A DNA stretch of 64,000 nucleotides from Anolis carolinensis (lineage: Eukaryota), in contig NC_085841.1 in NCBI RefSeq assembly GCF_035594765.1, positions 243,804,689-243,868,688 of the forward strand, in the 5' to 3' direction. Position 1 is the stretch's first letter; every line of letters begins with the position of its first letter. Below the pieces are notes generated by a model, which ran no database searches, was not told the DNA's origin, and saw only the letters and a program-made list of their open reading frames with translations. Made by a program: the position numbers and the translations under genes. Below, piece after piece: positions 1 through 64,000 of this stretch.

Positions 1-115
1 ATCCCCAGGTGTTTTGGCTTACAACTCCCTGAAATCCCAGTCAATTTACCAGTTGTTAGGATTTCTGGGAGTTGAAGGCCAAAATATCTGGGGACCCACA
101 AGTTGAGAACCACTG
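1..115. mobile_element. hAT (Charlie-type) MITE, cut by the window edge
   Basis: Ends in TTGAGAACCACTG (reverse complement of the CAGTGGTTCTCAA TIR); internally palindromic; same family as 13101-13230. Confidence 0.75.
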
Positions 116-2136
116 TCCTAATGTCATTAGTCTTGATCCACATTTCACTTTATCACAATACAGCATATAAAATATCCTATATTTCTATGAAAATCAGTCT
201 AAGTTTTGCATTTAATGTCCTTCCTTCCTCCTCCTCCTCATTATTATTATTATTTTATTTTTATACCCCACCCCATCTCCCTGGAGGTAGTTTTATACCC
301 CTATATACATTCTCCCCATAGACTTTGGTACAATTAGCATAAAAGAAGATGAAGAAACACTACTGTCTATCAGTAGAGGAAGTGAGGCCAGACTGATTAT
401 GGAGTATATAAAGAACAATCTCTAGAGACTCTGGTTTCAAGCCATGGAAGCACAGGTAATGTCTTGGTGACTATCAGAAGTTGAAACCTGCACCTTCAGA
501 GAATTCCCACTGTTCTGGAAATCCTTCCATTTCTGACTACAAAAGTGTAAACCCCTAATGATCATGAACCTATAAGATCAACCAAAGGCTTCGATATATG
601 GGGATTTTTTTGATAGACATGTAGAGTCCTAGAATGTAATTAGGGAGAGAGCAGAAATTATTTCTTTCCAATGGGAGAGGAAATCCGGTGTTAAAGGCTT
701 TGTACCATTTTAAAATATACTTGAAAGGTGGAGAAATGCTGGGATGGGTATGCACAACAGAGATAGTTCAAGCACAATCAGTGGTAATGTTGCAGGCAAA
801 GAAAAAAGAATGTGATCAATTGGGGAGAGTTACAATGAATGGAACAAACTCTACCTGCATAGCAATCAACCTCAGTAGGCAATTTGTGGAAGAGGAAAGG
901 TTTTAAGGAGTGAAACTGAAGAAAGAATTCTTCTGGTTAACCAACTCCAGGATCTATAATCCATGCAAGTCAACCTGTCATTTGATACCATTATTTGAAA
1001 GGGGGGGGGGGGGGGACAAAGAGAAAGAATATACATCACTATCTGAAAATAGACTCCTGTATTTTTTAACATATGGCCTTGAACATCACTTGATGGAAAT
1101 ACAAATTGAAAATTTAGAAAATACACATGTGCAGAAAGAAAGAGTTTATGGTGAATATAAAAAAGTTAGTATCAATTTGGCAGGTATAAAAATTATGTAA
1201 ATTGAGCTAACAATTAACATTTGGTGTAATGATTATAATAGCTTGAAGCAGGGCAGGTTCCTAGGTCTGTGAGCCTAACAAACTGATAAAAGCTAACAGA
1301 CGGTTATAGGATAGCTAAAGACCACTGAGAAAAAGTAAAACCTGGTAAAAGGCAGAAAATATGAAATTGTAAGATTAAGAAAGATGGAAATATTTTACCT
1401 AGAAAAAAATGAAAGAAGAAAATCAGGCACCCAGCTGACAGTAAACCATATGTAAAGTGTCCAAGTTAGCAGATTAGCAATTAACAGAGCAAATTATGCC
1501 GCAAGATAAAGCAGAAGAACATAACTTAATTGCAAGAGAAGACAGTTGATGTCACAATGCAAAGAAAGCCTTCAGCTAACCAAGTGCTGCAATTCCTTGC
1601 AGAGCCAGATGGAGAAAGACAGCAGAGCAAAAGGGAAGAAAAGAACGCCATCACGCTTCCCAACCCATCAAACAGCGCAATTTCTTCCACTCTTGTGCTA
1701 ATTATTTCATGAAGTGATTTACAACTAAAATGGGGGAATGACTGTCATTAGCTCTCTTTCATGTGTGGGCGATATGTCAGCTTCTAGTTCCGTGTGATTA
1801 CTTGCAGAAGGTTGAGAGGAGGGAAGGAAACTTTTGACAGGAATGTCTGTCTCAGTGAAGATGAACCAGTTTCCTGCATCATCATGACAGAGCCCAGATA
1901 TAAACCCCTCCCCGCACAATAATTCAAATATTCCTGGCTGTGCATTTTTTGTCAGTCATTCCTGAAGATTGCTGAAGAGGCACCAGAGAAGTTGCAGAAG
2001 AGAGATTTCAGCTAAGCAAAGTGGATCTGATCTAACTACTCAGAGCTTTAGATCCTTTATCTTACAAAAAAAGCCACTGGGAGCTTTGCAAGGTTAGAAT
2101 AGAAACTATTAGGATATATTAATTGCTGTCACAAAG

Positions 2137-2686
2137 GGTATATCTACACTGTGGAATTAATGCACCTTGACATCATTTTGACTGCTACGGCTCAATGCAA
2201 TGGAATTGTGAGAGCTGTAGTTTGTGAAGCATCAGTACTATTTAGCAGAGAAGGCTAAAGACCTTGTCAAAGTACAACTCTCATAATTCCATAGCATTGA
2301 ACCATGGTAATTAAATTTATTTATTTATCCTATTTATATCCCAAAGGGGACCCAAGACGGCTTTACACATAGGCAACTATTTGATGCCTTAGAACAATGT
2401 ACAATTAAAATAAACCTTTTAAATAGAATCTAAAACACATTAAAACATTTTAAACAATTACATTCACTATTAACCACTCTATCCGCAATTATACTCCGGG
2501 CCATTCCAATAGTCATTGCACATAATTCCATATCCATCTATTGTACTAAGAATGTTCTCTGAAGGTTTGATCCCAAAGCCAACTTTTCACTCTCTTTCAG
2601 AAGGTCAGGAGGGAGGGGGCTGATCTAATATCCCTAGGGAGTAGTACTGTTAAACTATATTATTTCTACAGTGCAGCTGCACTCTA
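2137..2686. mobile_element. Harbinger-like palindromic MITE interrupted by an L2 3' fragment (about 2316-2640, minus)
   Basis: Ends GGGTATATCTACACTG ... CAGTGCAGCTGCACTC resemble the intact copy at 48106-48329. The insert begins with a (TTTA)n tail and ends in degenerate L2-like 3' ORF sequence. Confidence 0.6.
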
Positions 2687-2915
2687 AACCATGTTCAAAG
2701 CATTCCAACTGAAAGCCAAGGAAAATAAAAAAATATCAGTCACTGGAATGACAATGATGTGACACAAATGACTTCATGTTCCATTGACAGTAAGCAACCA
2801 GGTGTCATGCCTGTACTGCTTCCTAATTTCCTCCTGCTACTCACTTATCCATTCCCAATTTCCAAAGTATATACTGAATGCTTGAAATAATTAATATAGC
2901 ATTTCCACATCCTAC

Positions 2916-3016
2916 CATAAATAGTCATCAGCTGTGCCTTTTGCTACTAAATAGTGGATGTTCACAGAACTAGTTTGCCCAATTCGGTGTGCCCGATCTT
3001 CTGCTTGAATCAAAAC
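2916..3016 (-). CDS. SMARCAL1: SMARCAL1 exon (motif VI), last coding exon visible
   Basis: [33 protein letters not shown](W); 101 nt; donor TG|GTAGGA. Confidence 0.96.
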
Positions 3017-6000
3017 CTGGATTGAAAAAAAGAGTTAATGTTACTGCTGTACCAAGTAGCAGCAAACTTTAAACAAATCAGGGGAATAGATAGCTAAAGT
3101 ATTGCCATTCCCCTTTCTTGAATGGGGAACAAGGCCTAGAACTTAATTCCACTGCATCATACTTTTGCCATCTTCATTTAGAGGAGGCATATTTGTGGAT
3201 GGGAATTGTGCACTTCCTGGGAGACCTGAACTCAAGCCATGCCTTTTTTACAGACTCTTTTGCAGTACTAGAATTTACCCCTTGCCATCTACCATCCTTG
3301 GTACCCACATTGTGATTATTAAATTCTGCATTCACTTTTGGTCTATTATGCCATAAATACCTGTGCCATCTGTATCTCAAATTATGCCCTTCTAAAACTA
3401 ATTCTTTTGGTTTATCCATTCTTTCAAGTCACTACCTCTTTAATTTAAAAAAAGCCCGGTGCCTATCTACTAATACCATGTAAATAGCCAATTACGCCCT
3501 TGCCAAAGCTTCTGAGGACACTTGAGATGTCTTACCCCAGGATTCCAGAATAGTTCTGCAAACACAACCAAATCAGCAGACGAGAGAGTAAGCCCCATGT
3601 TTGCAGCTGTTAAGGAAAGAACAGCCACAGAGAGTTTTTCAGACAACTGGAATTCCTGGCAGAGGGACTGGCGCTCAGCTGAGGGTGTGGAGCCATCAAT
3701 ACGAATGTATCCAATGTGCTGAAAAGGAAGTTGGAGAAACAAGGGGTCAGCTCTCATTGGGGGTGATCCTATATGACAGCTCAGATGGGAAACAAAGTAG
3801 TCTTAGAACCAGACTAAGCTTTGAAATCTGACAGCTTAATTAGCTATCTTTCTAAGCTGATGCTTATTTTAATGCACCAAATTTATTTCTGATATTTGTC
3901 AACCAGACCCCTCTCCGTGATCTATGCTATGCAATACAGGAAAGACTTGTGATGTGAAATATTGCATATGTGAAGTGTATCTCCCCCTGCACACCTGCCA
4001 AAGTCCCCATGTTGACTATCCCCTTTAATAACCTTAATCTTCCAAATTGACAGAAGGATGGAGGCTCATCTCTGGTCAAGCAATAAAGCTTGGGAGGAAG
4101 CATATATTTTTGAAGCTCGGTGGAATATCAAAGGCAAAAATCTAAGCCAGAAAGCAAAAAGAGAGCCAATAGTGAGGAATGCCATAAGTTGCAGTCCAAT
4201 AACATCCAGAGAGCTTTCTAACTTCCACTTCTTCTTCATAGTTTTATAAAGATAGCTTTTATAGTTGTTTGTTCTAAACACTCAGCCTTTTAAAAACATT
4301 TAGTTCTGGAAAATTATTTTTAATGTATGTAATTCTTCCTGCTGTTGCTTGGTTTAGTTCAATATTATGAATTTCTATACAAAATTGGTATTATGTGGAT
4401 TAAAAAAAATCATAGGATGAAAAGATATTTGAACATTCATGGAAAGAGTTCTATTCACCAGCATGATCAAATAATAGCAACCTTCATATTATGCCAATCA
4501 TAAAAGAACTTACTGGGATCTGAAGCTTTGAAAAGTGGATATAGTAAATGCAACTGTTTACCTTTTTCGCCAATGCCTCAGTAATCGCGTCCAAAACCAG
4601 CTTGTGGTGAGCAAATACCAGGAATTTTTCTTTTCCACTTTCCAGTAAGTCTAGAATATATTCTCTGTATTTAGAGGAAATGCGGGGAAAATTCAGACAC
4701 AAATATGATTTGTTCTAGAAACAATCCATGTGTCTCATGCTAAATTAGTGGTTTTTAACTTTTCATTATATTTGGAAAATGGATTATCCAGCCAATTTCC
4801 ATTCCTGAGGCCTACTTTTTGCATGCTTGAGATCACACAAACTACAGATAAGTTGCTTAGAGCACAAAGAGAAGGAATTTTGACAAGTGCAATAAACATA
4901 TTACCAAAAATAAAATGGGTCAATGTACCACTATCTGAATAACTTATTATTTTTCTTTTGAAGATCTGTGCATCATCATATAAAAAGTGCTACATGAATA
5001 TTAAATTAAAAATAAATGAGAGAAGACAGGAGTGGAATCTTGTTCTGAAATATCTGTAACAAATTCACAAGGCTGGTTCACAATACTGATGCCACTTCTA
5101 AAGTGTTTTAATTATTTTTTTCCTAAGGTTGACTTTCCTTTCCAGTAGTCAGAGACAATACATTCTACGCCAAAAGAGTTTCTTACATAATACAGTGGAT
5201 TTTGGCTTCCGCAGTCCTGTTGTAAAACAGAAGAAGAGCTTCTTTCTCTTCTTGTTTCTGCAAACAGATTATTGGGGTGGGGGGGGAGACAGATGGACCA
5301 TCAGTGACGTCTGCAGATAAGGAAGTCTAACACCTTTTTAATTGAATACTTTTCCACTGGCTGAAATGCTTTTGATTTCATATACTACCCTAAATCCAAT
5401 GGACATGAAGTAGCATCCTGACCTATTCCCCTTTTGAATGAAGCCATTCAAATATCTGCCGTTATCAATTAATTCAGGATCAGGAGGCCTTCAGAGCACT
5501 GACATTATATCCAAAACACAGTATATGAAAGATATCAGTCCAAATTCTCCTTTTGTTAACCTGGTAAGGTTTTGTTTCCAAATCTGGACAATGCTTACTT
5601 GTTAAAGGCATCCCTGAACTACCATCTGGCATGCGCTAGTAACATTCAACCACCATTAACTGAGATGGTAGCTTATCTTCCTACATTTTATCCTCATCTA
5701 TCTTCCCATAGTTTCCAAAACTTCATTTTGCCCAACACTATACTCTATTCAAAGGAATTCCTAACTATGCAGCCTTTGTTTGAATAATGTCTACCGTATT
5801 TTACAAGGAGAATATTTTTGGTGCAGAACTAAGAGATTGCAGGGAAACAAAAAAAGTTCTGGGAATTCCAAATTGGTGTAGCAAAAAATATTTTTGTTTT
5901 CTTTTAGATAAGCATCATGCGTTCAATTTTTATTCTTGTTTTTTTATTACTCCTCGTTTATCCCTCCATTATATTCTATATCTGCCAACTATGTAAGGCA

Positions 6001-9000
6001 GATACAGATTATTTTACAAATTATACATTTTGGTGTACTCAGAAAAATATTGTGTGCAAATGCAAGAAATACATAAACAAATTATGAAAAAAGAGCTTTA
6101 ACTGGCTCCAGTTCTCACTATAGATTTTCTAGCAAACCAGGTTTGAATTTTGTACAATGTGTCAAATGGGCCTAGCCTAAGAGGTTCTGCTGTAGTCTGG
6201 TGAGAACCTACTGTGGGATATTTAAGTTTTATCACATGTTATCTTCCCTTTACCAAAACATGCTTGAGGTTACTTTCATCAGCTTTCAGATAGATGTGTC
6301 CAGCCCCATCTGAAGACATACCCATGCTATGAATGGAAAAGTCAACACTCAACGCTGCACCACCACTACTGGCTCCCAAGTGGATCCTTCCAAATATCTG
6401 AAGCAGCAGCAAAACTACAGCCACCCCTTTTCCTGCAGTGTAACTGGACCCATACAATCAGAAGTTCAGGCATCCCACCAAACAATAACATGTACTGGTC
6501 ATAATTAAGCCAATTTCCGATCTCCCAAATATATTAAAACTGACTGACTGCTTTTGATTTTTTCAGTACACTGTTCTAGAAAGCCCTCTAGTCACACATA
6601 TCTCTTTTCAAGGAATTAGCATCTTGGGATAAACAACACCCATAAAAAGGGTTTGTCAATCCAAATACTGTATTTCTTTGATTTGTTTTTTTTTAAAAAA
6701 ATTGTTGTTTTGTCGTTTTATCCCACTGCCATGCTTCCCTCCTTGTACATGCAATTTATACAGAAAACTACAGAAGTTACATTTGAAATATCAATCTCAA
6801 TCTTAATTTTTCCACTCCATATCTTAGCACATTCTCTAAATAGTTCCTAACTGGTTCCCACGTCCACTTGATTATTGCAGCCTTTTCAATTTTATCTATA
6901 TTGTTCTATTTGCAATTTGTTATTTCCACATTTAACATATTAACTATATACAGTAGAGTCTCACTTATCCAAGCTAAACAGACAAGCAGAAGCTCGGATA
7001 AGCGAATATCTTGGATAATAAGGAGGGATTAAGGAAAAGCCTATTAAACATCAAATTAGGTTATGATTTTACAAATTAAGCACCAAAACATTTTTTACAA
7101 CAAATTTGACAGAAAAAGTTCAATACGCAGTAATGTTATGTTGTAATTACTGTATTTACGAATTTAGCACCAAAATATCACAATATATTGAAAACATTGA
7201 CTACAAAATGGCTTGGATAATCCAGAAACTTGGATAAGCGAGGCTTGGATAAGTGAGACTCTACTGTATTATACCAATTCATCAGACTGTTTTGTTTTAT
7301 CTTTCTAACCCCTCAGTAAAACAATTTATACACACGCTATTAATTTGTCAACCATTTTTTCTTTTTGTATATTCTTCACTCCTGTTATCCTTGCATGTAG
7401 TACATCTCTATTAACTATTACTATCTGTAGACTTAACATTCTATTGATTTCTCCTTCAATCATTCTCCGGTATTCTTGCACTAGATCATATTTCTTTGAT
7501 TCTAAGACAAACTTTTCCCCTTATAAACATATCTGAAACAGAAAATGTCTTAAAATCATGCATGCTTTTTTATAAAAGGTTTTTTTTCCTATTGGTGGTA
7601 CTAAAATTAGTGTGTGTCTTATAACTGATGGTACCTTGGAATCAATGTAATATGGTAAATGAGCAAACAACAGCAAAAACTATGGTTTTGAAACCAGTTT
7701 CAAATTCTGGTGTCATCCTGGACTAGCATCCTTTTGCAAACTAGGTTTTATGTGCTGGCTTTACAAACTGTGTTTTAGCATTGTAACTGAATGCTATTAT
7801 ATTCATACCCAACCACAGTTCTAACTCACACTTTTGTAACCCTTTGCCATTTCCTTTGCGGCTGCTGCCAGCTCAGCCTTTGTCCTGGCATTGATGCCCT
7901 CAGGAGCCACCACGACCATTTTGCGCTGCTTTGCAGGGAGTTGGGAAAGCACGTTGGACTTCAGGCGGCGAATCATGATAGATTCTTCCAGAAGAAGTTT
8001 CAGCTCTCCAAGATTGGAAGATCCAGAATAATCCCATCCCCAAGGTCGCTGCAATCAACACAAAACAGAGGCCATTAACATTGTCACTACTCAGTCATTA
8101 AAACCATTCTAAGAACTATTCTTATACTGTACATTTGTACACTGGAAATTCAATTAAGGGCATTATTTGGATTTTTAATTTTTAAAAATGGTACGGCACA
8201 GGTGCCTAAAACTTCTAAAGATGTCTGCCGGAGATCAAAAAAACGTACCACACTATGTTGGAGATGGAGTTTGAGTAGTGATTAATATATATAATTCTGT
8301 AGTCTCCATTTCTCTCCATATTTTTAGTGCTTGCCATTCTGCTCCCAGTGTAATCCAACTTGACCCTGTCTTGATAATCTGTCCTATATGTTGTAAAATT
8401 TTATTTATTATAACTCTACTATTTATTGCATAATCTCATGGTGGCAAAGTAAGAATTTTGAAACATGTGTAGATTAAAACCATATATAATTGATCCAAGT
8501 TACACTTTAAAAGTTACAATTTTAAACCATATACATTTGCAAGGTAGTCCCCAAAATCTTTAATTAAAAGCCTCTCCTCTTGTCTTTGGTGCTAATTTGA
8601 CGCCTAAGGAGAGGACATTCAACAGTGGGGGCATCATAAAACTGAGAAGGCTCTCTGCCATATACTCTCACTCCATATGGCTCCATTGCTGGACCTTAAT
8701 TATGCCATTCAGAGGCCGGGTGCAGGTGCTGTGTAGGATATTGAAGCTCTGCCACAGGAGCTAATTCAGCCTTCTTTTGACCTTTCTGATTTTGGCAGGT
8801 CTGCCCTGTGAATAGCCAAGGATATCTTCAGGATAGTTTTAATGAAATCAGAGATCCCCAGAAAACAGTATTCCATCCTGTACATTCTGTGCTTTTTGGC
8901 ACTGTTATGAAATGACAGCCAATACACAGAATCATTGGCAATTCTAACTCACACTGAGTCCCAAAATTAATCTGCATACCAGCAATATTCAATACCCTTG

Positions 9001-12000
9001 TAAACTATGCAAACACGTTTCATAGAGATTTGGAAGTCAAGAAGCCCCCCTCCAACCTGCTCTCTACAGTAATTTAGTTAAACTTTTAAAAGAAGCTTTT
9101 GAATCTTTCCCAGCTGAGTGAAGTTTTCCAATGTAAAAGTGTACTTTTTCATCTTTTAAGACTCACTAACAACATCACCTGCTTTGAAAAATGGATCTAG
9201 AGCACCTCTTTTTGCAAAATTTGGCTCATAAATAAAACAGGTGACACTTTATTTGTTGCACTTTTTATGAGCAAGAAATGCCAAGGAGTTAGATTGTAAA
9301 CCAATAAACTAATTGCATATCTTTGCTTATTGCATTTGCCAGAAATGTATGGCTCTCTGCCATGAAACTAAATCAATTCCTTTTGAATGAAATATATTTT
9401 AAACGGAGATTTGAGCTTTGAGAGTTGTTTTGTTTAACCAAGACAATACTATTTTATTAGGAGCATATCACTTTTATGATTCCAATTTTGATTCTTATGG
9501 ATCTCGGAGCAATTTTTATATCATCGTTTCTGAATACTCTGGAGCTCAATTACATATTATGAAATAAAAACAGAGCAGCAAACACTGTATTTGGCTTGTA
9601 ATATTAATGCAGACATAGGAACTTTTTAAGAGAGGAAATCAGCATGTAAAAGGGAATAATCTGAAGCCTTCCTCCTATTCACCATTTTTCCTATGACATT
9701 AATCTTCCTCAGCAGCTGGACTCCATGATTCAAACGAAACCTGGAAAAAGACATCTGAGGGAAAAAATTCTGGATCCAGAAAGAGCTACAGCCTCACAAT
9801 CCAGCTTTTCCCCTCTTTCTTCCACAGTCTAGTTGTCTTCAATGTTTTAAAAAATCTGCTTAACTAAGTGGGGTGTACAGCTTCACAATTGCTTTGAATG
9901 AGATTTTCCTGCTGCTTGCAGGGGGTAGGACAGGATGGCCCGTGAGGTCTCTTCCAACTCTACGATTCTATGAGAGTGGACAGGGAAAATATGAAAATGT
10001 AAAATACAGATGTATGCTAATGTTGCAGAAAATGGAGGTGCAAAGAATCCTTACCAAAATGCCATAATTAAACTTCTCTGTGCTTCATTTCCAGAAGGCT
10101 AAAGGAGGGCAAGGCAAACCACAGCTATACTCTATTTTCACACTGTTCACTTCCAAAGTCCTCACATTTACACATGAATAACAATGTTACAATTCATCCT
10201 TAGATGAAGTATTAGGGCACTTACTGCAATTAAAAATATTTTAATAAGATACCAAATTAAAGCACAGAACATACATTGGAAAACAGAGAGAGGTGCAGAA
10301 AACCACTCAGTTGCTTTCCCCATTCAACAGCTTAATAACTATGGTAAAAATCACCTCCAGTGCCTCTGGAAAGGACCTGTGACATTCACCTGCTTTGTGA
10401 AGGTGGCCAGTTAAGAATGAAACAAAACTGCATGACCTTTGCAGCCACTATTAAGAAGATGATTAGGGTAAAATCAAGATACTGGCCAGAACCCGAAGGT
10501 CAAAACTCATTTACAGAAAGAACCACAACAGCAGCAGGGAGAAATTCTGCTGTTCAATTATATACCATACATATACACACCTCAAGCATTTTTTATAGTT
10601 ATGTAACTACTGATACAAGGCAACCCCGGTGGTGAAGTGTGTTAAAGCACTGAGCTGCTGAACTTGCAGACTGAAAGGTCCCAGGTTCAAATCCCGGGAG
10701 CCAATGTGAGTAGATCAATAGGTACCGCTCTGGCGGGAAGGTAACGGCGCTCTATACAGTCATGCTGGCCACATGACCTTGGAGGTGTCTACGGACAATG
10801 CCGGCTCTTCGGCTTAGAAATGGAGATGAGCACCAACCCCCAGAGTCAGACATGACTGGACTTAACTTCAGGGGAAACCTTTACCTTTAACTACTGATAC
10901 ATAAATCTACAAGAGAAAATACTGAAACTCAAGGGGGTATTTATTGCAGAAAGGAGGTGGCTGGCACATAAACCGAGAAAAGGAAAGAAAAAGTAATATT
11001 AAAGGTTTTTAAGTTTGAAATAGGAGCTGCTGAACTTGGTGACTGAAAGGTCAGTGGTTCGAATCCGGGGAGCAGGGTGAACTCCCACTGTTAGCCCCAG
11101 CTTCTGCCAACCTAACAATTCGAAAACATGAAAATATGAGTATATCAATATGTATAGCTCTGGCAGGAAGGTAACTGCGCTCCATGCCGGCCACATGACC
11201 TTGGAGGTGTCCACGGACAACGCTGTCTATTCAGCTTAGAAATGGAGATGAACACCAAACCCTAGAGTCAGACACGACTAGACTTAATGTCAGGGGAAAA
11301 CCTTTACGTTTACCTAAGTTGGAGATGCTCAATTAATATATTGAAAATTATCCAAGAAAGGGACAAGTAATGTGTGGTTCCCCTTCTGTCATTCACCACT
11401 GGCTATTCTGGGAAGGGCTGGTAGCAAAGGTTGTCCCAACATCATCAGGAAAGCCAAACACTCTGCACTATTGTGACTTCAGGTGAATATTAATCAATTC
11501 TGTCTGAAAGAGCCATGATCCCATTGGGAGAAGATACATCTTATACTAGGTCAGTCCCATAACCATCTAGCCTGGTATCATCTTGCAGGAGATGCATCAT
11601 CTCTCCAAGGGCTCAGGCCAATGTCTGCCCCTTCCTCTTGCTCAGATGGTGCTTCTTCAATTGGATCTGTTGGAGAACTAACCTAGGATCTTAACACATG
11701 CAAAGCACGTGCTTCATCAATGAACTATGGTCAGCTGCTGCAGTTGAAGACCTGCCCTTTCAAAAGGCAAGACCTCAATAAGAGAAGATTGTAACTAAAA
11801 TCGTTTTGCTTCCGCGTGATCTTTACAGAGCACAAAATGCTTCTCAGCATGCATTCAGTACTGTTATTTTCAAAGAACAATTCCCTTGCTCCCACTTTGC
11901 CAGGAATAGCCCGCAATTACCTGCTTAGCATCGCAGTAGCGGAGCCCAAAGGCATGGAACTGAGAGAAGGAGGATGGCCTGACAGCTGCCATCTGTGTAT

Positions 12001-14791
12001 ACAGCTCAGCGGGGCGTGACATGGCAGGGGTGCCTGAGAGCAAGATCACACGTTTGGCAGCCTGCAAGAGTGGAGAGGTTGTAGGTTAGTTCCATCGCCA
12101 CCATTCCTAACAAAAATGAGGAAACATATTATGGTTGCAAAAAACAGCAGACACTGCTAACTAGTTTAGCTAATTCAGTGGAGTGGGGGGTGAGAAGCTC
12201 CTTGTGCACCTCACAGTTACCAGCAGCTCACAAGAGGGCTGAACCGATCTCAGTCTCTGCCCCTGCACCCAGGACCAGCCATAAGATAAAGAATGCTCTC
12301 AGCAAAGGGCACTTTTGACAACATCCTCCGCAAACCATTTTACTGTGTTGCAAAGCTGGACTTACAAAACTCATGATTGCAGTATTTACAATGGTTGCTA
12401 ATACTAGCTGAAATACCTTTCGGTCACTGCACAGGTCAAAATTATTTTCTTATTATGTGACAGGCACTGGCAGAAATTGCAAGGGATTCTTGGAAAATCC
12501 CTGCAGATGGTATCCTTGCAGTGTGTCCAGTTACTAGAAACACTGCTAATCCCCTTGCGCTCCAACAGTAAGGGTGTGCGGATGGTTCTCAAGGTGGGTT
12601 GAGAGCTAGCATAAGGAGACTTAGCTACAGAGACTTAGCTAGGTGGAACAAAGCATAATCTCCAACATGTCTCCAAGATGTGGATTTTTTAAAAAACTAC
12701 TGAAATAGCAGAATATTTTGAAGCTATTTAGTGGGCATTCATTTTATAGCTCTGAAAAAGGCTGAAGACATAGGTTTTTGTTTTAGCCCCTAGCTTACTA
12801 CAGACAATTCTATCAGAAAAGTTCATTTCTCTGCCCCTTGCACTTTGGCAGCCTGGGCTTTATTCCCCCCAAGGCTAACTTTGTCCTATGGAGATACCTG
12901 AAACTGAGCTGAATGAAGTCACTGTTATAAATAACATAGCATACTTTAAGGAGTCAGAACAAAGCACAATGAAAACAAACAGTGGTTGGTGGCATCCTAA
13001 AGGGGAAAAAGATGTATTTTTGCATATGTTTTCATGACTGGAGTCAACATGATCAAATTAAGTGGTATATATGCATTGATAAAAAGGTGAGGGGTTAAAG
13101 CGGTGATTCTCAACCTGTGGGTCCCTAGGTGTTTTGGCCTTCAACTCCCAGAAATCCTAACAGATTGTAAACTGGAATTCTGGGAGTTATAGGCCAACAC
13201 ACCTGAGGACCCACAGGTTGAGAATCACTGGGTTAAAAGGAACCAAATGACTACAAAATGCAAACATGGTCTGTAACAAGTTTTAAAGAACTGAAAAATC
13301 AAGTAATGATTTACAACAGCAGTAAAGGCGAGCACATAATTGTCCCACTTGTGTTAGGTTGGTTGACAACAATAATGATAATGAGAACCACTACTTTGAC
13401 TTAATCTAAATAAATGAACCAGACAACTAAAATCTGTTCTAATTATGCAGTTTCATGTTGGAATCTCCCTTTGACATTCTCTTCATGAAGAATGACAGCA
13501 TTCTCAGGTCTGCAGCACATTGTCCTGCAAGGTCAAACTGTTTTTCCGCTGATTTCCAAATGGCAATTTCCATGGCTGCTTATTTTTTGGATAGATAATT
13601 GTTTTCTCCTGCATAGAAGTAAGAGGGCCAGTTCTGACAGGTGTCAGGCATTATCACGTTTGGAGATACGTTCAAGAGAAAATTAGGTTGGACACCAAAA
13701 TGTAATGAAGAAAATGCATCCATATGCCCAAGAAAACTGGAGAACAACAGAAGCACTATTCTACAGATCCCTTCAATTCAAGTGACCCCACCAAGCAATA
13801 GCAATTACAGGAGGAGCACTGAAATAGTGACATACATCTTAATTGGAAACTCAAGACATAAGATTTTCTCTAGGAGAACCATGCTCTTAACAGAAGTAAT
13901 GCTACCTTTAGTGCCACTGGCACACTGAGAGGAGTATCCGATTATAGTGAAAGAAAGTATGGGAAAAGTTACTTCACAGAAATAATTTAAGAGGGATACT
14001 TTAAAATGCAGAATCAATGACATAATAGTCTGACCTTTTTCACTGGGCATCTAACTGCTTTAAAATGCAGAAGTTCAGTTGAAAAACACACTAGGAAATA
14101 AACATCACCGAACATGCAAAAGTACCTCATTCCCATGCAATGATTTACTGGGATTTTAATGATTTTCACAGCAGGTGACCTGCAGTGTAGCTGTCTGACT
14201 TGCTTTGCATGATGGCTATTATTTAAATGCACATTGTGCTGGGTACGCAATTATAGCCATCCTTCCAATTCCTTCTCATTCTTTACTTGTCAGCTGTTTA
14301 ACATTTAAAGTGTGTGTTGCCCTGCCTGACACAAAATGGAAATACTGGGTGGTAATTTAAATGCAGAAGGCTTTGCTGCTTGGGCAAAATGGAGCTGGGA
14401 CCTGTGGGGAGACAGTATCTATAATTTTCAAATTTTCATTTCTGACATAAAACAGCATTGGAATGCATGCCCATTCTAGATGTGCAATAAGCCTAAGGTT
14501 AGAATATTAACTGTGTGTCATTGCTGCAAATAATTTTAAATATATTCATCACTAGGCACACAGTATTTCAAATGCCACTCCTCAAAAGTAAACTGGTTCA
14601 ATTCACAAAATTTCAACTTCAGAAGCTTGCAGTTATTCTAGAGTTAGAAAAACAAGAGTATCAAAAGATCTTTAGACATAAGAAGAAAGAAGGAGGAGAT
14701 GACCTTGACAACTAGAAGGTATTTTCAACTCTATTTCTTCATCAAAAGCAAAATGTTTCTGAGACAAAATATAATGTTTGGGTTGTTCTTT

Positions 14792-14852
<61 letters not shown>

Positions 14853-17800
14853 CCCCAAAGTTCCTTTTCACTAAGGATAAGAAAATCAATTATTTCAATT
14901 CTAGGCAAATCAGCACATATTAACTTTCTAGCTTCTTTTGTTTCCAGACAAAAGGAAAAAGGATGCACACCTCATGCTGGAAGGCAACTTACAAAAAGAA
15001 CATTACATTGGAAGACAATCGTGCATGATGAATGAAATACTGGAAAGTTGGACATAAGTAGAGTAACATGACTTGGACTAATGCCCCTCATCCTCAGATA
15101 AATTTCATTAAATGGCTGGCAATATTTTTGAAAGATGGTCACTCTCCAATTGTTAAGCTAATGGCCCATGGTGGCTCTTGATCTGCCAACAAAATGATTA
15201 TGGAACAAACACATACAGAATTTCCTCTGATACCCAGCATGGCTTTCCTATACTGTCCTAGTCAACTAGGACCATCTTCTTGCACCAAGACAAAATATCC
15301 ACAAAGGAAATCATCAAGAAATTGGCTTTGGGGGGATGTAAAGCTATTACATTAAATAGATCTTCCCTCCCTAAAACATTTATTTAAAATTCACAATTTG
15401 ATTTAAGCAGGAATTTTTCATCATCCATTTGACCTATTATTATTATTAGTAGTAGTAGTATTATTAGTATGTTTATTTATATGCCACTTTTTCTCTCCAT
15501 ACGGAAACTCAAAGCGGTTCACAACTAAAAACATTTTAATACAACTTAAAATATATAAATATACAAATATTAAGACAGTATTAAACAATATAAATATTAA
15601 AACAATCCAGGTTAAAACCATACAAGCATATAAAATCACATCGCAGTATGAATTTTACCTAGCCTTTAAACAAAGGACAACTACTGTCCTAACAAACATG
15701 AACACTCTGCTATCACAGCAACATAATGAGTTGGGGAAGTTCATTGTTGTGTTGGGAGAAAGGGAATACCAACCTTTGCAACAACCAAAAGATACATATG
15801 CAAGTGTAATATAGAATTATGCTTGCATATGTCACCAACTGGATGCCAGCTTGTGTGTGTTACAGGACAAGCCATGTCCGCACATTTCCATCATTTTAAT
15901 AAGATCTGATATGAAGATGTAGATCTGTAGACATGCATCCATTAAAAAGATAGGAGAGGCAACATACAGTGAAAGTGGGCTCTAGACAAAGAATCTGAAG
16001 AAACTGTAAAAGTCATTAATGGGGATCCTTATAAGTTATCCAAGCAAATCTGCCAATATGCCTGTTTCTGGATGCTTAGAGAGTTAGTAATAGTGTATGG
16101 AGAATTTTGTTAAAATATCTTCAGTGAGGAATCAACTGACCTAATTCTCAAAAAGATAGTTAATCTATGTTTAAACTATATTACTTCAGACCACAAATGG
16201 GATATTACATGTTTTGTTGACTTGAGTCCCCACCTCTTTCTATAGCACAGTCTTCTGTTCCTTATCACGGAGGGTCATGATTAGCTCTCCTAGCTCTCCT
16301 AATCAGTTGCACAATTAAAATTTACTCTCTACCAAGACTATGGACTGAAGCACCATGATATCGCCTCTTTTAATGGCCATGCTTTTTACTCTGTTGAAGC
16401 TGTGTTGTTGATCTATTGTGATTGTTACGTATATTGTATTGTGGTATTTTATATTGTGTATTTTATACTGTTGTATTTTATTGTATGCTGCTGGGCTTGG
16501 CAACATGTGAGCCGCCCCGAGTCCCTTTGGGGAGATGGGGAGGGATATAAAAATAAAGTAGTAGTAGTAGTAGTAGTTGTTATTATTCCTTACATACAGA
16601 CATCAGTTTTCTTCCTGTGAGCTTTAAAGGACCAAAACATATCAACTATGGAATGGAATGCGTAGTTAAATCTGTAAAGGAGAATCTTTTCCTCAATGCA
16701 GACATTTTTATTTTTAGGTAAACAAGAGTGTAAGACAAGATACAAATTGACAATTAAATATACATATCTCTAACCTGGGACATGTAAGATTGTATAGCGC
16801 AATCATGATTGGAACCAGTGAGAAACAGTGGGAAAGATTCATCTCCAGCTTCACTTGTTCACTGGGCCAAATACACACATTTACTATTTCCTCCTCCTTC
16901 AAGGACAGAAATGGGAAGAAATCAGCTATGACAGTTCTAGGTCCAGCATTGCTCATAGACTAGGATTGGGGCTCATCTGAGGGATCGCTGAGGAGCAAAG
17001 GCAAAGCCAACTCCTTCCTACCTCTGTCCCCTTTTGGGACCTTGTGCCACAGTAACCCACCTGCCATTGTTGACTGAGACCCTCACTTAGGTAACTCCTT
17101 TTTCTCTGCAACTTTGACCCTCTCCAGCCATGAACATGATGGACGACAAAGCATTTGGGGCGCCCTTAGGTTCCATACTAGACTAAGCAAACTATTTGGA
17201 GCTCACACAATGGATTTTGGCAGGCAGGCAATATTTTCCGTGCTTGTAATAATTACTTGGTTGGATCAACACCACAGAATCCAATCTTTGTTAGGTGTCA
17301 GCCTAAAAACACTAGCTATGACTTGTCCTCTAGAAAGTAACTTTCCCAAGCTCTGGATCCTCTAAACTTCAATCTATATGAAAGTAAAAGACATATATGT
17401 TTTAAACCTAGAAGATCTGGAAGCTGACACTCTAAAATTAACAAGTCTAGGTACAACAAAGCTAATTGGTAGACCAGATACAGAGGTTTAGAAGATAGGG
17501 GTTGTTGCCTGGTTAGAATGGTAGAAGTTGCAGTTCCAAAGCACACTTGAAATTAAAGATCAATTCAAGCTAATTAGGAACTTTTAGGAATCATCTTTTT
17601 GACCCACATAATGTGCTCATGCCCCCACCCCACACACATATAGTCCAGGTACTTGACAACAGTGTAGCAATAGCTTTTCATGTAGAATTTAGAGTACCTG
17701 GCAGGAGACAAAGGAAGCATTTCTATGAATAATTACTTTTGGAACTCATGGAATTTCAGAGTTTAGTTCCATGATTTATACATGGGCAACTAAAAGATTC

Positions 17801-20800
17801 CATACATCACTGGCCTAAAGTCATTTCCTGAGAAATTTATATTTGAAAGCAAGAAGGACTATAAAATGCCACTTTATCTTAAGACATCTAAATGCCTAAA
17901 TGATATCAAAGCTTCTAATATTATAATGAAATCTACATTTTTCCCAAAGGAACGTATTCAGACCCGCACTTCAGCCAAACTTTAGAATGAATATGAGACT
18001 TAAAGGCTCTTTATTAATCCATTATTGATTATATATCCTTCATCCAAGGCATTTTAAAGATTTTCATATTCCATATCAGAAAATCATATTCACCAATTTG
18101 ATATTAAATACTCACAGAAGAATAAATGTCAGCCTCAAAATAAATCAACGTAATTGGAGGCTAATGACATATCAATATTTATGGCAAACAAAGGCAGATA
18201 ATTATTTCCCAAGAGAGAGTTATCAAAATTGAATCCGTGAACTGGAATTAATCAATGTTCCAAAACACATGGAAATCCCTATATGTCAGGTACTATGGAA
18301 TAAGTAACAATTATGTATTTGTCTTGCCTTTGTTCGGGACATCATTTAAATGCTAAAGCTTGTCCAGTCAGATTTTGAGCCTATTTCACATAGGGTATGC
18401 TGATATAAAGAGAAGTTTAATGACAAGAAAGGTGAATGAAAAGGGGAAACTAAAAGCTCATCAAATTCTGCCTGACTTGTCTGATATCAAGTGATTTATA
18501 AACATTTTCCTATACCTCCCCAACCCCATTTCTTTTCACTCTTCTTTTTTCCATGAAAAAACTGGAATGCTATATAAAAATGTCAGCAATCCAGTAAAGC
18601 CCTGAAATCTGCAACTGTGGAATTCTCCATTCACATGCCTCAAGAATTCGAGCATTAACACTGAAATAAAATGAGTAACAAAATACTATGGCAGATATTC
18701 TGACCTCTTTTTAAAGAAGGGTTTCAAGCTGAGAAGGCATGAAAAATGGATTACCGTCTAAGCAGTGTCTGAGAGAATCTTACCACATGTTTTGCTGGGC
18801 AGTAGCAGCCAAACACTGCTACTGCCCGCTCCTAGTCTTCCCCATCAAAAGAAAAGGAAAACTGCAGGAAGAGGGCTGTTCTCCTGATCTAGTGTCTATT
18901 CGGCAACAGCAACAGCTGCTGTCACTGTGCTGGTAAGAAAGAGCTGCAGCTCAGCAGCACATCATAGGCTTTCCTCTAGTTAAAAATACCTCAGGTACCA
19001 AAAACTGACAGTGTGGGAGAGTTGATGCCACTCAAAGAAGACAACTAGCCCAAAATATTCAAGTAACTGACTGGGTTGATAGTTGCTTCCTGTGGAAGTA
19101 TGGATAGGACCATGGAAGATAGGGCTTTCACACTGCCATGATATCTAAAGGGAACCTCCATGTTCAGAGGCACTGTATTTCTGAATGCCAGATACTGCAA
19201 AATCGCAAGTAAGGGAATGTCCCTTAATACCTGGGACTACCTTATAAGTTTCTGGTTGGCCATCCTTGAGAGGAGAATATTCAACCAGGTGAGCACTTGA
19301 TCCAGTACAAGAGTTTTTATGTAACTCTGTGCAGCTTTCGCAAACTGGATGGCCTCTTGATTTGTTGAACTACAAAAACCATAATTCCTCCCAAACAGCA
19401 TGACACCTGGCTACAGATGATGGGAACTGCAACCCAATCAAAGCTGGGGGAGGGCATGGTATAGCCAACTGTTCTTTTAAGTTCCCTCTAATGGCAGATG
19501 AGGAACATTCTCAATCACAACACTAGCACAACACAGTTCCAGCAAGATTGTACACTTAGCAGCAACTCAAAGGCAATCAGAACAACAAAATGCTACAGTA
19601 GGACACTTACAGTGAATTTCAGGTATAATTATAAATGAATATTTTGTAGGGGATCAGGCTATGCAGCTACAAAATAAGTTTCCTGCATTAAACAGGTATT
19701 TACAAGACCTAGCCTGGGGTGGGGAACCCATGGCCCTTCAGATGTTGTCAGACCATCAGCTTTCACCACTGACTATGCTGGCTAGAGGTGATTTAAAGTT
19801 ACTGTTCAATATCATCTGCTGGGCCACTTGTTGACAATCCTTACCTTAGACCCTTTGGGCAATTATCTTGGAAAAGCTCTAGCACCTTCTCTAGCACCTG
19901 TTTTATTACTTTATCTATATCTAGATAGTATCACAGTTGCAACCTACCCTGCAGAGGTGGAGGACCTATTAAAATGGTCCATAAATTCTAATGGATCCTT
20001 TGAGATTCCCAGAGGCCTTAGAAGGTTCTATGACTGGGATCATCAACGATCCTGTTGAATCCCTGGTCAATAAATGGAATCAAAATCGAATAAGAGCTAT
20101 TGACACAATCGCTCTGAAACAGCCTCTCTAACCCGTTATGAATCAGGCTGCCTGGTATACAGAGAATTTCCCTCAGAGAAATTAAATGGGAAGGACAACT
20201 AGAACACAGATGGCAGAAAATTGAACTTTTATGTGACAAGACACAGTATAGAAGGCACTTCTGCTCCTATAAGGGGGCAATATGTGCAACGAAGAAAGCT
20301 TTCTCTTCTGCATACATTGTGCAGATTCACTTAGATGCTGTCAATGGAGCAGAAGCCAACAATGAGGTGTCCAGCAACTCTGTGAGTGGACTTACAGGAT
20401 CTGTTTCAATTGGTCAGTACGATTGATGTGGACAAGCTCCTGATGCAAGTAAGGAGGACTGTCCCTCATGGCTAGTTGTCCAAGGAGGAGATGCAATTCA
20501 ATCTCAAATACAACAAATTATTAATGCATGTCTCAGGGAGGAGAATTTTCCAGAAGCAGTAGTTAACCTCCCTGGATCCTCGACCTTAATAACTACAGAC
20601 CAGTCTCTAACCTCTTTTTGGGCAAGGTGATTGAGAAGGCAGTTGCTTTCCAACTCCAGGCAGTCTTGGATGACACCCACTTCATTGACCCATTTCAAAC
20701 CAGCTTTAGAGTACGATACGGAATTGAGACTGCTATGGTTGCCTTAGTGCATATGTGTCCCTGTTCGTGCTTCTAGACCTCTCAGCAGCTTTTGACACTA

Positions 20801-23800
20801 TCAACCATGTTATCCTTGGGGGGGGGGGGGGGGGGGGGCAGTGTTTGAGAATTGGAGGCACTGTGCTGCAGTGGTTCCAGTCATAACCCTCAGGTAGGCT
20901 GCAGATAGTGGTGCTTGGGGATACCTGCTCCCCCAAAAGAGGAGCTGTTATATGACATCCCACAGGGCACCATTCTATCCCCAATGCTTTTTAATATTTA
21001 CATGAAACTGCTGTGAGAGATAATCCAGAGGCATGAGGCAGGTATTATCAGTATGCTGATGACACCCAAATATATGTATTTCTCCATACCGTCCAAAACA
21101 GCCTAAGCTAAGGATAGTATGTATCTTCTGAATGAATGCCTGAAGGAGATAATGGGCTGGATGGGGAAAAAACAAATTGAAACTGAATCCAGAAAAAACA
21201 GAGGTGCTTACCATTAAGGGTCCTAATCTGGTGATAGAGATGTGTCCACCAGTACTGGATGGGGTTACATTTCTCCTGAAAGACTGTGTTCGCAGCTTGG
21301 GAGTGCTCCTGGATCCATCTCTCCAAATGTCAGCCCTGGTAGATGTGACGGTCAGGAGTGCTTACTACCAGCTTGGGTTGATATGCCAGCTATGCCCCTT
21401 CCTAGATTTGACATGCACTGGTAACCTCAAGGTTGGCCTCCTGCAATGCACTTTACATTGGGTTACCTTTGTACCAAGTTGGGAAACTCCAGTCAGTTCA
21501 AAGTACAAAGTGTTAGTTTTAACCTTTAAAAACCTAAATGGTTTGGGTCCTAAAGGATCACTTTCTCCCATACAATCCACCCTGAACACTAAGGTCTCCT
21601 AGGGGGCATCTACTCCAGTCTGCCAGAACCCGACTAGCAATCATCACTCAGAGGATATTTTCATCAGCTGTCCCAATACTGTGGAACAACCTGCCAGAAG
21701 GACTCGACAGATCAGCTGTCGGAATTTAAGACACAATTGAAGACCTATCTCTTCCAGCAGGCCTACCCAATTTTAAGTTGTGAATTTTAATCTGCATTTT
21801 ATCTGCATTTTAACTTGTATTTTCACTCTCTGTGTCTTGTTGTATGTCTTTTAATAGTGCTTTATCTCTTGTTTTAGGAGCCCCCAGTGGTGCAATGGGT
21901 TAAACTCTTGTGCCGGCAGGACTGCTAACCGACAGGTCAGCTGTTCGAATCTGAACAGAGCGGGTGAGCTCCCTCTTTCAGCTCCAGCTCCCCATGCGGG
22001 GAAATGAGAGAAGCTTCTCATAAGGATGGTAAAACATCAAACATCTGGGCATCCCCTGAACAATATCCTTGCAGACAGTCAATTCTCTCACACCAGAAGC
22101 AACTTGCAGTTTTTCAAGTTGCTCCTGACACGAGAAAAAACCCTCTTGTTTTAATGTTGTTGTATCCTGCCTTGAGCGGTACCATCATCATCATCATCAT
22201 CATCATCATCATATGGTATACACACAATGGACAGAACAAGGAAAGCTAAATTTGCTTTTTAAACATGGGGAGCAGACCAACATATGAAAAGAAGTTTCAA
22301 AGACATGGCCCAATAGGATTCTTCTTTGCCCATGAAGGGAATTCACTGTCAGCAAATTAGTATGTAGATATCCATGCACAGGAATGAAAGAAGGAATTGG
22401 GCTATTCATCATGAATTACATCAAAGCAATTTGGTATTCAACTTTTCATAACAGAGAGGACTACAAGTGAAATAGGTAGTGATGCAGTATATCTGAGCTG
22501 AAGTGCTCTCAAAAAGAGATGTGTTCATAACCTGGCCACAGTTACAGTGCAAGAAAAACCTGATCATGACTTAAAGCAAAATCAAGGATGTTTTATGTTG
22601 TAATGCTACATCTCAGAGGTTAGCTGTTAGTTTAATTATCTCTGTGTCAGAATGTATTGTTGGATTCGCAAATGTCAATTACACAAACATCATACCAGAT
22701 TAAAGTCCACTTGACATCCCCATCTCTTTAAGGCAGATCACATCAACATTTGGTATTTGTCTGACTTAGAAGGAAAAAACACAGAGCAAAGGCATAACAT
22801 GACTTGCCCCTAGGTAACGATTCTGAGCTTCCCTCCATTTGCCAAAGTTTCATTATAGAAGAACATCAGACAACTGGTAACCAGAGGATGTCTGCTACTG
22901 GGCTTATATAGCCTCATTTTCTCTGAAATCAGAATCTGTCAGGGTTATCCAACATCAAGGAAACATGAGTAGAGAGAATCTTTGAAATGGGGGCTGTTTC
23001 ATTATGCCATACATTGTCTGCTTCTACAATAATAGAATTAATACAGTTTGATCCCATTTTAACTGCCATGGCTCAATGCTATGGAATTCAGTGAGTTGTA
23101 GTTTGGTGAAGCACCAGTCCTCTTCGGCAGAGAAAGCTACAGATCTAATAAAAAGACTCCTTCCATGATTCCATAATATTCAGCCATTGTCTTCAGCCTT
23201 TCCTATCTCATCAAACTACAACTCCCAGGAGTTGCAAACATTTTGAAGACACCATTTCTGAAAGTCAAGGTCTCTATTTTTGAAACCCTGACATACTCAC
23301 TTTCAAGAGAGGCATTGCAGCCCTGCATCTCGCTGTCTTCCCATTCTTCAAGAAATGTGATTCATCCTGAACAAGAGAGAAAATGAACGCTTGAGCCACA
23401 GCCAAGCAACCTAGGCAATTTAATAGTCCTGTTGCTTTTTGTGAAATATCCTAGCCAAGAAGCGCATAATTTAATGGGACACATCAGCAATCTGAATACA
23501 ATCCCTGCATAATACAAGACAGGGCTGCTTGCTCAAAATCAAAATTACTAAGAAAGGAAAATACAACATTGTTGTGATCTATCAACATTCTTAGGCAAGC
23601 ATGCAGATTTGGAGAGGGGGGGAATTACTATGTGGAATTTTTTCCCCATAAGAATTTGTAAATGCAGATAACTGGTAGTTCCACACTGCACTGACTCTTC
23701 TAAATGAAGGGTTAATGGAGAAAATATCAGAAGTGGGAGGAAATCTAATTAGGAACCTACTGGTATGCTGATAAAGGCTCACCAGGTAGGTTATTATCTC

Positions 23801-25020
23801 CCGCAATGAGCTCTCTCTGTGTTGCTGTTACAAGGCTGAGCTTCAGGACACTAAGGAAATTGGCTCCCTCCCAGGGAATGTGCTCGTCTTGTTGCATGTG
23901 GGCAAGGAAGCAGCCGTGCATAGAGAGGATAATACACCCCTTTCAACTGTAAGATAGTGCTTTCTCAAGTTTGCTTGGCAATAAAGTTATGCTAATAAGA
24001 GCCACCAGCAGAGGAAGAATTGGAGAGACAAGTGGGGAAGCAGAACTCTCCACAGGAGCTATTTCAGCAGAAACACAGCGTCTAGATTCTGTAATATATC
24101 TCACATGAACATGAGTGAGGACCAGGCTTAAATCTTCATGTGAGAAAACTGTGATATCCGAAATTATTACTGCTATTCTATACTAACATTTAGCCACTGG
24201 ACAGAGAGATGGGGAGTGAATTCCTTAAGACCAGAGGTGTCAAATTTGTGGCCGTTTCAACTAGCGAGGTTGTCCAATGGTCAGGCATTCTGGGAGCTGA
24301 AGTCCAAAGCACCTGGAGGGCCACAAATTTGAAACCATGCTTTAGACCAATGGCACAGTGGATGGGGGAGTCTTTCACCCAAAAACATTTTTCAATGCAA
24401 CTTAGAAAAGTGTTTCCTCTGTTAGATTTTCTCAATGCAACTTACACAATTTCAAAGGAACATTTTTCCCCTACAGGACAAATAGTGGCCTGGAAGAGCT
24501 ACTGTGATTGTAAAAAAAAGCATGAAGAATGAATTAGACACTTCTTTTTCTCACATCCCCATTGTTGTGCCAAAGAAACTACCGGACTGAAAAAAACATA
24601 TAGGTAAGTATAGTAAGTGATAGTTCAGATAGGGTTAGTGAGTGCACCAGCATTAATATAGTAGCAAACTACTACTCATTAATATAGTAGCAAACTATGG
24701 GCAGTTATACAGATGACAACTTAGTGCCAATGTTCAGCCTTCAGGGCCATAGCCATGCAACCCAGATGTATCAGAAGTGAGCCAAGATCCCTTCCAACTG
24801 CTAGATTTTGCAGCCATTTTGGTCAGCCATGTCAACAAGATATAGATTGGGCATTGTATTTCAAGGCAAAATATTTTGCCATGGTTGATGTTGTATTGGG
24901 TAGAGAGAGAGAGATAAATAAATAAAAACTTCCTGGAAGTAAGAGCTCTTCGCCAATAGAATAAGCTGCCTCACAGGATGGTGGAGTCTCTTTCTCTGGA
25001 AGTTTTTAAGAAGAGGCTAG

Positions 25021-25062
<42 letters not shown>

Positions 25063-28000
25063 CTTTATTTATACCCCGCCACCATCTCCCCAATGGGGAC
25101 TCGGGGCGGCTTACATGGGGCCATGCCCGGGAAAAATACAATATAACACAATATAAAAACAACATATCATAATACAATTACAACAATACAATAAAGAATC
25201 ATATACAGTACAACACAAAATCCAAAGAGCAGTATAACAGGGCAGGCCGCACTGACACTCAGTTAAAACTCGGGGTGAGAAAAGGATAAGAAAAAGGATA
25301 AGAATAAATAGATGGCTATTAGTCTGGGATGCTTTGATTGTGTTTTTCCTGCATGACAAGAGGTTAGACTGGATAGCTCTTTGGGTCTCTTCCAACTCTG
25401 GGATTTGAAATGATCATGCCCAAAATGGAAGAGGGCTGCACTCTCCACACTCCTGGACTATGTCTGTTACTCCAAATTTGATTTACCAAAGTGCAAGAGA
25501 GGGGAAAGACAACTGCTAAACTCACACACAAATGAGATCTACACAACCCTTAAAAGAGATTTTGTGATGGTAGATAACAAATAAGAGATTTACAGTTTTA
25601 ATTAGTAAGTATTACCACTATGAAATGATGTTAGCAAATTGCTGCAAAAATTAAAGGTGAGAAAAACATAATGCTACATATTATGATGTAATGGCTTATG
25701 TGTTTGATGGGAATATAGAAAGATAATGAAGAAGGAAAACATATTGGTTGTTGTTATTTAATGAAACAGGATAGAATGAAGAGGAATCTTAGATTTTTAT
25801 TTTGAGAGGCTTGAAATAATTTGAATACAAAGTTTATATCATTGAAAGGAAGAATAAGTAATTTTTCTTTGTTGTTTAACCTTTATTTTTATGCTTTATG
25901 TTTTAATGTCTTTTCCCTCTTGTTCTTTGTTTTCTTTTTGTGTATTTATAGTATGTTATTGTATTTGAAAGGGCTCCCCAATGGCGCAGCGGGTTAAACC
26001 GCTGAGCTGCTGAACTTGCTGGCCGAAAGGTTGGGGGTTCGAATCTGAGGAACGGGGTGAGTTCCCGCTGTTAGGCCCAGCTTCTGCCAACCTAGCAGTT
26101 CGAAAACATGCAAATGTGAGTAGATTAATAGGTACTGCTCAGGCAGGAAGGTAACGGTGCTTTATGCAGTCATGCCGGCCACATGACCTTGGAAGTGTCT
26201 TTGGACAACACCGGCTCTTCGGCTTAGAAATGGAGATGAGCACCAACCTCCAGAGTCGGACATGACTGGACTTAATGTCAGAGGAAAACCTTTACCTTTA
26301 CCTTTATTGTATTTGAAAACCTTTAATAAAGTATTATATGTTCTCTTTGCACACTATTTTGTACCTCTCCTTTCTTGCCTCATTTAATTTATTTTTATCC
26401 ATTCCCATTTTATGTTTACGGCAATCATGAGAGATGTTATGGCTGGGGGTTTATGACCTAATGGACTGCAATACCCATTAGCTCTAACCATCATAGCCAA
26501 TAGTGAGGGATGTTGTGAGTTGAAGGCTAACAACATACAAATGGCCACAATGACTCATCTTTACTTTGAGGCCTAATTCAGCATTCAATACTTTCATTGA
26601 TCCAGATGCTTTAACCATCTACTGACATTTCTTCATTATGTGCATTCAACTGTGAAAAAACCTTTGGCTGTGACCCAGAATGCATTTACTTGAAAGTATG
26701 TATTTGCTGATATCATGTTTCCAAGAGAATGTACATAACTGAAGTGTCAGAAATGTGAACAGTAACATCAACAAGTGTCTTTATGGAATAAATGTGAGAA
26801 AAACTGGGGCTTGGGAACAAGTTTGAAAAAATGAAGCTAATTGTAATTTAGTATTGCAGGCATTAGCAGACAGCTTGCAGCATGGTGCCCACCTCCTACA
26901 CTTCTGATATAAGCAAAAGGGGAGCAAACTGAAAGCTTCCACCTTTGGATCTGAATAAATTAGCAATTTCTGCTACTCATGAACTTCTAAAAGAGGAAAC
27001 TCTTGAGACTTGCTGTGGTTCATTCCCGTAAAGATTTGACATAATTTAGCATTACCAGGACATGTCCTCAATGTCAGATATAAGTTCTGGCAACTAAATT
27101 TCAGTTTCCCCTAGGAATAATAGAGTTCCAAGACTTCATTGTTTCCAAGAAAGGTATAAGAAAATGGTGGTGGTCATCTCTTAAAAACTACAGAAAAAAA
27201 ACTAAATAAGAACCTGATATGATTAATAAATTGGCCCTTTTGAACTATCAACGCAAGAACAGAAGCTAAAGTAAAACATGCTTTATATCAGGACAGCAGG
27301 GGCTATTTTTAATTCTAGCCATAATTTTGACTAATTTTCTGCCACTTTCGTTGTCTACTTTGTGGGGATTACGCCTGAGAGGTGGGTAGGATTGAAGATT
27401 AAATGGATGAGCAAACTATTGCTTTTTAAAGAGGTTTTGGGAGATCTGAGTACAAAAAATCAGCCCAATTAAAATTAGTGGGATCTGGGAGCTTTCAGGG
27501 GCTTCTGGGGAGGGGGCTCTTGTGTGCCATATTTAGTGGTCCCATCTTGTCCACCTTTGTTTTATATGGTCATCCCACAGTCCAAAAGTTCTAACTCATG
27601 ACATTGTGTTTGAGCAAGACAACAGAACTCTTAGTCACCTTTCCTGCAGGTGGCTTGCAAAAAAAACCCTGCTGCTCTCAACAATTCATCTGTAAACAGA
27701 TGTTTTCTAGGAAAATTCAAACAGTGATTAACAAGAGATACTAGTCCCTCAGTGAGAGAGAGAGGGTAGGAGCTAAAACAAACTACGGTAAATAAATAAA
27801 AACTAAAACTAAGTAAATACACATCAGAAAAGCTGTCACAATATAAATGGCAGCACAATGCAATCTGGATTCAATTTAATTTATCAAAAGACAAAGCCTT
27901 CTCTTTCCTGTCCCACTGTTCTTTGACTGGGTCTTTTGACTGGCCCATCAAAATCCATGCTTCTTACATTCACTAAGGGGATGCTACTTACAACAATCAC

Positions 28001-31000
28001 AACCTGGAAGGTGGTTTTGAGCTGCTTCTCCATCTTGCTTAGAAGGTCAAAACTGACGATGTTTATTAATCTTGCCATCAGGCAGTCCTTGCCCGTTGCT
28101 ATGACACTGATGGTATCTGCACTCAAGGAAGGAAGCCACCTGTGGAAAGCCTGAAGCAGCACAAAAGAGACAAGTGAAAAATATTATTTTTTTGCATCTT
28201 AACTGTCTAAAGCCCATAGCTACTTTTCACAAATAGTTGACATCAACCAATAATGTGTTTCTTTTCGGTCTCCAAAGTATTGCTAAACTCTTAATTGTAT
28301 TCACCCCAACAGAACACATCTGAATTCAGTCACTATTATTTCAAATGTCAAACTGAGGTTAGAACTGCATCTGCACCAGTTGTTTTTCATAAAAGATGTC
28401 CTTTGCTCAATGTGTCTCACACTCAGTTCTGCGAACACATTTGCTGTCCCCAAACTACTATCTCATTAATGCCATACTCCTTTGTTCTGTATTGTTCCTC
28501 ACAAAGAAACAGTTTGCACTGAAGCAATTCCAGTCTGTGAAGCAATTATGACTACAGATGAGGGAGCAAAGGCTATCAAGTGTTCTTCCACAGAAAAACA
28601 AAAACAAGAAAATGGTACATCAAGAGGTTCCAGCCTACGCACATTTCTAACATATCAAGTTTTAATCGTGTAGGGATGTCTTTTTGTCAGGAAGCATTCA
28701 TATGACAGACATACATACTATAGTTTCAAGGTGCTATGACTAAGAAAAAGGCAAAGTCCACCCTACAGAAAACAAGGCCAGTCAATAAACAGACACTCTG
28801 CTATAAGTACTTCCCTCCCATTCGCTAAAAAAACCCTTCCAAATTCTGTGTCACAAAATGTTAGTGTGTTGGCTGCAGTGTGTAGGTGTGTTGTGTGAAT
28901 ATAATCTTGAAAATGTATGTTATTATCTTACAAATCGTATCTTTTTAAAACTATAAATTAAAGGTTTTCATACTGTTATTACAATTTTGTATGTGTTTGT
29001 ATCTCTTGTAAGGAGTTGGTTTAACCTCTGGTTTGCTAGTAAAACTAAATTACTGTGTTGAGAAAAGATGCATGTCTAAAAACTGTCGCCAACATGGAAT
29101 GTTTGGAAAGTTTTGCACTTAAAACCTTTGGAGCCTTGCTTCATCCCCAAATGAGGTAGCAGATTCTCTTTGGAATAATGAGTGAAAATCACAAAGAGTA
29201 TTGAAGCAGTGATGCTAAATGACAGCATCTCTGTAGTTTTATAAATCTTTTATAAATTAATGCAAAGCAATTATTTTCTCAATCCCACCATCCTCTTTTT
29301 GCCTACATGAAAAGTTACTGTCTTTATCTTCGTAATCAAGAGAAATAACTAAAAAGAATACTGAAATTCTAGTACTTACCTCTGCCCACGTATATCTCAC
29401 AGAGGAAGGTGCTATTACCAACAGAGGCCACTCTTTTTGGTAATAGGCAGCAATGCAGATTGCCTGGATTGTTTTCCCTAAACCCATGTCATCAGCAAGG
29501 AGCAAACGCCCATCTCTGGAGATAGCAAAACTGAAGACAGACAGAAAGAAAGAAAGGATAAAAGCCATGTGTTACTATTTCCAATCCCCCAATGAATTAC
29601 ACTCTTCTAAAGTCTAAATTGGGGTCCATCATCTCTCCATTCACAAAAAAAAGTTATTTGTGCTTTTCTCTTTTCAGATGCTAAATGCTCATAAATAATC
29701 TTTGATAAATTACAGTAGAGTCTCACTTATCCAACATAAACAGGCCAGCAGAATGTTGGATACGTGAAAATGTTGAATAAGGAGGGATTAAGAAAAAGCC
29801 TATTAAACGTCAAATTACGTTATGATTTTACAAATTACGCACCACAATATCATGTTTTACAACAAATGGACTGAAAATGCAGTTCAATACACGATAATGT
29901 TATGTAATAATTACTGTATTTACAAATTTAGCACCAAAATTTCACAATGTATTGAAAAATTGACTACAAAAACATCAACTACTAAAAGGCAAACTGCGTT
30001 GGATAATACAGAACATTGGATAAGCGAAGGTTGGATAAGTGAGACTCTACTGTATTACTACCTTTATTTATGTCCTGCTCCTTTACGAAAGTTGCAGCTC
30101 AAAAAGGCTGTTGCATACCTTGAATCATTTCCAACTTAGGCTGAGCCTAAGGCAACTGTGGAGCCTAAATACCATAAGACCATTGGACCCTGTCCAATCT
30201 TGTAAGCTAAGCAGAGTGAACTCTGGATAGTGCTTGGGTGGAAAACAGCCAATGAACCTGAGATACTGATGGCTATATTTCAGAGGAAGGAGCTGATAAA
30301 ACCATCTCTGAGCATTCCTTACTTAAGAAAACCCTAAAAATTCATGGGGTTGTCATTAAGTGGAAACACATAATGCAAATTTGTCACAGGGTTTTCTCAG
30401 AGGGTTTGCTTCCCTTTGGTTGAGAGAGTATGACTGCCTAAGGTCACCCAATGGATTTGCATGGTTAAATGTGGATTTGAACCTTGGTCACAGTCCAAAG
30501 TGAAAATTACTACACCACACTTGCTCTCCAGAAGGACTAGGCATGTAGAAAGGAAGTCTGTAAGCAATTAAGTCTGATTAGGGAAACCCTTTGAGTTGTG
30601 GCAAATTAACACTAAGAGCAATGCCTCTCACTTTTCCTAATATGTCTTTATAAGAGTCCAGTTACTGGTATGTCTGATGCTCTTACAATGGGAAATGCAG
30701 CAGACTCTGTTCTCTCTATGTGGGGAAAGGAATAGTTGATGTGAAAGGCTAGCTGTCAAGATTGTGAGCACTCATAAATGAAGCACAAAGCACAACATTC
30801 TGAATGTAGTAGTATAATACCTTGCTTCCTGAGAATGCCAGCCTTCATTTTCTAAATTGAGCAGGTAGCACTAGCAGGATGACTTAATTAGATGCCACCT
30901 AGTCAGAGTTTTATTTGCACATGATACCAGCCTAGTTGTTGGCCCAATCTGGGTCCAACAACTGGGCTAGTTCTTCCAAATTATGCTGAGTGAGAAGCGT

Positions 31001-34000
31001 GGGGCAGGGTGGCAAATCAACAGCATTCCAATATGAAGAACTTTTCTTCAGAAATTGAACACTTGACTTACTTCACACCTTCTCTCTGAAATGGCATGAG
31101 GCTATTCACAACATGAGGCTCTACTTCTGAAAGGTCTGCTTCAGGGACATCTGCAGCTTTCAAGACAGACTTCCCAAACTGAGAGGCAAAAACTTGTACT
31201 ACAGGCTTAGGCAGGGGCTCCAACTCCACTTCTGGAAGGAACTTTACCATTTGAACTGTAAGAAACATTCACAAAATAAATGCATGTCCTTAGAATTATC
31301 TCTAAGTGACATTCAGTCATGAACATGAATTAGAATACAAAGAAAACAGCTTGATTCGTGGATCAGTCTCATGGGCATGTTTAAATACATTATCATTCTT
31401 AAGCTTTCAAGTTAAAAGAAACAACCCTAATAGTGAGCTTATGAAAAAAAGCAAAGATATGTATGCAAGTAAATGGGTGTGAACAAACAAACCATGCCAC
31501 TTTCTATACATTTAAAAACTATCTTAAAAAAAATAAAATGTGAAAAACTTGCTTGTTTTATTAATTCCTAGACTGCTGAGTTCTAAGCACTGTGTGACAT
31601 TTCCTTAGCACTGCCTTCTCTGAGATTAAATTTAGAAAGTAGAACTTTATTGAGAANNNNNNNNNNNNNNNNNNNNNNNNNNNNNNNNNNNNNNNNNNNN
31701 NNNNNNNNNNNNNNNNNNNNNNNNNNNNNNNNNNNNNNNNNNNNNNNNNNNNNNNNNNNNNNNNNNNNNNNNNNNNNNNNNNNNNNNNNNNNNNNNNAAT
31801 AAAAAAATTACTAATTCACTCCAGAAAGGTAAAATATGTCGACTCTGGATGAAACAAAGTTAATCAACTCGTAGTTTATCCTGATACATCAAACTTCCAC
31901 TGCAATTAACTGGGATAAATAAAACAAAACTCTCCACAACCCTGTAAAATATGAGTTAGAACACAATTCTGATAGTGAAAATGTACTTGAAAGTTCACAT
32001 TTGCACTCACTTAATTTATTATAACTGCTGGGTATTGCTCACAAACTAAACATTGATTATTTTAATTTTTTTACCTCTAGATGGAAGGCAGTTTAAACCT
32101 ATGCTACATCACAAGATCTTTTGCAATGAAAACATATCAATATTATATGGAAGGATTTCTATCTGTACTTGTATGACAGGTTGTTCCATATGTACCGTAT
32201 TACTTCATCTGTGCTTCTCATTGTAGGAGCTGCTCTCCTACCCTGTTATTATGCTCAGAAAGTTGCCTGCTAGAATTATCGACTCATGAGCTGCAGCAAT
32301 TACACAATTGTTACAGTTCTGAGGACAAGTTTCAAAAATTAGATGTCACAGTAGCTTGAGTGATTCATCAAAAAGGCTTCTTTCCCCCGTTTTCTTGTCC
32401 TCGGATGACCTTTTCTCTGAAGACAATTGAGTGACTAAACTTGGTAAAATGATGCTAGAGAAAGTTTCAGAGCCCTTCTAGAAAAGAAATGTTCAAGACT
32501 CCTCATTAGAAGACTGCAAAATACAAAATATGGTTTTACTAAGGCAGATACAATGGGATCAAGCTTCCACACTCCTATCACAAGTATAGTACACTTAATT
32601 CCCCCATTTGGTGCATCAGCTGGAACAACGTGCATCATTCTGGAAGAAACTCTACATAGCTTCTCAGGAGAGGGAGCAAGCAAAGGTTGGGTGGGAGTTG
32701 GATTTAGTCTTTCTTGATCTCCTCCTTCAAAACATGCTGGGAAGTGTGAGGTTTTCCAGATGTTGTCAGACTGCAAGTCTCACCAGCCACTGCGAAAGCC
32801 AATTGTGATAATGGCAGCTACAATTCAGTAACAGTGGAAGGGCTGCACACTCCCTAGAACAATGTTCCTGAAGAGCTGCTTTCCCATTTTTGTAGCCAGT
32901 CCATAAAGAAACAGAGTCTTTGTATGAACCATATGCCTTCTGTAAATCCAAAATTATTTTAGGGTGATACACAACTTCCCATCAATACAAACCGTTGAGG
33001 CAAGTGCCAAAAGTACCGGCACTATAAATGTTTACATACATCTGAATAATATTTGGCCAATATATCCCACTTATACAACTACAGGAGAAACATGTTTGTC
33101 TTCTAGTCTAACAGATGCAACTATTTCTACTATTATATGTTATATGTTATGATCAGACTGTCCAGAAATAGGCATTTTCATCTTTTACATAGACAACCTT
33201 GGCATATTATTATAGGACTCACACTGGAGAAACAGTGGGATATAAATTAAATTATAGCACAATATTGTAAGGAAGTGGAACCCATGAGCTTTTATCTGCT
33301 TTATAAAGCTACAGAAGAAGCAAAGGTCATCACAGCTTTAGCCACCTCTAAGTTAAGAAATAAGTCTTATAAACTAAGCTTGAGTGAAGACCTAATCTCT
33401 CAAGAGCTTGCAAAGAAGTAGTTTCTTACTTAGTTCTAGGTAGTCTTCTAGCAGGAAACTCCATTTTCTGGTCTTCATATCTGAAAGAAGTCATAACAAA
33501 GAACTGCACAGGTTAGAAACACAGCTTTCTAACATTTCATAGCTCCAACTACACTGAAAATGTATTGCACTCTAAGAATCATTCGAAATAAATAGTAATT
33601 TCATTTATGAGTCAGCCTATAGCTACATCTCTCAGGGTAACTCATAACAAGACAAGACAAGAAAATCAAGAATGAATACACACACAGACACATTAAAATA
33701 AAAACAGAAATAAAAACAAAACTATTCCAAGTAGAATATGTATTTCAAAACAGAAAAAAGAATGGCAGCTGTCACAGGGCAGCTTTCAAATTATATAAAA
33801 GGCCTGAAAAAAATAAAGTCTCAGTTTAATAGAGATCCTACTAAGAACATTCCATATTTGGAGATCAGGGCTCCCCAAGTGGTTTTCAATTTGAATGCAA
33901 GGTTAAAAGTCTTGTGATATTACAAACTGCAACTACAAATTGCACAAGGCATCATGTAGGATCTAAGCCTTATCCTAAGTAGTCATGACTAACAAACCTT

Positions 34001-34185
34001 AAAAGTCATTATAATTAACACCTATCTTTTGATTTCTGTTCCTATTCCTGTTCATTGAAAAGAGAGTAGACACTAAGTCAAAGCAGGCTTCCTTAAAAAC
34101 CAGTGCAATTCAAGTCCTGATATGAAGACTTAAGCAGGCCTCACTTCTCACTCTTCAAGTTTGAAGGTGGGTGAAACAGACCCCA

Positions 34186-34218
<33 letters not shown>

Positions 34219-37200
34219 GTTATATAGTGATCTGAATGCACATCTACACTTGAAGGAAAGGCCCCCTTCAAATGCCTTGGGCCAAAAATTCGTTCAGGCC
34301 TTCAAACATTAGCGTGAACTTTATGATATAGGTCTACAAGAAACTAGAAATCGGTAATATTGAAATAATATGCTCCAGGCAGCATGTCCCGTCTAGAAAT
34401 CCAACTGCAGTACTTTGGATCAAATGAAGTTTTTGAACACTGTACAAAACAAATCAATGCAAAGCATATTTCAGACCAACATGCATATTTATAATGGCAT
34501 GAATCACAGATGTGGCTGTTCCATGAAAAGGTGTTATCACTGCTAACCTCGCTAAAAAGTACTCCCAAGTAGAAATATTATCTGGCTATTCAATAATAAA
34601 AACAGACTGAGAAGCAACACAAATCCAAAACTTTTAAGGAAATTTGACTCTGTCTACAACAAACTATTCAGTGGCTTCCAAACCAACACAACTACTGTTT
34701 TCCTATGCTAATGGATAAACATCAGTATTATTTCATGTGGTTGTTTGCCCATTCCAGTCCATTACTAGCTGCAGGGAAAAGAGATTATTCTTATTAGCAT
34801 GTTGTTAGGTTTTCAATTCAAATCTCCAGCAGATTCATACAGATGTTAAACAACAGGAGACACATTAGGGTTCATAACATGTCATAGCTAGAATTCCCAA
34901 TTGTAGTTATATATGTATAACCTAAGGCCCTTCCACAGCCATATAACCCAGAATATCAAGACTGAAAATCCCACAATATCTGCTTTGAACTGGGTTATCT
35001 GAGTCCACACTGCCATATATTCCAGTTCAAAGCAGATAATGTGGGATTTTATTCAGCTGTGTGGAAGGGGCTTTAGAGTTAGGCTTCCTTAATTTACTTG
35101 TACTCACAATCCTATGTATTCAATATTGTGGCAATAGTGCATGTAATATGTATGGATAGTAAAAGTCATCCAACTCTGCCTTACCAAGTATCAGCTGCTG
35201 CAAGCAACAGAGATCTGTTTTCCTGTCAATCATGAGATTCTAGAACTGGTTCCTATGGGCTTTATAGTCCATCTGCTAATTAATTTACAGAATATTTGAT
35301 AGCATCTCTGATGGACACTGGTTGTGCTCAAGGGACTGAATTGTTTTAAATTAATTTCCCTTTGATTAAATAGCCAAAAAAGTGTGCATTAGACTTGAGT
35401 AAATATGGTAGTATAGTGACATTCCTACCACTCTTCCCCTGACATGAAATCAGTAACCAAGGTTTAAATCAGTTACTTAGGAAGATCTAATTATATGGCA
35501 TCTCTTAGTCTTACAGCCCCATCCACACCATGTTGCCTCACTGAGCACCAGCTACTGTATGTAATGAAAGTCAATTCTCCAGTTAATAGGGAAGTATCAC
35601 ACTGATATTTTTAACAATCTTTGGGTGTGAAAAGGAATTGTAACAGGGATTTTGCTTCTGACTTTTACACCGGAAATCACTGTCAGGACAGGAGTAGAAA
35701 CATAATTTTGATAGAACAGATTTCCATCACTCACAGCAGCAAATGCCTAAGTCAGGATGGGGAGGAAGGATCAGGTCAGGACACACTACAATGATAACTT
35801 CATTGGGAGTGTCAAAAGACTCTGAAATTAATGGGGATTCTAGATCAGATACTTGTGTATACTGAATTAAGTAGTATATCTAGGCTTTTACTTTTATTAA
35901 TAACCATGCAAGATGCCCAACACACAGCCACTAGCAGCGAAAAAGCTTCAAAGTAGCCATTCCATGTTTTTCTACTGGTAACAAACATGGTATTTTAGAC
36001 AGTTATAGGTAACAAACATGGTATTTTAGACAGTTAAAACCAATGAAGAATAAAACAATGACACAACTACTTATACTTAGCTTTTTATTTTATTATAATT
36101 AAGGGGAAAACATAACTTCAGGCAGTGCCCAGATTATGAAGAAGCTAGGTTCTATAGGTTTGTTCTTAAGTTGAATTTGTTTGCAAGTTGGATGGAGATG
36201 GATGGAGATGATAGATATAGGATTTTGAACCAGGCGTTCCACATAGTTAAATCAATGCAATGACATAATTTGGAATCACTGTTCCAGGAGGTAGAGGGGA
36301 ATTGGGAAACGGGTTATACACATCCAAGGAATATATCAGCCATCAATTAAGCTAACGTGACTTTTGGAACAATGTAGATTGAGATAAGATCTGTATGAAA
36401 AAAGTTAATGGAATGAATGTATCCATAAAATAAAAAAATTAAAAGCAGAAGGAAAAAAATTGTATGTAAGTCAGAATACATTTTTTAAGTGTGACTCCGG
36501 CCAAAAAAAAATTGGTTTTTGATAGCATAAGGAAGGTTTTACACCCAGTAACATTTGTTTTGCTGTCTGTGCCCCTGTTCAGAATATTCCACCTCATTTT
36601 CTGCCCCTGCAAAACTTGGATTTTGAAAACAAAGTGGAGCTGTTTTCAGTGGAACTCTCTTACAGGAGTGAATTTCCCTTCCTAGAGGAAGATTTCCTCT
36701 CACTTTCTGTTGTCTCATCCTCCTCCCCCCTTGTAACTAGGGGTTGTATGTAAGTTGAATGTTTGTAACTCAGAGACAGCCTGGATATAAGAATCATCAC
36801 ATATCAAAAGGAGCCAATGGAATTACATCAACAATGACCAGACTGGAAATGCACACTTGCACAAACCGCATAGTGACACTACTATATTTAGAACATTCTG
36901 TCTAAAGAGGAACAATATCAAAAGCAAAGGTAAGTAGAACAGTCATGGCTGCATTGCTGAAATGAAAAGATACTGATCAGAAAACTTACCATAATTCCTA
37001 GAGTTCAACTGCTTGAATATCCCTATAATATCGGCAGAATATCCAATATCTACTTCAAACCGAGAGTATGAGATCAGGACACATTTTCCTCTCAAGGTTG
37101 CTGATAGTTTCTGCCAGCCAATGCATGTCTGCAAGACGGATCTCAAGCAAAACGTTTTACCAACAGAAGACGGTTTAGTAGACCCAGTGGGAGCCTCAAT

Positions 37201-40166
37201 TCCTGCCAGAGGAGTCAAAGTCACAGAAGGAAGTTGCTCTACTTCTTCCACTAGAAACAAAAAGAGGATTGGAAAGGGAAAAAATGGATAACAAGGGTAA
37301 AAATCTATCAACTCCCTTGGGGACAGAAAAGGAAATAGAACAAAGGATACCGAGCGATACCTGTGATGGATGCCCAGAAGATACAGCTTTAGCTCTTACT
37401 GTGGCCATTCCTAACTAAATGAAATCTACACCTTTGGAGGATAAAGATTTGTAGCATTCATAACTTTTGGTATTTCTTTCTTTATATAAAACCCATTTTG
37501 TTAAAGAAAAAACTCATACCTAGATACTCACTCCCTGTCACAAACCCACCAACTGATACAGAAATCTTTAAATGATTTTAAAAATCATTTTAAGATGTAG
37601 TTTTTTCAAGTCTTATATACCTGCACTCTAGTTTCCAAATACCAAACCTTTTTCAGGCCATTCGTTAAGCAAATTATATTTTTTAGAGATCATTTAGATT
37701 CTAATTTAAAATTCTGTGCAAAGACATCATGCAGCTATAGGATTCCCAAACATTTCTAATTTAACTGACTACTTACTGAGAGGGCTGTAGTCTTCAAGAC
37801 TGAAATTCCACATTTTTGTTATAGGATCTGAAGTAGAAGATAATTTGGAATTTAATTTTGCATTCAACATTGTATTAATATGTTCAGGCACTTGCACAAG
37901 AAATTCTTACAGGAACATGGCTCATTTGATCATGCAGAATATGCTGTCATATAACTGCTAACATGTCTCCCTTCTTTGTTTACTCTTGGATGGAAAGAGA
38001 GGAACTACCACTGCTTACTACATCAGAGGTTGGGGAATAAAAAATGTGGGAATAAGAGTATGCAGGTTAATGTACCCTTCTGGTAATTTTTGTGTGTGTG
38101 TGTGTGTGAGGAACGACTTGAGAAACTGAAAGTCTCTTCTGGTGTGAGAGAACTGGCTGTCTGCAAGAATATTGCCCCAGGGGACGCTTAGATGTTTGAT
38201 GTTTTACCATCCCTGTGGAAGGCTTCTCTCATGTCCCCACATGGGGAGCTGGAGCTGACAGAGCGAGCTCATCTGTGCTCTCCCCGGATTCGAACCGGCA
38301 TCCTTCAAGTCAGCAACCCAACCTTCAAGTTAATAGTCCTGCTGGCACAAAGGTTTAACCTATTGCGCCACCGGGAGCTCCTGGTAATGACCACATTAAA
38401 ATGACTGACTTATTTCTAAGGCCCATTCTACACTGCCATATAATCCTGATTATCAAAGCAAATACTCCACATTATCTGTTTTAAACTGAGCAGATAATCT
38501 GGATTTGATATGGCAGTGCAGAAGGGGCCTTAGATCAAAAAAGTTATCAGCATCTCATCCCGGAGAGCACCAATGATAGATTGTAAACCTGAGGTAGGGA
38601 ACTGTCAAATTAACCAATTATAGCCATTTTGAGAACCTTTATGGCTGAAAAGCAAGATATAAATACTGTAATATTGTATTTATAATACTATGAATAAGTG
38701 AAATAGTTTTAGAATTACTGAGAAATTAAGAATAGACTCTCTCAGAGGCTCTGAGAATTTCACTATGCTCGCCATCACCTCCAGAGATTACACTGGAAAT
38801 ACACAAACCCCTGATCTCATATTCCCACACAATTTACTGTTTGTTTAGGTTCTGCATGTTTATGAGGATTGGATCATTACACTATGATGTCATTTCCTAA
38901 TTGGGTCTATAAATGTCATTTCCTAATTGGGTTTATCATAAAAACATATTAAAAGTTTATTAAACAGCAAAAACTTTATTTTTGAGGGACATCCTGCAGA
39001 ATATTTTGTCATAGTATTTCCAATGAATAGCTCATAGAGTCTCAACCAATTCAACATAGGTTGTAGCAGCCGCAAAGACAAAGTTTTTAAGATATAACAA
39101 CTACTTTCAAAGCAAGGACCGCACAATTAAACAGGAAAGAACACTTTCAACCAGGAACAGATTTTTTTTTCAAATTTTGTTAGTGTTATTTTTATAAAAG
39201 ACAATTAAGCTGCAAACAGATCTGTATTGTCTGCACAAGAAACAAACAACCATTATGTACCTTACCATAATTTTTACTGGGTAGACTTCGGAACATTTCA
39301 ATGAGTTCCTTATTGTATCCTATCTCAACCCGGAATCGGTCTTCAGAGTGCTTCACACACTTCCCTCTAAGGGCACTGTGTTTTTTGATTTGAACAGGAA
39401 TTTCAGATGGGTTACTTGTACCTCCAGAAACAAGCAATTTGGGTTCTTTTCCCGCTTTTATAGGAACAGAAGTATTTTTTGTACCGTAAAACTGCAATGT
39501 GTTACTACCTTCTTTTTTGGCACAGAGTTCAGAGGTTAGGTTTGTGGCAATTGCCAGCATTTCACAGTCATCCAAAGCTGTGTTGCTGGTGGCTCGTGGT
39601 GCCATATGTTTAACATCAGCATGGCCACTGATTGATTTGCCCTGAGTTTGTAAGGTTTTAATATTGTGAGGGTTCCAATTAACATCTTGTCTGGATGGAT
39701 ATTGGACCACTGGGCAAAATTTAGACTGCAACGAGCGAGCATTAAATTGGATTGGTTGACCTTGTTCTTGTGCTCTCAGATTAGGTGAGTGCCAAGGAGG
39801 GTGACTCAGAGAGTTTTGCACCACTTGGGAAGGCTGTTTCATGTGGACCAACTGTCTGCTGGAACACTGTGATGAATCCACCTCACAGGGTCCGTGCAAA
39901 ATGTGACTGTGTGGCATTTGAGGATCCTTCTGCACAACATGGTTGCTGGAGACCTGGAGATGATGGCTGCTGGGGCTGGCATGATGGTTTTCCTTCTTCA
40001 AAGGCTGCTGCAGGTTTCTTTGACAGCTATGGAAACTCTGCAGGTCTGTCTGCTTCTTAGCAACGCTGCCCTGCTGAGCTGCCAGTCGTTCTGCCCTTCT
40101 TGCCAAAGCCTTCTGACGGTTCTCCTCTATCTTTCTTTTCTGTTCTTCTGTAAGTCCAGCTGACAT
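2916..40166 (-). CDS. SMARCAL1: SMARCAL1 (HARP annealing helicase, SNF2 family), spliced CDS of 14 exons, 3'-incomplete in this window
   Basis: Exons 39266-40166, 37777-37827, 36990-37250, 33430-33480, 31072-31255, 29380-29530, 27992-28150, 23301-23366, 11921-12061, 7830-8048, 5187-5257, 4562-4664, 3536-3718 and 2916-3016 join in frame through GT-AG introns. Motifs: [20 protein letters not shown], two HARP domains, [29 protein letters not shown]. The last exon ends in phase 2 with no stop codon. Confidence 0.97.
3536..3718 (-). CDS. SMARCAL1: SMARCAL1 exon (motif V)
   Basis: [20 protein letters not shown]...[28 protein letters not shown]; 183 nt. Confidence 0.97.
4562..4664 (-). CDS. SMARCAL1: SMARCAL1 exon (motif IV)
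   Basis: [34 protein letters not shown]; 103 nt. Confidence 0.96.
5187..5257 (-). CDS. SMARCAL1: SMARCAL1 71-nt exon, not in the ORF track
   Basis: tgcag|AAA CAA GAA... = [23 protein letters not shown]; donor AT|GTAAGA. Confidence 0.93.
6951..7266. mobile_element. Tc1/mariner (Tigger/pogo-like) MITE
   Basis: TIR CAGTAGAGTCTCACTTATCCAA ... TTGGATAAGTGAGACTCTACTG with TA duplications; multicopy in this window. Confidence 0.9.
7830..8048 (-). CDS. SMARCAL1: SMARCAL1 exon (inter-lobe linker)
   Basis: [43 protein letters not shown]...GYKS; 219 nt. Confidence 0.96.
9850..9975 (+). mobile_element. CR1 LINE 3' end fragment
   Basis: GGATGGCCCGTGAGGTCTCTTCCAACTCTACGATTCTATGA, the typical CR1 3' terminal motif. 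Confidence 0.7.
10618..10887 (+). mobile_element. Sauria SINE (internally deleted)
   Basis: tRNA-like head, (ACCTTT)n tail, 14-bp TSD TAACTACTGATACA at 10604-10617 and 10888-10901. Confidence 0.9.
11020..11315 (+). mobile_element. Sauria SINE (5'-truncated)
   Basis: Same body as the 10618 copy, B-box GTTCGAATC, ACCTTT-type tail. Confidence 0.85.
11921..12061 (-). CDS. SMARCAL1: SMARCAL1 exon (motif III)
   Basis: [47 protein letters not shown]; 141 nt; preceded by an 11.2 kb intron. Confidence 0.96.
12960..13700 (-). mobile_element. Highly degraded Penelope-like element (GIY-YIG remnant) hosting the hAT MITE
   Basis: Minus-strand translation of about 13500-13670 gives SPNVI...CQ...FYAGE...[12 protein letters not shown], resembling the Penelope GIY-YIG region; many stops. 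Confidence 0.4.
13101..13230. mobile_element. hAT MITE
   Basis: TIRs CGGTGATTCTCAACCTGTGGGTCC / GGACCCACAGGTTGAGAATCACTG; 8-bp TSD GGTTAAAG/GGTTAAAA. Confidence 0.85.
14797..14850. repeat. (GA)n microsatellite
   Basis: Perfect dinucleotide run of about 27 units; it explains the poly-ER/SL ORFs in the track. Confidence 0.98.
19960..21800 (+). mobile_element. L2-clade LINE, degraded RT region and 3' end
   Basis: Fragmented frames give [58 protein letters not shown] and [12 protein letters not shown]; many frameshifts. Confidence 0.9.
21877..22142 (+). mobile_element. tRNA-derived SINE (second family)
   Basis: A-box-like head, B-box GTTCGAATC, A-rich tail, 11-bp TSD CTCTTGTTTTA at 21866-21876 and 22143-22153. 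Confidence 0.85.
23301..23366 (-). CDS. SMARCAL1: SMARCAL1 66-nt exon (Walker B DESH), not in the ORF track
   Basis: ttcag|GAT GAA TCA CAT... = [22 protein letters not shown]; donor AAA|GTGAGT. Confidence 0.96.
24925..25405 (+). mobile_element. CR1 3' fragment split by a minus-strand LINE/SINE tail with (AAT)n
   Basis: GGTGGAGTCTCTTTCTCTGGAAGTTTTTAAGAAGAGGCTAGAT ... GATGGCTATT ... GGTCTCTTCCAACTCT; insert at about 25022-25310. Confidence 0.7.
25971..26303 (+). mobile_element. Full-length Sauria SINE
   Basis: 15-bp TSD TTATTGTATTTGAAA at 25956-25970 and 26304-26318; (ACCTTT)3 tail. Confidence 0.92.
27992..28150 (-). CDS. SMARCAL1: SMARCAL1 exon
   Basis: [53 protein letters not shown]; 159 nt; phase 0-0. 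Confidence 0.95.
29380..29530 (-). CDS. SMARCAL1: SMARCAL1 exon (Walker A, motifs I/Ia)
   Basis: [50 protein letters not shown]; 151 nt. Confidence 0.97.
29713..30052. mobile_element. Tigger/pogo-like MITE
   Basis: Same TIRs and TA TSD as the 6951 copy. Confidence 0.9.
30150..30360 (+). mobile_element. 5S rRNA-derived SINE, degraded
   Basis: ATCTTGTAAGCTAAGCAGAGT...CTGGATAGTGCTTGGGTGGAAAACAGCC resembles the 5S internal control region and is followed by a non-5S body. Confidence 0.7.
31072..31255 (-). CDS. SMARCAL1: SMARCAL1 exon
   Basis: [26 protein letters not shown]...[12 protein letters not shown]; 184 nt; tacag| and AA|GTAAGT. Confidence 0.95.
31657..31797. other. Assembly gap (141 N)
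   Basis: Run of N inside an intron; the flanking exon phases match, so no coding exon is needed here. Confidence 0.99.
33430..33480 (-). CDS. SMARCAL1: SMARCAL1 51-nt exon (end of HARP2), not in the ORF track
   Basis: ctttcag|AT ATG AAG ACC AGA AAA TGG... = [17 protein letters not shown]; donor A|GTAAGA; paralogous to the 37777-37827 exon. Confidence 0.93.
34190..34218. repeat. (GT)n microsatellite
   Basis: Perfect dinucleotide run. Confidence 0.95.
34926..35072. mobile_element. PIF/Harbinger-like MITE (related copies at about 38420-38530, 48365-48497, 49683-52073, 54835-55020, 56098-56250)
   Basis: TIR GGCCCTTCCAC(AC)AGC ... GCTGTGTGGAAGGGGC with TWA-like flanks. Confidence 0.75.
36119..36783. 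mobile_element. Non-autonomous Tigger-like DNA transposon
   Basis: Ends CAGGCAGTGCCC ... GAGACAGCCTG; reverse-orientation relative of 41982-43359. Confidence 0.65.
36990..37250 (-). CDS. SMARCAL1: SMARCAL1 exon (HARP linker and HARP2)
   Basis: (M)[14 protein letters not shown]...[35 protein letters not shown]; tttctag| and G|GTAAGT; 261 nt. Confidence 0.94.
37777..37827 (-). CDS. SMARCAL1: SMARCAL1 51-nt exon (end of HARP1), not in the ORF track
   Basis: ttcag|AT CCT ATA ACA AAA ATG TGG AAT TTC... = [17 protein letters not shown]; donor A|GTAAGT; phase 1-1. Confidence 0.93.
38088..38380 (-). mobile_element. tRNA-derived SINE (family of the 21877 copy)
   Basis: Reverse-complement similarity to 21877-22142; TSD CTGGTAAT at 38080-38087 and 38381-38388. 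Confidence 0.85.
38880..39185. mobile_element. Possible non-autonomous Chapaev3-like DNA transposon
   Basis: TTA|CACTA ... TAGTG|TTA: CAC/GTG termini with a 3-bp TWA duplication. Confidence 0.45.
39266..40166 (-). CDS. SMARCAL1: SMARCAL1 first coding exon: RPA32-binding helix, low-complexity linker, start of HARP1
   Basis: [28 protein letters not shown]...[34 protein letters not shown]. Donor G|GTAAGG at 39266/39265. Acceptor TTTTTTCTTTGCGATTATATAG puts the exon start at 40191, giving 25 nt of 5' UTR. Confidence 0.95.
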
Positions 40167-40250
40167 CGTCCATTAAGCGCTCATTGGAAACCTATATAAT
40201 CGCAAAGAAAAAACCAATACCAATGAACTATGTTTATAACAATAATGATA

Positions 40251-40573
40251 CAGTAGAGTCTCACTTATCCAAGACTCACTTATCCAAGGTTCTGGATTAT
40301 CCAAGGCATTTTTGTAGTCAATGTTTTCAATATACCATGATATTTTGGTGCTAAATTCGTAAATACAGTAATTACAACATAACATTACTGCGTATTGAAC
40401 TACCTTTTCTGTCAAATTTGTTATATAACATGATGTTTTGGTGCTTAATTTGTAAAATCATAACCTAATTTGATGTTTAATAGGCTTTTCCTTAATCCCT
40501 CCTTATTATCCAAGATATTTGCTTATCCAAGGTTCTGCCGGCCCGTTTAGCTTGGATAAGTGAGACTCTACTG
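40251..40573. mobile_element. Tigger/pogo-like MITE, 60 bp from the acceptor of the first coding exon
   Basis: Same TIRs and TA TSD as the 6951 copy. Confidence 0.92.
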
Positions 40574-41981
40574 TAATACCGGTAATATTTTTATTTCTTA
40601 CTCAGCTCTCCTCGCGGCTCGAGGCGGGTTACAACATCACTAAAAGACATTAGCTAAAATGTTCTATAAATACACATATTAAAACATATTTCTATAAAAC
40701 ACATATTAAAATACACAGAACAAAGATAAACATTAGATGCAAGTATAAAATATGTGTCTATCATCTGGTTGCAGGAGTCTCAATCAATCATAGAATTTAA
40801 GCTGTTTATTAGTAGAATTCAGCTTAAAACATCTTTGGGACACAGGGTACACCAATACTGCAGAATTAATGCAGTTCAACACCATTTTAACTGCCATGGA
40901 ATCATGTGAGTTGTAGTTTTATATTGTCTTTAGCCTTCTCTGCCGAAGAGTGTGGATGCCTCACCAAACGACAAATCCAAGGATTTTATATTATTGAGCA
41001 TTGACGATTAATGTGGTGTGAAACTGTATAGTTGCGCAGTTTCCCAATGGGAAAAAGTATATGAACTTGGGAAAACTGATCAAAATACAACAGAGAACTA
41101 CCTCTTTATTAAAATATTGTGTATGTGTGCTCTTTATTTGTTTGTTCTCTGGACAATCTATTTTTTATGTACTTTCAGAACTGTAATTGCTATTCCTGAT
41201 TCAAAACTACACAATATTCCATTTGGGACTTTTTATTTCCCACTTTTTGGAAAGCTCCACGGCCTTCAAAGTTGCACCACATAATTTTGTTTGGCGCTTC
41301 TTCCCTGCTGTCTTTCAGGAGAAAAGGGGATTATAAAGGTGAGCAACACTTACGGTTGTGCAGTAATTCAAAGCTGTGCAATAGTACTCGGTCACAAGTG
41401 ATCGCCTATAAATAGCAACATTTAAATTTGCATAACATTCCATATTGGGCTTTTTGGAAGAGTCCACAAGTTTCATGAGAAAACTGTAGTTTTTCATGAA
41501 AATATGCTGCTTTTGGAGCTGCTCTATAGCGTTCCTCGGAAAGATGCAGTTTCTCATCGTTGCAGGAGTAAGGTTCCTATATGTCTCATCACTATGAGAC
41601 GAAAAATTAGGAATGGTGAAATCTAGAATTACCCTCTCTACTATGTATCTTTAATTAATATCTCTCCCAGTGACAACGCAGTTAACTTCAGCTTCGCCTG
41701 ATGAGACACTAGATATATTAGAAGAAATATTACTACATTTCCCAGAACATCTTACTTTTCAGTAATGGAGTTTTCATTACCGAAATGATCTATCCCATGA
41801 CAGAAATTATAGTAATCAAATATTTGAACTATGCTCTCTTCTGTTTTAATGTTTTTTCCGTCACTCTTGTTACACACATTTACATTCAAAGTTAAACACT
41901 TGAATATGAATCCAGCTGTGTGTCTGGCACTAGCACTTACAACAGGAGTAGAAGTGGCCATCTAGAAACCATTTAACTGTA

Positions 41982-43359
41982 CAGGCAGTCCATGAGTTAC
42001 AAACATCTGACTTACAAACAGCTCATAGTTAAGAACAGAGGTGAGACAACAGGGGCCAGGCTGTGGAGCAGCTGGTTAATAGCCAGCTGCAATAAATCAC
42101 TACTGACCCAGAGGTCATAAATTCGAAGCCATCCCGAGTCAGATTGAGCGCCCAACCATTAAAAATAGCCTAGCTCATTGTTTATCTAAGCAACCCGAAA
42201 GATAGTTGCATCTATCAAGTAGGAAATTTAGGTGCTACTTATGCGGGGAGGCTAATTTAACTAATGTAAGACACCATAAATATCGTCCAGCAGTGTGCAG
42301 AAGATTGAGGAAGTAATCCATCAAGGACTCAGTGTCACAGTGAATGATGAAGCAGAAGCTCCTCCTTTGGCCTGAATTGAGCATACCTTCATGAAGCCAG
42401 AAGCTGAAAAATGTTAAATTGCCTCTGTGTCTTTGTCTCTGTATGTCATATGGCATTGAATGTTTGCCATATATATGTATATTGTGATCCACCCTGAGTG
42501 CCCCTCGGGGTTAGAAGGGCGGAATATAAATATTGTAAATAAATAAATACGTGAGAGAAATCTATCCCTCGGAAGGGAAATTTACTCCCGAGTTATCCTG
42601 AGGAGGAGGGATAAATCCTAGAGCACAGATTAACCAGAATGGAAATGGAACTGGTATGACACTCTACATTGGCTGGTTTTTTATGGTTATTAGCGTATTT
42701 TTCGCTTTATAGGACGCACCTGATGATAAGACGCGTCCAGGAACTAAGGGCAAAATGGGGCGATCTGTGCCGTGCGCGTGCGCGCACGGCACAGATCGCC
42801 CCATTCTCCCTGCCTGGACACACATTGCGTTTATAAGACGCACTGACTTTCCCCCTCTATTTGGGGGGGGGGGGGGAGTGCGTCTTATAAACCGAAAAAT
42901 ACGGTAGTTTATATAATTGCTTATTTTAATTTAGTGCATAATGTTTAGTATTGTTCTTGGTTTAAATGTTATGGTCTTCATTTTATATAGGCATTGAATA
43001 TTTGTGTTGGAGTCCCCACGTTGAGATACAAATAAAGTTTATTACTATTATTATTATTATCATGGAGAAAAGGGGTCTCCATGGAAACTTTAGAACCAAT
43101 TATTGTTTCCACAAGCCAAATTTTTCAAAATTCAATTATTACAAAACAAAAAGTGAGTGAAATCTTCTGAACAGGGCACAGACAACAAAACAAACACCAC
43201 AGGGGTGTTAACCCTTCCCTGTGCTATCCAAAGCTAATATATATCGATATATTTGGCTGGAGTCAAACTTAAAAAATGTACCCATTCTGGCATACATCCA
43301 AATTCAACTTGAAAACAAATTTACTGAATCTTTCTTGTTCATAATTTGGGGATTACCTG
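41982..43359. mobile_element. Tigger-like element hosting a SINE (about 42052-42548) and a Tc2-like MITE
   Basis: TA|CAGGCAGTCC ... GGATTACCTG|TA termini; the body resumes after each insert. Confidence 0.7.
42693..42904. mobile_element. Tc2-like MITE with a central perfect palindrome
   Basis: TA|GCGTATTTTTCGCTTTATAGGACGCAC ... GTGCGTCTTATAAACCGAAAAATACGG|TA. Confidence 0.85.
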
Positions 43360-43547
43360 TAATTCCCAGTATCCACCACCATTATATATATTGGTTAAGG
43401 TTATCAGTAGTTGTAGTTCAACATCTGGAGGGGTACTTAATTTTCACACCAAAATATATCAATATATGCAATTACAGCATTATCCTGCTGAAAATAATAT
43501 CAAGTAGATGGAAATCTCCAAATTATGGTGTATAGCAGAAAGAATAA

Positions 43548-43725
43548 TAAAATCCTAGAGTTGGAAAAGACCTCACGGGCCATCCAGTCCAACCCCCTGC
43601 CAATAAGCAGGAAAATGACATTCAAAGCACCCCCGACAGATGGCCATCCAGCCATCCAAAGAAGGAGCCTCCACCACACTCCGGGGTGGAGAGTTCCACT
43701 GCACAGTGAGGAAGTTCTTCCTAAA
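43548..43725 (-). mobile_element. CR1 3' end fragment
   Basis: ATCCTAGAGTTGGAAAAGACCTCACGGGCCATCCAGTCCAACCCCCTGCC is the reverse CR1 terminus. Confidence 0.8.
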
Positions 43726-44705
43726 CAGAAAGAATAGTGTTGTAATACTTTAAACATTATTTTCTATACAAGTTTCAAGATGCTGTTTTGGTTTTCTTTG
43801 GTTTTCTTTTTCTTAATATGACTCTTCCCTGCCCATTAGCATTACATTTCAGCTCAAATGCAGGACTGAGTCATACAGCTGTGCACTTGTTTTGTGTTTT
43901 GGACTGACGTCAAACCAGGCTGATCTTCCCTTGGTGGAGTCAGCTTGGATTATCTCTCAGTGATGGGATATATGGATCTGCCAGTATACCCATTAGTGCC
44001 ACGTTTCTTTTCACAGACAAGCATAGAAGAGGTGCTGACAAACTTGGCATGTGGCAAATCCATTCACGCTACCTGTCAACAAGGGACAAATCAAATGACC
44101 TGGGCTTCTCAACATTGTGTGTGCAAAATTCATAGCTGGAAACAAGGCATCTAAACTAGATCTCTCTCCTACAGCGACATACAAGATAAAATACTAAATC
44201 ATGAGGTTTTTAGGGGAGAACCAAAAGACAAAGAGTCAGATCATTGTCCCTCCACATCCATGGATCCTGCACTTACAAATTCAATTATCCACAGCTTGAA
44301 AAATCTGAGGGAGGTGGGCCAGAAAGAATAACGCAAATAAATATAACAACAACAGCCTGAGTAAAAAAGACCCTTATTTATTCATTTATTTATTTACTAT
44401 ATTTATACCCCAGCCTTCTCACCCTGAAGGGGACTTACAGCAGCTTGCAAACTATGGCAAAAATCAGTACTGCATCATAGATACAACAATAAACATACTA
44501 TATTAAATTATAACACAGTTAAAACATATAATTAAAACATAAATACAATAAAACAGATTTAAACATACAAAGTACTGAGTCATGATTTCCATACTTCTTG
44601 GTTTTCCTATAGTCATTATTCATTACTCAAACTGCTAGGTTGAATTCTGCATTAGACATCAACTTCAGCTAGCATCGAAAATAAAAAAGGCAAGCCACAA
44701 TCTAG

Positions 44706-44930
44706 ATTGCTGTGAGTTTTTCAGGCTGTATGGCCATGTCCCAGTAGCATTCTCTCCTGACATTTTGCATGCATCTATGGTAGGCATCATCAGAGGTTTG
44801 TTCAGAGGTCTGAGGACGCCTACCATAGATGCAGGCAAAAAGTGAGGAGAGAATGCTACCGGAACATGATCATACAACCCGAAAAACTCACAGCAACTAA
44901 GTAATTCCAGCCATGAAAGCCTTCGACAAG
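44706..44930. mobile_element. Penelope-like element 3' ends in inverted arrangement
   Basis: Arm 44708-44796 is approximately the reverse complement of 44810-44897; the tail ends CCAGCCATGAAAGCCTTCGACAA. Confidence 0.8.
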
Positions 44931-45239
44931 CCATAACCTTTTACACATAAAAGCAAAACATTCCCTTCATGAAACATAAAAGTGAGACAGTCAGGATCTC
45001 AACAAAGATGAAAAACAGCAAATGAAAAATTGCTATCTTCCATAACCTGTGAAAACATTTCTCTATGAATTTCTAAGTCTTCCAGGACAACTCTGTGGCC
45101 AAGCTCCTCTGGAAGCTGACCATAGAATTACACTGCAGGACATAGGCATTCCTAGGGAGAACATTTTTAAGTAATTCCATTAATAATCAAATCCACAAAT
45201 GAAGCGAGAGTGGTACTGTACACATCACAATGCTGCAGG

Positions 45240-45480
45240 CCAACTATTGTTCTTTCACTCATCAAATAAAGCCCGGCTTCTCATGGAGGTACATCTTTCT
45301 TTCTTGAAAAAAAATTTTGGAAAAGGGAAAAAAATGTTAACTAAAAAGGATTGGAGGGAAAGAATACAGAAGCATATACCAATGGCCAAATTAACCAATA
45401 GTAGGAGGCACAAAAGTCACATTGACTTTTTGGAGAAGTGGAAGCTGGCCATTGCATATCTGAGTGGAGAGTAGAGGGGC
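45240..45480 (+). mobile_element. L1-type LINE ORF2 C-terminal remnant
   Basis: W-x(8)-PMAKLT...FLEKW...YL pattern in ORF 45199..45474. Confidence 0.5.
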
Positions 45481-45754
45481 TCCAGAGTGCATTAGTGATG
45501 GAAGTCATGGTGATGGGTACCCGGGTGTGGGGAAGTGGGGCTATCTGGTGCGGGATATAGGTTTTGGGTGTGTGTATGCTTTGTAAGATATCGTGTGCTG
45601 TTGTTTGGTTGTTATGGTGAAAAGTTTGGTGAAAAGCAAGCCAGGAGGGGTGCTGTCTAGTATTTTAATTATTAAAGTGTTCAGTTGACTTTAACTTATT
45701 TGCATGTTTAATACTATTTTGATATTTATACATTGCAGATTTTAAATTGCATTA

Positions 45755-46416
45755 CAGTAGAGTCTCACTTATCCAAAATAAACGGGCCGGCAGAATGTTG
45801 AATAAGCAAAAATGTTGGATAATAATGAGGGATTAAGGAAAAGCCTAAGGTAATGTTTTTCCCCTCACATTAAGTCCAGTCGTGTCCGAATCTGGGGGTT
45901 GGTGCTCATCTCCATTTCTAAGCCAAAGGGCCGGCCTTGTCTGTAGACACCTCCTAGGTCATGTGGCTGGCACGACTGCATGGAGCGCCATTACCTTCCC
46001 ACCGGAGTGGTACCTATTGATCTACTCACATTTGCATGTTTTCAAACTGTTAGGTTGGCAGAAGCTGGGGCTAACAGCGGGAGCTCACCCCACTCCCTGG
46101 ATTCAAACCGCCAACCTTTCGATCAGCAAGTTGAGCAGCTCAGTGGTTTAACCTGCTGCACCACTGGGTTAAATATGTTTCCTTTGTTTAATAGGAAAAG
46201 CCTATTAAACATCAAATTATGTTATGATTCTACAAGTTAAGCACGAAAACATCATGTTTCACAACAAGGCTGCCTCTTGTTTGGGAGCGTGGTTGTGCTT
46301 GTGTTGTTGTTGGGTGTGTTGGCCCGCTGCGCTTTGTTGCCTAGAGAAACAGCTGTGGATCCGAGCGGGAGGCAGAACATTGGATGAGCGAAGGTTGGAT
46401 ATGTGAGACTCTACTG
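45755..46416. mobile_element. Tigger/pogo-like MITE with an inserted Sauria SINE (about 45849-46170, minus)
   Basis: TIRs intact; AGGAAAAGCCTA is duplicated on both sides of the insert (45836 and 46193). Confidence 0.85.
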
Positions 46417-46779
46417 TATTTAAATTGCATCTCAATCAAAGAGAGAGAAAACAGAATATAAATATTAAATAAATAAATGCATATAATAAACATAAAATCC
46501 CCACTCACCCAGTTTCTTCGGATCCCAAATCATGGGAGTCGTAGTTCTACTATGAGGCCTTTAGCGTCCTCTGCCCAAGAGTGCTGGTGCCCCAGCACAG
46601 GACAAACCCCATGATTCCATAGCATTGAGCCAAGGCAGTTGAAGTGCGGTCAACGCGCATTAATTTTACAGTGTAGATCAGACATGGGCAAACTTCGGCC
46701 CTCCAGGTGTTTTGGACTTCAACTCCCACTATCCCTAACGGCCTACAGCCCACAAAGCCTTCAAGCCATCCTAAACCAC

Positions 46780-47230
46780 TCACCTGAAAATAAGCCCCAA
46801 AGAACACAAAAAGGGGAACGGCTTCTTCTCAGAGTTTGGGAAGTTGGGGGCTTCTTAACTGCAGCTTCCAGAATGCCCAAACCAGCCTGGCCCCAGAGCC
46901 AAAGTGGCTTCCCGAAGCCCTCTGATCAAGTCTCCCCCTCTTTCCTCCCAAAGGCTCCCCAACTAGGCTCCATCCCGCCGAGAGAGACTTTCCCGCGGAA
47001 CGTCACTGTCTTAGGCGTCCCCGAACCCCGCCAGACCTCTCAGAGCCTCTTCAACTACAACTCCCATCAAACTTCTGGCGACGCAACACGCGGCGACCTC
47101 CATTGGCCGAAGGATAAATAGGACCTCGCGGTGCAGCACGGGAAATGGAGTTCTCCCGTAGGCACGAGTGTTTGCCGAGGTCTGCGCATGTGCATGAAAC
47201 CGCTGCAGGCTCTCATCGTGCTTTGCAAGG
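46780..47230 (-). promoter_or_regulatory. Probable SMARCAL1 promoter and non-coding first exon (small CpG-rich island)
   Basis: Local CpG enrichment outside recognisable TEs. E2F site TTTCCCGC 46989-46996; ACTACAACTCCC 47054-47065 and inverted variant GGGAAATGGAGT 47140-47151 (ZNF143/THAP11 type); ATTGG 47102-47106; NRF1-like TGCGCATGTGCA 47183-47194. Minus-strand donor CAG|GTGAGT at 46784/46783. Confidence 0.7.
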
Positions 47231-47449
47231 AATGCATGAAGACAGGCTGTAACTCGTTTGCTTGAGACTTAGTGTGCATTCTACATAGAATTAATGCAGT
47301 TTGACACCACTTTAGCGGCCACGGCTCAACGTTTGTGGAATCAGGGGAAATGTAGTTTTACAAGGTCTGTAGCCTTCTCTATCCAAGTAATAATAATAAT
47401 AATAATAAAGAAAGAAAGAAATAATGATACAGTAATATAGTGCAATATA

Positions 47450-47770
47450 CAGTAGAGTCTCACTTATCCAACATAAACGGGCCGGCAGAACGTTGGATAA
47501 GCGAATATGTTGGATAATAAGGGGGGATTAAGGAAAAGCCTATTAAACATCAAATTAGGTTATGATTTTACAAATTAAGCACCAAAACATCATGTTATAC
47601 AACAAATTTGACAGAAAAAGTAGTTCAATATGTAGTAATGCTATGTAGTAATTACTGTATTTACGAATTTAGCACCAAAATATCACGATGTATTAAAAAC
47701 ATTGACTACAAAAATGCGTTGGATAATCTAGAATGTTGGATAAGCGAGTGTTGGATAAGTGAGACTACTG
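47450..47770. mobile_element. Tigger/pogo-like MITE
   Basis: Same TIR family. Confidence 0.9.
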
Positions 47771-47910
47771 TATTTCCTGGATGATGGACTGGTTGGATCT
47801 TCTTGCGGTCCAAGGCATTCTCAGGATTTTCCTCCAGCACCAGAGTTCAAAAGCGTCTATCTTCCTTCGCTCAGCCTTCCTTATGGTCCAGCTCTCGCAA
47901 CCATAGGTTA
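47771..47910 (-). mobile_element. RTE/BovB LINE fragment
   Basis: TYGCESWTIRKAERRKIDAFELWCWRKILRMPWTARRSNQSII, the characteristic post-RT motif of RTE-BovB. Confidence 0.92.
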
Positions 47911-48105
47911 ACATCATACAGTGGCAAATATTCAATGCTGCAAAATGCAACCAACAAATAAATAAAACTACCATAAATTATATAAAAACACAATAAACAT
48001 CAACATCAAACAATAATAAAGCATTGCAACAAATTAAACACACCACTAGGCTAAAATTAGCTTTTAACTAAACTATTCCTTATTATTGTCCCTTGGTTGT
48101 CTATG

Positions 48106-48329
48106 GGTGTATGTATCTACAGTGTAGAATAAAAGCGGTTTGACGCCACTTGTAACTGCAGTGGCTCGGTGCTATGGAATCCTGGGAATTGCTGTTTGAT
48201 AAGGCTCTGTATTTCTCGGCAGATAAGGCTAAAATCCTGTAAGACTACAACTCCCAGGATTCAATGGCATTGAGCCATGGCAGTTTAAGTGGTGTCAAAC
48301 CTCATTAATTCTACAGTGTGGATGCACCC
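48106..48329. mobile_element. Harbinger-like palindromic MITE
   Basis: GGGTGTATGTATCTACAGTGTAGAAT ... ATTCTACAGTGTGGATGCACCC; long imperfect inverted arms. Confidence 0.75.
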
Positions 48330-48983
48330 TAAGTCCCAAGTTGTTTTGTGCCTTTAAGTAGCTGAGGTCCCTTCCACATAGCTGTATAAAGTCCACATTG
48401 GATTATATGACAGTGTGGACTCAGAACCAAGTTCAAAGCAGATATTGTGGATTATCTACCTTGATATTCTGGGTTATATAGCTATGTAGAAGGGCCCTCA
48501 CGAATTTATAATGGGGTTTTCTTGGCTCAAACATTTGAGGCACCAAAATGTGTGTTAGCCAGTGTTATTTTTCAACATCTTTTGCCTGATAAGAAACCAG
48601 CAAAGCTTCAAAATTATACCTGATATATTTTGTGCTTTTGTGTTTGGTCAACAAAGGTATTGCGCTTTTGTGGATGTTGTTGTATCTTGCTGAATGTCCC
48701 AACACGTCTACCCTTGACTATATTAATTTGGAGCAGACACATAAGTGATGGATAGAGCTTGGCATGTTAGGTTTGAAAATTAATCTGGTGATTTTTTTTC
48801 CTGTCACCACCAATGTAAAGACTTAACTCACTCTTCAGAGGCCTCCCTGAAAGTTAATAGGGCATTAATGCATTTCAGTTAGAGGATATTGATCCACCAC
48901 TAGAATCAGCCAAGGAATCAAAGGTGTGGCATTCTTAATCAGAAATATTTAATATTAATCAGAAGAGCCTCCAAACAAATGCA

Positions 48984-48986
<3 letters not shown>

Positions 48987-49027
<41 letters not shown>
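48987..49027. repeat. (AT)n microsatellite
   Basis: Perfect run next to a SINE tail. Confidence 0.95.
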
Positions 49028-49031
<4 letters not shown>

Positions 49032-49034
49032 ATA

Positions 49035-49262
49035 GGTAAAGGTTTCCCCTTGACATTAAGTCTAGTCATGTCTTAACGCTGAAGGTTGGTGCTCATCTCC
49101 ATTTCTAAGCTGAAGAGCCAGCGATCTCTGTAGACACCTCCAGGGTCATGTGGCCAGCATGACTTCATGGAGCACCGTTACCTTCCCGCCGGAGCGGTAT
49201 CTATTGATCTACTCACATTTTGGTCAGCAAGTTCAGAAGCTCAGCAGTTCAACCTGTACCAC
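49035..49262 (-). mobile_element. Sauria SINE (internally deleted)
   Basis: GGTAAAGGTTTCCCCTTGACATTAAGTCTAGTC reverse tail and body. Confidence 0.85.
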
Positions 49263-49757
49263 TTAGTATGAATTTATTACTGATCCTAGACAACGTTCCT
49301 CAATATTATCTGCTCTGAACTGGATTGTATGGCAATGTAGTCTCATGTATCCATTTCAAAGCAGATCGTGTGGATTATCTGATTAAATGGCAGTGTAGAA
49401 GGGGCCTCAGAAGAGGTTACAAGGATCATGTAGTTCAATCCCTGTCATGCAGGGAGGCACAGTTGCAACAAATCTAAAAGATGCCTATCCAACATCTGTT
49501 TAAAGACCTCCAAATATGAAGAGTCCACCGCCCTCTCAGACAGCCCATTCCACTACTGAAAAGCTTTTACAGTAAAGAAAAGTTCTTCCTAATGCTGAGG
49601 TGAAATCTCTTTCCTTGCAATTGGAGTCCACTTGTTCATATTCTAGTCTCTGGAGCATCAGAAAACAAGCTTGTTAAATCTAGGGCCCTTCCACACAACT
49701 ATCAAGGCAAGAAATCCCACAATATCTGCTTTGAACTGAAATATATGGCAGTATGGA

Positions 49758-51998
49758 TGTTATCGAGACCGCAATTAGCCCAGATCTGCCCTATGAGGGA
49801 GATCTATGAGGGAATGAGTCTTGGCAAGCCGTTAGGGAGGCAGAAAATAACCCGGAATATAAATTTACCTGAGACCGAAAGGAAAAGACTCTGCCAAGTT
49901 GAAGGAAAAAACTGTCAAAGTGTTTATTAAAACAATTCAATTGAAAAGGACATCCGCCGCGATAGATCGACATGCGAGATGTAATTTTACATTGAGAAAT
50001 AAAGCCATTTTATACATTTTCAAGTTTGAAGTCTGTTTGAACTTCCCGCCCAGTCCCTCCGCTCATCTGGCTGCTGATTGGGCAAGGACGCCGCACTAGG
50101 CGGGAGTTGGGCTTCCCGCTCGGTGGTCGAGCCAATGAGGAGCAACCCTCGCCTCTGCCAGGGCCAATCAGATTGGGGGAGGCGGGAGTCAGCTAGACAA
50201 TGGGTTCTGGGGAATGAATCATTGGAGTTATCTTATGCAAAGCGATCACCCGAGGCTAGCGCCTTCCAGGATAATCTTAAGATTATTGCTGTTTTTGAGT
50301 AGGGTCATTTGGGATGTCCGGGGTCCTTTACGCACGTACACAGTTCATGAATACCGTGAGGTATGGCGGAGATTGTCAGTTTATATTGACATTATGAGAT
50401 TACAGAAACCGGACCAGTGGGGAGTCTTCCTTTGGCTCCCCAGGGGTCCAGGATGGGATTGTGGTCAACATTACCATATGAGATACAATCACCCGTGGGG
50501 CTGCTCCGATCTAAGGTGACAATCTCTAGCTATGGGTCATGCAGATGCAAATAGATAAAGTTTTATGGTGACAGTTTTACCCTTCTTTGTGTGTGGAGCT
50601 CAAGGTTCAAGAAGAGGGAGGGAGGAATTTCCGGGTTCAGCTAGAGTTCAGACTGTGCCTTCATTGTTTAAATCATACTAGGGGATATAGAGGATCATAT
50701 TATATCCATTTTACCCCAAAACTACCAGAAGAAGTATTAAATATTAACACTTATAGCTCATTTTCCCTCCCTGCGTTAATAGCGCTGATCGGGGAGGCTA
50801 TTTACGCAAAGAGAGCGATTTGACAGTCAGCTGTTGAGCTGAGAAAAAGTGGTCCAAGGTGGTTTCTGCCGGTTGTGTTTTTAAGACTAGACAATTATAG
50901 GCATAAATATGAAAAAGGATGTTTTTTGGTGTGAAATTGAGCGAGTTCTGAGTGGAAATATAGGCTGGGGGGGGGGGGGGTGGGTAAACAATCTGGCCAT
51001 ATCGCGGGTTTCCTAGGGACCGGGAGGAAATTCAGATTCCCTCCGGCTTTAAAGCAGAGAGTAAACCCGGTTTCCTTTTTTGTAATATAATATATAAAAA
51101 AGGGAAATATATGAATTTAGGAATCTTCCAGGGGACCTATAGACCAAGTGACATTTGGCTAGACAGTAAATAAAGAATTGATTCCAATATTTCATAAACA
51201 TATAAGCATACAATTCATGGAAAGTTCATAAGCAGTTCAGGCAATAGGAGGTTCATGAAAATAACAAAGTGAAGGGATTCCTGTTGATTCCAGTCCTTGG
51301 TAGCCTGGCAACATATGAATGAGAAGTCCGGTCATTCATAAAAATGAAGATGAATGAATAGAAGAAATTCATCCAGGAGTCCTTTCCGCAGTAGAGATCA
51401 CAGCTGGTCCTTGAGTAAACTACATTTCCCTTCCAGGGGAGATGACAGTCCACTATCAGCAGCCCTGGGAGAAGCTTGTGTCCCTGCAGAGGCAATCCGC
51501 TCGCCGCGGGAGCCGGGAAGCGGCTGTGGCTGTAAAGGAGCGATCGGAGCCGGCTTTTGACAGCCAGCTGATCCGAAATTTCAAAATGGACCGATTCTGG
51601 CGCTGTTGGTGGTCCCGGAACCAGGGGCTTCCAAAAGTGTTAGATATAAAAGATGGGCATGCTTGGAGTATTTTTGGTAAAGTTGGCAGGGAGAGCTCAG
51701 GAGGCTTCCCGCTAGAGTTTGGACGGTGGCTGGGTTGGTGGAAGATAGAAAAAGGTTTTGCATGCGGAGAGGCCAGAAAAAGGGATACAAAATAACCTCT
51801 GGAGAGAGCTTCAAGTTAAAAGAAAGGATACTTTTATTGGGGGATTAGTTACAATGTTAGGACTGGGGGGAAAGTGATAAAAGGATTTAATAATAATTCG
51901 TTGTGGTCCGAGCACTCTCCCGCTCCGCTGGAGATCCGGATCTGTGGAACTCCCCGCAGCAGGTCAGATGAATTTAAAAGCGGGGGTCTCGGTCATCA
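49758..51998 (-). mobile_element. 2241-bp solo LTR (Gypsy or ERV1 type, 4-bp TSD)
   Basis: Imperfect inverted termini TGTTATCGAGACC ... GGTCTCGGTCATCA; TSD TGGA at 49754-49757 and 51999-52002, splitting a MITE. On the minus strand: CCAAT cluster 50076-50226, TATAAAA about 50008-50014, AATAAA 49923-49928. Confidence 0.8.
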
Positions 51999-52189
51999 TG
52001 GACTCAGACAACCCAGTTCAAAACAGATATTCTGCCCTGATATTCTGGGTTATATGGCTGTGTGGAAGGGCCCCTTTATGACATCCCTTCAGATGTTTAA
52101 AGATAGCTATCATGTCACCTCTCATCCGTCTCCAAGCTCAACATGCCTACTTCCCTCTGTTGTTCTTCGTAAGGCTTGCTTTTCAGATA

Positions 52190-52511
52190 CAGTAGAGTCT
52201 CACTTATCCAACACTCGCTTATCCAATGTTCTGGATTATCCAACGCATTTTTGTAGTCAATGTTTTCAATATAACGTGATATTTTGGTGCTAATTTTGTA
52301 AATACAGTAATTAAAACATAACATTACTGCGTATTGAACTACTTTTTTGTCCAATTTGTTGTATAACATGATGTTTTGGTGCTTAATTTGTAAAATCATA
52401 ACCTATTTTGATGTTTAATAGGCTTTTTCTTAATCTCTCCTTATTATCCAACATATTCACTTATCCAACGTTCTACCGACCCGTTTATGTTGGATAAGTG
52501 AGACTCTACTG
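52190..52511. mobile_element. Tigger/pogo-like MITE
   Basis: Same TIRs, TA TSD. Confidence 0.92.
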
Positions 52512-52841
52512 TATTTGATTAATTTACCTTCCCTTCTTCTGAACACAGTCTAGCTTGTCTATATCCTTGAATTGTGGTGCCCAGAACTGGCCATAATATC
52601 CCAGGTAAAGGATCCCAAAGAACAATAGAAAGGTGCTACTACTTCCCTTGATTTGGATAATATACTTCTGTTGATGCAGCCTAGAATTATATAGGCTTTT
52701 TTTTGGCTACTGCATCATAATGTTGACTCATGTTTAGCTTGTAGTCTACTTACCTCTCAATGCTATCCCCATGTAAAACTTTCATATCAAGTGTCACCAT
52801 TCTATATTTCTGCATTTCATTATCCTGTCTAAATACAGTTA

Positions 52842-53166
52842 AGGTAAAGGGTAAAGGTTTTTCTTGACATTAAGTCTAGTCATGTCCGACTCTGGGGGTT
52901 GATGCTCATCTCCATTTCTAATCTGAAGGACCGTCATTGTCCGTAGACACCTCCAAGGTCATGTGGCTGGCATGACTACATGGAATGCTGTTACCTTCCT
53001 GCTGGAGCAGTACCTGTTGATCTACTCACATTTGCATGTTTTCGAACTGCTAGTTTGGCAGAAGGTGGAGCTAACATCGGGAGCGCCCCAAATTAGAACC
53101 ATCTACCTTTTGGTCAGTAAGTTCAGCAGCTCAGTGGTTTAATCCACTGAACCATCGGGGGCTCCC
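52842..53166 (-). mobile_element. Sauria SINE
   Basis: Reverse tail AGGTAAAGGGTAAAGGTT and tRNA-like head. Confidence 0.88.
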
Positions 53167-53335
53167 TATAGTACTTTACCTGTTTCCATGTTGAAAATAT
53201 TTTTTTTAGTTTTAGCCTGGCTCCAATGTGTCAAGGCCATTTTGAATTCCGATCCTGCCTTCCCTTAATTTGGTGTGATTTGCAAAATTGATAAGTGCGC
53301 CTTCTCTTTCATCACTTAAGTCATTTATAAAGCTA

Positions 53336-55299
53336 CTAGCTATGCCCGGCCACGCGTTGCTGTGGCGAAGTCTGGTGGTAGTTAAGGTAAAGGGTAAACG
53401 TTTTCCCCTGACATTAAGCCCAGTCATGTCTGATTCTGGGGGTTGGTGCTCATCTCCATTTCTAAGCCGAAAAGCCGGCGTTGTCCGTAGACTCCTCCAA
53501 GGTCATGTGGGATGACTGCATGGAGCGGCGTTACCTTCCCGCCGGAGCAGTACCTATTGATGCACTCACATTTGAATGTTTTTGAACTTCTGGGTTGGCA
53601 GAAGCTGGAGCTAACAGTGGGGGCTCTCTCCGCTCCCCCAATTCAAACCTGCAGCCTTTCAGTCCAGAAGTTCAGCAGCTCAGCGCTTTAACACGCTGCG
53701 CCATCAGGGGATATTGTTTCCTAAAGGTTGTGAATATACAATATTTCTGATTGTTTTTTTTTTGTCTGTTGGAGGCAAGTATGAATGCTGCAATTAGGAA
53801 AAATGATTAGGATGTAATGGCCTTGCAGCTTTAAAGCCTGGCTGTTTCCTCCCTGAGTGAATTTTTTGTTGGGAGGTGTTAGCTGGCCCTGATTGTTTCC
53901 TGTCTGGAATTTCCCTTGTTTTCAGAGTGGTGTTGTTTGCGATATTTTATGTGCTTCTACTGTCTGTGGCCCTGAGAAAACAGAGGATTTGCCAGACTTT
54001 GATGATGGGAATACTTTGTTGGGAGGTGTTAGCTGGCCCAGATTGTTTCCTGTGTGGAATTCCCCTGTTTATTTACTGTCCTGGTTTTAGAGATTATATT
54101 GTTCTGCATTATTCTATCCCAGTAATTATTTCATATTAAAGTAGAATCTCACTTATCCAACATTCACTTATACAATGTTCTGGATTATCCAACGCAGTCT
54201 GCCTTTTCATAATCAATGTTTTTGTAGTCAGTGTTTTAAATTCATTGTGGTAAATTTGTAAATACAGTATAGTAGAGTCTCACTTATCCAACATAAACGG
54301 GCTGGCAGAATATTGGATAAGCGAATATGTTGGATAATAAGGAGGCATTAAGGAAAAGCCTATTAAATATCAAATTAGGTTATGATTTTACAAATGAAAC
54401 ACCAAAACATCATGTTAGACAACAAATTTAGCAGAAAAGTAGTTCAATACGCAGTAATGCTATGTAGTAATTACTGTATTTATGAATTTAGCACCAAAAT
54501 ATCATGATATATTGAAAACATTGACTACAAAAATGCGTTGGATAATCCAGAACGTTGGATAAGCGAGTGTTGGATAAGTGAGACTGTACTGTAATTACTA
54601 CATAGCATTACTGCGCGTGGAACTACCTTTTCTGTCAAATTTGTTGTATAATATGATGTTTTGGTGCTTAATTTGTATAATGATTACCTAATTTGATGTT
54701 TAATCAGCTTTTCCTGAATCCCTTCTTATTATCCAATATATTTACTTATCCTGCCGGCCTGTTTATGTTGGATAAGTGAGAGTCTACTGTATATTGATAA
54801 TCTTATATTATCTGCTTAGAACTGGATTATATGAGGCTCCTTCTTCACAGCTGTATAAAATGCACACTGAAGTAGATTATATGGCAGCGTGGAGTCAGGA
54901 TAATCCAGTGCAAAGCAGATAATATAAGATTATAAATGGGTTATATAGCTGTGTGGAAGGGCCTTGAGTCTACACTGCCATATAATCCAGTGCAAATTAG
55001 ATAATCTGTGGAAGAAGCCTAAGTGAGGCCTAAATTTGCCTGTCCCCTAACTGAAACCTGGCTGTCCCTTGGTTGCTAGGCAACAAAGTGGGCAGAGATT
55101 AGCCCTCTAAACTGGCAGCAATTGGATAAAAACAATTATTGCTCTCCCTCTAATTAGGACTTTATTTTTCTTTTCTTTTTGTTGTATCAACCCTGAGGCA
55201 TGGGTGATGGGTTGTGTTGTCAAATTTCGAGGTTGGGGGGCCTGTACTTTTGTTGTTTTGTGGGTTGCCGTGATGCCATCACTCTTTTATATATATAGA
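53336..55299 (-). mobile_element. Non-autonomous composite Helitron
   Basis: Minus strand reads A|TCTATATATATAAAAGAG ... GCCACAGCAACGCGTGGC (hairpin) CGGGCATAG CTAG|T. No TSD; it interrupts CR1. Contains a Sauria SINE, nested MITEs and an internal duplication. Confidence 0.88.
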
Positions 55300-55447
55300 T
55301 AAAATAACACCAGGTCCAGGACAGAACCCTGAGGCACCAACTAGTCACTTCTCCATGGGATAAAGAGCAATAATTGGCAAGCATTCTCTTAGGACTTCAT
55401 CAGATTATACTGGGAAGTGTTCAGAAGAAGAGAGTTCAGTCTAACCA

Positions 55448-56859
55448 TCTATCCATCTATATACCGTATATAAAAATATATAATGTGGCACTTTATTATG
55501 GAGTAAACAGCAAAACTACTGAACCCAATCACACCAAATTTGGCCACAAAAGTCAGTCATCCAAGGTATGTTTTTCAATCAAAAAATTCTAGAAAAATAA
55601 AGTCCAAATTAGAGGACAAAGAAGAGCCATTGTCATACCACCAGAAGACTCTCACCTGCTGCCCTGTCCCTTTAAGGTTCTAAGGGGGCGGAGCTTAGCC
55701 TCAGCTCCTGCCAGCTTGGAAATGGCAGTTATTTTTGTCAGTTAGGATTTGTCAGTTAGTGTGGCCCTGGCTGGAAGAAAGCATAGAAAGCTAGAAGGAG
55801 CACAGAAATTCACGTCATGTCGGATCTGTATTAACTGAAGTCATGTCTGAATTGTATTAATTCAATTCACATCAGAATTGTATGCAAATTGTATTAAAAA
55901 GCCATATAAGACAGTGATACATAAAGTCATGTAGAATCCAGTCATGTCAGGACTTTATACTGTGTGGCAATAACCATCCAGAACTGAATAGATTTCAAAG
56001 ATTTCCTTTCTTCACAGAGATTTGATTTCCCAAATACAGTCTCTGATCTGTCCTTTGTGCTATGGTGCCTTCCAGTTCATTTAGTTAAACGCCTTTAGGC
56101 CCTGCCCCCACACACAGCTATATAACCCCGAATGCCAAGGCACATAACCCACAGTATCAGTTTTGAACTGGACTACCTTGAGTCCACACTGCCATATAAT
56201 CCAGTTCAATATGGATTTTATATACAGTAGTTGTGTAGAAGGGCCCTCATATAATCCAGTTCTAATCAGATTATAAATGTAATATATAAAATTACTGTGG
56301 TATAATAAAACATAACATTTAAAAACTCTAAAATCAGGACAGTAAATAAAGAACAATGCTCAGAAGACAGGGGAATTCCAGACAGGAAACACGGCCAGCT
56401 AACACGGATTGATTGAGGGTGCTTTCCAGGTCGCCAAACAAGAATTCCCCTAACTATAACACAGCCAGGTATTGAAGCTGCAAGGCTATTCAGTGCAATT
56501 CAACCAGACCAACAAAGGATTAACCTTGGTAGAAGATGGCCAGGCTTTGAAGCAGCGATACTACTCTGTACTATTGAATCTGACCAACCAAAGATTCCCC
56601 TAGGTAGCAAGCAGCCAGGCTTTGAAGTTGTGAGCCTATTCATTGCAATTCTAGCAGCCCAAAAAACCATTCCCCTAGAACGCAAGTACCCAGCCTTCCA
56701 AGTAGCAAACCTATTCCATTGCATTCCAGCTCACCAAACAAGGATTCCCAAAAGAAGAAAACAGCCAGGCTTTGAGGCTGCAAGGCTATTCACTGCTATT
56801 CTACCTGGCCAACAAATGATTCCCATAAGCTGCAGCAACGCGTGGCTGAGCACAGCTAG
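55448..56859 (+). mobile_element. Second non-autonomous Helitron with an internal 75-bp tandem repeat
   Basis: A|TCTATCCATCTATATA start (TC at 55448 or 55456); end GCTGCAGCAACGCGTGGCTGAGCACAGCTAG matches the 3' end of the 53336 element. Confidence 0.78.
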
Positions 56860-58509
56860 CTCTGTAATAAAAAAGAGTTTTTCCCTACCTTACAATCACA
56901 CTTTTTAGTGCACTCAGTTGTCTTGCATATTTTTTTCATGAAGAGGTTTCCACACTGCAGATATTTGGCCCCGCCCACTATCCCTCTTGGTGCTTTTTGG
57001 TACTTCAACTCCCACAATTCCCAACAGCAGAGAGGGAGAGAGAGAGAGAAGGGGTGGGACGGAATCCCATTTGGAACACCAGCAGCAGAGGCTCAGCTGG
57101 TGTTTTGGACTACAACTCCCACAATTCCCAACAGCAGAGAGGGAGAGGGAGAGAGAAGGGGTGGGAGGGAATCCCAATTGGATGGGCAACAGCACTGGCC
57201 CTCCCAACACAGGACACAGACAAATCATGGAAGGAAGGGAAAAGGTACCCTAAAAGGCTTTTTTGTTTTGTTTTGCAAAGTAGAAGCGTTATGAGGTAGC
57301 TTACAACCAAACCTTCCTGCTTGGGGAGCAAAAGGAAATTGCCCCGAAAAGTTTATTTTGACTCTTCTACCAATTTCTCCTCCCGCAAACTGGGTGATGC
57401 TAATCTGAGAGCAACGAGGGCTACTTCATTAGAAATTTGGCAAAACATCCGGAGTTTTGAGAAAAATCAAAACTGTCCTCAAAACTGCTACTCAAGTCTT
57501 GCAGACTTAGGAGAGCAGCAATGACTTCTGTGATTGAATCAATTCACAAATAATGCACTGTCCCTTTTTCCCTGCTGCCCTCCACCTTCCCAAGAATATT
57601 GTCTTTTCTAATGTCTCTGATATGTCCAAAATCTCAGTTTGAGGAGAATTCAGATTTATTTCACTCCTGGATCCTTCCATTTGTCATTTAAAGATTCTCA
57701 TCCAAGGTCATATGTCTCAGGTGGGGCGTCTTATTTCTTGTGTGGCTGCTTTATGCCCACAAAAGTTTGAAGATTTATGGTTTTTCAGATTAGTCTAAAT
57801 CAGGAAAGTGGTGGACAACTAAACTAAGCTGGAATCAGAATTTGGGTCTGGGCTCTGCTTTTCCCATCACAGAAAAGACTCAAAGCCTGTGTCAAGATAA
57901 GTTATTTTTGGACATATGTAGAAGGGCCTTCCCTTCCAAAAAAACGGGGAGAGGGGAGTCAGAGGCTTTGTTTTTGTGGGAGGTAACTTGGAGTCCAATA
58001 TTTTTTGCAGCCTGGGCTCTTGCGTCAAGAGCAGCAGTTCAATTTCAGGATTCCAGTAGAGGAAACAAAAGTTCTACTTGCAAGAAATCTCTATTGATTT
58101 TAGAATACCTTTCGCCTAGGGAAATGCGTTCAAGACTTGGAAGAATATTGAGTTGAATCCTTTCAGGAGACTGCCTGCTGGGGTTGCTTTAACTGGAAAT
58201 CCTGCCTTGAACAGGTGGTTGGACTTTATGGCCCATGAGCCTCCTTCCATCTTTTGGTGCTATAATGTCAAATAAGTGGATTCTCTTCCTAGCAGCTTTC
58301 TTCCCTGTCCAGTTTCATAACCACACATAGACATTGGAAACATAGTAGCATGGGCAATTCTGACTTTGATATTCCATGGTGTATCTTTACACTTCAGGAT
58401 GACTTTTCTCTTTAAAAGATTCTGACTATTTTTTGTGTGTGTGATGTGTGGTTTTTCCTATTATGGAGGCAGTCCTCCACCACTAACTCTAGCAAATGTG
58501 GAGGGCTAA

Positions 58510-59402
58510 ATGTGATGGGAAACTATGCGTACTTTTGGGCATGTCACCCACAAGACTTGGGTGGGTGTCTATTACCTGAATGCCAAATAAATTCTTTGTC
58601 ATTGTGCGAAAAAAAATCCCCATCTCTGGGTGAAGAGAACTGTGGAATCCCCAGGTATTTTTAAAAAATAACTTCAAAACCAATAAAGATTTGTTGTCTG
58701 AATCCCGGACCTCCAAAAACGGTTGAGGTTCAGGAATGACTTATTGTTACCCCTCGCGTCTTCGGAAGCCAGAAAATAACCCCCAGCTGAGTGTTTCTGA
58801 CAACTTTTCCTTTTCCTTTACACATTGGAGCTTTAGCCAAATCTTGGGCTCAGGACAGAGATTGGAATGCAGATATCCTCCAATCCCTTGAAGACACAAT
58901 GAATTCATCCCAAGGAATTCCCAATCCCATAATCCTTTGATTACTATCTAATGTTCAATCAAGGAATCTTCCCCTTCCCAGCCCTGATATCACTCAGCAA
59001 ACATTGATTATGCTGAAATAATCACTTCCTATGCTAATGAGATCCCACTGGTGGAAAGGGGTGGTGCGGATACAAAAGACAGACTCCAGAATGCCTCCAA
59101 TAAAAGACCTTTATTAAATTTCTCACCACACTATACACCAATCACAAACTGTAAACATGACAATAATGAATGTAGTTTGAACCAATGAAATTGCAGATTG
59201 TAATTTGGACCAATCAAAGCAATATCTGTTGTTTACAAATGTCTATAAAATGTCCATGTCTGTAAACGTTAAGCATGTCAAAACTGGGAGAATTTCCGAC
59301 ACCCTTCTTTGACCAAATGGAGCAATAAAGCGATCTCTGATCCTGTCCTTAAACTCTCTCTCTAGTGGATTGATCAGAGCTTGGCTGCCGGGCTGAATCA
59401 CA
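58510..59402 (+). mobile_element. Probable solo LTR, boundaries uncertain
   Basis: Two CCAAT boxes (about 59182 and 59210), TATAAAA about 59245, AATAAA about 59324 and TGTGAT...ATCACA candidate ends; no convincing TSD found. Confidence 0.45.
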
Positions 59403-59928
59403 AGATTTTAAATAACAGATTCAGTCCTCTTGCTTTTAATTGTAGTACTTTGTTCATTAATTTCCTCTGGATATAACATATTTCTTTCTACAAAATAAAG
59501 AAAATAATAAAAAGAAGAAAATAAAACTGCAATACCAGTATGAGAATGGAAAATAAGCCTCTCTAGTAGTACTTCAAATAACCTGTGAGATCCAAGCTGC
59601 TGAAGCCTATTCTAAAACTAGATCCAGCACCTTCCAAGTTCAAACTAAATTCTGGAGCAGATTCACCTCCAACTTGATATTGGATACCCTGGGGGGAAAA
59701 GTCCCAGTTGCATTGGGAAATCAGCGAGGATGTGCAGGGACTTAAACCCCGTCCTGGAAGCCAGGAGCGCCAACCACCAGCATCTTTTGCTTTTTTCTGT
59801 CAATGCGAGAAGGAGAAAAGCAAAACCTGAGAGAACACAAGGGTGTTCTCTCAGGAAAAGAAAACCTTTCAGATCAATTCACTTCTAATGACCTAAAAGA
59901 GGCTTAGGTTCAGGTCCAACTTCCTTAT

Positions 59929-60210
59929 CTGGGGTCGTTTCCCTCAAGACCCTTCCACCAAAGCAGAGTTAAGGTCCCTTTCTTTAGGCACCACTCTCTC
60001 TGGGGTTATTTGCTCTCCAGACCCTTCCACCAAAGCAGAGTTAAGGCACCTTTCCAAAGGCACCACTCGCTCTGGGTTCATTTGCCCTCAAGACCCTTAC
60101 ACTGAAGCAAAGTTAAGGAACCTTTCTTAAGGCACCACTCTCTCTGGGGTCGTTTGCTCTCAGGACTTTTCCACTGAAGCAGAGTTAAAGCATCTTCCTA
60201 AAGGCACCTC
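59929..60210. repeat. 71-72 bp tandem repeat, about 4 units
   Basis: CTGGG-anchored units start at 59929, 60000, 60072 and 60144. Confidence 0.93.
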
Positions 60211-60460
60211 CAAGTGTGGCTATTTTCGTGCTGATAGCCATAAAAAACAATTGAAAGAAGAGCCTCACAAGTTCCCCTGTTATCGCCAATGGGTCCGATC
60301 TTCCAGAAACATAAATGGAACTTCCGGCTGCAGGATCATGGAGTAGCATTTTCCTGCTCCCAGTTTCGGGAATTTCCTGGTAAACTGATATTTTCACTGG
60401 TCAGGGAGTTTCTTGTCTGATCTGTGAAAAATAATCTCAAAACACCCCATCTTCATCCCT

Positions 60461-61684
60461 AAACCAGGAATCCCATAGAAATAATCAGAAGAATACATTT
60501 CATATGGAGAAAGAGGAATGGAATGTACTTACCGACATGAATTCTGTTGCTGGGGGTAAATGTCAGGTTATTATAGCATAACTGTTTAAAATAGAAAAGG
60601 AACCCTATAGAAATAATCAGAATAATAGATTTCAATATGGATAAAGAGGAATGGAATGTACTTACCAACATGAATTCTGTTGCTGAGGGTAAATATAAGC
60701 TCTTCTTTCAATCGTTTTTTATGGCTATCAGCACAAAAATAGCCACACTTGGAGGTGCCTTTAGAAAGATGCTTTAACTCTGCTTCAGTGGAAAAGTCCT
60801 GAGAGCAAATGGCCCCAGAGAAAGTGGTGCCTTAAGAAAGGTGCCTTAACTTTGCTTCAGTGCAAGGGTCTTGAGGGCAAATGAAAGAGGAATGGAATGT
60901 ACTTACCGACATGAATTCTGTTGCTGAGGGTAAATATAAGGTATTAGAGCACAACTGTTTAAAACATAGGAAAGGAACCCCATAGAAACAAACAGAAGAA
61001 TACATTTCTATGTAGAGCAAGAGGAATGAAGAATACTTACATGACTTCTGTGACTGAGGGTAAATATCAGGCTATTAGAGCACAACTGTTTAAAACATAG
61101 AAAAGGAACCCCATAGAAATAAACAGAAGAATACATTTCTATGTAGAGCAAGAGGAGTGAAGTGTACTTACATGACTTCTGTGACTGAGGGTTAATGTCA
61201 GGTTTTTATAGCATAACTGTTTAAAACATAGAAATGGAACCCCATAGAAATAAACAGAAGAATACATTTCTATGTAGAGCAAGAGGAATGAAGTGTACTT
61301 ACATGACTTCTGTGACTGAGGGTAAATATCAGGCTATTAGAGCACAACTGTTTAAAACAAAGAAATGGAACCCCATAGAAATAAACAGAATAATAGATTT
61401 CAACATGGAGAAAGAGGAATGGAATGTACTTACCGACATGAATTCTGTTCCTGAGGGTAAATATAAAGTATTAGAGCACAACTGTTTAAAACATAGAAAA
61501 GAAACCCCATAGAAATAAACAGAAGAATACATTTCTATGTAGAGCAAGAGGAATGAAGTGTACTTACATGACTTCTGTGACTGAGGGTTAATGTCAGGTT
61601 TTTATAGCATAACTGTTTAAAACATAGAAAAGAAACCCCATAGAACCAAATAGAAGAATACATTTATATGTGGAACAAGAGGAG

Positions 61685-61685
<1 letters not shown>
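60461..61685. repeat. 131-134 bp tandem repeat, about 8 units, with one more unit at about 62820-62912
   Basis: GTTTAAAA anchors at 60584, 60957, 61088, 61219, 61350, 61484 and 61615; interrupted at 60698-60885 and by the Dong element. Confidence 0.95.
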
Positions 61686-61738
<53 letters not shown>

Positions 61739-61742
61739 TAAT

Positions 61743-62595
61743 AAGCAGAAAACTGGCAAAAGAAGGTTCTCCATGGACAGTTCCTACGAAAAATCCAGAG
61801 TCAAATTGACAAAGAAAGAAAATGGCTGTGGCTCACAAACTGAACTTTGAAAAAGGAGAAAGAGGGCCTGATTCTGGCAGCCCAAGAATAAGCCATTAGA
61901 ACCAATGCCATCAAAGCCAAAATTGAAAAGTCGACAACAGACCCCAAATGTAGACTCTGCAAGGAAGCAGATGAAACAATAGATCACATCCTCAGCTGCT
62001 GCAAGTAGATCGCACATACAGACTACAAGCAGAGGCCTAACACCATTGCTCAAATAATTCATTGGAACTTGTGCCACAAATACCATCTGCTTGCGACAAA
62101 GAGCTGGTGGGATCACAAGCCAGAAAAAGTTACAGAGAATGAGCATGTCAAGCTACTCTGGGACTTCCGAATTCAGACAGACAGGGTTTTGGATCACAAT
62201 ACTCCTGACCTCACGATCGTGCTAAAAGACAAAGTATGTATTGTTGATGTCGCAATCCCAGGTGATGGCAGAATTGAGGAGAAACAACTGGAAAAGTTGA
62301 CACGATATGAGGATTTAAAGATTGAACTACAAAGACTCTGGCACAAGCCAGTCAAGGTGGTCCCAGTGGTGATCGGCACACTGGGTGCAGTGCCTAAAGG
62401 CCTTGGCCTACACTTAAACACAATCATCACCGACAAGATTACCATCTGCCAGCTGCAGAAGGCCACCTTACTGGGATCTGAACGCATTATTCGCCGATAC
62501 ATCACACAGTTCTAGACACTTGGGAAGTGTCCGACGTGTGATCCAATTCAACAGCCAGCAGAGTGTCTGCTGTGGACTCATTTTGTTGTGTTTCA
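61743..62595 (+). mobile_element. 5'-truncated R4/Dong-clade LINE (zinc knuckle and restriction-like endonuclease) in a (TAA)n tract
   Basis: CRLC...ETIDHILSCC, LLWDFRIQTDRVLDHNTPDL, VDVAIPGD, EKLTRYEDL, PVVIGTLG, LQKATLLGS; premature stops; (TAA)n on both flanks. Confidence 0.92.
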
Positions 62596-64000
62596 AATAA
62601 TAATAATAATACCTTTAATTATAGACCTCCCTCTCTCCCTGAGGGGTCTCACAGTGGTTTACATTAAAAAAAGGCAAACATTTGATGCATAGTCATTAAA
62701 AACAACAAATCAAAACAATACAGAATAACATCAGTAGAAAATAAAAATACTAATATTTAAATAAAACATGATTACACATAGAGATACGTGTGCCCCGAAA
62801 AAAAGGTGTTTAACGTATGAATGAAATGCACTTACTAACATTACTTCTGTGGCTGAGGGTAAATATCAGGTTATTAGAGCACAACTGCTTAAACCATAGA
62901 AAAAGAAATCCTCCCACAAAAATATTCTCATTTTATAGGTAAAGAACAAAAAAGTGGGCAACCTGTATTTTTGTCCACTGAAATGGCAATGTCTTGAGTT
63001 CCTCCACAGATCTATGAAAGGCAATCCCAAGATACCAGTGTTTCCCCAGCCCTCCCAGTTCCCGCAATTAAAACCAGTAGAAATCCAGACTTATGCAGCA
63101 TCTACAAAGTAGATAAACAAAAACAATGCTCCCCAGGCCCCAAAACAAAGGCCCCAGAACAATTCACAAAAACAAGACCATCACCCAAGACAGCACTTCC
63201 TATTCTAACTGAACCCGCCTGTTAACTGCAGAGTAGCTTTTAAATTCAAAAATGGTTATATATGCAACATTCAAAAAGGGAGAACGTAATAAATCAAAGG
63301 GGGAACTGGAAACTTCATCTATTCAAATAGATCCAAATAGTAGCCATGACTGTGCCATGTGTCAAAACAACTCACTGCACAGATTTTCAAAGATGGGTCT
63401 ACCGAGGGGAGTCGAAGGAGAAGGGATTCAGGAGAGCTTCACAGTTTGGCAGAACAATCCAAAAGAACTACTTTTCCACTGCATACCTATAATTGGTACA
63501 TTTTAATCCATAGTCAAAAATACACTAAAGTAAAACTCTCTTGGATTTAAAAAATCTGGTTGTAGTTGGATCAAAATCATGTCATTTCTGACCATCCTCG
63601 CCTATATCATTAAGATTTGTTTCCCTACTTTCTATCAGTTCCTTTGGAGTTTAAAATAATGGTTTCTTCTCTCTTTTGTAAGTGAATATCTCACTACAGT
63701 TCCTTGAGCTATGATTTACTTTAGTTTCACCAGATTTCCCAACTGTTCCTCTCTTCACTTTTGGAGGAAAATATTTAATGTCCCTTCATCTACCTGTTCC
63801 CCTAATCTCTCTTTCTTTTGTCCTGCCCAAAGCTCTGGCAATGGAGAGAGTGGGAAAAAAACCCCAGTATGGAACCAATAAGACAGCCTCACTTACTGGA
63901 ATGGGCCGGATCCTTCTGCCAGCCGTTGCACATCACAAAAGGACAGAAAATAGTCCCTGGCCATAGTGCTCAATGCATGCAAACATACTAGCTAGGGCTT

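Follow-up and report, generated by a model that had tools for sequence, protein, structure and literature searches.

A short tandem array on the minus strand of the window (the whole 64-kb stretch of DNA analyzed) raises the question of whether its units are exons and introns and, if so, to what kind of gene they belong. We found eight units, each made of an AG, an exon-like piece of 45 to 49 nt, and GTAAGT (Table 1). The original prediction proved correct in all coordinates and lengths of these eight candidate exons (49, 45, 48, 45, 45, 45, 48, and 49 nt) and in the CAG before and GTAAGT after each of them. Its intron length of ~86 nt was likewise confirmed, as the five spacers between 61568 and 60954 each measure exactly 86 nt, and recomputation showed that each of the six central exons has a length divisible by 3 and contains no stop when read in phase 0. 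TRF described positions 60909-61683 as a repeat with a period of 131, 5.9 copies, and 88% matches. For a possible internal satellite of a transposon, whose unit would be dispersed in many genomic copies inside an element, further copies of the array unit were sought within the 64-kb window, and none was found outside the array.

Anatomy of the array and its splice signals

Two spacers are lengthened by insertions, spacer 1 (1223 nt) and spacer 7 (325 nt). The insert in intron 1 has "Reverse transcriptase" as its nearest Atlas cluster (0.96), and no Pfam family reached its cut-off in it; we take this retrotransposon piece to be of the R4/Dong type, an "RTE" label having been given up once the insert was translated. 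Some repeats in the window are presumably of anole type. The inverted duplication in spacer 7 destroyed one unit, indicating that the locus tolerates damage, which counts against a spliced gene. Upstream of the array, a start 25 to 35 nt 3' of the TATA-like box would put unit 1 in the first exon. An older unit ("u0," 63011-62963, 49 nt, with AG and GT present) was spotted by eye and rejected: among 40570 windows of equal size it outscored 99.6%, and of 2000 shuffles only 76 did as well, but its bounds had been chosen by inspection, nhmmer gave no match to it, and its donor scored -2.3.

Table 1. Features of the locus, in order along the minus strand
Feature	Positions	Strand	Remarks
TATA-like box	62932..62937	-	Weak; ~0.11 such boxes expected by chance per 80 nt
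Unit 1 exon	62836..62884	-	49 nt; diverged more than any other unit; the 131-codon frame starts at its ATG (62841)
Spacer/intron 1	61613..62835	-	Inserted DNA splits the unit spacer ~17 nt past its donor; both splice sites intact
Decayed non-LTR retrotransposon piece, 5'-truncated	61745..62596	+	CCHC knuckle, nuclease-like C terminus, 3 in-frame stops; TAA runs flank both sides
Unit 2 exon	61568..61612	-	45 nt
Unit 3 exon	61434..61481	-	48 nt
Unit 4 exon	61303..61347	-	45 nt
Unit 5 exon	61172..61216	-	45 nt; identical to unit 2
Unit 6 exon	61041..61085	-	45 nt; identical to unit 4
Unit 7 exon	60907..60954	-	48 nt
Inverted copy (187 bp) of 60077-60263	60699..60885		180/187 identical; replaces the beginning of the ninth unit and the greater part of spacer 7
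Ninth unit, 5'-truncated (u7b)	60666..60699	-	Donor at 60665 intact; followed by an 84-nt spacer
Unit 8 exon	60533..60581	-	49 nt
Predicted terminal exon	59785..60458	-	674 nt (acceptor 60458) or 637 nt (acceptor 60421); contains the stop of the frame, the second inverted-repeat arm, and the 72-bp repeat
Tandem repeat (72 bp), 3.9 copies	59928..60208		Inside the predicted terminal exon
Predicted triple-helix module	59785..59870	-	U-rich motif 1, 59864-59856; 13-bp perfect stem, 4-nt loop; U-rich motif 2, 59825-59816; closing stem
mascRNA/menRNA-type tRNA-like element	59729..59784	-	Rfam RF01684, 58.9 bits versus gathering 42.5, model 1-56 of 56

The original prediction had proposed scoring the splice sites as a check. 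We did so with approximate weight matrices and used 13 donors and 13 acceptors of SMARCAL1 as a yardstick. Most sites resembled those of SMARCAL1: the donors of units 2 to 8 scored 4.7 to 4.8 (SMARCAL1 donors, 1.1 to 7.8), and seven of the eight unit acceptors fell inside the SMARCAL1 acceptor range of 1.0 to 10.1. The donor of unit 1 (1.0) and the acceptor of unit 5 (0.7) were each just below range, and the terminal acceptor originally predicted at 60458 fared worse, scoring -0.7, under all 13 SMARCAL1 acceptors; an alternative at 60421 scores 2.6. As a background, segments of 131 nt taken elsewhere in the window were joined head to tail and searched for an equally strong donor/acceptor pair enclosing an intron of 70 to 106 nt. 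Such pairs occurred in 6 of 8688 cases on the plus strand and in 61 of 8688 on the minus strand, which contains the real SMARCAL1 sites. Thus, with random 131-mers matching the pair at a rate of 0.07 to 0.7%, the signals of the array exceed chance.

Among the units, 46 of 135 columns vary, but none of the eight in the splice core does (P = 0.032, for units that are not independent samples); conservation of GT and AG alone (4 columns) was not significant (P = 0.18). A 4-nt deletion at an exon end leaves GTAAGT intact. Conservation of exon versus flank in unit 1 was mixed, with two of six comparisons favoring the exon (P = 0.017) and four not. We discounted the observation that exons are identical within a type and differ more between types than introns do (P = 0.06 and 0.01), since short conversion tracts mimic this pattern and the pairs were picked post hoc. 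Growth by exon-intron amplification, as first proposed, fits both the anatomy and the statistics, and from the signals we infer that the array may be spliced.

A MALAT1-type 3' module downstream of the array

On the strand of the array, 670 to 730 nt downstream, lies a MALAT1-type 3' module, and array and module together fall within 3.2 kb. The module, as read from the sequence, ends in a genomic A-rich tract with a matching GC interruption that abuts the tRNA-like element. Its hairpin has a predicted energy of -27.7 kcal/mol (z = -5.62), and none of 200 shuffles was equally stable. The match to RF01684 is the sole gathering-level Rfam hit in the 64 kb, and its alignment shows 1 unpaired base in the acceptor stem. 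Three features mark the 3' ends of MALAT1 and MEN-beta (PMC7583470): a U-rich internal loop with G and C interruptions, an A-rich tract that is encoded in the genome and matches this loop, and a tRNA-like element. All three were found here, and the predicted helix would fit eight U.A-U triples versus nine in human MALAT1. RNase P is predicted to cut at the 5' end of the tRNA-like element, and the predicted terminal exon holds neither AATAAA nor ATTAAA before this cut.

Since a predicted triple helix and a mascRNA lie downstream on the same strand, a MALAT1-like lncRNA gene is indicated. This narrows the original proposal of an unannotated gene, lncRNA, or pseudogene, and it shifts the key context from SMARCAL1, to which the array had been tied, to the downstream module. 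Our preferred reading, to which we give a probability of roughly 0.55, is that the array and the 3' module form one MALAT1-like lncRNA gene whose micro-exon units are spliced and whose end is made by RNase P at the triple helix instead of by a poly(A) tail. Polymerase II would start near the TATA-like box or further upstream, and the 86-nt spacers would be removed as short introns, giving a spliced RNA of ~1.05 to 1.1 kb. RNase P would then cut ahead of the tRNA-like element and free it, and the A-rich tract would close the triple helix, as in MALAT1. By analogy with reported anole loci, the RNA may be expressed in testis. The array would have grown by unequal crossing-over from a unit with a 49-nt exon, every copy adding a whole exon and intron, and mid-exon crossovers would have mixed two 5' and two 3' haplotypes.

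Unspliced, silent, and coding alternatives

The known relatives of the module lend some weight to a different, though unlikely, reading, an unspliced MALAT1-like RNA consisting of a single exon of at least 3.1 kb up to the triple helix, in which the array would be an internal repeat with unused signals left from an old exon. PMC13541005 describes both MALAT1 and MEN-beta as lacking introns, which we counted against a spliced model. The 187-bp inverted arms pair at 183 of 187 positions, and so long a double strand would favor editing, the generation of small RNAs, or retention in the nucleus; PMC7344863 connects the lizard loci with piRNA production. The weakness of the terminal acceptor at 60458 also suits an unspliced RNA. 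Such an RNA would, however, carry on its transcribed strand nine intact GTAAGT donors and eight CAG acceptors that mostly score like real sites, with an invariant splice core.

We consider it improbable that the locus is a silent relic, in which a copied 3' module lies beside a short array derived from a dead exon, no RNA is made, and the shared signals reflect recent copying of one unit. Pairwise comparison of the exons showed the units to be 77 to 100% alike, which marks the array as young and partly homogenized, and it has been struck by two insertions. A MALAT1-like module alone does not prove a gene of the MALAT1 kind, according to PMC10869381. These points are countered by the perfect 13-bp stem, by a mascRNA match well over gathering, and by the arrangement of TATA-like box, units, and 3' module in the strand and order of one gene.

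The spliced model contains an ATG-started frame of 131 codons (138 aa if the second acceptor is used) that runs across all eight units to a stop in the last exon. The original prediction had cautioned that the two outer units are 49 nt long. This caveat falls away, as the frame is unbroken, opening with its ATG in the last six bases of unit 1 and continuing past unit 8 in the terminal exon; units that are not multiples of 3 occur just at the two ends, where length is immaterial. All 64 of the 64 subsets of units 2 to 7 hold the frame into the terminal exon. Under our preferred reading, since the middle units are all multiples of 3 and the stop lies in the last exon, nonsense-mediated decay would spare the spliced RNA whichever of units 2 to 7 were skipped.

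Very doubtful, in our view, is a translated version of this model, in which the spliced mRNA would be exported and read from the ATG at 62841 into a repeat peptide of 131 aa (138 aa), the triple helix replacing the poly(A) tail. The locus would then be a natural protein-coding mRNA without poly(A), with a frame of tandemly amplified micro-exons, from a young testis gene born inside an lncRNA family, a prospect that we rate just as low. Symmetric, stop-free exons do lie in one open frame, which arose in shuffles with a chance of 6.1% (indels as observed) or 2.0% (random indels), and triple helices support translation of reporters (PMC13170383, PMC7583470). Against this, both indels restore a multiple of 3 with a chance of 27%, and the changes between units, which are few, show no synonymous bias (1/6, 1/6, 2/8, 1/3, and 1/2, versus ~20% synonymous sites). 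A second original caveat still holds and speaks against a conserved protein: homologous bases are read in one frame in the 45-nt units and in another in the 48-nt units. No protein homologue was found with the unspliced unit frames, either among 39 word-sharing candidates at E values up to 10 or among 1.84 billion representative proteins at E values up to 0.001; in a control, the same profile recovered the model product at an E value of 2e-17. Pfam gave nothing for the 82-aa array frame, and metagenome contigs held 0 matches to an exact 21-nt exon motif. No sign of selection is seen in the peptide.

Two further classes were rejected. In a mirtron, the entire intron folds as one hairpin pairing its 5' and 3' ends; none of seven spacers folds so, forming short internal stems only (-5.5 to -16 kcal/mol). 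A snoRNA or miRNA host gene was dismissed as the array had no Rfam match up to an E value of 5.

Relation to known systems

The original prediction had placed the array ~13 kb upstream of SMARCAL1; measured to the SMARCAL1 ATG at 40166, the distance is ~20 kb. The SMARCAL1 exon in the window had a best homologue match of 100%, followed by 87% and then Phrynosoma at 73%, identifying an iguanian lizard. According to PMC10869381, MALAT1 orthologues are recognized by synteny with FRMD8 and SCYL1. Here the downstream neighbor is SMARCAL1, on the one side seen, the upstream side stopping at the window edge. With SMARCAL1 of an iguanian lizard as its neighbor, the locus probably belongs among the scattered MALAT1-like (tancRNA-type) loci reported from anoles, rather than being MALAT1 itself.

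MALAT1-like loci (tancRNAs) of anole lizards were reportedly described by Zhang et al. in 2017 (Cell Rep 19:1723). Excerpts of later papers mention dispersed copies of the MALAT1-type module in dozens of anole transcripts (PMC10869381) and testis expression of the anole loci (PMC12941219), and they characterize the class by high testis expression, nuclear localization in round spermatocytes, and a link to piRNA (PMC12941219, PMC7344863). Our locus shares with this class a predicted triple helix and a tRNA-like element off the MALAT1 locus in a lizard genome, and it may well be among the reported loci; the accounts of the class in these excerpts, however, mention no splicing, micro-exon tandem array, or reading frame. 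Should the locus prove to be no more than a MALAT1-like anole copy that is unspliced or silent, it would add a further member to a class known since 2017.

With the 3' ends of MALAT1 and MEN-beta (NEAT1_2) the locus shares the U-rich loop with G and C interruptions, the genomic A-rich tract, the mascRNA-type element, and the absence of any poly(A) signal upstream of the cut. It differs in having SMARCAL1 and not FRMD8/SCYL1 as its neighbor (one side seen), a predicted multi-exonic RNA of ~1 kb in place of a long, intron-less one, and eight predicted triples in place of the nine of human MALAT1. Schistosome MEGs and vertebrate SCPP genes have symmetric micro-exons and encode secreted proteins from polyadenylated mRNAs. 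The likeness lies in a succession of short phase-0 exons whose skipping leaves the frame intact; here, in contrast, selection at the protein level is not apparent, no homologue was found, and the predicted end is a triple helix. Tandem genomic duplication can yield introns, one step making a working donor/acceptor pair, as Hellsten et al. 2011 describe (PMC3265369). A donor/acceptor pair arising from one duplication step is common to both cases, whereas here a whole exon and intron with predicted sites were copied at least 8 times in an apparently noncoding gene.

Nuclear RNAs without introns are the known carriers of the MALAT1 3' module, whose support of translation has been seen mainly in reporters; a micropeptide from mouse Malat1 itself is reported in a preprint (10.64898/2026.02.11.705401). 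A compact natural gene with eight micro-introns and an open frame before the module would allow splicing and RNase P end formation to be tested on one transcript, and it would bear on the export and translation of such an RNA and on how decay surveillance shapes lncRNA exon lengths. The locus also records ongoing gene growth, through exon-intron copying, mid-exon crossovers, one retrotransposon insertion, and one inverted duplication.

The MALAT1-type 3' module and the neighbour gene

Across the whole window, Rfam gave a single gathering-level match, to the full mascRNA-menRNA model (58.9 bits against a gathering threshold of 42.5). Directly upstream lies a perfect 13-bp stem flanked by two U-rich motifs, accompanied by a stem that closes the structure and by an A-rich tract whose GC interruption matches those motifs. 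For the hairpin, the folding energy is -27.7 kcal/mol (z -5.62), a stability that none of 200 shuffles reached. The same features are listed for the MALAT1/MEN-beta end in a passage of a review (PMC7583470). From the last acceptor to the predicted cut the sequence is free of AATAAA and ATTAAA; the first such signals, at 59440 and 59115, are past the tRNA-like element. We are nearly certain that this 3' module, which starts ~590 nt and ends 674 nt downstream of the last acceptor on the strand of the array, is of MALAT1 type.

The neighbour gene is SMARCAL1 (HARP and SNF2 matches), and database proteins match its first coding exon at 100%, 87% and then 73% (Phrynosoma), which assigns the window to an iguanian lizard, by its repeat types presumably an anole. 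Its ATG, at 40166, is 20 kb from the array and not ~13 kb as first proposed; the original prediction read the array as co-oriented with this gene and missed the MALAT1-type module.

Features of the window around the array
Feature	Position	Strand	Remarks
Consensus-like GTAAGT donor	63896	-	could belong to an upstream exon
Candidate exon, 41 nt	63834-63794	-	acceptor 63834, donor 63793; could be an upstream exon
Motif cluster, 36 nt	63230-63195	-	CAGTTA x2, GGCGGG x1, GGAAGT x1 (presumably MYB, GC-box, ETS-like); could be a germ-line promoter
Consensus-like acceptor	63101	-	could belong to an upstream exon
Possible much older unit, 49 nt between AG and GT	63011-62963	-	78-nt spacer holding the TATA-like box, array register kept; weak statistics, poor donor
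Second repeat tail	near 62600-62650		beside retrotransposon piece
Decayed, 5'-truncated non-LTR retrotransposon piece in TAA run	61745-62596	+ (opposite to array)	three stops; nearest Atlas cluster reverse transcriptase
Recent 187-bp inverted duplication	60699-60885 and 60077-60263	inverted	180/187 identical; brackets unit 8 and terminal acceptor
72-bp tandem repeat	59928-60208		3.9 copies, within predicted terminal exon
mascRNA-menRNA	59784-59729	-
75-bp tandem repeat	56462-56824		4.8 copies, 68% matches; one plus-strand frame open over 163 codons
SMARCAL1 coding exons	40166-2915	-	mapped with a 980-aa database protein, residues 1-881 in window
N gap	31657-31797		inside SMARCAL1 stretch

Micro-exon-like units and their splice signals

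The eight tandem units originally predicted held up when checked in the sequence. Their exon-like pieces measure 49, 45, 48, 45, 45, 45, 48 and 49 nt in order, each bordered on the minus strand by CAG (5') and GTAAGT (3'), and all five central spacers, the candidate introns between units, are 86 nt long. TRF describes 5.9 copies of period 131 with 88% matches. A profile search of the 64-kb window recovered these units and a ninth, 5'-truncated copy, which has lost its first part but retains the 3' half and a donor at 60665; no further copies were found there, and the next best match (E 0.11) falls in the last spacer, whose tail resembles a unit. Possibly the unit is a transposon-borne satellite, the copy count being that of the 64-kb window. 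Rfam placed no small-RNA family within the array, and the spacers were rejected as mirtrons, as none of seven pairs end to end.

Splice sites were scored with approximate weight matrices, taking 13 mapped SMARCAL1 donors and 13 acceptors as reference. The donors of units 2-8 scored 4.7-4.8 and that of unit 1 scored 1.0, against 1.1-7.8 for SMARCAL1, where GTAAGT also occurs at 5 donors; acceptors scored 0.7-4.6 against 1.0-10.1, with seven of eight units within range. The terminal acceptor first named, 60458, reached only -0.7, and an alternative at 60421 scored 2.6. As a chance control, 131-mers from the rest of the window were joined head to tail, and an equally good donor/acceptor pair arose in 6/8688 (plus strand) and 61/8688 (minus strand), or in 5-6% at loose thresholds. 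Given this rarity, the founding unit was very likely a real exon with its flanks, or was selected to become one.

Aligning the eight units gives 135 columns, 46 of them variable, whereas the eight that make up the AG/GTAAGT core are constant (P 0.032); conservation is not significant when only the GT and AG dinucleotides are counted (P 0.18). Since the units are not independent samples, this core would lend their splicing modest support. Unit 1, separated from the rest by an old insertion, agrees with units 4 and 6 at 42/46 exon positions and at 33/47 flank positions (P 0.017); the other four of its six comparisons lacked significance.

Overall we infer, with a probability of roughly 0.55, that the locus is a spliced lncRNA gene. 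The weak acceptor at 60458 and the destruction of one unit count against splicing; the locus making an unspliced RNA is rather unlikely, and its being a silent relic more doubtful still.

The open frame

In the spliced model, an ATG six bases from the end of unit 1 starts a frame that stays open through all units to a stop in the terminal exon (131 codons, or 138 with the acceptor at 60421). Whichever of units 2-7 are included (64 subsets), the frame is kept. A TATA-like box at 62937, a motif expected by chance about 0.11 times per 80 nt, would put the start near 62905 and leave one two-codon upstream ORF; avian MALAT1 starts 25-35 bp downstream of a TATA box, according to a passage of PMC10869381. 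When exon columns were shuffled, such a frame appeared in 6.1% of trials if the indels were kept as observed (200000 trials) and in 2.0% if they were randomised (100000 trials), and both indels restore 3n with a chance of 27%.

Changes between units showed no synonymous bias, the 45-nt and 48-nt types put homologous bases in different frames, as had been cautioned, and no protein homologue was found among 39 candidates or 1.84 billion representatives, a search whose profile recovered the model product at E 2e-17 as control. Thus, the frame would be due to chance or be a means of avoiding nonsense-mediated decay. These same results make a coding mRNA with a triple-helix end, yielding a real protein, the least likely reading, even though a triple helix supports reporter translation (excerpt of PMC13170383) and a preprint reportedly describes a mouse Malat1 micropeptide (10.64898/2026.02.11.705401).

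Array history and known MALAT1-like loci

Both end units are 49 nt long; in the 45-nt middle units the exon has lost 4 nt from its end with GTAAGT kept, and in the 48-nt units it has lost 1 nt. Among the middle units two 5' haplotypes are combined with two 3' haplotypes, the change falling mid-exon, and this mixing and the losses would fit unequal crossing-over. Spacer 1 is broken ~17 nt downstream of its donor by the TAA run containing the retrotransposon piece, which we take to be of R4/Dong type. The predicted terminal exon holds one arm of the inverted duplication; the inverted copy, derived from part of that exon, took the place of spacer 7 together with the first part of the ninth unit. 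In unspliced RNA the arms could pair at 183/187 positions, a long double strand that might be edited, give rise to small RNAs or cause unit 8 to be skipped.

The anole tancRNA class, the dispersed copies of the MALAT1 3' module, reportedly goes back to Zhang et al. 2017, with 44 loci. The literature searched, outside which lies that study as the likeliest source, yielded no MALAT1-like gene described as carrying a spliced array of micro-exons; what appears new here is such an array, as a candidate for splicing, ahead of a known module. The locus probably belongs to this class and is possibly already among its listed members. In the passages available, dozens of anole transcripts carry MALAT1-like modules and MALAT1 orthologues are flanked by FRMD8 and SCYL1 (PMC10869381), the anole RNAs are reported from testis and as nuclear in round spermatocytes (PMC12941219), a piRNA link is reported (PMC7344863), the name tancRNA is used (PMC6952434) and MALAT1-like anole homologues are mentioned (PMC6888369). 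One duplication step can yield a working intron, as shown in PMC3265369. The module here has room for eight U.A-U triples, whereas human MALAT1 has nine according to an excerpt of PMC13541005.
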